A stretch of DNA of 64,000 nt from Vitrella brassicaformis CCMP3155 (Eukaryota; Protista; Chromerida): NCBI GenBank assembly GCA_001179505.1, contig CDMY01000212.1, positions 102,587 through 166,586 on the forward strand, in the 5' to 3' direction. The notes beneath the pieces were generated by a model. That model saw only the letters and a list, made by a program, of their open reading frames with translations. It was not told the DNA's origin and did no database searches. Every line of letters begins with the position of its first letter. The stretch's first letter is position 1. Made by a program: the position numbers and the translations under genes. Shown one piece after another: positions 1-64,000 of the stretch.

Positions 1-389
1 ATGGACGCCGTCAGCGCCGCTATGCAGACGGAGATCCGGGCGTGCATGCAGCAGCAGGCGAGAGGGAGAGGGAGCAGCTGCCGTCTAAAGGGCTCGCATC
101 TGGCGATGCTGGCGATAGCTTGTGCCCGGTCGGGGTATGACGATCCCGCCCTGATGAGCCGCGTGGCTGAGCTGTCGATCCGGTGGCTGGACGAGGGGCG
201 CTTCACGCCGCGGGAGGTGGCTAATCTGGCTTACTCGTATGGCAAACTCAGCCTCAAGTGCCGCCCGGTCGCTGAGGCGATTGGCAGGCGGGCCAAGAGA
301 CAGCTGAAAGAATTCTCATCTCAGGTCAGTCAGTGTGCCTGGGTGGGTGTGACAGAGGTGCGTGGGGCTTGCTCTCAGCTCATGTGCGT

Positions 390-423
<34 letters not shown>

Positions 424-1343
424 TCTGTTAACACATTAGGAGCTGAGCAACATGTTGTTCGGCATGGTCATATCCGAGACCTACGACGCCCAGCTCTTCC
501 GCGACATCTACGCACAGGCGCAGAACGAGCTGCCCGATGCCATCAGCTGGCTGGCCCTCCTTCAGCTGTACCAAGTAAGTCAGCGGCGGACCGTCCAAAC
601 ACCCACCCAATTTACGCTTCCACATACCCACGTGATGTCTGTGTGTTGTTCTGTTCCCATAGGCGTGGGTGGTTCTCTCGGCTGAGTGTCCGGATGCGGT
701 GAGCGAGGTTGATGACGCCTTCCTGGCGCGGCTGCACGCGGCGTGGGACAGAGTCAAGAAGCGGCCCAAGGAGAGCAGCGAGCACCACCGGGCCATCAGC
801 GCGTGCCTCATGACCCTCTCGGAGTTCCGGTGCTGCGTCAACCACGTCACCGAGGCAGAGCATGACATTGATATTGCGCTTCTTGACAGGTACTGGGCCG
901 GCTGGCTGTCTGTCTGTCTGTTCATGTGTGTGGATGGATGGATGTGTGCAGGCGGCTGGCGGTGGAGGTGCACGGCCCGACCCATTTCGCCTGCAACACC
1001 AGGCGGCCCCTCGGACACACCCTTCTCAAGAACAAGATGCTCCAGCTGCAGGTGAGCCGATCGAATGAAATGAATTCAGTGAATGAGACACACACACACA
1101 CACACCTCCCTCTCTCTGTGTGTGTGTTTCTGTATGGTTGGTTGTGTGCAGGGTTGGGGTGTGGTCCAGATTCCCTATTGGGAGTGGGAGCGCATCCCCC
1201 ACTGGTCGACCATGGAGAAGAAGCGGTACCTTCAGCGCAAACTTGAGATCACCGCGCCGCTCAAGTACTCCAACAGGGACACCTCCTACTACAAGCCCTA
1301 CATCCCACACGCACCTGCTGGGAAGCTGTCAAGGTTCGACTGA
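1..1343 (+). CDS. RAP-domain (FAST-kinase-like, RNA-binding) protein, 5 exons; possibly 5'-partial
   Basis: Exons 1-324, 440-574, 663-889, 952-1051 and 1152-1343 join in frame at GT-AG sites. The C-terminus reads RLAVEVHGPTHF...GHTLLKNKMLQLQGWGVVQIPYWEW, the RAP motif, preceded by helical repeats (REVANLAYSYGKL, ELSNMLFGMV). Confidence 0.85.
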
Positions 1344-2707
1344 CTGACCGATCGACGGGATGGGATGTGGGTGATTTTTCACGTGACGCCGTGGGTGTGC
1401 TGTGCGTATGTGAGCTGTTCCTGAGGGGAGAGGAGAGCAGGCCGGCCGGCCGGCCGATTCGTTGAGCGGGCGAGCGAGCGACTGTACACATGGTGTTCTG
1501 TACGTATGTGTGTAGATGAGAGAGACACAGAGGAGGGCAGGCAGACGGGCCAGACAGACAGGCTGCAGATGGCCAGGGTACTTAGATTTTTCGCCAGCAC
1601 CAGACTTCGCCGCTCTGACCTGCATTTGACCGAGAGAGAAAGGGGAGCGAGAGAGTGGCTTGCCAATGAAGTGACACACGGACAGGAAGGGTGTGGTGTA
1701 AATGGGACACCTGCCTAAGTCGGGGCGGCAAGGCAATTTGTTCTTGAGGGGGATAGTGGATGGATGGATGGATAGATGGATGGAATGAGCAAAAGACACC
1801 CATTTAGTGCACACACAGCTGTGGTGTGGTGTAGTGGTGTGGTAGCGATGTTATTGACGGTGATGGTCGTGATGGTGTGTGTCTAATAGACATCGATGCA
1901 CCCACACAGACAGACATGCAGGGAGACAATGATATGGAGAAAAAACAATGCACTGGTCGGTAAGGTAAGTGGCAGGTGGGGCGTCTTTTCGACTTCAACG
2001 TCACACACCCACACACCACACACGCCAGAAAGCCGAAAGAAAGCCACTTATTCGCCCCCACTGACTATCATCCATCCTTCGACTATGGCACATGTTGGTT
2101 GGCTGATTGGTTCGCTCACAAATAGCAGTACCCAATGCAATGCTCAAACACACACATATGCACACGTGGCTGCAGGACAGCCGGTACTAGCAAGGAGGGG
2201 GGCTGCTGGCCGCGCGCACACGTACGTGTGTGTGTGTGTGTGTGTGTGTGTCAATCTAATGTAGCAGCAGGTGTCGAAAAACGGTCAAACGAGTGGGCAA
2301 GGAGGGGAGGGCGGGGGAGCATCGCAGGGCAGCCAGCTCTGACAGCCGCCCTCCAAGCAACCTTGCCTCAATTGCCTCAATCAACACACAAAACACGAAA
2401 ACATCACCGTGCACGTAGCTGGCCTGGCTCGTCCGTCGTTTTGGTTGACAAAACAACACAAGTCAAGCAGGTAGGTAGGCAGAAAGGCACACAACCACAC
2501 GTACTATCCCATATCCCATCCCATCTCACCTACAAATACGATGCACACCCCACCCCACTCATCACCCCACCCCACCAAAGAAAGGACCATACGGAAAAAT
2601 CATCCACTAGGTCCGATCCGATCACATGTATGGATCTCCTCCTCCTCCCTCCGTCTCTCCCTCCCAATATCTATCCAATGGCAAGCCGCACAGCCAAGCC
2701 ACATATA

Positions 2708-4763
2708 TCAGCCGGCGGCCCCTCCCGTGCCGGTGCTGCTGGCGTCCGCCGCGGCCGTGGCATCGTGTTCGGTGAGCGAGCCGTTCCGCTTCCTCCTGTA
2801 CTGCATATACATGACGAACGAGAAGGCGATGGCGATGCCGACGAAGGCCACGCCCGCGACGCTGCCCGCCAGCACCCAGCGGATCCACGTGGGCTCCTCG
2901 TCCTCGGGGCTCTCCTTCTTGCCCTTCCCCTCGGCTGCACCGCATCGACAGACAGAGACGGAGACAGAGTCATACGCTACTTTGGACGTTTCCTGTGAGC
3001 GTGTGTGGGCGTGTTGCTGACCGAATTCGCTCTCCTCATCATCCAAGGGGGGGCTGGTGGTGCCGTTGAGCGGTCCCGCGTTCAAGCCAAGATCCAGCGG
3101 CGTATAAGGCAGCCCGCCAGCACCTCCCCCACCGGCACCAGGGGCGACCGTCGGCTCCCCTTCGCCCGAGCCTCTGATGTCGAAGTCAGACCCCTCTCCA
3201 AGCGACCCCTCCCCGCCCTCCTCCCTTCCACTAGGGATCACCAACCCATTCTCGCCGTTCACCACATCTCCTCGGCCATTCTCGCCACCCCCACCGCCCC
3301 CACCACCACTTGGCGGCCTTTGTGGCAGGGTCAAAGGGCGGCTGGGTGACGGGGGAGTCGGCACAGGCGGGAGGGTGGCGGGGCCTGCCTCAGGAGTGGG
3401 CTTGAGAAACCCGTTCTTCTCGTCTGTTTCTTGTGCCGGGGCGGTGGTGTCTTCTGTGGGAGGCTCGGTGGCCTCCTTGATTGCTTCTGCCGGCGCCTCG
3501 GTGAGGAGGTCAATGATCTCCTCGGGCGTCAGGGGCTCAGAGGCGTTGGCCTCTAAGTCCTCCTCGCCACCACCAATTTGTTCTCTGTCACCGGTCTCAT
3601 TGGCCTCGATGACCTAAACCAACCCAACCACACACAATACGCAGGAAGAGAGCATTCATCGACGGCCGCGGCGGGCGGGCCCTTTGTCCTTTCCATTACC
3701 ACTTCGGGAAGATCTGGCAAATCGCCCGGGAAAGCTGGGTCGAAGTCGGTGAGGCCGTCGCCTCCACCAGGGCCCAGCACATTGGGGTCAATCGGCGCCA
3801 CGCCGCCATCCTCCCACCCAGGCGGATACGCCATGTCCCCCCTGTCCGTCTCTTCTCTGTCTGTCTCACGACCTGGCTCATACAGGTTCTCCTCAGGCAC
3901 CTCCACCGCTTGTGACGGGTCGGCTGGTGCCTCGCAGACGAAGCATGAGAGGCGAGAGCCCGGCCCCCAGCAGGTTCTGGCGCCCCAGCCGTCGGGTCTG
4001 ATGGTGGTGCATTTCTCCTGAGGTGGGAGGAGGCGCCAGATGCGCGAAAGCTCATCGCCCCAGTTGACGTAGTCATCCGTGTCCAAATTGGCCGTGCTGT
4101 CGATCCACCGCCTGCACATCGGTATGTAGCAAACACAGTGAGTGAGGTGAGGGTATGCATGATGTTAGTATGTTTGTCTGTGTGTGTGTGTGTGAATATG
4201 TTCGTGTGTGCACCGTACCATCCGGCCTTTCTGAGAGGCAGCCTGTATTTCCTGAGGCCGACCCAGCACTCCTGGTCCATCTGCTGCGCCAGGTCCAGCA
4301 CAAGGGCGTTCTCAGAGGGGCTCCGCACCGATGCAAGGGCCGCTCCTGTGCCGCCCTCAGACATGCAGTGCTCATTCGCCTCTGTCCTGCAGACACACAG
4401 ACAGACACACAAAAAGACAGACAGACAGACAGACAGACGTTCCACGCGTCCGTGTCACTCACATGCAGTGGAATGTTGGGTGACCGTGCGTACCATGATT
4501 TGCCCGACAAGAGACTGTCCGTAGCGAAGAAGTATGACTTGTAGCACGAGCCGCCTCTCTCCGTCCATGTGTCATCTGGACACGCCCACGCTGCACAAAC
4601 AACACGCACAGAGAAAGAGAGGGGCCCATTTTCGCCAGTCGGTCGGCACACGCAGGTCTCACTCACCTGGCGATCCGCTCAACAAAACCACAAGCAGCAC
4701 ATTTGCCACGAGCTGGAGCACGTGTGGCCTCCCCCTGGCGCGGGAGGTCCCGTAGAGCCTCAT
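2708..4763 (-). CDS. Type I membrane protein with N-terminal C-type lectin-like domain and Pro/Ser/Gly/Glu-rich stalk
   Basis: Spliced reading: hydrophobic leader MRLYG...VANVLLVVLLSGSP; CPDDTWTERGGSCYK; ECWVGLRK; WIDS...YVNW; EKCTTIRPDGWGARTC...SCFVCE (CTLD Cys/Trp pattern); TM WVLAGSVAGVAFVGIAIAFSFVMY followed by RRKR; stop at 2708-2710. Confidence 0.75.
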
Positions 4764-5078
4764 CCCTCCACCTCCAGCCGTCCACACGATCAGACGAGCC
4801 CTGCTTGACCGACTTGAGACCTCTCACGTGGGGCAGTCCGTCAGGACCGACAGCAGTCGTCGCCACAAGAGGTCACGTCGGCCCACGATGGATGGAATCG
4901 GTGCTTTGTTGAGCCCGCGTTCCACGGCAGTTTCGCTTCGCAAACGGCTGTGTACGCTAAGCTCGCAACAAACCCTGCGAGCTTTTGTGTTTTGACGGTG
5001 TCTTCACGAGAAGGAGCCAAAGATCTGTCTATCCATCTCCACAAACCTCCTCCGAAGACGGTGATTGATCAGTGTGGT

Positions 5079-8000
5079 ATGGTTCGCAAGAAAGGCTGGC
5101 TGGAAGGGTGGGCCGCGTGGACGAACTCGTTCTTCAGCCAGCTGTTCTTCAACATCGGATGGCAGATAGGCAAGCGGCCTCTCGCCTTCATGGTACATAA
5201 GTCAAACAGCTAGCTGGCCCAGTGAGTGAGGCGACAGCCGTGGTTGTGCTTGTGCTTGTGCTGATGGTTGTGTGTGTGTTGTGTGGTTGCAGGCGGTATC
5301 TATCGCGTGCGTGTTGCTGTGCTCCATCGGCTTCGTGTGCTGGAAAGAGGAGAACCCACCAGGTACGGAGCGGAGCAGTTTGTTTCGTGTTGTCTTGACG
5401 CGCACGTTGCTTGGGTGGGTGTGGTTGTGCAGACAAGCTGTGGGTGCCGCAGGACAACATATCCAACGAGCATCGGTACGCCACCTCACCCTGAGATATT
5501 AATTCATGTGTCTGCTCTTCTTTGATTGTGGCGTGTTTGCGTCACTGTCTGTGGGTCACTAGTGACTTTATCGCCGACAACTTCGGCGATGACAAACAGA
5601 GGCTGAACTATGTCATCATACGAGCGAAGGATGACAACGTCCTCTCTGTCCGGTCACTCACCGCCATCCAACAGGTGATTGGAAAATTCAGTAACAGCAG
5701 GCAGGCGGCACTGGTGGTTTGTGTCTCTTTCAGATGCACGCGAAGCTGCTATCGCTGCAAGCCCGCATGGACAAGAAGTATCGACGCGACTTTCCAAACA
5801 TACCTGACCCTTTCACATTCAGGTGGCAACCACCATAACATTCCTTCCGCCGACGCCTCACTCTCTCTCTCTCTCTCTCTCTCTGCTGTTTCTGACCCAC
5901 CCATCTATCCACCCACAGCGACGTGTGCGTGAGCCAGGGCACCAACAAGTGCCTGCTGCCGGGCCTGCCCGAGGTGTTTGACCTGGCCAGTCCGATTACC
6001 CTCACACAAGCCGACATCTTGAGCGCCGTCGATGCCAATGAAGAGGAAATCACGCCGTGGCTTGGGAAGATCCGCCGGGACGGTGCTGGCAAGATTGTGG
6101 GTGCGGAGGCCGTCATCATGACGTACTTCATCACCGCCGGCCCAGATTTTGAGATTCGCGAAGGAGTGAGTTCTTTCTGAGACACAGACCCGGGCAAGGG
6201 CAACTGATGGTATGCCATGAATGTGTGTCTTTGCTCGTGCAGGGTGACGACGTCCATCCTGCAGGTTTGGCGTGGGAGCAAGAGGCCCTCGACGAGGTCT
6301 TCTTCAAAGACAACGATGATCTCGACTTCGCGCCTCTGATGGACCGCACTCTCTCTGACACCTTCGGAGATGCCATCCAAGGAGGTACGCAGATTTCCAC
6401 CACTTGGCCCTTCCCCTGTTCACCTCTTCTCCTCACGTGGTGCTAACCCAACAGATATCTCGGCACTCTTCGTTGGGTATCTGCTGCTGCTCGGCTACCT
6501 CTTCATTAACCTCGGAAAGCGAGATGTGGTGCACTCGAATCGTTCTGTCAGCTTGCATCGTCTCCCCTGCCCCACCCCTGTCCGTCTCTGAGCGTTTATG
6601 TCTCACTGATTCTGTGTCTCTCTCTTCACTGAGTGATTCATTATGGACGATACAAGATAGTGTCCATGTGTGCATGGCTGTTGCGTTCCTTGCCTGTCCG
6701 ATCAGACCATGCCAATGGCACGTCCGTGCAGCGGGCCGTGCTGCATCACCGCTCTCATTGTCATCACAAGACGGGCGACGTTGTAGATCAGCGTGTGAGC
6801 ATGTGGCGCATATAATAGTGGTAGCGGATGAGCTCACCGTGCATGCGATAAAGACTGACAAATACATCAAATTCAACGGGCTGATTGTGTCAGTGCCTCT
6901 TTCCCTCACTTACATCGTGCCGATCCGTGTGAGTATGTCCATTTTGGTGTGAATCATAAACACATCATCTCTCAGCCATCTGAACACCACCGCACGTGCC
7001 ATTCATCTGACGCCAGTGTGCCTCTGATGTGTTCCGTACCTGCTCCACGTGTTGGTTCGGCCGTCCGTCGTGATTCCACTAACCAGCTCACGACTGACAT
7101 CACACACATCAGGTCCGCACACACACCGCAGTGACACATGCCGCTGACTCACTCACTGTCTCTCACTCTCTCACTGTCTCTCACTCACTTGGTGTCCTCG
7201 CATGTCTTCAGGCGTTGGATGAGGACGCCAAGCCCAGAGATATGGTCGCTGAGCTCCCTCTGGTTCGGCGGTGCGGGACACGACTGTGGCGTCGGTGCAG
7301 GGGGAATGACCAGCCGCCCCACAGACAAGCCGACCGTGAACACAAGGACGAGCACCAGGGCGGCAACACACAGACGAACCATTTTGTCGGCACGGACGAT
7401 TGTTTGACTGACCGAGTTAATCAAATTGAGTCAAGCAAATTGAGTCAATGTTACGTATACTTGCGTCCATATATCACATGTACATGTGTGTATGGCTGAA
7501 ATCAAGTATGTACACAAGTCGGCCGTCAATGAAAGAGAGGCGTAGATGTGGGAGCAGAAGCGATTTTCCCGCCACATCACAAAGAGAGCTGCAGTCGGCC
7601 GTCAATGAAAGAGAGGCGTAGATGTGGGAGCAGAAGCGATTTTCCCGCCACATCACAAAGCGCATTTCGCCTTCTTCTTCTCCTCCATCATCTTTTGAAA
7701 CTTCTGAATGCTAAAAAAGCCCTTCTCTTCGAGCTCTTTTCTCTTGTTCGCCGCCTTCTTCTCCTTCTTCTTCTCGTCCGCCGCCTTCAGCTTCTCCTTC
7801 AGCGCATCCACCTCCGCCGAATCGATGTCTTGGGCATCGTAAAGAGCTTCGAGTGTGCTGGGCGTGTATCTGTCGTCGAGATCACATCGGTCGTCGGCTT
7901 CCTGCTCGGCGTATGTCCAGTCGCCATCGGTGATGTATTTCTGCACCGCCGTGTGCAGGAAGGGCACCGTAGCCTCCGGGTATGACAGCCCACGTCCTCT

Positions 8001-11000
8001 GCCGCCATACCAGGGGCCCGGTTTGACGTCAACGCTCTTCTTGCACGCGACCTGAAGACAGACATCGAATCTGCTGGTGTGTGTGTGTGCGGGTGGCGTG
8101 TGTGTGTGTGTGTGTGGGTGGGTGGCGTGTGTGTGTGTGTGTGGGTGGGTGGCGTGTGTGTGTGTGTGTGTGTGCGGGTGGGGTGTGTGTGTGTGTGTGT
8201 GTGCACGCCTTCCCCCCTCCCTTGCCTGCCACTCGGGATGCGATCTGTTACACTTGGCGCACATAATCCACAATTGAGTCGTCAAGATCGCCAGGCTTGT
8301 CCGCATGAGCATCAGGGGAACAGCGACATTCGTACACACCTGCGGCTTGTTCGTGCTGCACTTGCGTGCATAGGACTTACACCACCAGTGCACGCGCCCC
8401 TCGTATATCTTCAGCTCGGGCTCGTCTTCGCATCCCACCTCCCTCGCACATCCACTGAAAGAAGACACACACCAGCCATGTACTGCGGTATGTGTTAGCG
8501 GCTTGTAAGACACACTCTGTCGGCCCCAAGTGGTCTCGGATGCGCTTCGTGAATGAGTCAAGGTTGTTGACAAGATCGTTGTAGTGGATCATGTCCCCCG
8601 TCACTGGTCGCGCATACAGCGCATCCCTGAACACACTCACAGACATGACCGACGAACGCACTCAACAAAGGTTGTGGCGATTACTGCCACTCACCAAGAC
8701 GGCTTCCCGAGCATCGACAGACCCGCCATGTACTTGACCTTTGCACTCGCAGGTTCGACGTATGAGTACATCACCGCCACGGGAACGGCTTTCGAGAAGT
8801 GGTGTCCACCTTCGCGTCCACCGAAAGGAGCCAACGCGATTATCATGTTAGCTCGGTGTTGTGATGGAAGTGATGGCGATCAGCATACTGGGGGGCGTTG
8901 TCGGCGTGGCGAACAACGACGACGGCTGCACAACACACATGGGCAGCCGGCATTCTCATGGGATCTGTCCTTCTTTGTGTGTCACTTGTCGCCCACTCAT
9001 CACATGAAGCGGCGCTGTGACGAGCCAGGAGGCGTCAGCTGAACCACTGGGATGGGCCAGGCCAATCATGTTCGCCTCGCCCACATTCTCACAACGGTTG
9101 TAGTCGCGGTAGCGCCTGCACTTCTTCTCCTTTGATGTGAGAGCGCGGCCGGAGTACTCTCCGTCAGCGATGGTACAGAAGGGCAGGACGTCCTTCGTAT
9201 GGACCAGGCGCTGATAATTATGGTTGCCCCGACGACTCATGGTCCGCATATACGCCTGCTTGTCGCCCATACCGTGTGCCGCCAGCTGCTTTGCGGCCCT
9301 GACGCGAGTGCACACGAAACGCTGGTAGCAGTCTTCTTTGGCCGTCACCACCTTGCCACCAATCTTGAAGCTCATCCAGCCGCGATTCTTACAGCGGCGG
9401 GGCAGGTGCCAAACCTCTCGACATATGTTCTTGGCCATATGAGCGAGAGCCCCACAAGAGGTCGCGACTGCATCGTTGGCCCTTGCTTGATCTAAGTCCG
9501 TCTCCTTCTTCCAGCCCCGGTTGTGCCACTCGACCGTGCAGTCGTCAGCCACCGTGATGATGTCGCATCCACCAGAGGCATCGAACTGCTGGCGAAGCAC
9601 CGTGTGTCTCGCCTTGCACTCTCGTTCAGTGCCGTCGAAGCCCTTCAGCGTCCAGTCGTCCAATATCACATCACCGGCCTGCTTGTAAGAGAAGCCCGGC
9701 TGATGGAGCGCTCCCCATGGCAGCGGGGTGGACTGGGCCGCGAAGAGCTGATGTGCGGTGGATGTAGAGGCGCCCGCGCTGGCACTGGCACTGTGTGGGT
9801 GTGAGGGGTCATCGATGTCCATGGGATCATCATCATCGTCCTCGCCGGTCAGATCTTCCACGTCGGCGTCAGAAGCGTGGTAATCTTGATAATCGTCGTG
9901 AACAGAGTCATCCGCCGGAAAGGCGCAGCAGCCGGTGCTCATACAAAGCAAGTATGGGAGCAGGAGTGACCATGTGGATGCCTTCATCGCTGCCTAACAG
10001 GAGTGTCCTCGCCGAGACTGGGGGCAGAGGCTGGGGGCGTGGGGTCAGAGCACGAAGCTAGGCCTGAGCATTGCCGTCGTTTTCACCATTGGCCTCTCTA
10101 TCGCCGCATCCTATGGGTGAGACCGAGAGAGACACTGCTGCACATAAAAGAATTAATAGACAGATCCACAAGTAAGTCGTGTTCTGGGTGCGCAGCGTAT
10201 CAGCGGGTTTCGGCTTCAAGTTCGGGCCTCTGCACTCGACTCTCCCCTTCCTGCTGCTGGGCATCGGTGTGGATGACGCCTTTATCATCACATCGGCATT
10301 CCACCATACGTATGACGCCGACGCATACCCCATGGAGTCCTCCATCCCGCTGCACGAGAGAGTCGCCCTCGCCATGAGCCATGCCGGCATGAGCATCACG
10401 CTGACGTCGATCACGGACGCACTGGCATTTGGGATTGGCGCATCCACCACTGTACGCGAATGAAGAGAGGAGAGAAGGCCTTTGGGTGGCTTGTCGCACT
10501 CTGTCTGTGTTGTTGGCTGCAGATTCCCGCTCTTTCATCCTTCTGCGCCTATGCGTCGTTCGGCATCCTGTGGTGCTACCTGCTGCAAGTGTTCTTCTTC
10601 ACTGCCTGCCTGGTGGTGGACCAGTGGCGTGCTCAGCGACAAATATACGACTTCCTGGTGAGCTGAGCCACACCCGGTGACGCATTGGGGGTGACTGGCA
10701 ACGCGCTTTGCCTTGGTACTCTCTTCATGTCAGTGCTGCATCAAGGCGTCCAAACCGCATCTGCTGGGCGACATCCAGGATGGCCAAGTGGTCGACAGGT
10801 AAGGAACAGACAAGGGGTACCCACAGTGACGGTGCCGACCGCTCTGGCGTGTGGCTTGTTTGCAGGTACTGTTACTTCTGCACGTGCAAGCCTGACCTTT
10901 TGGCGAGATTCCTGGGGGGCCCATATGCCAATATTCTGACCAAGACACCCGTCAAGGTGCCCAGCAAGACACAGCGCAACTCAGGTGTGCAATCATGTGA

Positions 11001-12754
11001 CGCATCATTCGCTGCAGGTGGGCGTGCTGGCGGTTGCGGCGGCCCTGCTGGGCGCTTCCATCTATGGGGCGACGAATCTCGAGGAACGCTTCGATTTAGC
11101 GTTCTTTGTTCCAGACGATTCGTACGGCAGTAAATACTTCGACTACCTCGATGACTACTACAGCGGCGCACGTACGCTATCGCCAAACGGACAAAGACAT
11201 TCATGCATCCGGTACACCTTCCCATGGCCTTGTGCGTGTGTGTGTGTGTGTGTGTGTGCAGCTGTCCCCATGACGGTGGTGGTCAAAGACTTCGATTACT
11301 ACGCTAACCGAGACACCACCCTACCGGTAAACGCACGCACACAACCACTCACAGGAGGGCGTCCATTACCCAGTGACTCACACACGGCTGAATTGCATTG
11401 TGTGCAGGATGTGTCATCAATTCTGCGTACGTCCAAGTACGTCGAGGCATCGACCGTCGAGAGCATCTTCGAAGAATACGCGAGATCGCCCCTTTATGAC
11501 ACGGTGATCACGCATGCGATGCGACAAAGCTGGGACACACTTACCGACGCGCTTATGACATGCATTTTACGTGTGCTGTAGAGCACGCCAGCCGCTTGGT
11601 ACACGGGCCTCTCCACCTTCATCACTCAAGACGGACCCGGCAAAAGGTACATCACAACACCATTCCGTCCTGTCACTCACACACACGTCCACACACTGCG
11701 TTTCACTGCTGCAGGTTTGAGCAGGACATCGTATGGCGGGACCCCCTGGACGTCACGCAAGGCATCCGCGCGTCGCGCCTGCGGGCCGGCTACCGAGGCA
11801 GCGCCATCCCTGACTCGCCCAGCCAAGTGGATGCGATGCTGACCCTGAGGAAGGAGCTGGCTGACGTCGATGGTGTGGATGTCTTTCACTACTCCTTTGA
11901 GCACCTGACGTGGGAGGCCAGCGCCGTCATTGTGTATGAGCTGATCCTGAACCTGTCGCTGGCATTTACAGCGGTCTTCCTCGTGACACTGGTCGGCACG
12001 GGCAGGGCAGGCAGAAACACACAATGGTTGAGAAGCCGAATGTTCGTATGGTTCTTCTGTCTATCTTCACGTGTGTGCAGTTTTTGATTGGTCATCCACT
12101 GACGAGCATAAGGACCTTGTCTTCGTGTGTGTCCTCTACTGTGTTGTCGTCTCTCTCGGTGAGTCTCCACACTCACACACACTCACACACACACACAGAG
12201 GAGCGACTGCGCTGTGCCTCCATGCGCTCGTCCTCCGTCTGCATGTAGGTTTTATGTATTACTGGGGAGTTCCGATCAACACCGTCTCTGTCATCTACAT
12301 AGTGCTCGGCCTGGGCCTCTCCGTCGACTACTCGGCTCACATCGGCTACTCATTCATGCTGCAACAGGCCGCCACCAGGGACGAGCGTGTCGTCAAGGCT
12401 CTGGGGGAGATCGGCGCATCGGTGCTCAACGGCGCCTTCTCCACCTTCCTGGCCATCCTGGTGCTGGCCTTCTCCAAGTCATACGTCTTCCGGGTGTTCT
12501 TCATCCAATTCTTCGACATTGCCGTGTTCGGGGTGGCTGCGGGCATCTGCATCCTTCCTGTGCTGCTCTCCTGGCTGGGCTCGGCGCCATACACCATCCC
12601 ACAAGACGCCCCGGTGAAGGACGGCAAGGTTGTGGAGACGCTCGAGGACACTCATGAGCCGTCGGCCGTGACGGTGCCGACGATACGCCAGAAGAGTGCC
12701 GAGGAAAACCACGAGAGGGAGGGTGAGGAATCCACGCCCCCGGGGAGCGTGTAG
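5079..12754 (+). CDS. Patched/NPC1-family sterol-sensing-domain (RND-type) membrane protein, multi-exon, interrupted by a 3.5-kb block
   Basis: Motifs LPFLLLGIGVDDAFII, ERVALAMSHAGMSITLTSITDALAFGIG, IPALSSFCAYASFGIL, GLGLSVDYSAHIGYSF and GASVLNGAFSTFLAILVLAFSKSYVFRVFF; stop TAG at 12752-12754. The start at 5079 is inferred. Confidence 0.9.
6788..7382 (-). CDS. Small secreted hypothetical protein (about 120 aa, 4 exons), nested antisense in the Patched gene
   Basis: Signal-like MVRLCVAALVLVLVFTVGLSVG. Three GT-AG introns splice in frame to ...CEDTNGITTDGRTNTWSRWLRDDVFMIHTKMDILTRIGTILYRMHGELIRYHYYMRHMLTR*. Confidence 0.65.
7517..7660. repeat. 68-bp exact direct duplication (7517-7584 and 7593-7660) with an 8-bp spacer
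   Basis: AGTCGGCCGTCAATGAAAGAGAGGCGTAGATGTGGGAGCAGAAGCGATTTTCCCGCCACATCACAAAG is read twice, separated by AGAGCTGC. Confidence 0.95.
7653..9987 (-). CDS. Cys-rich secreted hypothetical protein (one gene or two adjacent genes), nested antisense in the Patched gene
   Basis: The 343-aa ORF begins with signal-like MKASTWSLLLPYLLCMSTGCCA, then an Asp-rich stretch and many Cys. Downstream spliced exons (LGKPSW|DALYARPVTG; VACKKSVDVKPGPW...KAKCAL*) end in a Lys/Glu-rich tail. The junction near 8850-8990 is unresolved. Confidence 0.55.
8078..8203. repeat. Compound intronic microsatellite with higher-order unit GGGTGGC(GT)n
   Basis: (GT)n runs are punctuated three times by GGGTGGC; this produces the spurious THTHTH/CVCVCV ORFs. 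Confidence 0.85.
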
Positions 12755-13509
12755 TGGGGTGGGGTAGGGTGTGTTGGGGTGGGTTATTTGCTGGTCTGAA
12801 TATGAGATGCGACTGCGCATTGCTTGTTTGTAAGTACTGTACGTGGGGAGTGTGTTGGCTCACTCGCGGCCCTTCCAAAGGAAGGCTGATGCGAAGGATT
12901 GTTGAATGGTCTGCTCTTTGTGTGTCAATTTGGTGATGCAGGGCTAGTGCTCGTGTAGCGTAGAGTGATTTTTGTCCAACTGCACTTGTACTGCTCGTGT
13001 GTGCGCGTGTGGTGTCTCATCTCGTCTTCTCCAACTTCTCGCCTATTGTCTTCCACAGTCAGTAATAGACTGTGCATGTGTGTATGTGTGCCTGTCGATT
13101 GTTCATTGTGCAAAGCGACGTCCCGTCACTTGATGGTGGGTGTGGTGCATTTTGTTTTGTGGGGCCTTTTCTTGTAGTGTTCCGATGGATGACTGAATAA
13201 TGAGAGACGAGTGATGTGGATGAGTTTCACTCGTGTGGTGCGACACTGGCTAGTCAACACATCAACAGTCTTCGCAGATGGATCGAAGAACATCCATCCA
13301 CCCACCGACTGCACCACGTATCCATCTCAACAGCAGCGTCAAAACACGTAGCTGGGCAAGCCGCGCTAGCCGGCACATAACTACAAAACAAAAACGTACA
13401 GCCAGCGCCTCACAGGTGTACACATGTATACGTATACGATACAAATATCAATACAGATAGGGATAATACAGATACAAGGACAGATAACCTACTCACACTT
13501 CGACTTCCA

Positions 13510-14335
13510 TCAGTTTTGGCAATCGATGTAAGCGAAGCAGCTACAGCCGCGAATGAGAGGGATCGCCGTGCAGATGCTCAAGTCGATGATGCGGATCGTC
13601 CGTTGACAGTCCGGGAGCCGGGCAAACGAGCCAGGCACCGCCTCATTGAACCCCGTCCAATATCGGCAAAATGCCTGTCAACAATCGAGAAAAAAGCAAA
13701 CATGCTCGCCTCGGCTTCTCCCCGTCTCACATCTGCAGCGTCTTGGCCGCAATCGAATCCAATGTCAAGCAGTGCCTGCCCGCACCAATCCACAGGAATG
13801 TTGGCCACTTTTGGGGTCGGATAGCGCTCTGCATGCAGCATTGCCGAGGGAGAGAATCGATCAAGGACCACAACAGGTGAGCACAGACAGAATCAGTGGC
13901 GTACGCGCGGCCGCTGCGGTGCACTCCGCGTCTTCATCGCAATTCCAAATCACACGCTCAGCAGCACCACCTGTGGTGGTGCATGTAGCCCAACACACAC
14001 GAGCAGAAAATCGATCAGCCAAATGGCGTCACCCCGTCTGCACGTACTGTGCGCTTCTTTGCCCACTGTAGTAGATTCCGGTCGTCTGCGCCATCGTGGG
14101 AAAAACGTAACGGGCAGCTGCACTCACGCGCGCACACACACCCACGAAAAAGAGAAAGAGAGAGAGACTCTTTGTGGAAGTGTAGCCTCACGCAGAGACA
14201 ATCCGCCTCACCTCCCGCCTCCAGCGGCTGACAGTCCGGGTCTGTTTCGGCACAATCGCCGCGTTCTTCAGGCCGCTGGCAGTGAGCGACACCGGCGAGA
14301 GTCACGAGCACAAGCAGCCCAAAGATCCACACCAT
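13510..14335 (-). CDS. Small secreted Cys-rich protein (4 exons)
   Basis: Signal MVWIFGLLVLVTLAGVAHC. Spliced C-terminal module VDWCGQALLDIGFDCGQDAADAFCRYWTGFNEAVPGSFARLPDCQRTIRIIDLSICTAIPLIRGCSCFAYIDCQN*; stop at 13510-13512. Internal junctions were inferred by hand. Confidence 0.65.
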
Positions 14336-14386
14336 TGGTCACGGGATGGGGAGTGCGTACGCTGATCGCATCATGTAAACTTCGCC

Positions 14387-14431
14387 GTGGGGGCTCTTCA
14401 GTCTCAGCCCCCACTAGTCTCAGCCCCCACT
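14387..14431. promoter_or_regulatory. Triplicated AGCCCCCAC motif in a 152-bp divergent intergenic region
   Basis: 16-bp tandem AGTCTCAGCCCCCACT at 14400-14415 and 14416-14431, plus the inverted core GTGGGGGCT at 14387-14395, lying between ATGs at 14335(-) and 14488(+). Function is inferred. Confidence 0.4.
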
Positions 14432-14487
14432 GGGAGAAACCGCGAATCCGCTCCGAGTCCCGCCACGAGCCTCTGGAGTCCCGCGCG

Positions 14488-15980
14488 ATGGATTCTCGTA
14501 GAACATCCACGTTCAGCACCGTCCTGATCCTCCTCCAGCTGTGTCAGCAGGTCTCATCGTCGCGTGTCCTAGCGCGTGTTACGGATGACGTAACCTGTTT
14601 CCAGCGGCCCCATGATCTCCCTGAGAAGCCAATCGACATCAGGTGAGTGGAAAGGGTAAGGGCAGCTAGGAGAGCTCTTGGCCGCTGCAATGGGTGGCTG
14701 GATGGGATGCATGCAGCTGCTCCGTGAAGGTCGCCGACGATTTCCGCCATCGGCTGCAGCCAAACCTCAAGGACAAACACATGCTGGATGTAGTCCTGCG
14801 GCTGCGAAAAAAAGGAAGAGGTGTTGGCGGCAAGGCTGAGCTTCAAATCTCACTGCAGAATGTCGGCGGAATCGACGTCACAAACGGTGGTTGCGTCTTG
14901 CAGTTGAAGGGCGACGGCGACTGTTCCTTGGAGAGGTACGTGCATTTGGGGGCACATAGGATGCCAACTTCAATGTGTGTCTCTGTTGACGCAGTCTGGA
15001 CAAAGCCGACAAATTGAATGGCAATTCCCTGATGGTCGCGATGCTGTCATGGGTCGATACCTACGGAGAGGGCTGGGGCTGCACCAAGGGACTGAGCCTC
15101 GTCGACATCAGCAGCATCAAGGAGAGCTACATGCTTACACACGCAAGTACGTGTCTGGAGATAGACATATGTGACACATTTCATGGCTCGATGTATGTCA
15201 GGTTTCTACTACCAGTCGTTCGGCTTCAAGTTTGGGCCCAAGGCAAACAAAAAGGCGGTCGACAGCTGCAGGGACATGCTGAGCTTCCTTCGTGACGAGG
15301 CGGATGTCTTGTCAACTGTGAAGAGTAATGCCGTCATGGTGCTGCACCAAGCGCTCAGCGCATCAGGCAAGATTGGCCGCGATATCGTCAAGAAGGTTGA
15401 CAAGGAGGTCCGCGATACCAACATCGACGATCCAGAGGCCAGACTTGAGGAGATGCGTCGCAAAACGATCGACGTCGTCGAGGAGCAACCCGCACTAAAA
15501 CAGTCTGTGTCGACTTCTCCGCTGACCCCGTTCCGCCAGACTCGAGATACGGTTGGATCAAAAAAGGCGATGATCGGCGAGAAACGCTTGTTCTTCGACC
15601 TCCTTCTTGCCTGGCCCGAGCTGGAGGAGATGACTCAGGAGTGCGTGTCCAGGGGAGAGAGAATCCGCGATGGCCCGATCAACCCCCAAGCCAGTCAGCT
15701 GCCCCATCTGCGCCCCAAAGCCACCATTGACCCCACCTTCCCGCCAGGCAGCAACGCCCACGAGCTTATGTGTCTGATCCAGTCGGCCGGGCTTGTGCTC
15801 ATGAAGCATGCAGACAAGAAGCGATTGGAGAGAATCATGGATGACTTCCCATCAATGCTACTGGCCCAGAGCCTGCCTGCCGGTGCTCGGAAATGCCTCA
15901 ACGTGTCCACAGGAGTGCGGCAGCTCGGAGACACGCATCGCTACACACTCGTGGAGGAGTTCGCCACACCTTCCAATTAA
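14488..15980 (+). CDS. Signal-peptide-bearing hypothetical protein with a GNAT-like central segment (4 exons)
   Basis: MDSRRTSTFSTVLILLQLCQQVSS; exons join in frame to LDKADKLNGNSLMVAMLSWVDTYGEGWGCTKGLSLVDISSIKESYMLTHASFYYQSFGF; long last exon with stop at 15978-15980. Confidence 0.65.
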
Positions 15981-16407
15981 AAAGAAACGAGAGAAAACTG
16001 CATGAGTGAAGCGACAAAAACAAAAACAGACAGGTCGATGGACGCATACATGCATCATCGAGACACATCCTTGCAACAGCGCGGGAGAGACACGACGCAC
16101 ATGTTGCGGAACGAGATGGCCACATGAGTGTTTCCTGCCTTAACGAGATTATCAGGCAGGAAACACAGTGATAATCGACGGATCGGTCATGCGGTCCAAT
16201 AATCCATGAATACACCGATCCATGAATACACATCTATCGAATATCTGGAGCGCTGTCCTTCATGTGTCAGCTCCGCTGTGTCTCCGGGCGATGTGGCCCC
16301 GCACCCACGCCTGAATCCTACACACACACACACACACACACAGAACCGCATACACACACAGAAACGCATACATCAAACGTGCAGATCTAGCGTGTCAGTG
16401 CATTTGT

Positions 16408-19400
16408 TCACCTGGTGCTGGCAACTTCCCTTCTTAGCTCCTTGTCCCAACGGAGATTGTAATAATTTGCTGTAGCGAGGAAGACCAGGAAAGGGATGCT
16501 CTGGTCCTGCTCTTCGCCATTGCCCTGACACACATACACACAAGGCTCACAAGAGTGAGTCAGTGATTCAACCGGTTCTTGTTTGCCGTGTGTGTACCAC
16601 TGGCTCGAGATATCTGAGGCTGTAGCGCAGGCCCGCCCCCAGCTGCGCCACTCGCGACCGATACGGAACCACATATCCATTCTTGCGACGACGCAGCAGT
16701 CCCCTATATGAGACACCAGCCACAAGGAGGCACATGCACACAATCCCTGGCAACACACGTCGCCCACCTTGAGAAGTGGCTGGTGAGATCGAAGGCATCT
16801 TCAGCCTTGACTATGCCCTGATCCATCGGTCACACGAGACAAGAGACAAGAAGACAAAGTCCAGAAGATGCGCACAGGCGCCCCTGGCTATCGATGGTCT
16901 CTGCCGATCAGTGTCTCACGGCCAGAAGAGACCAGTCCTCCGAGGCCTCGTCGGCATCATCTTCGGCGACGTCCGACACTCCAAACTGGTAGCTGATGAC
17001 GCTGCATCGCTCCAGCAGCTCGTCCCGGAACTTTAGCGCCCACCGCCACATGTCGAACAAACGCACTTCCGACTCATTGGTGGCCACAAAGAGACGGGAA
17101 AGACGGCAACCCTGCAGACACATCCAGGTGCGTTGTGCATCGAACGAGCGTGTGCTGGCGGAGTGACTGGCTCACACTGTAGAATGGTGTTCGCTTGATG
17201 GATGGCAGGTCCTCTGTCGAACACACCACGGACCGCAACACACCTGCCACACACATCACACCATAAGGCGGCGTAATGTATGTATGTATCAGTCTACCGT
17301 GCTCACTCAGTCTGAATTGAGGCCGTGTCATGTGAAAGTTGAGAATCTCCCGCAGGGAGCAGTCAACACGAGTGCAAAACTCCTGATCAACACACAGCAG
17401 GTCTCTCTGCACTTTCCCCCCATCACACGCTCACCACTGCACTTTGCACTTCTCTCAAGGCGTCGCACTCGACGGACTTCCACACCAGTCTTTCAAGGAA
17501 CAGATCCACGTCTAGCAGCACCTTGTCGCTCTCCCACGACGGCCGCCCACCTCCCGACCTCCCTCGCTTGGAGTAGCCGATGAGTGAGTGCTCCACCCGC
17601 TGCAGCCGGGACTGTGGCAGATCGGTGAAAAGACGACGCACAACACCACTGGCGTCGTCATAGCTGCATGCATGACACAAAGTGAGAGCAGTGATTGATA
17701 GAGGTGTCATCTCTGGGTGTTCGTGGTGCGAGTGACTAACGTGATGGCGGTGCGTTCGAGTGCGCTCCGTCCCTTGCGGCTTCGCAGCAGCCGGGCGTCG
17801 CTCAGCTCAACAGCTGGAGAGAGACCCCCCTCGATTAAGTCTGTTTTTTCCGTTCGCTTGGTCTCTGGTCCGACCTTTTTCGAAGAGACGGACAGATGAG
17901 AGATACATCGGCGTCTGGAGGAAGAGGTACATCATTCCATCACCCGCCCGACCATCCCCACAAAATGTCTCCATGACTTGCCTGTCCCCTTGCGAATACG
18001 CCCAGAAACTGGGCGACAAGACGAACAGTCCCCGAAGAGTGCCTGAACACGCACGCACACAATGGGCACATGCACATCCCTTCACGTGTGTGCGCAAGAC
18101 CGACCAGTGCTCCCGAAAAGCGCCAACCAGATCAAGCAGCTGACGATAAGTGACATGCGAGCACACGCAATAAGCTCATTGACTCGTGATGGGTGAGACT
18201 TACCAAATAGAGACGCTGTGCGCCTTGTGGTGCCTCTCTCTCAATGAACCTGCGTTCATGTCAGAGCAGAAGACACACCAGGACGGTGCTCATGGACACA
18301 AGAGCCTGCCACATGCCTGCCTACTTTTGCAGTGAGGTGGTGAATGGAACAGGATTGTACTCAGCGTCAAGTCTGCAGCAGAACAACAACCAGCAGCAAT
18401 GCCAGGTTCGTGCTTTTCATCGCTATGCACTCGTCGCTTACTCTGCGTGGAAGTCGACGAGCGCCCGGAGTATCTCCAGAAATTTCATCTTGGACAGCAC
18501 CTTCCCCGACGCAAGGCCAAGCATCGCTTGCGGCCGGTATCCTGTTCATTCAGACACATGGCGATACATTGGGCGCTCCATCCGTGCACACAGTGACTGA
18601 CAGACGATGGCTGGCTTTACCCAGCTTCGCCGCCTGTAAACACCGCATCGCAGCTAGGCTGTGCCTCAAAGTGTACTTATTTGCAAACACGGAGCTCCGC
18701 GCTCACCACGAGGGTCGGTGCCCGGATGGCTAGCTTGAGATTCTGTTGGACACGATCCACACTGCCTGAGACACACACAAGACCGGGCGCATTGTTTCTG
18801 CGTCAGGATGGACTAAAGCAAGTGACCAGCACGGTGCGCGTACGTCCTCTTTCGTCCTCTTCGCTGACGTCTGACCAGTCTTTAGTCAAATCGTTCACCA
18901 CTGTAGCACACACACAAAGAAGAGACTGAGGATTATCGCGGCATTCAATTCACTCCAACGGACGTACCAGGCATGGCCTCGGCTTCTTGCTCCCCGCCGA
19001 CGAAGAAAAGCTGCTTGTCCATCTCACCGAGGAGACTCTCAACGTGAGCGTCAAAGGTGCAGTCCGTCTGCACCTCCTGAACACAACAGGGAGGGGGGAA
19101 GGAGAAAGCAGGGTCTCACCATCGTGGATACCTACTTGTGAGACCATGATCCGCTCCGCGGCTTTGGCTTCGAAGTGTCTGAAAGTCGCCAGAAATCCCT
19201 TGAGGCCCTCAAACGTCGCCGCTGACTGCACCGAAAGAGACATCTCTTCTCACACGTGACCGCGAATGGTCAGACGGATGTGCACTTGTTCGAGAAGGCG
19301 CGCGTGTTTGCCCTCCTCGGCGTCTAGTTTCGTCACTGAAGGAGAACAGCCGCATAGACCTTGCTGCTTTTCTGTGCGTTTGCAGCGTACGTGTGCGCTC

Positions 19401-21009
19401 TATCTCGTGGACCGTGTTGATGTAGAAATCGTCCTGGGGCTTCTCTGTCTCGCCATCTGATCAAGAGAAACCCTGCAAATGTCACAAAAGGGCTCTTTTT
19501 GTTTTCAGTCTACCTTTCGGCTGGTTGATTGCGTTCATGGCTATCCTGTGGGCGGCGTCCTCCACAGCCAACATCCTGCAGACATTCATCCACGCATTGG
19601 CACGTACACGGCAGCACCGTGCCAGCAGTGTCCCTCACCCTACCTCTGGTTGATGGATCGGTTCTCATTCTTGATGTTTTCGAGCACCCGCAGTGCCAGG
19701 TTGTGGTCCACTTTGAGCTGCATGTGATCGAAGTAATCCTGGTTGTGCTCCTGAGGACCGGCAAGGGCATCACATCAGTGTCTCATGGTCGTCTGACCGT
19801 GCACGCGCCATTCTCACCGCTTCCTTCTTCTGTGTCTCAGCACGGAACTTTCCACACAAGTCGCGCAGCATATCTACAAAAACACCGGACACCATGGCTG
19901 CCCGTCAAGCAGACGATCGCCTTTCAGTACCAGCTTCGTTCTCCTTCTTATTGATGGTGCGATCATAAGAATTGAGATTCCTTCTCAGTGCTCCAAACGT
20001 TCGATTGAGATACTCCACCACAGCGCACCACAGGCGACTCACTACCTGGGCCAAAAGTGCGCAGTGGAAAGTGCACTGATGGCTCAGCTCCTCAAACTGA
20101 CCCATTCACCAATCCACACATATACACACACGTGGCGGACACACACGGAGACTGAGACAAGACATGTCTTGCGTTGCTCACACCGCTGCTGAGTAAATGG
20201 CCATGTCTCGTGTGAAGTTCTCCTGCAGCGTCTTGGCGACGTCTTGCGGGGAAGCGGACGGGGCATGCTCGAATGGAACGAACGTCGACTCGCCCAGCAT
20301 CAGCCTGTCACTTATCCACTCATTCAGGCTCTCCAACTCGTGATGGTGCGCTGCACACGCCACCGCAGACACAGACCATCTTCAACACTTTACCGGGAAC
20401 TCCGCCTGTCTGTCTGTCTGTCTGTCTCTGTCCGCCTATCTAACCGTGGTTGAGGTGGCATGGGGGATAGGCTGTGGAGATGGGCCGCCCCTTTAGAAGA
20501 GCGATCAAGTGGTCGGTTATGCCCCGCGTATGGCTCATCTCTATGTGCTCCTGGCGACCACATCTGCACAGGGGGTGACCATCCGGATCCATGCATCATC
20601 CCGGCCGTGTACGTGTGTGTGTGTGTGTGTGTGGAACTGCCTTGCCTTGGCACACAGCTCCCTTTCAGCTGGGACGTAGCCTGCGACGACTGCTGACTCT
20701 CAAGGGAGGAAAAGTGGTCTGTACATATCGATCGCCATGAGGCGAATATCGCATATAAGTCAGTTAACAGCTTTGCTCTCATTTACTTGGCAAGTGTGAG
20801 GACACGTCGAGCCGGCGTGCTCTCTGCGATTGGGGCCTGGCGCGGTGTGGTGACAGAAGAGGGGAGGAGTCCACCACATCCTCGCCCAGCACCTGCACTG
20901 ACAGCTGACAGAGGGATGGGTGCAGGGACGTGGCATGGCTGTGCGGCGGTTTGGCTTTGCTTCTGGATGCTTGCAGGCTCCGCCCTGTCAAGGGAGCCGG
21001 GCAACTCAT
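16408..21009 (-). CDS. Large multi-exon protein with an axonemal dynein light chain (p28/AXDND1-like) domain; ends approximate
   Basis: Spliced ELESLNEWISDRL...RDMAIYSAA|FEELSHQCTFHCALLAQVVSRLW resembles the family motif IY..F.EL.RQV...C.ERG.LL. Further helical exons run to about 16.4 kb and could belong to a second gene. Confidence 0.5.
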
Positions 21010-21222
21010 GATTTGGGACGTGCGTTGAGCTCAAACGCTTTTATGGACACCCTCGGAGGCCGGGACCGGTGAAGGGGAAGGGAGGGAAGGGAGGGGGCTC
21101 GGCGAGCTTAGCACGCACCCACACCGACTTCGCCTCTCCCCCTCTTCCCCCTCTTTGCACGCGCTGCACAGCTTCCCTCGTCCCATCAGCAACTGCCCAT
21201 TAATCAATCGCATCAGCCAGCC

Positions 21223-24200
21223 ATGCCGCTGCGTTTCGACAACCAGGTTGCAGTCATCACGGGTGCGGGTGGCGGCCTTGGCCGTGCCTATGCCCTCCTG
21301 TTCGCCTCCCGAGGCGCCAAGGTGGTGGTCAACGACCTGGGGGTCACCACACACGGCGAGGCGGGCGGCAAGGGGGGCGTCAGGGCAGCCGACAAGGTAG
21401 GTACTACGGCGGATGGCATGCGATGCATGCCATTGGATGGCCAGATGCCATGTCAGGTGGACGGGTGGCGGCAATGCGGTCACGGCCATGTGTGTGTTGT
21501 TGGTGTTGAGTGTGTGTCAGGTTGTGGCGGAGATCAGGCGTGCAGGTGGTGAGGCGGTCGCCAACTATGACAGCGTGGAGTTCGGCGAGAAGATCATCCA
21601 GACCGCCATCGACGCATACGGACGGGTAAGTGGGTGCATGACCATGATATGATGGACACACTCACCCATCCACTCACTCATTCGCTCATACGGACGGATG
21701 CACACGTGTGTGTCGTGTGTATTGTGTGTGCAGGTGGATATTCTGGTCAACAATGCGGGTATACTGCGCGACGTGTCGTTTGCCAAGATGACTGCCAAGG
21801 ATTGGGACCTCATCATGCTCGTACACCTCAAGGGCGCATACAGGTCAGCCAGCTGGGCACTTACTTCCCCGCACCTCTCTCTCGACATACGACATTGATT
21901 CGGTTTGCGTGTGATGCATCGATGGGATGGGATGGATGTGTCATCCAGCTGCACCAAGGCAGCGTGGCCGTACATGCAGAAGCAGAAGTACGGCCGCATC
22001 GTCAACGCTGCCTCGGGCGCCGGGCTGTACGGCAACTTCGGACAGGTAGGTAGACAAACATGAGATAGATGAGTGGGTGGCAGATACCTTTGTGTGTGCG
22101 TGTGTGTGTGTGTGTATCAGGCCAACTACTCTGCTGCCAAGCTGGGCCTCGTCGGCTTCAGCAAGACACTCGCACGTCAGATGCGATGCATGACACTGAC
22201 TGCACCAGAAAGACAGACTGACAAGGCAGCACCCATCCACTGGCTGCGTGTGTGCAGGTGAGGGTGAGCGCCGCAATATTAACGCCAACGCCATCGCCCC
22301 CCTGGCGGGCACACGGATGACTGAGACCGTCATGCCACAGGTGGGCAAGAGCACACACACACGATTCCACACCACATAGTGAGTAGGGTGTGCACGTGTG
22401 TTGCAATGCAGGAGGTGGTTGACGCGTTGAAGCCCGAGTACGTGGCCCCGCTGGTCGCATACCTCTGCCACGAGTCGTGCAGGGAATCTGGAGAGGTAGG
22501 TACCGTACCCCTGCGGGATTGGATTGCCATCGTCGTATGTGTGGGCTGCATTGCACTTATCGACCCCTATGTGGACGTCTGTCTGTGTGTCTGTGTGTCA
22601 GGTGTTTGAGGTGGGTGCAGGGTGGATCTCCAAGCTGCGATGGCAGCGCACACAGGTGGGGGAGGGGATGCATGGGTAGGTGTAGGTGTGGGTGCGTGTG
22701 CTGGTCCGTGTTCATTATCCATCCATCCACCCGTCCCGTCCGTGGATGTGCGTCCGTCCGGCAGGGTCACATGTTTTCTTCCCCGACCTTCACCGCTGAC
22801 GACGTCGCTGCCAACTGGGCAAAGGTACACACAAACACAAACACACACACGCGGGCACACACAACGGCACACTCTCACAAACAGACATGACAGACACGTA
22901 ATTGCATCTCCACCCCGCTTGTCCAAACGTGTCCATGTGGGTGTCAGATCACCGACTTCACCGGCGCCACCTACCCCACCAGCCTGCAGGAGTCTATGGA
23001 ACTCGTAAGTCCCTCTCGCTGGCCACACACGAACGCAGGCAGGCAGGCAGACAGGGAGGCACATGCATCTTTGAGCCTGCCTGTGTGTATGTGTGTGTGT
23101 GGTGCAGGTGATGCGCCGGCTGGAAGAGTTCAAGACCAGCGGAGCCCCTGCAGCAGCACCACCTGCAGCAGCACCACCCACAGGCGCGCCTACGACGCCC
23201 TCTGAGAAACTCTTCAGGTGGCGCGCACCGCACACACGCATACGAAGCCACACACTCGCCCGCCCGCCGGTGCATCAAATTCGTTTTCTGTTCGGCGCAT
23301 TGCAGGGTGTTGGAGGCGTGGATCAAGGTGGGCGACAACGGGCAGAAGCTCGTGCAGAAGGTCAACGCGAGTTTCCACTTCGATATATTGACCAAAAAGG
23401 GCGGACCCATCGCAACCAGCTGGACCATCGACCTCAAGAACCCACCAGGTCCGCATTGCAAGGACGTTGCAATGCACCCCCGTCACACACACACACACGC
23501 GAAGGGGCGAGCAATCGTGCAATGGATGGGTCCGTATACGGGTGGGCTGCAGGTTCGATCTCTGAGGGCAAGAGCGGATCGTGTGATGCGCTATTCTCGA
23601 TGGCGGATGCGGACTTCGTCAGCGTGGTGACGGGCAAGCTCAACCCGCAGATCGCCTTCATGCAGGTACACACCTACACACACCTACACGCGCACGCGCG
23701 CTAGTCATGTGTCCTATGTGTCTGGTTGTGTCGTTGTTTGTGTGCCCTGCAGGGCAAGATGAAGGTCAAGGGGAGCATGAAGGCCGCCATGAAGTTCACA
23801 CCAGACCTCTTCCCACCGATGCCCAACGGACTCATGGAAATGGACCTCAACAAAGCTATCCAAACTTACTGCGGAGGTAACATCAACTCACCCACCACAG
23901 ACACTCACTCCTCTCACACACACTTATATTTCTCTTGTGTTGCGTGTTTGCAGGCGCAGTACCACCTGCTGCTCCGTCAGCCCGACCTCCTCCAGCAGCA
24001 GCTGCAGCTGCTGGTCTGTCGTCAGCGGCCAGCCAGCTGAAGGCGGCCCCCCTGGTGTCCATGATGCAGACACACATGAAGACCACCGCTGGCAAACAGC
24101 TTGTCAACAAGGTGGGTGGGTTGGGTCAGCACAGCAGATAGATAGAAGATGGGCAGGCACCGAGGTGCACCTAAGTGGAGTGGACGGGTGGCGTGTGTGG

Positions 24201-24776
24201 GATGCGCGTGGTGTGCAGGTGGGTTATGTGTATCGGTTTGACGTGTTGCCCAAGAAGGGCGCGGCAGCCGTCTCTTTCACCATCGACCTCAAGAATGGTC
24301 AGCCGGCGCACACATAAAGGATTGTTGTGGCTTGCTTGAACCGTTGTGGTGTGACGCGGCGTGGCGTGGCGTGGCGTGATTTGTGTATCAGCTCCTGGCA
24401 AAATTGCCGAGGGAGCGCCGGAGGAGTGCGATGCCCACTTCACTATGGTCAGTCCGCACAGAAGAAAGAGAGACCGCAGGCAACCACGGAGAGAATTACT
24501 GCGTGTGTGTGCTCTGTGTGTGCAGGTCGATGAGGACTTCGTCAGCGTGGTGACGGGCAAGCTCAACCCGCAGATCGCCTTCATGCAGGTACACACACAC
24601 ATGAGCAGCCAAAGACACCGCATCCACTCCATCCCTGTGCACACACATCACATGCATTATGTGTCTTGTCTGGTTGTGTCGCTGGTTGTGTGAAGGGCAA
24701 GATGAAGGTCAAGGGCAGCATGAAGGCCGCCATGAAGTTCACACCGGACCTCTTCCCCGCACCATCCAAGCTGTGA
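21223..24776 (+). CDS. HAD-2SCP-2: Peroxisomal D-3-hydroxyacyl-CoA dehydrogenase (MFE-2/HSD17B4-type SDR) fused to two SCP-2 domains, with PTS1
   Basis: [42 protein letters not shown] (YxxxK); two SCP2 repeats ending [18 protein letters not shown]; C-terminal -SKL stop; no hydratase domain. Same architecture as Toxoplasma HAD-2SCP-2. Confidence 0.92.
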
Positions 24777-25472
24777 CGGACGAAGGAAGAGACGCAGTAT
24801 ACACACACATGCAGCCAGACAGACAGACAGACAGACAGCTGCCAAGGGGAAGGACGATATGGGTGATATGGGGGTATCTGTGTGCATATTTGCACTAAGT
24901 CTATCTGCCCCGTGCACTGCACACGACATGCGTGGGCCTTTCTCCATTGGTCCGGCCGACAGTGAGTGAGTGGCCGAGTGCCTGGGTATTTTCTGTATGT
25001 CCGAGTGGCAGTACACACCCTTTTTCAAGGTGGTCTGTGTAACTTTGTGTGTGTGTTGGTGGGGCCAGACAGTGAGTGCGTTTGTGCGTGTGATGCATTC
25101 ATTGCCTGGACATCAGCACACGAGGGGGTGTGGGTGGATCGTTCAGTGGTGACTTTATTCATGGCAGTGCAGTGGCTGCCTCCACTCCAGCTGTGAATTC
25201 AGTTCTCGTGGGTGTGTCTCTTTCAAAAACATCATCCAACACACAGGCGCCATGTGTCCATGCCGCAATGCAGTGCCGCCATCGATGTGTGCGTGTGCAT
25301 GGTGTGTCTCGTCACTTACCCAGTCGGCGTGTGTGTGACGAGTGTCCGTCGTCTTTACATATGTGCGTGTGTGTGTGTGTGTGAATTGCATGACCCTGTG
25401 TGTCTGACTGGTTGGTCGAGCAAGCTAAGCTACTTGTGGTCCCGGCCCGCACGTCAGAGCCGCCGTCACCAG

Positions 25473-26300
25473 CTAGCTACCACCGTCTGCACACATCACA
25501 TGCAGACAGACAGTATACACATGTGCATATGATGGATGTCTGCTGCACCCACCCACCTGCTGTCTTGCGCACGACGCAGACGGCGTCCCAGGCCTTTTTG
25601 TTGACGGTGCTGATGACGCCGGTGTGGACCTCACAGTCGCCCTTCTTATGGTTGATCTCATACCCGGTGCACGACGGGGTGTCGAGGCACTTGTCGGCGC
25701 ACTTCTTGTGCATCTCCTTCTTCTTGCCCTTGGCGTCGTCGAATGTGTACTTCGTGTAGTCCCCCTCCTCGTTCTTGCACGCCCCCGGGTCGCACCGACA
25801 AGCACCGCCTGACGGCCTCTCTGATCAGATCAAAGGCAGGCAATTAAGGCATGCGTGGCCGAGTGGATGCATATGGACGATTGATTCCTTTGTCACCGAA
25901 TTCGCTATCTTGCAGGCCCCGTAGTTTGCTGTAAGTCTCAGCCTGCACACAGATGGACAAAAGAGAGAGAGGGCAGATCCATCCATATTCCATCCGCCCT
26001 CACCACAATGCGGACGTCGGAAGCGGTGACCGTCAGATCTTTCTCCCGGAACACGATTCCCGCAACCCCTGCGGGCAAATGGACAGATGCCACCATAGAT
26101 CTAGCGTGCCGTGGTGTGTGTGGCCATCATCCATCCATACCATGCTGTGTGTGGTCTTCAACGCCACTGTCATTCTCAGCGGCCACGCTGGCGATGTTCA
26201 CCCGGTCATGGACGCCCACACCATCGCTGGCATGCGTCGTGGGCAGGCTGGTGAGGCCAACAAGGCCAGCAGCAACGACAATCAACGCAAAGAGGCGCAT
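25473..26300 (-). CDS. Secreted PAN/Apple-like domain protein (about 5 exons)
   Basis: Signal MRLFALIVVAAGLVGLTSLPTTHA; in-frame splicing to GACR...KKCADKCLDTPSCTGYEINHKKGDCEVH...AVC (CxxxCxxxxxCxGY..C PAN pattern). Confidence 0.7.
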
Positions 26301-26367
26301 CTTCTCCGCGTCTGGCTTGGCCGAAATCCTCTGTGGGCTAGGATGCGCCCCCCGGTATTACAACTTG

Positions 26368-27392
26368 AAGATGCTGGCTGAGCCGACTGATTTCCCGCCA
26401 GAGTGCCAGCGTGACTACTCCGTCCAGTGTTCCAAGTCCTTTTTCCCTGTCTCCACACAGGTAGCGTGCATCCAATGGCTGCACTGCATGATGTGACGCT
26501 GTCTTACCTGTGTGTCACTTTAGTGCTGGGCGAAGCCATCCTACAGTGGTCCCTGCGAGCGCAAGCAGCGAGGCATGGCTCAGATGAGCGACGAGCAGAA
26601 GGAGTCCTGGAGCATCGCGTGCGAGGACAACTACCCATGCCTGCCCGAACAATGTCCGCGAGGAACGGATTGGGAGCGCACTTGTCCAGCGGGGTAATGC
26701 TCCCCAACAAACACACACACACACACACTGATCTATCTGTCTTCATGCTACATCCTTGCAGCTGGCGCCATGTGTCCGGCGGGCTGTGTGTGGCGCCAGC
26801 TGACTTTGACCAATGCGACGCCAAGGTGCAGTTCGCCGCCTTCTCTTTGCAAGACAAACACGCATTCGCACAGAAATGCGGTCAGTCAGTGCACTGAGCA
26901 AGACACTTCGACATGTGCAATCGTCCGTCTACATGCAGGTGTGCGGTGGCCATGCCGGCGTCTCTCGTGCGCGCGAGACTACTCATCGGTAAGAGTGGAA
27001 CAAACAAGAAGACAAGCATGCAGAGAGACACACCAACACGCCCTTGTATGTGTATCTGTGTAGGTGTGTCCCGAATACTGGCACGATGAGGGGGACTCCA
27101 TCTGCCACGCCAACCCCAACATCTACACCGGGCCGTGTCCCATGTAAGTCAGTGGCCCACTCCATCCCACACATCACACAGAGACGCCCCAATGCACTGC
27201 ACGCATTACATGTGTGTCTTGTCGTGTCCGTCCGGCAGGTACGCCAATCTGACAGGCTTCGACAACGAGCTCAAGGAGAACTTCGAGATCGTTTGCTTCG
27301 TCGCTTGGCCGTGCGCTTCACTGTGTGAGCGGGACTTCTCGGCCAAATGTCCGCTCGCCTGGCGGCTCCTTTGCCCGTGGATGTATGGATGA
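26368..27392 (+). pseudogene. 5'- and 3'-truncated inverted duplicate of the CPW-WPC gene
   Basis: 26368-27366 is the near-identical reverse complement of 28185-29196, introns included. It lacks the signal-peptide exons and runs into a stop (CPLAWRLLCPWMYG*) at 27390-27392. Confidence 0.8.
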
Positions 27393-27493
27393 ATGAATAC
27401 GCTCATGCATTGCATTTGGGTCTTGTGGTCATCTCCCCGCATTCAGCCATGCACGGACTCTTTCTTTCTTCTTGTTCTCTTGATGAATGTCGC

Positions 27494-29942
27494 TCAGCGA
27501 GTGAGGGCGTGTGTGGCTGCAGCGGCGTGGAGGTGCTGCTTGAGCCACCGGTACTCACCCAAACTGACGAGACACAAATACACACAGACAGGGAGAGACA
27601 CGCAGGCACTTCAGTGCACTCCTTCCCATCTGTCCATCTGCCCGGCTGACCAGGGCCAGTCGGCGTCGCATTCGGCGGCCTTCTTGCGTTTGGCCTTTAC
27701 AGTGCACACACAACACAACACACGCACATACGTATGGGACCATGGGTGTGTGTATGCGGCGAGTGTGGTTTGTGGTACATACGTCATCGGATGCGTCGTG
27801 TGCCAAGGTGATGTTGGTGCAGACGCCTTTGTAGCCCTCGGGCGGCAAACAGGTCACGCCGCCTGCTGTCACGCCCGCGTCCATCCAGTCGATCGGGCAT
27901 CTGAAATTGCACACACAGAAGGAAGGCACACACATGATGAAGTATAACTTTCTTCTTAGCTTATTCAGTGTCTGTCGCTACGTGCGGCGTAACGTGCCTG
28001 CTGGTGTAGTCGCGAGTGCATGTCTTGCGTGAGAGACAAGGGAAGTCCAGCTCACACTCATACGCCGCGCTCGCCACGCTGGCGGGCGGCAGGTCGGTGA
28101 AAGATCGGCGGGTTGGGCAGGCTGCGAAGCCGCGGGCCGGCAGGTAGACAGAGAGGGGGGCGAGGCACGTGCCGTCACTCAGGTGCCGCCAGGCGAGCGG
28201 ACATTTGGCCGAGAAGTTCCGCTCACACAGTGAAGCGCACGGCCAAGCGACGAAGCAAACGATCTCGAAGTTCTCCTTGATCTCGTTGTCGAAGCCCGTC
28301 AGATTGGCGTACCTGCCGGACGGACACGACAAGACACACGTGTAATGCGTGCAGTGCATTGGGGCGTCTCTGTGTGATGTGTGGGATGGAGTGGGCCACT
28401 GACTTACATGGGACACGGCCCGGTGTAGATGTTGGGGTTGGCGTGGCAGATGGAGTCCCCCTCATCGTGCCAGTATTCGGGACACACCTACACAGATACA
28501 CATACAAGGGCGTGTTGGTGTGTCTCTCTGCATGCTTGTCTTCTTGTTTGTTCCACTCTTACCGATGACTAGTCTCGCGCGCACGAGAGACGCCGGCATG
28601 GCCACCGCACACCTGCATGTAGACGGACGGTTGCACATGTCGAAGTGTCTTGCTCAGTGCACTGACTGACCGCATTTCTGTGCGAATGCGTGTTTGTCTT
28701 GCAAAGAGAAGGCGGCGAACTGCACCTTGGCGTCGCATTGGTCAAAGTCAGCTGGCGCCACACACAGCCCGCCGGACACATGGCGCCAGCTGCAAGGATG
28801 TATCATGAAGACAGATAGATCAGTGTGTGTGTGTGTGTGTTTGTTGGGGAGCATTACCCCGCTGGACAAGTGCGCTCCCAATCCGTTCCTCGCGGACATT
28901 GTTCGGGCAGGCATGGGTAGTTGTCCTCGCACGCGATGCTCCAGGACTCCTTCTGCTCGTCGCTCATCTGAGCCATGCCTCGCTGCTTGCGCTCGCAGGG
29001 ACCACTGTAGGATGGCTTCGCCCAGCACTAAAGTGACACACCCGGGAAATAAATACATGCAGTGACACACACGTCATGCCATGCAGCCATTGGATGGCAC
29101 TACCTGGGTGGAGACAGGGAAGAAGGACTTTGAACACTGGACGGGGTAGTCACGCTGGCACTCTGACGGGAAATCAGTCGGCTCAGCCAGCATCTTGTCG
29201 AGGGCCTCTTGCTTGAGCTCAGTTGGCTGTCGATGCATCAGAGATTGGTGCATGCAGACGCGATGGGTGGCTGTGTGTGGATCTCCACCTGTTCGCGCTT
29301 TTCGAGTGTCTCCTTGAGCGCATCGATCTCTTTTCTCTTCATCTCGTCCTGCGGGAACGATGGATGCACACAGCGTGTGTAATCTGTGTGCGTGTGTGTT
29401 TTACGCCTTGTGGGTCGTCTCCCAGCATGTCTGACTCACTAAACGTCTCTGAATGATCACAGACAGACAGACAGACAGACAGACAGAAGGTGAGACACGC
29501 GTGTATTCACGGACAATCTGTGGTTGTTTGTGTGTGTTGGTGCCTTCAGCGCTGATGATTGCTGAGAGGGGCCCTCCGATTTTGCTCGAGCGGCGCTTGT
29601 CTGCGTCGGTCTGCGGCGGCGCCTTGAAAGGCGGATTCTCTTCACAAAACACACAACCAGTACAACGACATGCATGGGAGGCATTTTGATCGTACCTTTG
29701 TGGAACTGTGCCTCAGCTGCACCCTCAGCGCCCCTCAGTGCAGTGGCCGCGTTCGTGCCGATTGCATCTGTTTCCTTGTCGAGCTCCATCGGACTTTCCT
29801 TGGTGCTGCCGGGCTCATCTGCGGATGTGTCGATCGGGATGGTGGCTTTCGATGGTTTGAATGGCTGTCTCTTGAGGATGGACACGCTGGACACGCAATG
29901 AGCGGTGGCCGCAATGAGACACAGAAGCAGCAGGCGCACCAT
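27494..29942 (-). CDS. CPW-WPC family secreted/surface protein, intact copy
   Basis: Signal MVRLLLLCLIAATAHC; repeated CxRDY...CPxxW...CxAP..Y.GPC...WPC units (CARDYSSVCPEYW, CERNFSAKCPLAW, CPIDW...YKGVC, ECDADWPC); stop at 27494-27496. Confidence 0.88.
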
Positions 29943-30239
29943 CGTGTCTCGCTCCCTGGTGTCTTTGCCTCAGCGCGGTCTCTCTGTCTCTCTTTAATTT
30001 CCGTGTGGTGTGTACTGCGCCACGTACTAATACACACACATACAATACATCCAGGAACATTTCATTCAGCCAGGTAAGGTAAAGCGCCTCGATCATCGTC
30101 AGTGTCTCACACGTGCACGTCACCCTCATTGCCATCATTGCCTGCTTGTCTTGTCTGTCGTGTCTCGGGATGAATTAGGTCACTCACTCACTCAGCGACT
30201 CACTCACTGGCAAGTGAGTCCACATGCATCGCATCGCAT

Positions 30240-31725
30240 CTATGCGTCACTCTGCTTGAATCTCGTGAATGCATTCTGGACGAGAGTGGTCTTGGCGACG
30301 AGCGGGTGGTCCGGACACACACTCTTCAGCCGACTGCACAATCACAATCACAATCACACGCAGGTCAGTCAGTCAATCACCCATTCATCAAATCGATCGT
30401 CGATGAGATGAGTGACATTGCTCGCCCACTTGTAGCACTGCTCTGCGTCCTCGTCCTTCCTCAGGTGACGATACACCGCTATCAGATTCGCCAACGTGGG
30501 AATGTCGTCACCATTCTGTTGCTGTGCTCGTTGGAGGTCTTCGAGCGCCTCCTGCCAGTTGGAGCGGGCCATGTTGGCGACCGCCTTGCCGTTCAGCAGC
30601 TGCACCGAACCCAGCGACTTGCTCTCGTCAGCTGCACACGCACATACACACATACAAGCATGCAACCATCCCTTCCCCACACACAGACGTGGTGGTGGAT
30701 GCCATGCTCACCGTCCTCGGTTTCCGTCGGGTACTGTGCTTGCACGTCGCAGTATGTCAGATAAGCCTCCTGGTAGTTGCCCGTCCCTGAGAGAGATGAG
30801 ATGCATGTGGTGTGGATGGCCAGCCGCCATTACAGGAGGACGGACTCACCCTGGTTGACCCAGCACGACGCGAGTTTCGTCACGGCCGCATCCTCGTTGG
30901 TCGAACTCTGACACACACAGACATGCAAAGACACACAAGGGAGCCATTCAGCCATCACGCACGGAGTGACTGACTGCGCGTGAGCGCATACCATTTGCTC
31001 CAGTTTCTGCTCGGCGAGGTCTACGCGGTCCATCAGCATGAGTATCTGGATGTGGAGCGCCTGCCTGCAGACACACAAAATGCAGACACACAGAGAGGCA
31101 GACGCCCGTTGAGAGAGAGAGAGAGCCACCAGGTGGCAGGCAATATTGATTGCTTACATCTCGAGTGTGGGGGTCTGCAGTGTCTCTTGCACGGCCTTCT
31201 GCAGGTCGTCAGAACCAGCCAATAACGCCGCGCTCAGATACTGCGCCGTGGCATCCTTGCTGGACTCACTCAGCTGCTTCACACCCTCCAGCAGCTCCCT
31301 CTTCGCACCCTCCTCCGTCTGAGGGACACACACACAAACAAACGAACCACAATATGGTTCCTGTCTTGCGCACAGGTCAGGCTCACCGTTTGTGCATATT
31401 TGGCTGCGATGGCGACTGCCTGCAGTGAGGGCGACGCGGCGGTTTCCCACTGCCTGATGGTGGCGAGATCTCCCATGGCGACCTTGGCCCTTGCCACGAG
31501 TGCGTCCCTCTCGGCCATGGCCATGTCGTTGTTGGGGAAGGAGCCCTCGGCGAGGCTGATGGCCTTGTCGTAATTGCCCACATAAAAGTGATCACGGGCC
31601 TGTGTGTGAGATAGACAACAAACATACACAACAAACAGGACAGTCAAAGGAAGGAGCAGCAGACGAGAGACAGAAGCTTTGCCTGCCTACTGTCTGCCTA
31701 CTTGCGTCAGCTCGTCCTCGTCCAT
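30240..31725 (-). CDS. COPE: Coatomer subunit epsilon
   Basis: MDEDELTQ|ARDHFYVGNY; QILMLMDRVDLAEQKLEQM; NEDAAVTKLASCW; LLNGKAVANM...WQEALEDLQRA; TLANLI; PDHPLV. Confidence 0.9.
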
Positions 31726-32881
31726 CTTGACGCACAAGGAGCTTAGGACAGTCCGCGGGTTGAGCAAGCAACCCTGCACTCGAAACCCTACTGTTTCACC
31801 TGTCAAGTTTGGCGGCTTCTGTGATGGTTGTAGGAGGTTGACATTCACTTAGCCTTGACAAAGGAAAGATGGCAGTGTTCATCGCACGCAGCATAGGCCT
31901 CCAACAGGGCGGGCAAGCGCTCTCTCCCCGGCCTCGGTGACACAATGGGCATGCAATGCAGACACTCACACCACAAGCAGCGCACAGACAGACACCCACG
32001 GCAAGTCAGTCACTCAGGATCTACAAGATGGCAGCCAGCCCACGCACTCGCACTCTCCCTCACTCCCACACACAAACGCAATCCAATTGTCGGTCGATCC
32101 GTCTTCAGTCTGTCCCTCGGGGGATCAAAAAGATGAGCCCAATCGCCCGTGAGCCAGACACCCCTCCCTCGCAACACACTTTGCACAACCGACACGTCCA
32201 CACACGGCACGACACGAACAGCAGCAGCCCAGCCTGACAGTGACACTCACCCAGTGAAGCAATGAATGGCTCACGCACGCACGCACGCACGATGGATGGA
32301 TGCTTCAGGCAGGCAGATGCAAAAACACTTATCGTTCCCCGACCGAGTAGCTACTGCTTGCCCGCCTCCGATACGACAGACTTGCCTGCCTCCCTGTCTG
32401 AGATTCTTGCCACCCCGTCGGCTCCCGCCTTCTCTGGTCAAACACCACCGAACGACACACAACAAGACAGACAGACGGCTAGGTGCGCACTGGTCATAAA
32501 CCAGTGCAGTGCACGGCGGTCGCTGCCTTGCAGAGCTTGCAGGCTGGCTGTCAGAGAGAGGGGGACGGGAGAGGGGAGTGAATGAGCAGACAGGTCGGGA
32601 GAGGAGAGAAGTGCTACAGGGGAAAAGATTCGATCACCCAGTCAGTCAGTCAGTCAGCCAGTCAGTCGACCACCCAACCCACACGCAGTGTCAGCCACTT
32701 AGTTATCACCACACCACACGCACACGCACCCAAAAGCAGCCACCCGCCCGCCCGTCCAGGAAGTCACAATGAATGAAATGCAGCCGACCGCAACACGACC
32801 AACCGACCGACCACCCAGTCTGTGGCCGAAGTGCACTCGCGATGGCGATGGCTGCTCGTGGCTGTCTGTCACGGTGTCCTC

Positions 32882-33110
32882 TTAGGCGCCGTGCACCTTG
32901 ACGTGCTCCTTCTCCACCAGACCCTCGCTGATCAGGAACTCAGCTATCTTGTGCCTGCGCCATTCATTCACAAGCCAAGCACAACAAACGTGTGTGTGAG
33001 GAAAGAGCGCCTCTCTCTGGGTCGTGTGTGACTCACCGGTGGTCGCCCTGCACCTGGATCACATGCCCTAGTTCAGGGTCATCGACGATCGTGCCATTGC
33101 AGTTGAAGTT

Positions 33111-33158
<48 letters not shown>

Positions 33159-33534
33159 CCATGAGCGCGTGCCACGTGCCGACTGACATTCGTACCTTCT
33201 TGAAGGCCTTGAGGAGTTTTTTGTAGTCGAATTGTGTGGAGAGTCCCTGAATGGTGGTCAGAGACTTCCGGCCGTTGCGCTGCTGATTGCGAATGTGGAC
33301 GTAGTTGGCACCACCTCCAGGCAGGGAATCTCCAACACCATCGGCGCCTTCGTCAGCAAAGGGATCTGATGGACAGACGGACGAATCAAGCAAGTCACCA
33401 CACACAATCAGACAGACAGATCGACATTAAGACACACGTGGGTCAGGTTAGAGGTGAGGAAGCTGCCCGTGCCCGTCTCGCGTGGGTGCTCTCTTACCGA
33501 TGCCGCCCAGTTTACCGAGGGTATCGACGCTCAT
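32882..33534 (-). CDS. SUI1: Translation initiation factor eIF1 (SUI1), 4 coding exons plus a 5'-UTR intron
   Basis: DPFAD...YVHIRNQQRNGRKSLTTIQGL...YKKLLKAFKK|NFNCNGTIVDDPELGHVIQVQGDHR...KVHGA*. Confidence 0.95.
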
Positions 33535-34127
33535 GCAAGCAGATAACCTGAGTGAGACACGACAACACACATCATCACCGCCCGTCCCCAGCACATGTGA
33601 TTGAGACACTCCATGCAAGGCACCAAGCAAGCATCCTCCCGCACCACTGCCTCCCCCACACCCACACACACCGTCCTGTCTTCCCCCCTGCCCCTCTCTC
33701 GCCCGCCTCCTAGCCAGAGAGGCACACTATGCTGGCGGAACGGCCACTGACGGTCTTCTGACTGTGCGCACGGCACCCCTCCTGCCTCCCCGTCGCCCTG
33801 TGTCCCCTCTCTGACTACACGTGTGTGTGTACGTGCCCACCTTCTGTGTGTGATAGGACTCCGCCCGCTGGGATGCTCTTCGAACGCGAACTCGCTGGTA
33901 CTCTAGTACTTCGACAGCCGAGGCGATAGAAAGGAACAGAAACTCACGTAGACAGACAGGTAGCTGCAATTGGCGAGCTATCTTGCGAGCCGAAGTGCGA
34001 GCTTCACGACAGGAATGCGTACTTCGCAGCATTCGAGTTAATTAGCGAGTCTGCAGCACTCTGACTAGCCTACGGCTGCCCTCACTCGAACTCTCACAGT
34101 CGGCACTTCCAGGACGTTCTGACCTCC

Positions 34128-34969
34128 ATGACCGCCTATGTGGCCCACGCCGGACGTCCAATATTGGACAGCGGCGCCGCCCGGAAGCCCACCCGGCCCC
34201 AGCACCCCAGAGGCTCTCCTCCCAAGGCCGCACACCCCGCACACAAACCGCAAGCGGCACCCGACCAGCCACGGCTGCTGAAGCCCGTCCAAGTGGACGA
34301 CTGGGCGACGCTGACAGCGCTCGACAAGCAGGATGCACTGCGTCAGGACTTGAGGCGGCGCATCGAGTTGGTCAAGGCCAGCATGGAGGTGGGCTCTCAA
34401 GAGACGAGGGCGGAGGTTGAGCACTGGAAGGAGAGGATAACGGAGCTCAGGATGGGGGAGGGGGAGGAGCATCGCGGACGGAGGGAGGAGAAAGACACCC
34501 TCGTCAGCGCCATCAACGAGTGTAAAGGTGGGTGAGCGATCTCTGCCAGGCAAACAGGCCTTCCATCTCTGTGTCTTGTGTTGTGTTGTGTATGTCAGCT
34601 CGGCAGGCGAAGCAACGGGCCTTGCTGGCTGAGCGTGAGCGCACTCTGGCGGCCATCCGAGAGGCCAATCAGGCCAAGAAAGCCGCCCTCGCCCACACCC
34701 GCGCCACCGTCCTCGAGCCCGCCCGCCACCACAACCGGTGTCTGGCCCACGACCTGCAGCAGAAAAGGCACCAGAACAACCACCAGGCCGAGGAGGACAC
34801 GCAGCGGCGCGCGCGGGACAAGGACCTGAGCAGCGTGAGCCGGAAGCGCGATGCTGTCGAGTGGCTGCGGCACATGGTGATGGATGAGGAGACGTCGCTG
34901 AATGTGCTGCATGCCATTGAGAGAAAGCTGCTGGAGCACCACTTTAATAGCCGCCGGCCGCGGAAATAG
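34128..34969 (+). CDS. Hypothetical coiled-coil protein (2 exons)
   Basis: The 135-aa and 145-aa ORFs join in frame through a phase-1 GT-AG intron (ECK|ARQAKQR); Glu/Arg/Gln-rich helical sequence. Confidence 0.6.
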
Positions 34970-35868
34970 CCGGGCGACGGCCGTCTATCACATGCCCCCG
35001 CACGACCATCAGCAGCTGCACCAGCACCAGCACCAGCATCACGGAGAGAGAGGGGCGGCGGCAATGCGCAGCAGTGATATCGGCCAATCCTGCGGACAGG
35101 TATGGGGGTCTCTGTAACACCCAGAGGCTGTGCGTGTCTGTTCGTGTGTCGGCTGAGTGTCATGGCTGTGTGCCGTGGCTGATTGATATCAATGGCCGGC
35201 CCTCTTTCTTTCAAGAGAGAGCGAGTATTGCGTGCTGCGTGCCGTGCGTGGTATCATCAGGGGGGCCCTGCCCTCCCTCTTGTGCTGTCTGTGTGCGTGT
35301 AAATACCTATCTGTTTTTCGGAAGGTGGCGAGTGTGGCCATGTGGCCAGCGGCGGTTGTGTTAACCCTGTTAGGTGAGGCCCCTCTCTCTCTCTCTGTCT
35401 TACCACTGAGTGCTGAATTGCGTGCGTAGCTTTGCCTCACTGTCTGCCTGTCTGCCTGGGACACACACGGTGTGGTACGTTTTTGTGTGTGATGGCACAT
35501 GACTGCGATCGCATGGGACACTGATTGATGCCTGGCCTGAGTGGGTAAGATTTCACTTCTTGCCGCCCTGCCCTGTGTGTGCCGGGATGATCGATCAATC
35601 AGCCAAGACACGTCCCACCAACAAACACACCACACCATACCGCCACCACACCACATCACGCAACGCAACGGAACACGCCCAATCAGTCAAAACTCCCCCA
35701 AACAAGACAAGACAACATGAGACAACACAAACATTCAAAGGGCGAAGCGAGTGTGCAGGTGAATGCATGCAGCGGGGAGGGGGGGAGGGGGCGGGGGGCA
35801 TACACACATCCACACATGCACCCTCAGACAGACAAGACACAGGAAGGGCAAGTTGGGGGGGGGGGGGG

Positions 35869-36168
35869 NNNNNNNNNNNNNNNNNNNNNNNNNNNNNNNN
35901 NNNNNNNNNNNNNNNNNNNNNNNNNNNNNNNNNNNNNNNNNNNNNNNNNNNNNNNNNNNNNNNNNNNNNNNNNNNNNNNNNNNNNNNNNNNNNNNNNNNN
36001 NNNNNNNNNNNNNNNNNNNNNNNNNNNNNNNNNNNNNNNNNNNNNNNNNNNNNNNNNNNNNNNNNNNNNNNNNNNNNNNNNNNNNNNNNNNNNNNNNNNN
36101 NNNNNNNNNNNNNNNNNNNNNNNNNNNNNNNNNNNNNNNNNNNNNNNNNNNNNNNNNNNNNNNNNNNN
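35869..36168. other. Assembly gap (300 N) flanked by poly-G
   Basis: Exactly 300 Ns with G-runs on both sides. Confidence 0.98.
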
Positions 36169-37461
36169 GGGGGGGGTGAGGGTGGGGGCTGGGGGAACGA
36201 AACGAACACGAACACACACAGCCACAAAAAGGTCATTCATGTGTGTTTGTTGATTGGGGGGGTGTGGTGGTGGCTGGCTGGCTGGCTGGCTACTCATCCA
36301 TCTCTCTCTCTCACTGGTACTCGTGAGCAACAACTTTCTACAACAGAGACAGACACCGATAAAGGACCCGCGCGCCAATCTTGAGGGACAACGAGGGAGG
36401 GAGAGCGGGACGATCCCTAGCAAAGGTAGACAGACAGACAGACGGACGGACAGACAGAGAGGTTGCATATTCCACAGACGACAGACAGAGCGTTAAGAAG
36501 CGTTAGGACACAGATATGAACGATGCTATGATGCAGACAGAATATCACACAAAGCATAATATTATCCATACGCACTGATGATCAGTCAGTCGAGTGAGTG
36601 AGTGAGTGAGTGAGTGGGGGTGGATCGACGACACGGCCGACAACAGTCAGTACTGACACACACGGGTTCTAGAAGGTGCAAGATGCAGGCAAGTCGTGCA
36701 GTGGGCGCATCGCATCGCCCGAGAGGTTTGAAAGCGTGTCAGGCCGCCGTACACATGGCTCCCCTCTCTCACACGCACACGCACATACACATGCACACGC
36801 ACCCTACTACCCTTGACATCGCTCCACAGCACACCACATCACACCACACCACACCATCGTCAGTCAGTTCAAAAGGTTCAAACAACAGCCTTATGGATAC
36901 AATTCATGTCCCTATGTGTCGGGAAAACTCTGCCCTGGTGGGCGGGGGAGTGACTGAGTGAGTGAGTCAGTCGCGGGCAGGAAAGATACATACATCGGGA
37001 CGCACAACAACACAAGAGCACAAGCGGAGAAAAATACTAGATGAGTGTGTGTGTGTGTGGGTATAGAAACAAACAAACAGACAGACAGAGACGTACACAT
37101 GAAGGAAGGTGGGCAGGCAGGCAGGTAAGTGTAAGTGTCTCTCGGGGGGCTGGGTGTGGGTGGTGTGTGGTGTCTGTCTAGCTAGACGGAAAAACGGTTC
37201 GCAGGTTCTTTCCTCCCTCCCTGGCTCCCTCCCTGCGTCATATCAGGTTACTTACCTTTCCCGCCACGTTCAGGTATATTCATCCCCATCTATTGATGCC
37301 ATCCATCCACGCGTCTGTTCCATTCGTCTCTCTCTCTCTCTCTCTCTCAGCCTCCACAGTCAAGTCAACAACAGGCAGACTCAGACACGGCCACAGTCAG
37401 CAAGCCAGTGGGGCAATGAGTCGATCGGTTGGTCGCATCCCACATCCCCCAACCATCCCAT

Positions 37462-40400
37462 TCACCCGGCCACCTCGGCAACCACAGAGTCAAAAACCTC
37501 ATCAGCGCCGTCTCGCGGACCTGACACATACACACCACACATACACACTTCACACATGCATCCCTCCCTCCCTCAATCTCTCTCTCTCTCTCTCTCCTCT
37601 TCTCTCTCCTCGGCTCAGCTCACCTTTGAGGTAGAGGTTGACATCCGAGAACATCTTGATGGGCGGCTTGGTCGGGGCCTCGGCCTCCGTGTCGTCGATG
37701 ACCTTGAACTGCGCGTCGAAGAAGTGTCGCTCGTCATCGTTGTAGCCGTCGAGGTCGCTGGGCCGTCGGGCGGTGGTGGCGGGGGTGATGGGATCCTCTT
37801 CGAGCAGCTCGAAGTTGGGCGAGTTGGGGCACCAAAAGAGGTTGTTGGACGTCACGCCCAGACCTGCACACAGGCGGATGGGGGGAGGGACGGGGGGAGG
37901 GATGGGGGGGTGGGTGAAGCAAGCCCCGCATGGCATGATGACATTCCCCTGACCGACCGTTGAGAATGTGCTTGAACTGGTTGGAGCAGTGCTTCCAGTA
38001 CTGGGCGTCCTCGTACCTGCAGCCATCAACGCACTCACACACACGCAATCAGAGAGACCTGCAGGAGCTTTGTGAAAGCGTCCGTACATTCTGTCTGGGT
38101 CCATGTCGTTGTTGAGGTGAATGACCTCTGGCAGGTCAGCGAACTCCGACCCCGCCTGCTGCGACATGAGCATCAGCTTCATCGGCTTGCCCTGACGCTT
38201 CTCGCGAAGCTTCGACAGCAAATCCTCGATCTCGCCGCGGGTCGCCTCGCCCGTGCGCACAAACAGCACCTGCAACACACACATTTTGGTGGCGTGGCAT
38301 ATGTGTGTGTGTGTTTGGGGGGGGGAAAGTCACCTCGTCGGCTCTCTGCACGGTGTAGTGGAATCTGTTGGCCCTCTGTGAGTATCGTTTCTTCATGCGT
38401 TCGAAGACGGGCCAGATATTCTCGACGGGGTCGTCGCCCTCCTCCACCTCGTGCGCATACGACAGGCCGTGCCACTTGTTGTGGAACACTCGACCCTACA
38501 CACACACACACACACGGGAGTGTGGGCAAGGAAACGAACGGGTGTCTGTGCGCGGAGACGTGTACCAGGTCGTGGTCGTAGTAGAGCATTTCGGGGTTCC
38601 ACATGTCAGTGAAGTCGCTGGCGATCATGTCGGACACATCGCAGGTGAACGAGGTGCGCGTGAGGTCGAAGGGGTAGCAGGGGCCGTCGTACTCCACCTT
38701 GTGCAGCAACATACGAGCCGTGCAACGCGCGCCGAGCGGCACGATCTGAGACACACACACACGCACACACGTGGGGTTGTTGCAAAACCGGTGTGTGTGT
38801 GTGTGCGTGTGGATGGATTGATGGATGGATGGATGGACTGGCACTCACCCCAACTCGTGTGTAGTCGCTCAGCCTTCCTGCGTGTCGGTACAGCACGGCA
38901 CTCTTGGGCGCGGCCTTGACGCTGAAATGGATGGCCACACACAGAGAGACGATGCAGCCATCATGTCTGTTGCTTGTCTTTGCCAGCCACCCACCTACCG
39001 TGAGAGAAGTCCCGACTTGCCGATGAAGAGAGTGTTGAAGTCGCCTGTGGGGTCGAGTGAGTTGATGTAGGCGCCCGTCCGCAGACCCTTGAGCGACGCC
39101 GACAGGTCCACCCACATCGGCTGACATATCGACAGACAGACACATCGGGATGTCTGTCTGTCTGTCTGTCTGTCCGTGTGCCTGCCCCGTCACAACATTA
39201 ACAGACGTACGTGCACGTTGTATTCTGCGTCGGTGTTGTTGACGATCCGCAGAGAGGGCGGCGCTGACGACTGGCCGTCATCATCCTCCGCCTCGGTGAG
39301 TATGCCGATGTTGCCGTCGTAGAACAGCACCTGGCACACATGAGGGGAGAAGAAGTGGAAGGCCGCTATGTAGTCCACCACACTCGCCGGCGGAACGTCA
39401 AAGGACGTCTCGATCACACCGCCCTCTCCGAGAGAGAAAAAGGCGAAGGGCTTGGTGCTCTGCGCCTTCTTGCCGTTGCCCTTGCCGTTGCTGAGGGCGT
39501 CGGCAGCAGCAGCGGCAGCAGTGGCAGTAGGGACCTGGCAGAACTGAGTGCCGGGGTCGTGCCTCGGTGTGTCGTCGCCCGCTGGGTTGAAGATGTAGAT
39601 GCCTGGCGTGATGGGCGAGGGGCTGGCCGACTGCATCGCCTGCAGCCATCCCATCCCACGACACACACAGGGAGGATTGCGATTGTTGTCATGCGAGGAG
39701 TGGGTGTGGGTACCTAGGTACCTGTGTGAAGCCATTTTGCAGCGCGGGCCAGCTGTTGCTGACGCTGTAGCTGTGGTCGGTCTTGTTGACGAATTTGATC
39801 TTGTGGGTGCCGCCCTTGCTCCGCGCCCACACGTCGAAGCCCTTGCCGTCGGTGAAGACCAAATGGGCGTGGGGGAAGGGGTCGCCGTCATGCGTCGGGG
39901 AGTCGGGCTGCACATGGCGTTACATTGCGTTGCAGGCAGGTACACATCACACCCACACACACACAAAAAGAAACTCTCTCTCTCTCTCTCTGTGAGAGTG
40001 TGTGTGTGTGTGTCACCTCACTTACCCACCTGCATCATTGAGTGTGACAGCTGTTTCTCCAGCCGTCTGTTGCCGGCAGTCCCTCCCTCCACCACCACCG
40101 TCTCCGTGTGGAAGAGGCTCAAGTCGATGCTCTCAAACATCAGCCGGTGGCCCTTGCTGTTGGGGTGCGCCGGGTCGAAGCTCACCCCATCAAGCCACTT
40201 GCCCGTCCCGCCTTTGGCCTCGAGATTGGTCAGGAAGTCGAGCACGGGCACGCCCCAGCCCTTCATCTTGGCCTCGGTCTGCTTGAGCAGCGTGTAGTGG
40301 TCCTTTGTGTAGTCGCCGTTGGGGTACACGCCGCCGAGAACGGGCCGCGCATTGATGTCCTTGATGAGCTGGATAAGGTGCTGAATGCCCGACTCGAACC

Positions 40401-41518
40401 GCTGCTTGGCGGCGTGGCGCTGGTGGGCCGGACAATGAGCCAGACCCTCGTTGCCCAAGGACAGACCGACAATCACTGCAAGCATCCCATCCGGGAGGGG
40501 AGGGAGGAGCCGTGTGGGCGTGTGGTGTGGGTGGGCAATGGTGGGGGTGGTTGGGTGGGTGTGCGTACCAACTTCAGGTTTGTGTTTGGGGACGACTTGG
40601 TGGAACCGCTCGATAGTGCGGCCGACGTTGGCCCCGCTCTCACTCTCGTTGATGAGCTGGTGGCCGTACTGCTTCGACAGATGCTCACCTGTGCCGACAC
40701 GACACCAACACACACATCCACATGCACAGTGCTTCGCGTGCTTAAGGGATCGTTTCCCCCACCAAGCAGCGTGGCCCATCCGCGCATCTTCCATGAGTTG
40801 TAGCCGTACGCAACCGAACTGTACACACACACACACACACACACACACAGAGCTCAGACGAACGAATCTCGCTGTATCCCCCAAAGCCGCCTGAAGGGAT
40901 CCACGCGGCGCCCACCTGCCGATGACGACAATCTTGAGGCCACCCCGTGTGGGCGGGGGAAATGTTGGGGGCGCAGGTACTGTCTGTGGGGGTTTGAGGA
41001 CAAAGCCAAAGGGGTGGGGCTGGATGTACCCAAAACCACCGTCGTCAATGATGATGTCTGCACACATACACACACACATAAGGGAGGGCACACCGAGCTC
41101 AGCTCGGCTGCAGTAAGTCCCGCGCGCTGACCTTGGTCTTCTACTGGTACCCATCTGTTCTCGGTGCAGCCGTCCCCCTCCCAGACGGTCTCGCCGTACT
41201 CGGTGAACCTCACGTACTTGTACTGCACCTTGCCACCCACCGCCACATGCTTCGTCACCGGCACCAGCTTGGGTGTCCACCACAGGGGGTACTGCCCGCT
41301 GCCCGTCGTAAGCTTGACGCACTTCGTCACGTCCCAGCTGCCCAGCTCTGCTCGTACACACACACACACACAGATGAGAGTCATTGCTGGCGTGTGTTTG
41401 TGTTTGTGTGTTTGTGTGTGTGTTTGTGCCTTTTCTGTTTGTGCGCACCAGGTATAGAGCCGACGATGCCGATGCTGTCGCCGAAGCTGGTCTCGGCCCG
41501 CACCTGGAACTTGTACAT
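37462..41518 (-). CDS. CBM20 starch-binding + SGNH/GDSL esterase + DUF1796-like putative cysteine peptidase fusion (about 15 introns)
   Basis: CBM20: MYKFQVRAETSFGDSIGIVGSIPELGSWD...YPLWW...YKYV. SGNH blocks: VIG|SSV, GAN, GLSLGNE, DPAHP. C-terminal IVPLGARC...YPFDLTRT...AHEVE...RYSQRANRF...VLFVR...NLFWCP. Exons join in frame; stop at 37462-37464. Confidence 0.85.
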
Positions 41519-41695
41519 CGCCTCCAGAAAGTCAGCGGGGCGAGGGGCTCGGAGGCCGTGGGGCGAGTCGGGCTGGGCGGGCGAAGGGATACCAACGATA
41601 GATCAGCGAATTGCAAACGTCATCGCTTTCCGCTTCCAGTACACCTGCCGCGCGAGCTTAGCTCGCAGGGGAAAAGAGCTGACGAGGTCAAGGGG

Positions 41696-44600
41696 ATGGA
41701 GGTGGAGGCGGACACACAGGGGGAGGCAGCCCCACCAGATGACAAGAAAGAACAACAGGGGGCGGCCGACAACGAGCCCGGCAACGGTGCTGCAGCTGCA
41801 CCACAGCCGGATGCTGCGGAGGACCAGAAGGCCACAGAGGGGACGGCGGTCGAGGACAAAGACAAGGGAGAGGGGGACAAGCAAGACGCGACGACGGATG
41901 AGCCGGCACAAGAAGACAAACCAGCGAAAGACGAGGATGCAGACAAGCCCCAAGGGCAGGAACAAGCAGAACCCCCGGCCGAGCCAGCTGCCGAGGAACA
42001 CAAGGAAGAAGCCCCTCCCAGAGAGGCGGCGGAGACAGATGAGCCCCAGGCAGCCGATGAGAAGCGACAAGGCGGCGGAGAGAGGGAGGGGGAGAGGGAG
42101 AGGGAGGTGGAGGGGGAGGGGGAGGGGGAGGGAGCGGGACAAGTGCCAGATGAGAAGGTCGAAGAGGCGGCGGCTGAAGGTGGGGAGGGGCCGCAGCCGG
42201 AGGGAGAAGGTGAAAGTGAAGGTGGGCCGCCGCTTGTGACTGAGACGGCGAATCACTTGAGAAATGACATTGAGCGGACTGCACAGACAACAACATCGGC
42301 AGTCCTGACGCTGCAGCAGGCTATCGTGAGCAATGCCATTCCGTATCTGCCAAAGACGTTCGTTCGCGTGTCCATCGATTTCCTTCTCGTGTCGTGTAGG
42401 GCCGCCTTGGTGTGTCTGCTGATCTGGTGGACGATCCAGCAAAGAAGGAGGAGATCAAACAGGCGCAGCAGTAAGCCAACCAACAAACGTGAGATGGATG
42501 GCACACCACAGACACTTCTCTCTTGCCGGTGTTTGTTTGTTTGTCATGTGTGTAAGGTCGCTGCAGGAGGCCGCTGATGAGCTGGAGCGCCTCCGCGACT
42601 CACTCCAGCAGCCAGACAGCGCCAAAGCGGCCGTGGTAAGCGACACGCTGAGCATTCATGTGGGCCGTGCACAGTTCAGGTGTGTGTGTGTGTGTGTGTG
42701 GATGTGTGGGTATATCAATCAGAGTGCGTCAGAGGAGGAGGACAAGGGCCCGACGCCGATGCCTCCCGTCAAGGACCTCCTCGACAACCTGGACAGGAAG
42801 CAGGTAGGGCGCGATTGCGACACAAGACGGGGGAAATCACGCCTCGCCTCGCCAGGCTCATTTGCTGTCTGTGTGCCTGCAGGTGCCTTCAGTGGTGGGG
42901 TCGTCATGCAAGGACGCAACGGGAGAGGAGCCACAAGACGCAAGTCAGTCGGTGATCGGGAGAATCTGTCCATTCTACCACCTTACTGTCTGTTTGTCTG
43001 TGCGCTGTGCAGGCGAGCTGAGTTTCGACGAGCGGGCGATGCAGGAGGTCAGTGAGAGGTCCACGATATTCCACACGAGAAAGGATCTGGTGTGTGTTTG
43101 CGTGTCTTACCAGGACATGGACAGCCTGCGTCGAGTGCGTCGGCAGCTGGAGTGTGACGCAGAGGGGCGCGACCTCATGGTCAGTCAGCACATGGCGGGC
43201 AGGTAGCGTGTATGTCAAACCATACATCTATTGCCTGCTGCTGCAGGAGGGTGTTGAGGCGCCAGTGTATGAGGCGGACTATGTTGACGACGACCTATCG
43301 GAGCTGAAACGAGTCAGGAGACAAATAAGGTCGGTCCGTCATTGTCATCCCTCTTAGTCGTCAATCCATCCATCCATCCATCCATCCATCTGTTTTGTCC
43401 ATGCAGGTATCTGTTTGGCGGTCTGCTGCAGTCCCTGCCCGCACAAAACGCAGAGTGAGTAGGGCCCTATAAGGGGCTGCGGATGACGCGCTGTGTTCCC
43501 TGCTCACGTGTGAGTGTTTGTCAGGACTTTGGCGGAGCAGTTGAACCTGCCCAAGTTCCCACCAGACCCCAGCGATTTGTCCAAGGTAACTAACACAAAA
43601 GGATGAATCGATTCGATCGACGATGTCTCTTGCCCATCCATCCATCCATCCACCTATACGCATCATTCGTGTGAAAATGGTCAGAGTGCGACGCCTGTGG
43701 TGAGCGGCAAGGAGGATGACCGGCCACTCGTGCCGCACAGAGACGACTACCGTAAGTCAGCCGAGTGGTCACCTTCGTCTGGCAAATGGACAATTTATTG
43801 CCTGGGTACCTTCTGTCACCACCTGCAGGCCCTGCCCGCCCACAGGGCAGGCATCGCGAGTCGCGCAGCACATTGGACGGCGGGGTGGTGAGAGGGCGGG
43901 GCTATGGAGAAGAGAGGGAGGGCATGCTGGATGAGGAGACGCAACCAGAGGACGACAGCACCAGCGGAGGCAGACGCAGACCCTCACATAAAGTGTGGCA
44001 GCTCGGTCCACAACATACAGACGCGCAGTCATTCGACGCTGGGTCCTTTCTGTGTTTGTTTGTGTCAGGGTGTGCGTCGCGGTGAGGAGGCGAGGCCACC
44101 TGGCGGTGATTGGGCATCTGAGGTCATCAAGTTGAGTCTGGACCCCGACAACCAGTGGGAGTGGGGCAGAAACAGGTCCATGCAGCCATACGGTCAGTCA
44201 GTCAGTATGGGCAGCAGCCTGCTGCTCACGGACATCACACGCAGTTCCATCATCCATATGCATTCACGCGCATGACATGACAGGTCGCGGTGACCCCTCT
44301 CAGTTGTTGAAGGAGTTGGATTTGTCGTATGGCGTCAAGGACCGACAGCGCGCCTCATGGGAGACCCCACACACATCCAAGGCGGGTGGACCGCCAGCCG
44401 ACCTGCCCCCGCCACGCGCAAAAAGACCTTCTGCGTACTCGGGTACAGATGAATAAGATCCGTTCAACTCAACAGGCAGCCCAGCCAGACACATATGTAT
44501 ATGTTCATCCATCTAGCCATTCGTTTGATTGATGTGCCTGCCTTTCTGTGGTTGTGTGTGTAGGTGAGAGCCGCGGAGAGAGTGAGGAGGTGCCGCCTCC

Positions 44601-44898
44601 CATTTCATACGCCAAGCAGCACAGCGGCTATGCGCGTGAGCAGCCCGCCGCCGCCAAGAGCAAGCAGCGAACCCAGCAGCAGCAGCGGGGGCAGGTGAGG
44701 TGTGTGGACAGCGGAGGGATCGGAAGGAGGGAGGGCTGCACGGGAAGACCACGAGCCAAGCCACATTGCTTTCCTCTGTGTGATGTTGTGTTGTGTTGGG
44801 CTGTGTTGGGTTGGGTTGTGACTCCTCAGTTGCAGCCTGAGGGTGGTTATGCGGCTGTTCAGCCGGCTCGGGAGAGGAGAGGCCGTGGGGGCTACTAG
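41696..44898 (+). CDS. Hypothetical protein with long acidic low-complexity N-terminus, one probable TM segment and coiled coils; multi-exon, 3' end approximate
   Basis: Open acidic exon MEVEADTQGE...; hydrophobic AALVCLLIWW followed by RRRR; later exons (EAADELERLRDSLQQ; DDLSELKRVRRQIR) bounded by GT-AG. Confidence 0.55.
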
Positions 44899-45585
44899 AC
44901 ACACACAAGCAGACATGATGGATGGATGGCTGGATGGATGGTCGGGTGGACGGTCATGTGGGTCTGTCGGTGAGTGTGTGGATCGAAGTTGACCAGATAA
45001 GAATGAGACGATCTAGATGTGTCAGTCTGTCGTCGTTGATTTCTTGGCTCATTGATGAAGCAATATACCAATCGAACTGAGAGACAACCAAGAGTATTGA
45101 TTGCACTACGCGCCGACCCACACTCCTGCGGGCAAATGAGTGAGTGACACAAGGTTGCACACGATGGACGGCATCAGATTTCCTATTGCTCTGTATGTGT
45201 GTCCTGTCTTGGTGAGCGAAGAGTCAGAATTGTAGGCACGCACCAAGCCCCTGCACCATACGCAACACATCGAGCCAAGTGCAAAGGGTCCCAACGGTGA
45301 AGAGAAAGGCGACGCACAAGCTCGATCTCGCCTTTTGAGGAAGTCCTACTTTAAACGAGCCAGCCCCATCTTTGTTCCTGAGATATATGCCACACTTTGA
45401 CCACAAGGGTGCTGACACAGTCGACATAAACATGGCTGCATGAAGGTCAATCGATGTCATGTCACGTCGGGACATGCAGGTGACACAGCTCACCACCGCA
45501 AAGAGCCCACCGAGGACAAGCAACAAACACCAGCCATCTACAGAGGAGGCGAGACACGTGTTTGTCTGTCTGCGAAGGCCATCCA

Positions 45586-48500
45586 TCAGCTGTCCTGCTC
45601 TTCGTTCTGGAGTGTGGTCAGCGCATTAGCCAGCGCCACCGCCTGTTGAGCCGCACTCTGCAGCTGCTTGGCGTCAGGCGCCGTCCGATGACGACCTCTA
45701 CACACACCACACCACACCACATCACGCAACCTCACCCACGACGATCAGGTGTGCACTTCTGCTGTCTGGATGCTCACTTTCTCGCAGCAGCCATGAGTTT
45801 GGTGGGACTGTCAGTGTCTCCTTCCTCGCCCGGCTGGCCAGCCTCGTCTCCCCCTTGATGGTCTTGCTTGAGCTGTCTGGACGTATTGGTTCGCCGGATA
45901 CCGCCACCAGCAGCCTCTGAAGCGGGGTTTCTGGCGTCGGAACTCTCAAACAACACCCGTCGGACCTTTACCTGCACAACACAAGACGACACCAACCACC
46001 ACTCACTGACCAAGTGGTGAATGGACACAAGGAGACATACATACCTGTTTTCCTGCGCCAGCGCGTCTGTGGCCGTCGTCTGTGACCTTGGCGTCGTCCA
46101 CGCCGTGCTCCCCGTTGTCCCCTCCGTCAGCCGCCCTTGGAGCGGTCTTCGTGGGAGAGTCCGCCGACTTGTCTTGTGTTGTGGGTGGTGCGGCAGTGCG
46201 GCTGCTGAGTTGGGCTAGATGAGAGAAATGGGCGGTCGTGCGCAGACCTGAGGGACACATTTCCCGTGTCTGCAGGGGGGAGGCTTCTGCATTGTGTCGA
46301 CTGACTTACCCATCTGCGTGGCCGTCTGAAGGTCTGCGACACCGATGCTATCCCACCTGTATAGCCAGCCGTGAGACAACCGACAGACAGTAGGGAGTGA
46401 TGCCTGGACCGTTTAAATACCTACCCACCTTTTGCCGACAGGTAGTTTTCGAACTCCTGTCTCAGGGTCAATCTCGCCCTCATGCCTGATGCGCTCACGC
46501 TGAGACTGGATCGACTGCACAGAAAGAGGACGGACGTCATGTCAGTCAGGAGTGGGTTACTCTCCAACACCTACCGCAATGAGGGGTACGCTGGTCTTGA
46601 GCGTGCCCAGCAACTCCTCAGCCTCTGTAGCCACACACACAGCCAGCCATGGCCATGGAGCCATCCCTCCCACTGTGTCTCTAGCTGTGTCGTTGCTTAC
46701 TCGCTTCGCTCATTTCTGCGCCGCCCCGCTCCCCTTCCTCTTCTCTGTGTTGCGGCACGTCGGCAGCCACAGGCGCCACAGGAACAGAGGGCGGGGGCAG
46801 GTGCATCGTCGTCAGTATGCTCGATGTGGTCGTCGAAGACGTGTCGGCAGCCTTTGCCGGGGAGGGCAGTGTGAGAGGCACGTGAGTGTCGGAGCCGTCT
46901 GATTCGCTTGGGTGGAACCATGGATGGCTGAGCGCCTGCAGTGCCGACGCGCGCTTGGCGGCGTCGCGTGACATCATCCACTGAGCGAACAGAGCCACAT
47001 ACAGTAGTGTGGCTGGGCGTTATTGATTGATTTAGCCGCATACGAGGAGTAGGTCTCTAGCAGCCGCAGACACCGTGGCCCAGTTTTGGTGCCGGAACGA
47101 CACACTGCACCTGAGACAGAGACACAGTGGGAGGGATGGCTTGCCATGGCTGTCTGTGTGTGTTACTTCAGATTGCGCCTGAGGATGTCCTTGACATTGT
47201 GGCCCCTGGTATAAAACGCGGACACTCACTTATGCACACACTATGGGCGGTCATACTTGCCTGAATGGAGGAAAGCCGACTGGTCGATGTGTGTGGGAGC
47301 AGAGACACATTTGTACAATGAGTGGCTGGCGATCTCTTCAGGTGTAGCGTGCGCTTACCGACCCAGCATGATGTGAAGAATGACACTGAGCCACACACAG
47401 GCAAGCCGGACAGACAGATATGCAAGACCTTGCAGCATCTCTCCCTCTTGCCCCCCCCCCCGTACCCAGCGCCAAATACGTCGGCCTTACAGGCATAGGG
47501 CTTGTCCTCCAGGATCTCCGGAGCTGCGCACGCACACCCACACCCACACAGGCACTCCTCCTCTGCTGTTCAGTGGCCTATCTGTCCGTCCCCCTCACCG
47601 ACGTATCCCGGCGACCCGCATCGCATCTTCATGGCTTGCTCCTGACTCAAAAATGCCGCCAATCCAAAATCGATCAACTTGATGGAGGTGGGGTCGTCCT
47701 CGCGCTCTATGATCAGGTTCTCCGTCTTGAGGTCTCGATGGACCACCTCATGCTCAGCCAAGGTGACCAGTGCAGACAACAGACGACCGAGAGCTATGCG
47801 TGCCGACGGCTCATCGTATGGACCTGTAACACCATGGATTGCACCGAGCGGAAGGACTGATGATGTCTGCAGCTTGTCGAAGTCAGCTGACCGTGTTGTG
47901 CGATGTGGTCGAAGAGCTCGCCTCCCTTCAGGTACTCCAGAACAAGAAACACGTGGTTCGCTAAGCACACAAACAAGGGGCAGGTCGGCAGAGGTGTCAC
48001 GCGTGTCTCAGTGTCTCTAATGCCGCCTTGTGTACCCCTCTCGTATGCCGCGAAGAGGCGGCTGACGTATGGGTGCTGAACCTTTCTCAGCACCCCTATC
48101 TCAGTTGCCAATTTGCTCTCCTTGATCCGCCTCTTGTCGATGGCTGATGGAGGCACACACACATGCTGTGCTGCACATGCTGTGCTGCAGCTGCCATTGT
48201 CTCTCTGTCAGGGTCACCCTTGACCACCACCTCCTCCCCTGTAAACAGGTGTTTCGCCATGTACACCTGAAATCATACGCACACACTTGTAAAACATCTC
48301 TGCAGCCCTCTTGCCGCCTGTCTGTCTGTCTGTCCTAATCTACACCGACCCACCCGAGCAAAGGACCCCTCGCCCACACATTCAGTGAGCTTATAGATGT
48401 CGCTGAACATCAGCTCAGTGCTGCCCAACTGCAGCAGGATGCTCCGCCACTTTGAGCAGTATGACCAGTCGGCCTCCGTGCATATGCTGGCGGGCGCCCA

Positions 48501-49413
48501 CTTGCCGTCCGCAGGCGAGGCGCCTCTGAACGCCTCAAAGTCCTCCTCGCCATTTGTGGGGGCATGGGAGGCCGATTCACCACAAGCATCGGCAGCCACT
48601 GCCTGCATCAAAGATGGTTGAGGAAAGAGGCGCTGGATCGTCTGCGTCGTGCATGGCTTGAAATTCGTGTGTACCGGCTGTGTTGGGGGCGATACGATGG
48701 GCAGCGTGCTCTGTGCTGGCAGTGAGGGTGCAGGTGCTGGTGGGGCAGTGCACTGAAACTCGTGCTCGCCAGACCGGCTGATGAGGTACAGACAGGGGCT
48801 GCAGTCCAAGGCAGGCCCACATCCGTTCACGGCAGTGACGTATATATGGACAGGTAGGTGCAGTGCAAGCCTGTTTGTCCCTTAATTGTGTGCGTACGGT
48901 AGGTACCCCTTCTCAGTGATGTTGTTGACGAAGCGACCTGATCGTGAGATGCACACTCAAGTGGATCGGATGCGTCCGTGACTTGTTACTCTCTTTGATG
49001 GGTATGCGGAACTTGGCCTTGGCGTCGTGTGTCATGGACTCGTGACGCCAAAGCAACAGCTCAACTCCCGTGTCATAGGCACGGAAACTCACGTGAGTCG
49101 TCACGCCTGAACACAAACAAACCATGCCACTGAGACTATGAGTGTGCGCATCAACCGTACGTATACCTGTGACTTACCTGTGGCCAGCGGCAGATAGTAA
49201 CGCTGCCTTTCCATGCCGAGCTCCTCATTCGAGCCGGAACGCTCCACCATGTTCTGATGCTTGCCAAGTCAACGGCATGGGTGGGGTGGGTGGGGGTTGA
49301 AGGGAGAAAAAACGGTATCAACGGTCTTCTGACTTTCTTCAGGTCCAAGACCCGTGCTATCTCCCTTCTGAAGTAAGCAACATGCACACCTGTGTGTTGT
49401 CAGTAAGTCCCAT
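45586..49413 (-). CDS. Ser/Thr protein kinase, CAMK group, with N-terminal extension (possibly PH-like) and long C-terminal tail; ends inferred
   Basis: VGEGSFARV, EVVVK, LVLEYLKGGELFDHI, HRDLKTENL, IKLIDFGLA, CGSPGYV|APE, WMMSRDAAKRASALQALSHPWF. Putative start MGLTDNTQ at 49413. Confidence 0.88.
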
Positions 49414-49529
49414 TTAGCCGTTTCAGGCAAACACCGGTCGAAAAGCCCGCTCTCATCTGCATCGATGTGTGTGTCCGTGGTTTCAGGCTCTGCAAAGGCC
49501 GCTGACGGCCGGCCGGCATCGACAACACA

Positions 49530-52500
49530 ATGTTGGAGTTTGAGGAAAACTACCGCCGCATATCGACCCTCTTTGATGGACTGGAGCAGGAGATTGCCCG
49601 CCTGCACGCACTCAGACAGCAGCACATCGGGGAGGGGGAGGGGGAGGGGGACGAGCAGGGCGGCGTGCTGATGCTGGTGGACTTCATGCGACACCGGCTG
49701 CGCAAGCTCAAGTACCAGCTGGACGGCCCCTCACCCCAGCTGCTCGCCGAGGGTGGACATGCAGACGCACACGGATCCTTCCCAGCCACAGCCACACACA
49801 GCCAGCCATCCTCCGGCACACAGACTAAGAAGCTGCCCAGATACGAGAAGCAGTCGATGCCCAAACCCCTGACAGATCTGCACAGAGAGAGAGGGCAGCA
49901 AGCCATCGGGAAACAACAACAGCAGGCCACACACACACACGCGGTTCCGGCGATTGAGGAGGGGAGGGGCGTGGTTGCGGGGATGGTGCAGCAGCGTGTG
50001 ACACCAGGGGGCGCTGGTGCTCGTGCACCGAGCAGCGGTCATTCGAGCCGGTCTCGGCTGATGCAGGGTGTGATTGGGGGTGGGCTGGAGGGGCCGGAGG
50101 GCGGGGAGGCCGACACGGGCCAGCCGGCTGTGGAGGACATCATACATGTCCGGAAGAGAGAGACCACACGCACCCGCACACCGGCGCGCAGATATCTGTC
50201 CCTCTCTCTCTCCATGTTCGCAGGGTCTGCTGACGGTGTCTCCCCACCTGTCTTTGCCAGCCACACTGGAGGTGTCGGAGGGCGTGCTGAGGCGCCTCGT
50301 CCAACAGGCCCTCGCCGCCGCATACAAGTCGTCTGGTGCGTCCGACGACACCATGTCGCTGCGGTCCGCCGACCAGGGGCAGGAGATCGAGTGGGGTGTT
50401 GCCGTCAGGGTCTTCTGCTACGACCCGCTGCTCGACACACTCTCGGGCATCGACAAGTACCCTTCCCCCAACCCCCCACACCACACAACAGTACACTTTC
50501 CTGTTTTTTCCTCCTGTTTGTCTGTTCTGTGAGGCGGAGCAGCGAGGGCGGGAGTCTCGAGACGATTTCCCTAGCTGTCCATGAGGACGGCGGCAAATCG
50601 CCCCCTCTTTTGGGCGACCTGCCGTCGGTGCGGTCGTGTCTGCGTGGGGGGGAGGTGGTGCAGAAAGTCGTCACCGTCAGACAGACACCTGCATCTGCAC
50701 CACAGACACAGACACAGGGACAGGCAGACACGTCATGCGGGAGTGAGGCGGGCACATGCACATACACCACTGGTGCTGGGAGCGACGACAGGGAGAGAGA
50801 GAGGGAGAGGGAGGGGGAGGAGGTCACGTACCAGCTGCTGGTCTTCTATCGACTAGAGGTGGTGACAGACAGACACCTTCATCAAGCTTCGCACACACGT
50901 AGATCTGTCGTCGGTGTGTGTGTGTTTGATGCAGTCTCGGTGTGGCGAGGCCTGCGGGATATGTCAGATCATGCTGACGCCCCCCTCTGTGACACACACC
51001 GGTGGGGGTGGCGTCGAGGGCGACATGAGCAGCAGTGCTACCACCGATGCTATGGAGATCCCCTGGCGGCCGTCGTTCGACGCACAGCTGGCTTGCCTGC
51101 TCACGCAGGTCCGTGTCTCTCTCTCTGTCTGTGCATCAAAACAAGAGAAAGAAGGCTGGGTGTGGTGTGGGTGCAGATTGGGTTGATGGTGGAGCGGTCG
51201 GTAGAGTACCACAAGGTGGAGAGGCGGGAGGAGGAAGTCGGAGAACTCTGTGAGTGAGCATAAACAAACACGGAGACACACCTACCTTCATGGACCACGT
51301 GTGTGTCCGTGTGCGTGTGGTGTGCCAGACCACATTCTGATGCCCCTGTTCTCCACCCTCCAGAATAGAGCCAGGTAGGTAGGTATTTTCTTGATTGCCT
51401 GCAGAGCTTTCCTGACTGACCCCGTCTCTCTCTGTCCCCCATCCAATGCAATGAACATTAATTAGGCTGATCAGCCTGGCCACCGACACCGCTCAGCGGC
51501 TGCTCAACGTCGAGGCCGTCATCATCTTCCTTGTCGACTTCAACAGAGTATGTAATGTACCGTACCACCCAACATCTATATCCTTGTCTCTCTCTCTCTG
51601 TCCGCATCATCTGCTTCTGCCTCTCAGGACATCATGTGGACCTACAAGGACGGCCACGAGCGATCGTGGCCCCTGCGCGACTCAGATAACCCCGCTGCAC
51701 ATGTGGCCATCGCTGGCAGACCCGTCATCCTACACAACAGCCCCCCCCGGCCACCCCACCAGCAACAGCAACAGCAGCAGCAGCAGCAGCCCCCCTCCGC
51801 CTCATCCCGTTTCAAGATGGAGTTCCTGGAGAATTACCACGTCGAAAGTGCCCTCTTTCTGCCCATCTTTCAGCCAGACTGGGATGACACCTCTCTTGGG
51901 AAAAAGGACGAGGCCAAGGGCGGGGGGACCGTCACGCCCAACCAAAGGCAGCAGGTCATCGGCGTCATGGCCGCACTCAACTCACACAAAGGTCGGTCGC
52001 TCGGTCGGGAGGTGGGGTGGCCGACAAAGGAAGGATCCCCGATTTTCTCCTTCCTTCCATCAGGCACCTTCTCCCCCCGCACCCAGAGCCTGGCCAGCGA
52101 GTTCGGTCGACTCAGCGGCATGGCCATCCACCTAGCGTCCGACTGGGCCAAACAAGCCGATTGGGTCACATCGGTGGGCCATCACCGAGACGCTTTGTTA
52201 GTGGACAAGCGGGGGGCTGAGAAGGTCAAGGAGCGGTCCCACCAGCTGATCCAGCTGTTCGCCGAGGTGTCTGACTGCATCGACCCACGGACGACGCTGC
52301 ACCGGTTTGTGACGTCTTGCAGGAGTGCGATGGGTGTGGCGGACTGCTCGTTTGTGACGCTGTCTAAGGGGATGCTGCTTGCGGAGACGGCTGTCGAGGC
52401 CGACGTGGGGGCACTGGGCGAGTGCGTTCGGTAGGAACGCACGCAAAGACAGGAGCGAGGCAGGGAGAGAGAGAGAGGGGGGAAAGGGGATGGGAGGGAG

Positions 52501-55500
52501 GGAGGGAGGGAGGGAGGGGTCGAAGGTTCTCTTGAGATCCATCTCTTTATCTGTCTCTTTGTCCTTCTGTGCTGTGTGTGTTTGATAAACAAAGGACGGG
52601 TCAGCCGGTGCACGTGGAGAACCTTCTAGAGGACCCCCGCATCTTTGCCGACTCCGACCTGCCCTCATCCCTCGACCCGGAGGAACTCATGGACCTCCTC
52701 TACGTGCCCCTTTTCTCTTCTGTCGCCGCCAATGACCCCAACGACCAACAACCACAGCCACCGCAGCACCAGCACCAGCAGCATCAGGAGCATGTAGTGG
52801 GTGTGTTGCGGCTGGCCGCCACTGTGCCGGGGGTGTTTGACGACGTGTACGTCAACTCTGTGACCACGAGTGTGCGGCTGCTGCAGCACATATGCGACAG
52901 GGGCCAGAGGCTGGAGCAGCTCGCCGCAATGTTCGAACACAGAGAGGTCCGTGGTGGGTCGGTGGATGCGCATCGCTCTCTCTCTGTCTTGCTGGGCGGC
53001 GGATGGTTTCTGGGGTTTCTGTCGTGCAGGTGTCTAGCGCCCTGACCTTCCGCGAGTTGTTCCGTGTGGTGACGAGCAAGGCCAAGTCGATCCTTCGGTG
53101 CAGCCGCACCTACCTTTTGCTGGCCGATGAGTCCCTGGGTAGGGAGGAGAGGAGACACAGCCCCGTGTGTGTGGCTGAGACATGCATGTCTCTCTGTCTC
53201 TGCCTGTGCTGCATTCATCGCACGTGTGTAGGTGTGTTGTGGTCGTTGGTCGGTGCGCACCACGAGTCGAGGATTGAGGTGACGCTCGACAGCAAATCCA
53301 TCGAGGGGCAGGTGGGCCGGGGGGGGGGGGGGGGGNNNNNNNNNNNNNNNNNNNNNNNNNNNNNNNNNNNNNNNNNNNNNNNNNNNNNNNNNNNNNNNNN
53401 NNNNNNNNNNNNNNNNNNNNNNNNNNNNNNNNNNNNNNNNNNNNNNNNNNNNNNNNNNNNNNNNNNNNNNNNNNNNNNNNNNNNNNNNNNNNNNNNNNNN
53501 NNNNNNNNNNNNNNNNNNNNNNNNNNNNNNNNNNNNNNNNNNNNNNNNNNNNNNNNNNNNNNNNNNNNNNNNNNNNNNNNNNNNNNNNNNNNNNNNNNNN
53601 NNNNNNNNNNNNNNNNNNNNNNNNNNNNNNNNNNNTGGGGGGGGGGGGGGGGGGGGGGGGGGGGGGCTGCGTGGATGGCCTTCTCTCTCCACGACCTGTG
53701 TCTGTGTGTGTGTGTGTATGTGTGTTCGTGTGCGTGTGTCCGTTTCCACACACACAATACACTACAACACAATACAGGTGTTCTTGCTGGGTGCCACGGT
53801 GAAGGATTCAGTCCAGCAGAAGGCGTGCCTCGACCGAGTGCTCGGATACAAGCCATCCAACGTCATGGTACGCCCGTAGACATTCAACACACACACACAC
53901 ATCCCGCCGCCCCAACACACACACTCAAGGGCAGGGGGGACACACTCACTTGTCCCTGCTCTGCTTGTGCCACCTGTCAGGCGGTGCCTCTGAAGTTCCC
54001 TGGCGGCCGTGCCATCCACCACCCCCCCTCCCCCTCCTCCCCAGCAACCGACAAGGACGCACATGAGAGGCCGTCATCCAGCAGGGTGGCTCATGAAGCC
54101 AGGCGCGGCCCATCACGGGAAACAGCAGGCGCAACAAAGACAACCACAAAGACCCGCGCCAAAGACGGCTGGCCGACCTCCATCGGACACTCCCGTGTGC
54201 TGGGGGTGCTCCTGGCCGTCGACAAGGTGGGAGCCCAGGCCTTCGACCAGCTGGACGAGCTGCACCTGGCCTCCCTCGCCACACCGACTGCATGCGTCTC
54301 GGCCCACCTGTTGGAGCAGCAGCGCGCCAAGCAGGAGACAAGACAGCTGCACTTGGTGGTCACTATTATCGAGACACTGATGCGGTGTCAGCGGCTGCAG
54401 CAGTTCCTGTTGGAGGGCGGGGCGCTGCTGGCGAGGCTGGCTGGGTGTTGGGCTGCGGATGTGCTGTTGCTGAATGACACGTGCACCCATCTGCTGGGCG
54501 TGCGGCAGGGGACGTGCGCGAACTTGACGCTGGACGGGCTCAAGAGGCTGGAGAGACAACAGAGACAGCACGAGGGTGGTGGCGGTGGTGGTAATGTTGG
54601 TGGGCAGGAAGGGGACAGGGCCATCATCCAAGTGCTCACGGTGCGATCGACAGATTCACTAACATACATCTGCGCACATCACACATCACACATTTGATTA
54701 TCAATCCCGAATCTCGTGCGTGAAAGTACGTGGCTTCCTTCGTCTGCCTGCAGGTGTCCGACCACCCCTATCTCGCAGAAACGCTCAACGGCGCCGTGAC
54801 TTTCCCCCAGAACACCTACGTGCAGGGCCCATTATCCCCCTCCTCCCCCGGCGGCACCCACGCACACCCCCGGACACGCAGCCAATCCAGACGGTCGGCG
54901 GCGAGGGTGGGATCGGTCTTCAAGAGAAGGCGCGCCAGCTCTCGGGCGTCATCTGTCGGTGGCCCACAGGGTGAAGGCACGTCGTCCACAGCCCCCTCGC
55001 TGTGTGTGAGCTGCTGCGTGCCCGTCAAGGGGACGGGAGGGCGGACTGTGGGGGTGATCCGGCTTATGGATGGGCAGCCGAGGCAGAGGCCTGAGAGACT
55101 ACCCGTGGCAACCATCCAGAGACTCGCTGTCACGGTGAGTGAGTGACGTGACGGGGGCACACGAAATGCATTCATTCCATGGGCGTGTGTGTCTCCATGC
55201 CGTGCAGCTGGCTGAGCTCATCTCATGGCTGCGGCGCCTCTCGTCGCCCGTTGGCTCGTACATCAACCTCATGGCCACCATCCCACAGCAGCACCAACAA
55301 GGGTCGGCTGCACCACCTAGTATGCAGCCGGCCATACCATCCCTGGCCGACAGCCAGCAGCAGCAGCGCAGGGGCCCGCTGCTGGTAGAGGCGCCGCGCA
55401 TTAATCGCTTGATCGTCGTTGCGAGGGCTGACGGACGGCTGGAACGGTGTGTGGGTTGACTGACACTCAAAGTGCCTTTGTATGCTGTGTGTGGTGTGGT

Positions 55501-56109
55501 GTGTCTGTCAGGTTTAGTGGTTCGGTGCGTGGGGTGTTGGGTCGGTCTGATTCGATCTTGCGGGGCGTGCCCTGCTGGGAGTGGCTGCTGGAAAACGACG
55601 TGTGGACCAGGCTCATGAGAAAAGTGAGTGGGCTAGCAAGACTAAGCAAGCAGCCAACTAAACAGCCAGCCACACGTGTGGCCACTTCCAGACACACACA
55701 CACAGAAGCTTCCCCCTCTCCCATCCTCTACCAGATGTTCTTCGGCTCCCCTGATGTCACCGGCCCCCCTTCAGCAGCCACGGCAGCAGCAGCAGCAGCA
55801 GCAGTAGGAGCAGCAGACGAGCTCTCCCCACCGTCAGGGCTCTACCACTTCAGCCAGCAGAAGATCATGACCTACGCCAACACCAACAGCAACGGGGAGG
55901 GCAGAGAGGGCGCTGACGGCGGTGGTGGTGGGGCGGCCAGGAACGTGCCGTGCGCCCACTATGTTCAGAACTTCCATTGGCTCGTCAAGGGCCGCCACGT
56001 GTACTCGGGCAATCTGTCGGTGGCCCCCTACCTTGATTGGGTCAAGGGCAGTGCGTGGGTAGGCAGGCAGGCAGGCAGGCAGGACACAATTGGGGTGCAC
56101 GCCGTCAGC

Positions 56110-56140
<31 letters not shown>

Positions 56141-58661
56141 TATTGCATTAGGTGTTCATCATGTTGACTGACATCCGGCCATTGGCAGGGTCGGTGGTGG
56201 TGCCCCTGCCAATCGGCACATCATCACCTGACAGCCGGCAGGCCAAAGTCGCCGCACCGAGAGGCGAACGAAAGTAAGAAGCCTACCAATCCCCCCCCCC
56301 CCCCCCCNNNNNNNNNNNNNNNNNNNNNNNNNNNNNNNNNNNNNNNNNNNNNNNNNNNNNNNNNNNNNNNNNNNNNNNNNNNNNNNNNNNNNNNNNNNNN
56401 NNNNNNNNNNNNNNNNNNNNNNNNNNNNNNNNNNNNNNNNNNNNNNNNNNNNNNNNNNNNNNNNNNNNNNNNNNNNNNNNNNNNNNNNNNNNNNNNNNNN
56501 NNNNNNNNNNNNNNNNNNNNNNNNNNNNNNNNNNNNNNNNNNNNNNNNNNNNNNNNNNNNNNNNNNNNNNNNNNNNNNNNNNNNNNNNNNNNNNNNNNNN
56601 NNNNNNNCCCCCCCCCCAAGTCAAATGCCTGTCTGATGTCTGGATGAACCAGGTCAATCGGGGCGCTCCCCCTCCTACCCGCATCAAGCAGCGCAGACGA
56701 CGAAAAAGTCGCAGAGAACCTCTTTCTCCTCACCTGTTGGCCGCAGAAGGTCCTCATCGAGCCCGCACCTCACGGATCCTGGGGCAGGACCGACATTGCT
56801 GGTGGCTCCCGGCTGCGGGAGGTGGGCAGCGGCGGGCTGGGGGAGGACTTTGCCTTTGGCAGTGTGCTGATGAAGGTGCTGGAGGGGATTGTGCGGGCGG
56901 GGGGGGAGGTGTATGCTGTGGAGCAGAAAGCCGTGTATGGGCTCTTTTGGAACCACATCGACTGCCTCACGGCCGGGTGTCTCATCGACCAGGTGTGGAT
57001 GGATGGATGGATGGACATAGACTGTCTGTCTCAGTCTCTTGTGTCTCATCTCGTTGCGTCATGTGTGGGTTGCAATGCAGCAAGTGGGTCCGCAGGTGTT
57101 GGAGATGGGGTATGACCTCCTGGTCTGCGCTATGCACGTCCGGCTGCTGCACCCTGTGGTCGCTGCCCCCTCACCATTCCTGGTCGGTCGGGCGGTCGGT
57201 CAACCATCCAGCCCCACACACACCACCACAGACCCAACTGTTTCTCTCCCTCCCTGTCACTCACTCGCTCTTTGTCTCTCCGTCTCTCTGCCCCTCTTGT
57301 CTTGTGTTTGATATATGCAGCTGAGTCGGTTGAGGCCCGCAGCAGCCAGGGACCATCTGCGGCAGTCTGTGCGTGCACTGACCAGCCAGACGGGCGCCGA
57401 TCGCCCCGCCAGCCGTCTGGCCAAGCTGACCGAGATGATCACGTCGGCACAGCAGCGGCGGGGCAGCCAGGTGTCTGAGGTGGGCACTCATGACCACCAG
57501 CCCCCATCCGGCGGCGACCCCTCCCCCGCCCCCACACCACGCGCAGACAACAGCACGCACACGCATCCAGCCGCTGCTGCTGGTGCTGCTGGTGCTGGCA
57601 CCAACGGCCCATCTTTGTCAGTAGGAGAGGTGCAGGTGCCTTTGGTGATCCCGACGGCCGTGCACACCGCGGTCAAGGACTTCGCCAGCCGAGCCTTGCT
57701 CTACCCCTTCCGCGGCTTCTTCGTTCTGGCCTTCCCCGCCGACCTGGATCACGACTTTGTCACGTCTCCCATTGAGAATGTGCACATGGTCGACACATCG
57801 GCGGGATGCTGGGAGGGAGACAAGGCAGAGGAGGGGGAAGGCGGTGGGGGGGCAGCGCCCGTCAGGCCCATGACCGTCATGAATGTGCACGGCAGGTGCG
57901 CACACACGCGAGCTCATCGACTAAGTGCAGACGGGACAAGGGAAATGCGGTGTGTGCGAGTTGTGTGTGTGTGCAGGGTGGGTGATTTGCCCCCGTCGAT
58001 GGTGGAGCGGCTGGGTCGCTACCACGTGGCCTACCAGGCATACCTCCACGGCGGCAACCTCCTCAACACCATACAGGTAGCGTAGCAGCGACCCGAAAAC
58101 AACAACACGATCCCTTGCCTCTGTCTGTCTGTCTGTCTGTGTGTCTGTCTGCAGGAGTTGGAGGCTCTGATAGAGGACGGCATCGACGACGACGTCTTCA
58201 CCCTGCTGCTGGTGCCGCAGCTGACCCTCCTGCTCAAGCGATCCCTCTACCTCTTCATGGCCGGGCCGCCATCCGCCTGTGGCCACCCTGCACAAGCCGC
58301 CACAGGTGCCGAAGCCGATGGGTCATGGGATGAAGGCTCGGAAGCGACGCCCACGCCGCGCACATCGAGACAGCAAAGGGCCCACGCGAGGAGCGAGGAG
58401 AGAGAGGCCGGCGGGCCGCAGGCAATGGAGCGGTGGAATGGTGTGTGGGAGGGTGCCGAGCCGACGATCGGGCAGCTGCGCAGCATGGCCAGCAGCACCC
58501 ACAGCAGCAGCGGCTGGGGCAGTCGGCATAAGGGCGCCTCCGCCTGGCAGGTGTCGACAGAAGGATGGGAGCCCTGGGTGCGGGAGCTTTTGCAGACGAC
58601 ACTGCTCATCCTGCAGACCGTCGAGACGGCCGCCGATCACAACAACATGCTGCTCATGTAG
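49530..58661 (+). CDS. Very large multi-GAF-domain protein with a C-terminal degenerate phosphodiesterase-like region
   Basis: Repeated GAF signatures: ESALFLPIF...VIGVMAALN...FS; LLYVPL...VVGVLRL...FDD; GYKPSNVMAVPL...LGVLLAVDK..AFDQLDE; CCVPVK...VGVIRL. The C-terminal region has PDE-like helices in the expected order. Many introns and two gaps lie inside. Confidence 0.7.
53336..53635. other. Assembly gap (300 N) in an intron, flanked by poly-G
   Basis: Exactly 300 Ns; the flanking exons (SIEGQ|VFLLGAT) join in frame. Confidence 0.98.
56308..56607. other. Assembly gap (300 N) flanked by poly-C
   Basis: Exactly 300 Ns with C-runs on both sides. Confidence 0.98.
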
Positions 58662-58683
58662 CCAGCTGGGTCAGACCTGCTGG

Positions 58684-59290
58684 ATGTCTGTCTGTCTGTC
58701 TCTCTGTCTGTCTGTATGTCTGTCTGTGGCCTCCTATATACTTGTTTGTCAGCTGAATTGTTTGCTCTCTGTTTCTCTGTCGTGCACACAAATGAGTTTG
58801 AGGGCATTGCGTGCCTGAGGTGCTGCGTCGTGGGAACTTCATGTCATATCATGGACACACAAGAAGACACACACGCGTGGATAAATGGATGGATGGATCC
58901 ATAAGCATCTGCTTTGGTGCGACCGCACGAGCAGGTCGCAGAGTCCTGCCGCCTATTCCAACAGACAGACAGACAGACAGACAGAAACACACACACACAC
59001 ACACACGCATACACACAGACACACACACGCATACACACACAGAAAGAGACATGCGGTGCCCTGTCTGCTGCCGGCTGCGAGCCAACGAAGAAAAGTAAGT
59101 GCAGCAAAAGAGCAGTGAACGACAAATAAACAAACCGACAGCTGTCTGTCTGTCTGTCTGTCTGTCGTGTTTGCTGAGTACGTCTGTATGTATGCATGCA
59201 GACATGTCTACCGCTGAGTACGTCTGTCTGTCTGTCTACCTCTGTCTACGTGTGCTCTACGTGCCGCCCTGCCTCTGCCTGTCTTTCTAT
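58684..59290. repeat. Dense (GTCT)n/(GACA)n/(CA)n/(GGAT)n microsatellite tract between convergent genes
   Basis: Read directly, e.g. (GACA)n followed by (CA)n at about 58960-59040. Confidence 0.85.
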
Positions 59291-59373
59291 GTATAGCTTC
59301 CCGCTCCACCCTCAAGTGCGTGAGCGAATCCCTCCTATATATGCGACCTCAAGCCCGGCGCGACCGTGGTCAG

Positions 59374-62300
59374 TCAAGGCCTCACAGCCGACTCAAATGG
59401 GTTAGATCCAGACCTGCTCTCGCTCATCCGCATGGTCTTCCGCAGCTGAGACTCAAAGCCGAGAAATACCTTGAGAGAGGGAGGCAGGCAGCATGGAGGC
59501 ACGAAGAGGGCGTGTGTGTGCGTACACATATATCGGTGTCTGCTCATATGTATGTGCCGTCCCCTCACCTCTCACCTCTTTATGTGCAGGTGTTCTGACC
59601 GAGTGCCCGCCCCTGTCGGAGAGCCCACTCTCCAGCCCGTCCTGATCGTCGAATGCGTCTACATCCGACATGGCTGTAGTGTCGGGCCCCGGCTTGCCCG
59701 CCCAGGCCCCATCCTGCTTCATATGCAACCCAGGCACCACACGAGTCTGGCTGGCATTGGCATGGGCAGTCAGCCTCCCGCCCGTCGTTGAGTCGTCCCC
59801 TCGACGAGACGAAGTGAACTTAATGTCGCTAGACGAGGCACTGGGGCTCTCAGTTGTTCCGCGATGATGCGGTCTTGGTCGTCTGCCGGGCCGCGGGGAC
59901 TCGTAGCCGTCGTCGCTCTCGATGGTACCTCTTGAGAAAGGGTCGCTCTCATTGCCCAAGTCGGACCGCACCGACAACTTGGGATTTATCTACATGCCAA
60001 GAAAGTTTACGAAGCAAGCCACAAAATCAACCGACAACAAAGTGTGGATGGGATGCGTCACTCACGAGAAGGGGTGACTGCTCCCTGCGGAAGTACATAC
60101 CTTGTTTCTCCGGGGCCGGGGTGAGATGTCGTCGTCGGTTATTGACCCAGTGAGAGGGTTCCGTCTCTGCCCCTCCATGCCCCTGAGGTTGGGCAGGGAG
60201 TTAAACATGTTCAGCCATTTGGACGCCGTCTTGCCAAGAAGACCCTGGGGGTGCCTCCGGTCGAAGTAGCGCTGCGGGTGCCTTGACCCGTACCACCACG
60301 TTATGGGCACGATCAGCAGCAGATAGATGAACATCAAAGCGCCTGCATGGGAGAGGAGAGAGCAGCGAGACGCACGTGTGCCGTTTGTCGCTGCTTCTCA
60401 TATGCGCACGGACCGACCCGACCCACCTGTGGCGGCCCTGGCATCAGTGGCGTTTATGTCGGAAGGAGGCTGTGGACAGACAGCACTCAGTGCGAAAAGA
60501 AGGAGACAAATGCAGAGCAAGCGCATTCGAGTGAGCTATTCCCCGCCTGATTACCAACGCGAATGTATAGAAGAGGCCAATTAAGGTGACAATGTGCAGC
60601 AACAGCACCTGACGATGAGAGACACAACACTCGCGCCGTACCACACTTCCGTGAGCGTACGTATCTGTCTCTGTGTGTATCTGTCTGTGTCTCTCTCAGT
60701 CACTCACCGTGAGTGCGATATCCAGTTTGCTATTCGCAGATCGTCTCCAAGGCGCAAACGACATCTGACCGAGTACGTGCGAAGGAGAGACATGCTCTTG
60801 CACACAGACATCCGGGCGTCTTAGTGCCTGTCATGTCCCACCGTGGCAAATGCACTGCAGAGCAGAACCAACAAATGGAAAGTAAGTACGGCAGGAGTGT
60901 GAATGTGAACATGAATCATCATTATCGTTCTAAGCTTACTAAAAGGTCAGTATGACGGCGTAGTAGAGCAGCTGCAGCTGCCCAATGTTGGGCACCAAGG
61001 CGGTCGACAGCGCTAGAGACGCATTGCGGGCCTGGCAAAGTGGACCCACACAAAGTGCAGTGAGTGCAGAATGAGCGCTGGCCATCTGTCATTCGAAATA
61101 TATAGGCGACCCTCACCATCCAGACGCACTCCCACCAAACCATCCCCTGTCTGTATTTGCCCACGACGTATCTGAAGGCCGCACTAAAGACCTCGTCGAA
61201 TCCTGAGAGCAAGGCGCAAAGCACACATCAATCAGCCGTAAAGGTGGTGCTGCCGACGCACCGCACCTTCCAGGTGTGCGGCCTTGTCTCTTCTCTTGAG
61301 ATCTGTGAGTTTCTGCATGCGGAACGATATGGCAATGGAGGCGATGTAGGGGCAGATGATGTAGAGAAAGATGCCAATCCAGCTCAGCCACATCTGATCG
61401 CGCCACTCCTGACCTCTCGCCTGTTAGTAAGCAGATTCACATCGAAGACATCAATCAACGAGACACAGGGAGTGAGTGTGGGAGGCTTCCTTACGTACCG
61501 ACTCCCAGTCGCATATGACGTAGGGATGCGTTCTCACAGTGAAATCACCCGAGGGATGCTGCAAAGAGAGAGGAACAAGGTGCCACTTTAGTGCGCTCTC
61601 CCAATTGCTGCCTGCGTGGCGCTGCTTTGTCCTCACCCGAAAGCAGTCAACGTGTGCCATTGCGATCGACACGAGAGCAACGTACATGAATGAGCTCACT
61701 TGCGTAGTCGTCGCTACGATCTGCATTCATTGCCACAGGCATACAGATGATAGCAGAGGGTGCGTCTCTGAACTGGCGTACTCTGATGAGTCCCAGCCCG
61801 TGTGCAGTGTCGACAAATTTCCTCCGAAACCAATGCAGCCAGGCCTTGCGCCTCCCCCTCGCTTTGTCTGGATTCAGGCAGTCCCATTTCTTTCCATAGA
61901 AGAGAAACCCCTGAGTGAGACGACCAACACGACCCGGTATGTATCGTGCCGCCCTGCTGGTCATCGCCGCTTCCGTGGTGTCTGTCTGACCTCGAGGGTG
62001 AAGTGCAGTATTGCCACGGCTGTGATAAAGATTATGGGGATCGAGAAGAGGTACCCAATCTGGCGCGAGAAGGAGTCGAGGCCAAAGCATGAGACGCCAA
62101 GAATAGACGGATCGACCATCAGCAGCCTGGCGCATCAATCAATTAGTCGGTCGAGGCAACGGGGAACAGACACCACACCGTCAGTCGCACATGGACTGTG
62201 GTCTATGAATGTGTCTCTCTCGGAGCAAGGACTTACTTACCGAGGTAAGCTCAAGAGCGTGGAGACCTGCACGACGATTCGCAGGTTGAAGCTGCTGATG

Positions 62301-63880
62301 ATGCCGATGTGTTGCAGGAAGGAGAGAATGATCAGGAACGCCTTGTTAGGGTCCAAGGCCGCGTCTCGCTCGGCCTGGCTGCTCATGACGCTTCGCGACG
62401 AGACGCCTGACACGTTCTCTGACCTGCCCCTTCGCGGCGCCACATACGAAGTCTTGGCGTAAAAGTACATGGCGATCGGCATCATGACGAGCAGACAAAG
62501 GAGGAAAAAGCCAAAAATGCCACCGCTCATAAAGCATTTTGAGCACCGGCCGCCACTGCCCTGCACACAAGGACGAGATCATCCACCGACATACACACGT
62601 GTGGACATGTGTGTCCTCAGTATGTGCGGCAGATCGGCGCATACGTACGCCTACATACCCTAGTGTATCCTTCTTCGCATCTCCCGCACGCCAGTCCGAC
62701 ACGATGCGCGCTGCAGCTGCGCGGCCCCCCACCGGGACAGCTGGATCGAGGGTTGCACTCGTATATTGTCGGAAAATCGTTGTTGTCACGAATCCGATAC
62801 GACTCCATGTAGTAGCCGGGCTTGGCGCGAGGAGGATCGAATCGGCCTGGGGTAACAAAGAGAAGAGACGAAGACATGACATGTCTCTCTCAATCGAGCG
62901 ACATTCGTGCGCACTGCTCACCCACCTGGGCATTTGTACAGGTTGTCATTGCAGAGCTTGCACGTGCCCCGCGGGAGAGTGGCGTTGACGAGGTCGTTCG
63001 CGCGAATCGTGCCGTTGAACCCATTCGTATAGAGACCTTGAGCGAATAACAGTTTTGCAACGAGAATACAAAGACCCTCCCCTCTGTGTGCGGTGTAGAC
63101 ATAGGCGATTTGATGAGCGTCACCGACCTGTGAAGAAGTATCCGCTTTTGCAGACGCACTGCTTGCGCGAAACGCTCCCCAAAGTATCCGTCGTGCGCGT
63201 CTCGCTGCCTTTCGTACTGCAGGGCTGACAGCTCTGTTCGCCTTTCTGGTCGCTGTAGAAGCCCTTTGCGCACCTCTGGCACGTGGCTGACCCCTGTGCC
63301 TCCGAGAAGAAGCCCTCCTGGCATATCTGACACCCCGCATCGGAGTTGCCGGGGTTGGCAAATCCCGGCGGGCACATCTCGCATGAGGTCTGGCCCTCAA
63401 GCGGCTGACCAGTACCTGCGGGCATACATGAGACATGAGACCAGTCAATATGTGGACGGGCCGCAAGATGACATCAAAACTGGAACAGGGATCGACCCAT
63501 GCTTGTATCAGCTGGCTACCGACCGGGAGGGCAGAAGTCGCATCGAGACGTGTTGGTGACGTCTGAGAAAGTGTTGGCTGAGCAGTTTGCGCAACGCAGA
63601 CCTGAGTGCAACCACGGTTGACGCCCTTTTCAGCTGTTGGTTGGTTGAGTGCGTGAGTGCGTGTGTGAGTGAGAGGCTGACTGATTCACCCCCCCCCCAC
63701 CTGTGTTGAACGTCCCAGGTGGGCATCCAACAAAGCTGAACGAGACACAAGCAGGACATCACTCACCAGCTGTCTCACTGACTCAGACAGAGAAACAGAC
63801 AAACAGACAGACCGACAGGCCCGTCCTTGTTTGTTGGTCTGCCTGTCTTCTGTCTGCCTGTCTGCCTGTGGGCCTATCTA

Positions 63881-63913
<33 letters not shown>

Positions 63914-64000
63914 CCGTCTGTGTTTGTGTAAAGGTCATATGTACGCACCGTGATTGGAAGCTGGGCATGGGGATCTGAATAGGCACTTCGGCAACGGCCT
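59374..64000 (-). CDS. Cysteine-repeat modular protein (CRMP)-like receptor: GCC2_GCC3/ephrin-receptor-like repeats plus multi-pass TM domain; 5'-partial
   Basis: CPAGTGQPLEGQTSCEMCPPGF..CQEGFFSEAQGSATCQRCAKGFYSDQKGEQSCQPC; AKPGYY...YECNPRSSCPGG...G.ACGRCEEGY; TM segments (GIFGFFLLCLLVMMPIAMYFY, FLIILSFLQHIGII, MFIYLLLIVPITWW); Ser-rich tail with stop at 59374. Confidence 0.8.

What the first reader, a model, noticed from the sequence alone, without database searches (positions are those of the whole stretch)
37462..41518. Cyanobacterial-type CBM20-SGNH esterase-DUF1796 fusion domesticated as an intron-rich gene with no targeting peptide
The spliced protein is starch-binding CBM20, then an SGNH hydrolase with a complete Ser...Gly...Asn...Asp-x-x-His set (GSSV, GAN, GNE, DPAH), then a linker, then a DUF1796-like region keeping the putative nucleophile (PLGARC...PFD). 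From memory, the same order and motifs (MY.FQ..A.T start, IDDG.FGY.QP.PFG, DPAHPN, YDGP..PFDLTRT, NLFWCP end) characterise a family of uncharacterised cyanobacterial proteins. About 15 spliceosomal introns show real nuclear integration. An in-frame stop lies 26 codons upstream of the ATG, so there is no plastid-targeting leader and the protein is probably cytosolic, where this lineage stores starch/amylopectin. This is a candidate undescribed granule-bound deacylase/peptidase of storage-glucan metabolism, acquired by endosymbiotic or lateral transfer.
Basis: partly seen in the sequence, partly recalled or inferred. Interest (0 to 1): 0.82.

Follow-up and report, generated by a model that had tools for sequence, protein, structure and literature searches.

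The report
Cyanobacterial-type starch-binding esterase gene in Vitrella
This is a real, transcribed, 15-intron nuclear gene of the alga Vitrella for a starch-binding enzyme of cyanobacterial type. An October 2026 preprint already reports the family as needed for starch build-up in the sister alga Chromera, so it is interesting but no longer new.

Summary
On the minus strand, 41518-37462, lie 16 exons and 15 GT..AG introns encoding 913 aa. Spliced contigs from several public runs carry all domains on one transcript. The product equals the annotated 914-aa Vitrella brassicaformis CCMP3155 protein except for one Ala at a NAGNAG acceptor.

Pfam scores CBM_20, Lipase_GDSL_2 and DUF1796 above their cut-offs. 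The SGNH Ser/Gly/Asn/Asp/His set is intact. The best full-length relatives are about 750-aa cyanobacterial proteins with the same domain order (43-47% identity over 91% of the query; 275 GTDB species). Chromera, red algae, Cyanophora and a dinoflagellate-like clade also have the family.

The protein starts at the CBM20 domain, and the transcript has only about 120 nt of leader, so there is no targeting peptide.

It is not undescribed. bioRxiv 10.64898/2026.09.25.754361 reports this "CBM20-containing SGNH hydrolase" from Chromera starchless mutants, with unresolved origin.

New here:
- The DUF1796 Cys/His/Asp columns are invariant in 46/46 sequences, while one dinoflagellate-like paralogue clade has lost the SGNH catalytic residues.
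- The predicted DUF1796 fold is flavodoxin/SGNH-like, not papain-like.
- An acyl-CoA-synthetase-like gene neighbours the cyanobacterial genes in 52/80 loci.

The parts
41519..41648 (-). 5' untranslated leader, colinear with the genome. The in-frame TGA lies at 41605-41603.
   Evidence: Contig arithmetic gives 121 nt (X6) and 130 nt (X7) ahead of the ATG. Depth in bin 41488-41674 fits this. Stop position.
41449..41518 (-). Exon 1: ATG and start of CBM20 (MYKFQVRAET...).
41132..41347 (-). Exon 2: main part of CBM20. Intron 1 has a NAGNAG acceptor.
   Evidence: Pfam CBM_20 3.3e-10 on the exon alone. Site-1 residues W29, K68, W80 and E81 align with A. niger glucoamylase W543, K578, W590 and E591. 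Joint 41057/41132.
40916..41057 (-). Exon 3: conserved linker (IDDGGFGY..QP.PFG) and start of SGNH block I (VVIGS).
40763..40818 (-). Exon 4: SGNH block I, nucleophile Ser (GSSV; Ser145 in 914-aa numbering).
   Evidence: joint 40688/40763
40569..40688 (-). Exon 5: SGNH block II (SGAN).
   Evidence: joint 40475/40569
40030..40475 (-). Exon 6: SGNH blocks III (GNE) and V (DPAH).
   Evidence: Lipase_GDSL 3e-5 on the exon alone. 100% identical to P0001 residues 204-351.
39722..39907 (-). Exon 7: start of the beta-rich middle region.
   Evidence: AF2 model of residues 338-836, pLDDT 85
39211..39639 (-). Exon 8: middle region, with a low-confidence Ala-rich loop and beta strands.
   Evidence: joints 39120/39211 and 39639/39722
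38999..39120 (-). Exon 9: beta-sandwich resembling domain C of GH13 amylases.
   Evidence: VIA Z 8-9 over 76-90 residues, model residues about 178-275
38849..38921 (-). Exon 10: end of the beta-sandwich and linker into DUF1796.
38566..38745 (-). Exon 11: start of DUF1796, with invariant G-x-R-C (Cys629) and DGP..PFDL.
   Evidence: DUF1796 8.5e-5 on the exon alone. Cys invariant in 46/46 sequences.
38334..38495 (-). Exon 12: DUF1796, invariant His686, His696 and Glu697 and an Arg-rich helix.
38088..38269 (-). Exon 13: DUF1796, invariant His786 and Asp794.
   Evidence: joint 38269/38334
37958..38016 (-). Exon 14: DUF1796 C-terminal helix.
   Evidence: joint 38016/38088
37624..37863 (-). Exon 15: end of the conserved region (NLFWCP) and start of a tail of about 80 aa that the cyanobacterial proteins lack.
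   Evidence: Cyanobacterial matches end at query residue 827-838. Joint 37863/37958.
37462..37520 (-). Exon 16: last 19 codons and the TGA stop (37464-37462).

Best explanation
This is the Vitrella brassicaformis nuclear orthologue of a conserved multidomain protein of cyanobacterial type. The domain order is CBM20, SGNH (Ser-Asp-His) hydrolase, a beta-sandwich like domain C of GH13 amylases, then DUF1796.

Shown here:
- The gene is spliced and transcribed as one mRNA and has no targeting leader.
- It keeps the CBM20 site-1 starch-binding residues and all SGNH catalytic residues.
- It keeps a set of Cys/His/Glu/Asp/Arg residues in DUF1796 that are invariant across the family.

Taken from the preprint: loss of the Chromera family member gives a starchless phenotype.

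Inferred mechanism:
- The protein sits in the cytosol on the storage alpha-glucan through its CBM20 domain.
- There it acts as a two-site acyl or ester-handling enzyme. The SGNH Ser site removes or transfers an ester group on the glucan or on a granule-bound partner.
- The DUF1796 domain, with Cys629 at the start of the first helix after strand 1 of a flavodoxin-like fold, is a second catalytic or acyl-carrying site and the most constrained one.
- The gene entered eukaryotes by transfer involving a cyanobacterium. Whether that was endosymbiotic (through the plastid lineage) or lateral is not resolved.
For: Identity and gene model.

Domains above the Pfam cut-offs.

Family:
- The 119 best full-length hits are cyanobacterial or metagenomic proteins of about 750 aa with the same three domains, E about 1e-220 to 1e-232.
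- 275 relatives were found in GTDB species genomes. The 80 kept loci are all cyanobacteria where named.
- Eukaryotic members are Chromera Cvel_23550, Porphyridium (two species), Timspurckia and Cyanophora.
- A further clade includes a transcript contig that starts with the 3' part of the dinoflagellate spliced leader, with one mismatch.

Catalytic columns:
- SGNH G-S-S/G/N/D..H is intact in Vitrella and in 41 of 46 sequences.
- DUF1796 C629, H686, H696, E697, H786 and D794 are invariant in 46/46.

CBM20: site-1 residues align with those of glucoamylase 1ac0.

Nearest solved SGNH: E. coli thioesterase I TesA, 2e-7.

Folds:
- The DUF1796 model has pLDDT 90.5.
- The nearest solved folds are CheY-like domains and SGNH/CE2/CE3 esterases, Z 6-7.
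- In the Atlas it matches stand-alone DUF1796 (TM 0.71) and GSCFA (TM 0.61). GSCFA is an SGNH-clan family (PMC9487903).

Cyanobacterial context: an AMP-binding acyl-CoA-synthetase-like gene lies within about 4 kb in 52/80 loci, across at least seven orders.

Genetics and cytosolic starch: bioRxiv 10.64898/2026.09.25.754361.
Against: - No biochemical activity, substrate or localisation is known for any member.
- No ester substituent on cyanobacterial glycogen or chromerid starch was documented in anything I read.
- The fold matches of DUF1796 are only middling (Z at most 7.2), and profile-profile comparison with the protein's own SGNH domain finds nothing (hhalign probability 0.2%).
- The acyl-CoA-synthetase neighbour lies on either strand at varying distance, so it may reflect synteny rather than function.
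- The preprint gives no gene identifier. That Cvel_23550 is the mutated gene is inferred from architecture and taxon range.
- The preprint authors favour a regulatory role.
Confidence: 0.6

Rival explanations
1. The protein is mainly a non-catalytic regulator or scaffold. CBM20 brings it to the glucan, and the hydrolase-like domains bind ligands or partner enzymes and tune cytosolic starch synthesis to photosynthate supply. The preprint suggests this role.
For: [quoted passage not shown] One dinoflagellate-like clade (P0287, P0289, P0290, P0291, P0293) has lost the SGNH Ser, Asn and His, so SGNH catalysis is dispensable there.
Against: The SGNH catalytic set is kept in 41/46 sequences, from cyanobacteria to red algae. 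The DUF1796 Cys/His/Asp columns are invariant in 46/46. Both patterns are typical of active sites. The clade with the dead SGNH sits beside a sister clade with an intact SGNH, so it looks like a paralogue.
Confidence: 0.2
2. The C-terminal domain is a papain-like cysteine peptidase, as the Pfam name says. It processes or degrades granule-associated proteins, and the SGNH domain is an accessory esterase.
For: Pfam names PF08795 'putative papain-like cysteine peptidase'. There is an invariant Cys at the start of a helix and three invariant His.
Against: The AF2 model (pLDDT 90.5) is an alternating alpha/beta domain. Its 50 best VIA matches are CheY-like, SGNH/CE esterase and cobalamin-binding-type domains, with no papain-like chain among them. 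Foldseek finds nothing at E <= 0.001. The Atlas neighbours include the SGNH-clan family GSCFA.
Confidence: 0.08
3. On origin: chromerids obtained the gene separately and directly from a cyanobacterium. They did not share one acquisition with dinoflagellates through a red-algal-type symbiont.
For: In both trees Vitrella, Chromera and P0190 lie next to the cyanobacterial clan, with red algae and the dinoflagellate-like clade further away. Vitrella's highest identity (50%) is to an Oscillatoriaceae protein. Holding chromerids and the dinoflagellate-like clade together costs 18.7 lnL, p-AU 0.030.
Against: The p-value is borderline. I set the groups after seeing the first tree. Support along the backbone is 82-93 SH-aLRT with no bootstrap. 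Chromera is a long branch. There is no outgroup. Cyanobacteria are one clan, so no specific donor lineage appears. The preprint finds the same tree unresolved.
Confidence: 0.25

Closest known systems
[quoted passage not shown]
   Same: Same description (CBM20 plus SGNH) and same taxon range: chromerids, dinoflagellates, red algae, glaucophytes, cyanobacteria. The Chromera protein Cvel_23550 (P0014) shares the full architecture and 41% identity with the window's product.
   Different: The preprint text mentions no DUF1796 or peptidase-like domain, no catalytic residues and no gene identifier. The equation with Cvel_23550 is my inference. The Vitrella copy has no mutant data.
Cyanobacterial proteins of about 750 aa that NCBI names 'DUF1796 family putative cysteine peptidase' or 'lipase' (e.g. 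Nostoc, Oscillatoria, Leptolyngbyaceae, Crocosphaera)
   Same: Same domain order, collinear over residues 1-831, 43-47% identity by BLASTP (45-50% in the alignment).
   Different: The Vitrella gene has 15 spliceosomal introns, an Ala-rich insertion in the middle region and a C-terminal tail of about 80 aa that cyanobacteria lack. The cyanobacterial genes often sit near an acyl-CoA-synthetase-like gene.
CBM-linked SGNH carbohydrate esterases and O-acyltransferases (CE2 acetyl-xylan esterases, AlgX, OatA/PatB; review PMC9487903)
   Same: A carbohydrate-binding module joined to an SGNH Ser-His(-Asp) domain that adds or removes esters on a polysaccharide. CE2 and CE3 structures are also among the nearest folds to the DUF1796 model.
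   Different: Those enzymes act outside the cytoplasm, on cell-wall or secreted polymers, with other CBM families. No CBM20-SGNH acting on alpha-glucan has been characterised. The nearest solved SGNH by sequence is TesA, not a CE family member.
E. coli thioesterase I / protease I / lysophospholipase L1 (TesA; PDB 1jrl, 1ivn)
   Same: Best solved-structure match of the SGNH domain (E 2e-7; NCBIfam PRK10528 at 6.7e-10). Same four conserved blocks.
   Different: The score is far below the NCBIfam cut-off (39 against 270 bits). TesA is a single-domain periplasmic enzyme.
Papain-like cysteine peptidases (the label attached to Pfam PF08795)
   Same: A conserved Cys at the start of a helix, plus conserved His and Asp.
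   Different: The predicted fold is a flavodoxin/SGNH-like alpha/beta sandwich, with no papain-like structural match.

Membership tests
CBM20 starch-binding module (PF00686) | Profile match above the curated cut-off | tested here: met
   58.2 bits against 23.3, residues 3-95
CBM20 starch-binding module (PF00686) | Binding-site-1 residues (Trp, Lys, Trp-Glu of glucoamylase W543, K578, W590, E591) | tested here: met
   W29, K68, W80 and E81 align with those positions in 1ac0. They are invariant or at least 90% conserved in the family. The residue roles are from my own knowledge of the glucoamylase domain.
CBM20 starch-binding module (PF00686) | Actual binding of starch or amylopectin | not testable with these tools
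   Needs a pull-down or an isotherm.
SGNH/GDSL hydrolase (Pfam clan CL0264) | Profile match above the cut-off | tested here: met
   Lipase_GDSL_2 61.6 bits against 32.9; Lipase_GDSL 47 against 23.6
SGNH/GDSL hydrolase (Pfam clan CL0264) | Block I Ser, block II Gly, block III Asn, block V Asp-x-x-His | tested here: met
   S145, G181, N211, D303 and H306 are present in Vitrella. They are conserved in 41-44 of 46 family members.
DUF1796 (PF08795) | Profile match above the cut-off | tested here: met
   31.9 bits against 23, residues 622-759, profile positions 3-146 of 166
Papain-like cysteine peptidase (as PF08795 is labelled) | Papain-like fold (helix carrying Cys packed against an antiparallel sheet carrying His) | tested here: not met
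   The AF2 model is alternating beta/alpha. The best matches are CheY-like and SGNH/CE esterases at Z 6-7, with no papain-like chain in the top 50. This rests on a prediction only.
Papain-like cysteine peptidase (as PF08795 is labelled) | Conserved Cys and His | tested here: met
   C629, H686, H696 and H786 are invariant in 46/46. Their spatial arrangement was not measured.
Cyanobacterial CBM20-SGNH-DUF1796 fusion family | Same domain order, collinear full-length similarity | tested here: met
   43-47% identity over 91% of the query, E about 1e-220 to 1e-232. tblastn covers residues 1-831 in 80 cyanobacterial genomes.
Cyanobacterial CBM20-SGNH-DUF1796 fusion family | Eukaryotic copies nested inside cyanobacterial diversity (direction of transfer) | tested here: inconclusive
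   The cyanobacteria form one clan (SH-aLRT 99 and 96) and the eukaryotes lie outside it. The tree is unrooted.
Myzozoan starch-pathway CBM20-SGNH gene of the 2026 preprint | Orthology to the Chromera gene whose mutation gives starchless cells | tested here: inconclusive
   Chromera Cvel_23550 has the same architecture, and chromerid monophyly is not rejected (p-AU 0.16). The preprint text gives no gene identifier.
Spliceosomal nuclear gene | GT..AG introns removed in RNA-derived contigs | tested here: met
   Nine exact joints, plus contig arithmetic and depth for the remaining introns

The most novel reading that the evidence does not exclude
The universally conserved core of this family is the Cys/His DUF1796 domain, which would be an SGNH-like (not papain-like) acyl-enzyme domain. 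Together with the Ser-type SGNH domain and CBM20 it would form a soluble, cytoplasmic two-site machine. That machine would put an acyl group onto storage alpha-glucan, or take one off. In cyanobacteria it would be supplied by the neighbouring acyl-CoA-synthetase-like enzyme. Transient glucan acylation would then be a hidden step needed for starch or glycogen build-up, inherited from cyanobacteria by algae with cytosolic starch.
Probability: 0.12. Interest if true: 0.85.

Novelty: already known. Interest (0 to 1): 0.4.

Why it matters
The family links a starch-binding module to two hydrolase-like domains of unknown activity, and by the preprint's genetics starch build-up in Chromera depends on it. 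That makes it one of the few starch-pathway components without a known reaction. Its range is cyanobacteria plus algae that store starch in the cytosol, so it also bears on how storage-glucan metabolism was rebuilt after endosymbiosis.

The Vitrella copy adds a well-supported full-length gene model. This work adds testable detail:
- which residues to mutate (Ser145, Cys629, His786, Asp794);
- a natural paralogue clade with a dead SGNH site but an intact DUF1796 domain;
- a conserved cyanobacterial neighbour that hints at acyl chemistry.

The discovery itself is not new.

Tried and rejected
1. The spliced protein has no reference, so I first searched exon pieces. Pfam found the domains only weakly on pieces and NCBIfam found nothing. 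The exon-6 search of the representative library returned the annotated full-length protein P0001, which I used from then on.
2. The Atlas feature search with exon 8 gave only weak beta-propeller-like leads below 0.9. I dropped it.
3. Looking for stand-alone DUF1796 relatives with the domain alignment returned only fragments of the same family. Whether Cys629 is conserved across all of PF08795 is therefore untested.
4. hhalign of the DUF1796 domain against the protein's own SGNH domain gave probability 0.2%, so there is no sign of an internal duplication.
5. The PDB sequence search with the DUF1796 profile gave only E about 0.2 hits to GT4 glycosyltransferases. I rejected these as insignificant.
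6. The AU test on the 48-row tree did not finish. I repeated it on 25 rows.
7. The dinoflagellate spliced leader was found on one of three transcript contigs checked: L001 yes, L083 and L084 no. The absences mean little, because contigs need not reach the 5' end.
8. Cyanobacterial contamination of the assembly is rejected. The gene has 15 introns removed in RNA-derived contigs and lies between other intron-bearing genes.
Full report
**What is there.**
- The minus strand between 41518 and 37462 carries 16 exons separated by 15 GT..AG introns of 64-122 nt. They give a 2742-nt reading frame of 913 codons.
- The quoted motifs are all present: GSSV, SGAN, GNE, DPAH, PLGARC, PFD, IDDGGFGY, YDGP and NLFWCP.
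- The in-frame stop upstream of the ATG is the 29th codon (TGA, 41605-41603), with no Met between it and the ATG.
- A search of the representative library with exon 6 returned a 914-aa protein, 100% identical over that exon. It is the annotated product of Vitrella brassicaformis CCMP3155, which UniRef calls 'CBM20 domain-containing protein'.
- That protein differs from my model only by one Ala at residue 24, from a NAGNAG acceptor at intron 1. The shorter form has the spacing seen in cyanobacterial relatives.
- Earlier notes of this scan had already called the genome chromerid, Vitrella type. This hit confirms it.

**Transcription and splicing.**
- Contigs of four public runs from three studies lie on the gene in spliced form.
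- Exact joints are listed for introns 2, 4, 5, 7, 8, 9, 12, 13 and 14.
- The 3.9-kb contigs X6 record 7 and X7 record 9 run from the 3' UTR to the 5' end. Their record coordinates fit removal of introns 6-11 and 15 to the base.
- Depth in the bins holding introns 1 and 3 matches the exon length alone.
- All domains are therefore on one transcript.
- The contigs hold only about 121-130 nt ahead of the ATG, and depth there fits a leader colinear with the genome. No upstream coding exon exists.
- The protein starts with CBM20 at residue 3 and has no hydrophobic stretch anywhere; the highest 15-aa hydropathy is 1.26.
- The same holds for Chromera, P0190, several members of the dinoflagellate-like clade and most of the red-algal sequences.
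- A cytosolic location is the default reading. It fits the cytosolic starch of chromerids described in the preprint.

**Domains.**
- On the full-length protein Pfam gives CBM_20 (3-95), Lipase_GDSL_2 (141-314) and DUF1796 (622-759), all above their curated cut-offs.
- CBM20 residues W29, K68, W80 and E81 align with the site-1 residues of the Aspergillus glucoamylase starch-binding domain.
- The nearest solved SGNH enzyme is E. coli thioesterase I.
- An AF2 model of residues 338-836 (pLDDT 85) shows a beta-rich middle region. Its second half resembles the C-terminal beta-sandwich (domain C) of GH13 amylases, CGTases, trehalose synthase and branching enzyme, with Z 8-9 over 76-90 residues.
- A separate model of residues 612-836 (pLDDT 90.5) is an alternating beta/alpha domain. 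Its nearest solved folds are CheY-like receivers and SGNH/CE2/CE3 esterases at Z 6-7. Foldseek finds nothing significant.
- In the ESM Atlas the same model matches the cyanobacterial family (TM 0.92), stand-alone DUF1796 (TM 0.71) and GSCFA (TM 0.61). GSCFA is listed in the SGNH clan (PMC9487903).
- No papain-like structure appears. The Pfam label 'papain-like' is therefore not supported by the prediction, although these Z values are too low to prove an SGNH relationship.
- hhalign sees no sequence link to the protein's own SGNH domain.

**Relatives.**
- The word search with the full protein listed 119 further proteins of 736-923 aa, nearly all about 750 aa. They show 42-47% identity over about 91% of the query and nearly all carry the same three Pfam domains.
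- Those that carry names are Nostoc, Calothrix, Tolypothrix, Leptolyngbya, Oscillatoriaceae, Microcoleus, Crocosphaera and other cyanobacteria.
- A scan of one genome per GTDB species found 275 relatives. The 80 kept loci are cyanobacteria wherever a taxon is named.
- Named eukaryotic members are Chromera velia Cvel_23550, Porphyridium aerugineum, P. purpureum and Timspurckia. Cyanophora paradoxa has a short form with CBM20 and SGNH only.
- A clade of transcript-length contigs and EukProt transcripts also belongs to the family. One of its contigs begins with the 3' part of the dinoflagellate spliced leader, with one mismatch.

**Conservation.** I aligned 46 full-length members.
- The SGNH Ser/Gly/Asn/Asp/His columns are intact in Vitrella and almost all others.
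- Five sequences forming one dinoflagellate-like subclade have replaced them (GSS to GDA or GDS, GNE to EL., His to Gln/Asn/Glu).
- The DUF1796 columns C629, H686, H696, E697, H786 and D794, and many arginines, are invariant in all 46.
- The C-terminal domain is therefore the most constrained part of the protein.

**Phylogeny.**
- Maximum-likelihood trees (LG+C20+F+G4 PMSF, quick search) with 48 and 25 rows put all cyanobacteria in one clan (SH-aLRT 99 and 96). All eukaryotes lie outside it.
- Vitrella, Chromera and the metatranscriptome protein P0190 lie nearest the cyanobacteria. Red algae and the dinoflagellate-like clade are further away.
- Chromerid monophyly is not rejected (p-AU 0.16).
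- A chromerid plus dinoflagellate clan is borderline rejected (p-AU 0.030). I chose those groups after seeing the tree, and there is no outgroup.
- The data fit a transfer between cyanobacteria and plastid-bearing eukaryotes. They do not show nesting inside cyanobacteria, a donor, or the route into chromerids.

**Prior art.**
- A full-text search for CBM20 plus SGNH found bioRxiv 10.64898/2026.09.25.754361, posted 2 Oct 2026.
- The preprint finds it in chromerids and photosynthetic dinoflagellates and absent from heterotrophic derivatives. Its phylogeny cannot decide between glaucophyte, red-algal and cyanobacterial origin.
- The taxon range I recovered independently is the same.
- The preprint text does not mention DUF1796, a peptidase, catalytic residues or gene identifiers.

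**Cyanobacterial context.**
- In 52 of 80 cyanobacterial loci an AMP-binding acyl-CoA-synthetase-like gene of about 495 aa lies within about 4 kb. It sits on either strand, in Nostocales, Oscillatoriales, Aerosakkonematales, Chroococcales, Pseudanabaenales, Coleofasciculales and Gomontiellales. It scores below cut-off against every named NCBIfam subfamily; the best is malonyl-CoA synthase.
- No other neighbour is conserved.
- This is a lead towards acyl chemistry, not proof.

**Verdict.**
- It is overtaken on novelty, and unsupported on the papain-like peptidase reading and on nesting within cyanobacteria.
- The most likely mechanism is a cytosolic, glucan-docked enzyme with a Ser-type SGNH site and a second Cys/His site in DUF1796, acting on an ester or thioester substrate. 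This is inferred and untested.

Noticed in passing
window 41348-41350 (intron 1 acceptor, minus strand): NAGNAG acceptor (..GAGCAG|AG..). The public annotation uses the upstream AG and gains one Ala (914 aa). The downstream AG gives the 913-aa form, whose spacing matches all cyanobacterial relatives.
   Followed up: partly
window 37521-41448, the 15 introns: Twelve of the 15 short introns carry (GT)n, (CA)n, (GA)n or (CAGA)n microsatellites. These repeats made the read tool skip several joints.
   Followed up: partly
window 41681-42600, plus strand: A head-to-head neighbour gene encodes an acidic, Lys/Glu-rich low-complexity protein. Its transcript contigs start at 41681-41683 in three runs and splice out introns 42326-42399 and 42471-42556 (GT..AG). 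The contig ends of the two divergent genes are only about 35-60 bp apart, which suggests a compact bidirectional promoter.
   Followed up: no
window 35869-36168, 53336-53635, 56308-56607: Three assembly gaps of exactly 300 N each.
   Followed up: no
window 37000-37461 and beyond: The spliced transcript contigs run at least 460 nt past the stop inside the laid stretch and about 570 nt further. This is either a 3' UTR of about 1 kb or read-through into the next gene.
   Followed up: no
P0287, P0289, P0290, P0291, P0293 (metatranscriptome contigs; L083): A dinoflagellate-like paralogue clade has lost the SGNH Ser, Asn and His but keeps every invariant DUF1796 residue and CBM20. It is a natural pointer that the C-terminal domain carries the indispensable function.
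   Followed up: partly
P0015 (Cyanophora paradoxa), P0004, P0013, P0023: Short forms of about 340-355 aa have only CBM20 and SGNH. P0004 lies on a 4.9-kb contig and so is probably complete. The two N-terminal domains may also work as a stand-alone unit.
   Followed up: partly
L003-L082, e.g. L003:11358-12845: An AMP-binding acyl-CoA-synthetase-like gene lies near the cyanobacterial family gene in 52/80 loci across several orders, with variable strand and distance.
   Followed up: partly
P0002, P0010, P0016: Giant proteins of 3088-3534 aa carry two or three tandem SGNH domains, 39-40% identical to exon 6 by phmmer (31-34% by BLASTP over the whole SGNH domain). One lies on a 5.1-Mb contig. I did not examine them further.
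   Followed up: no
P0190 / L002 (JGI 3300016818): A 923-aa intronless transcript contig is the closest eukaryotic-looking relative of the Vitrella protein (48% identity in the alignment). It has no leader, and its organism is unknown.
   Followed up: partly
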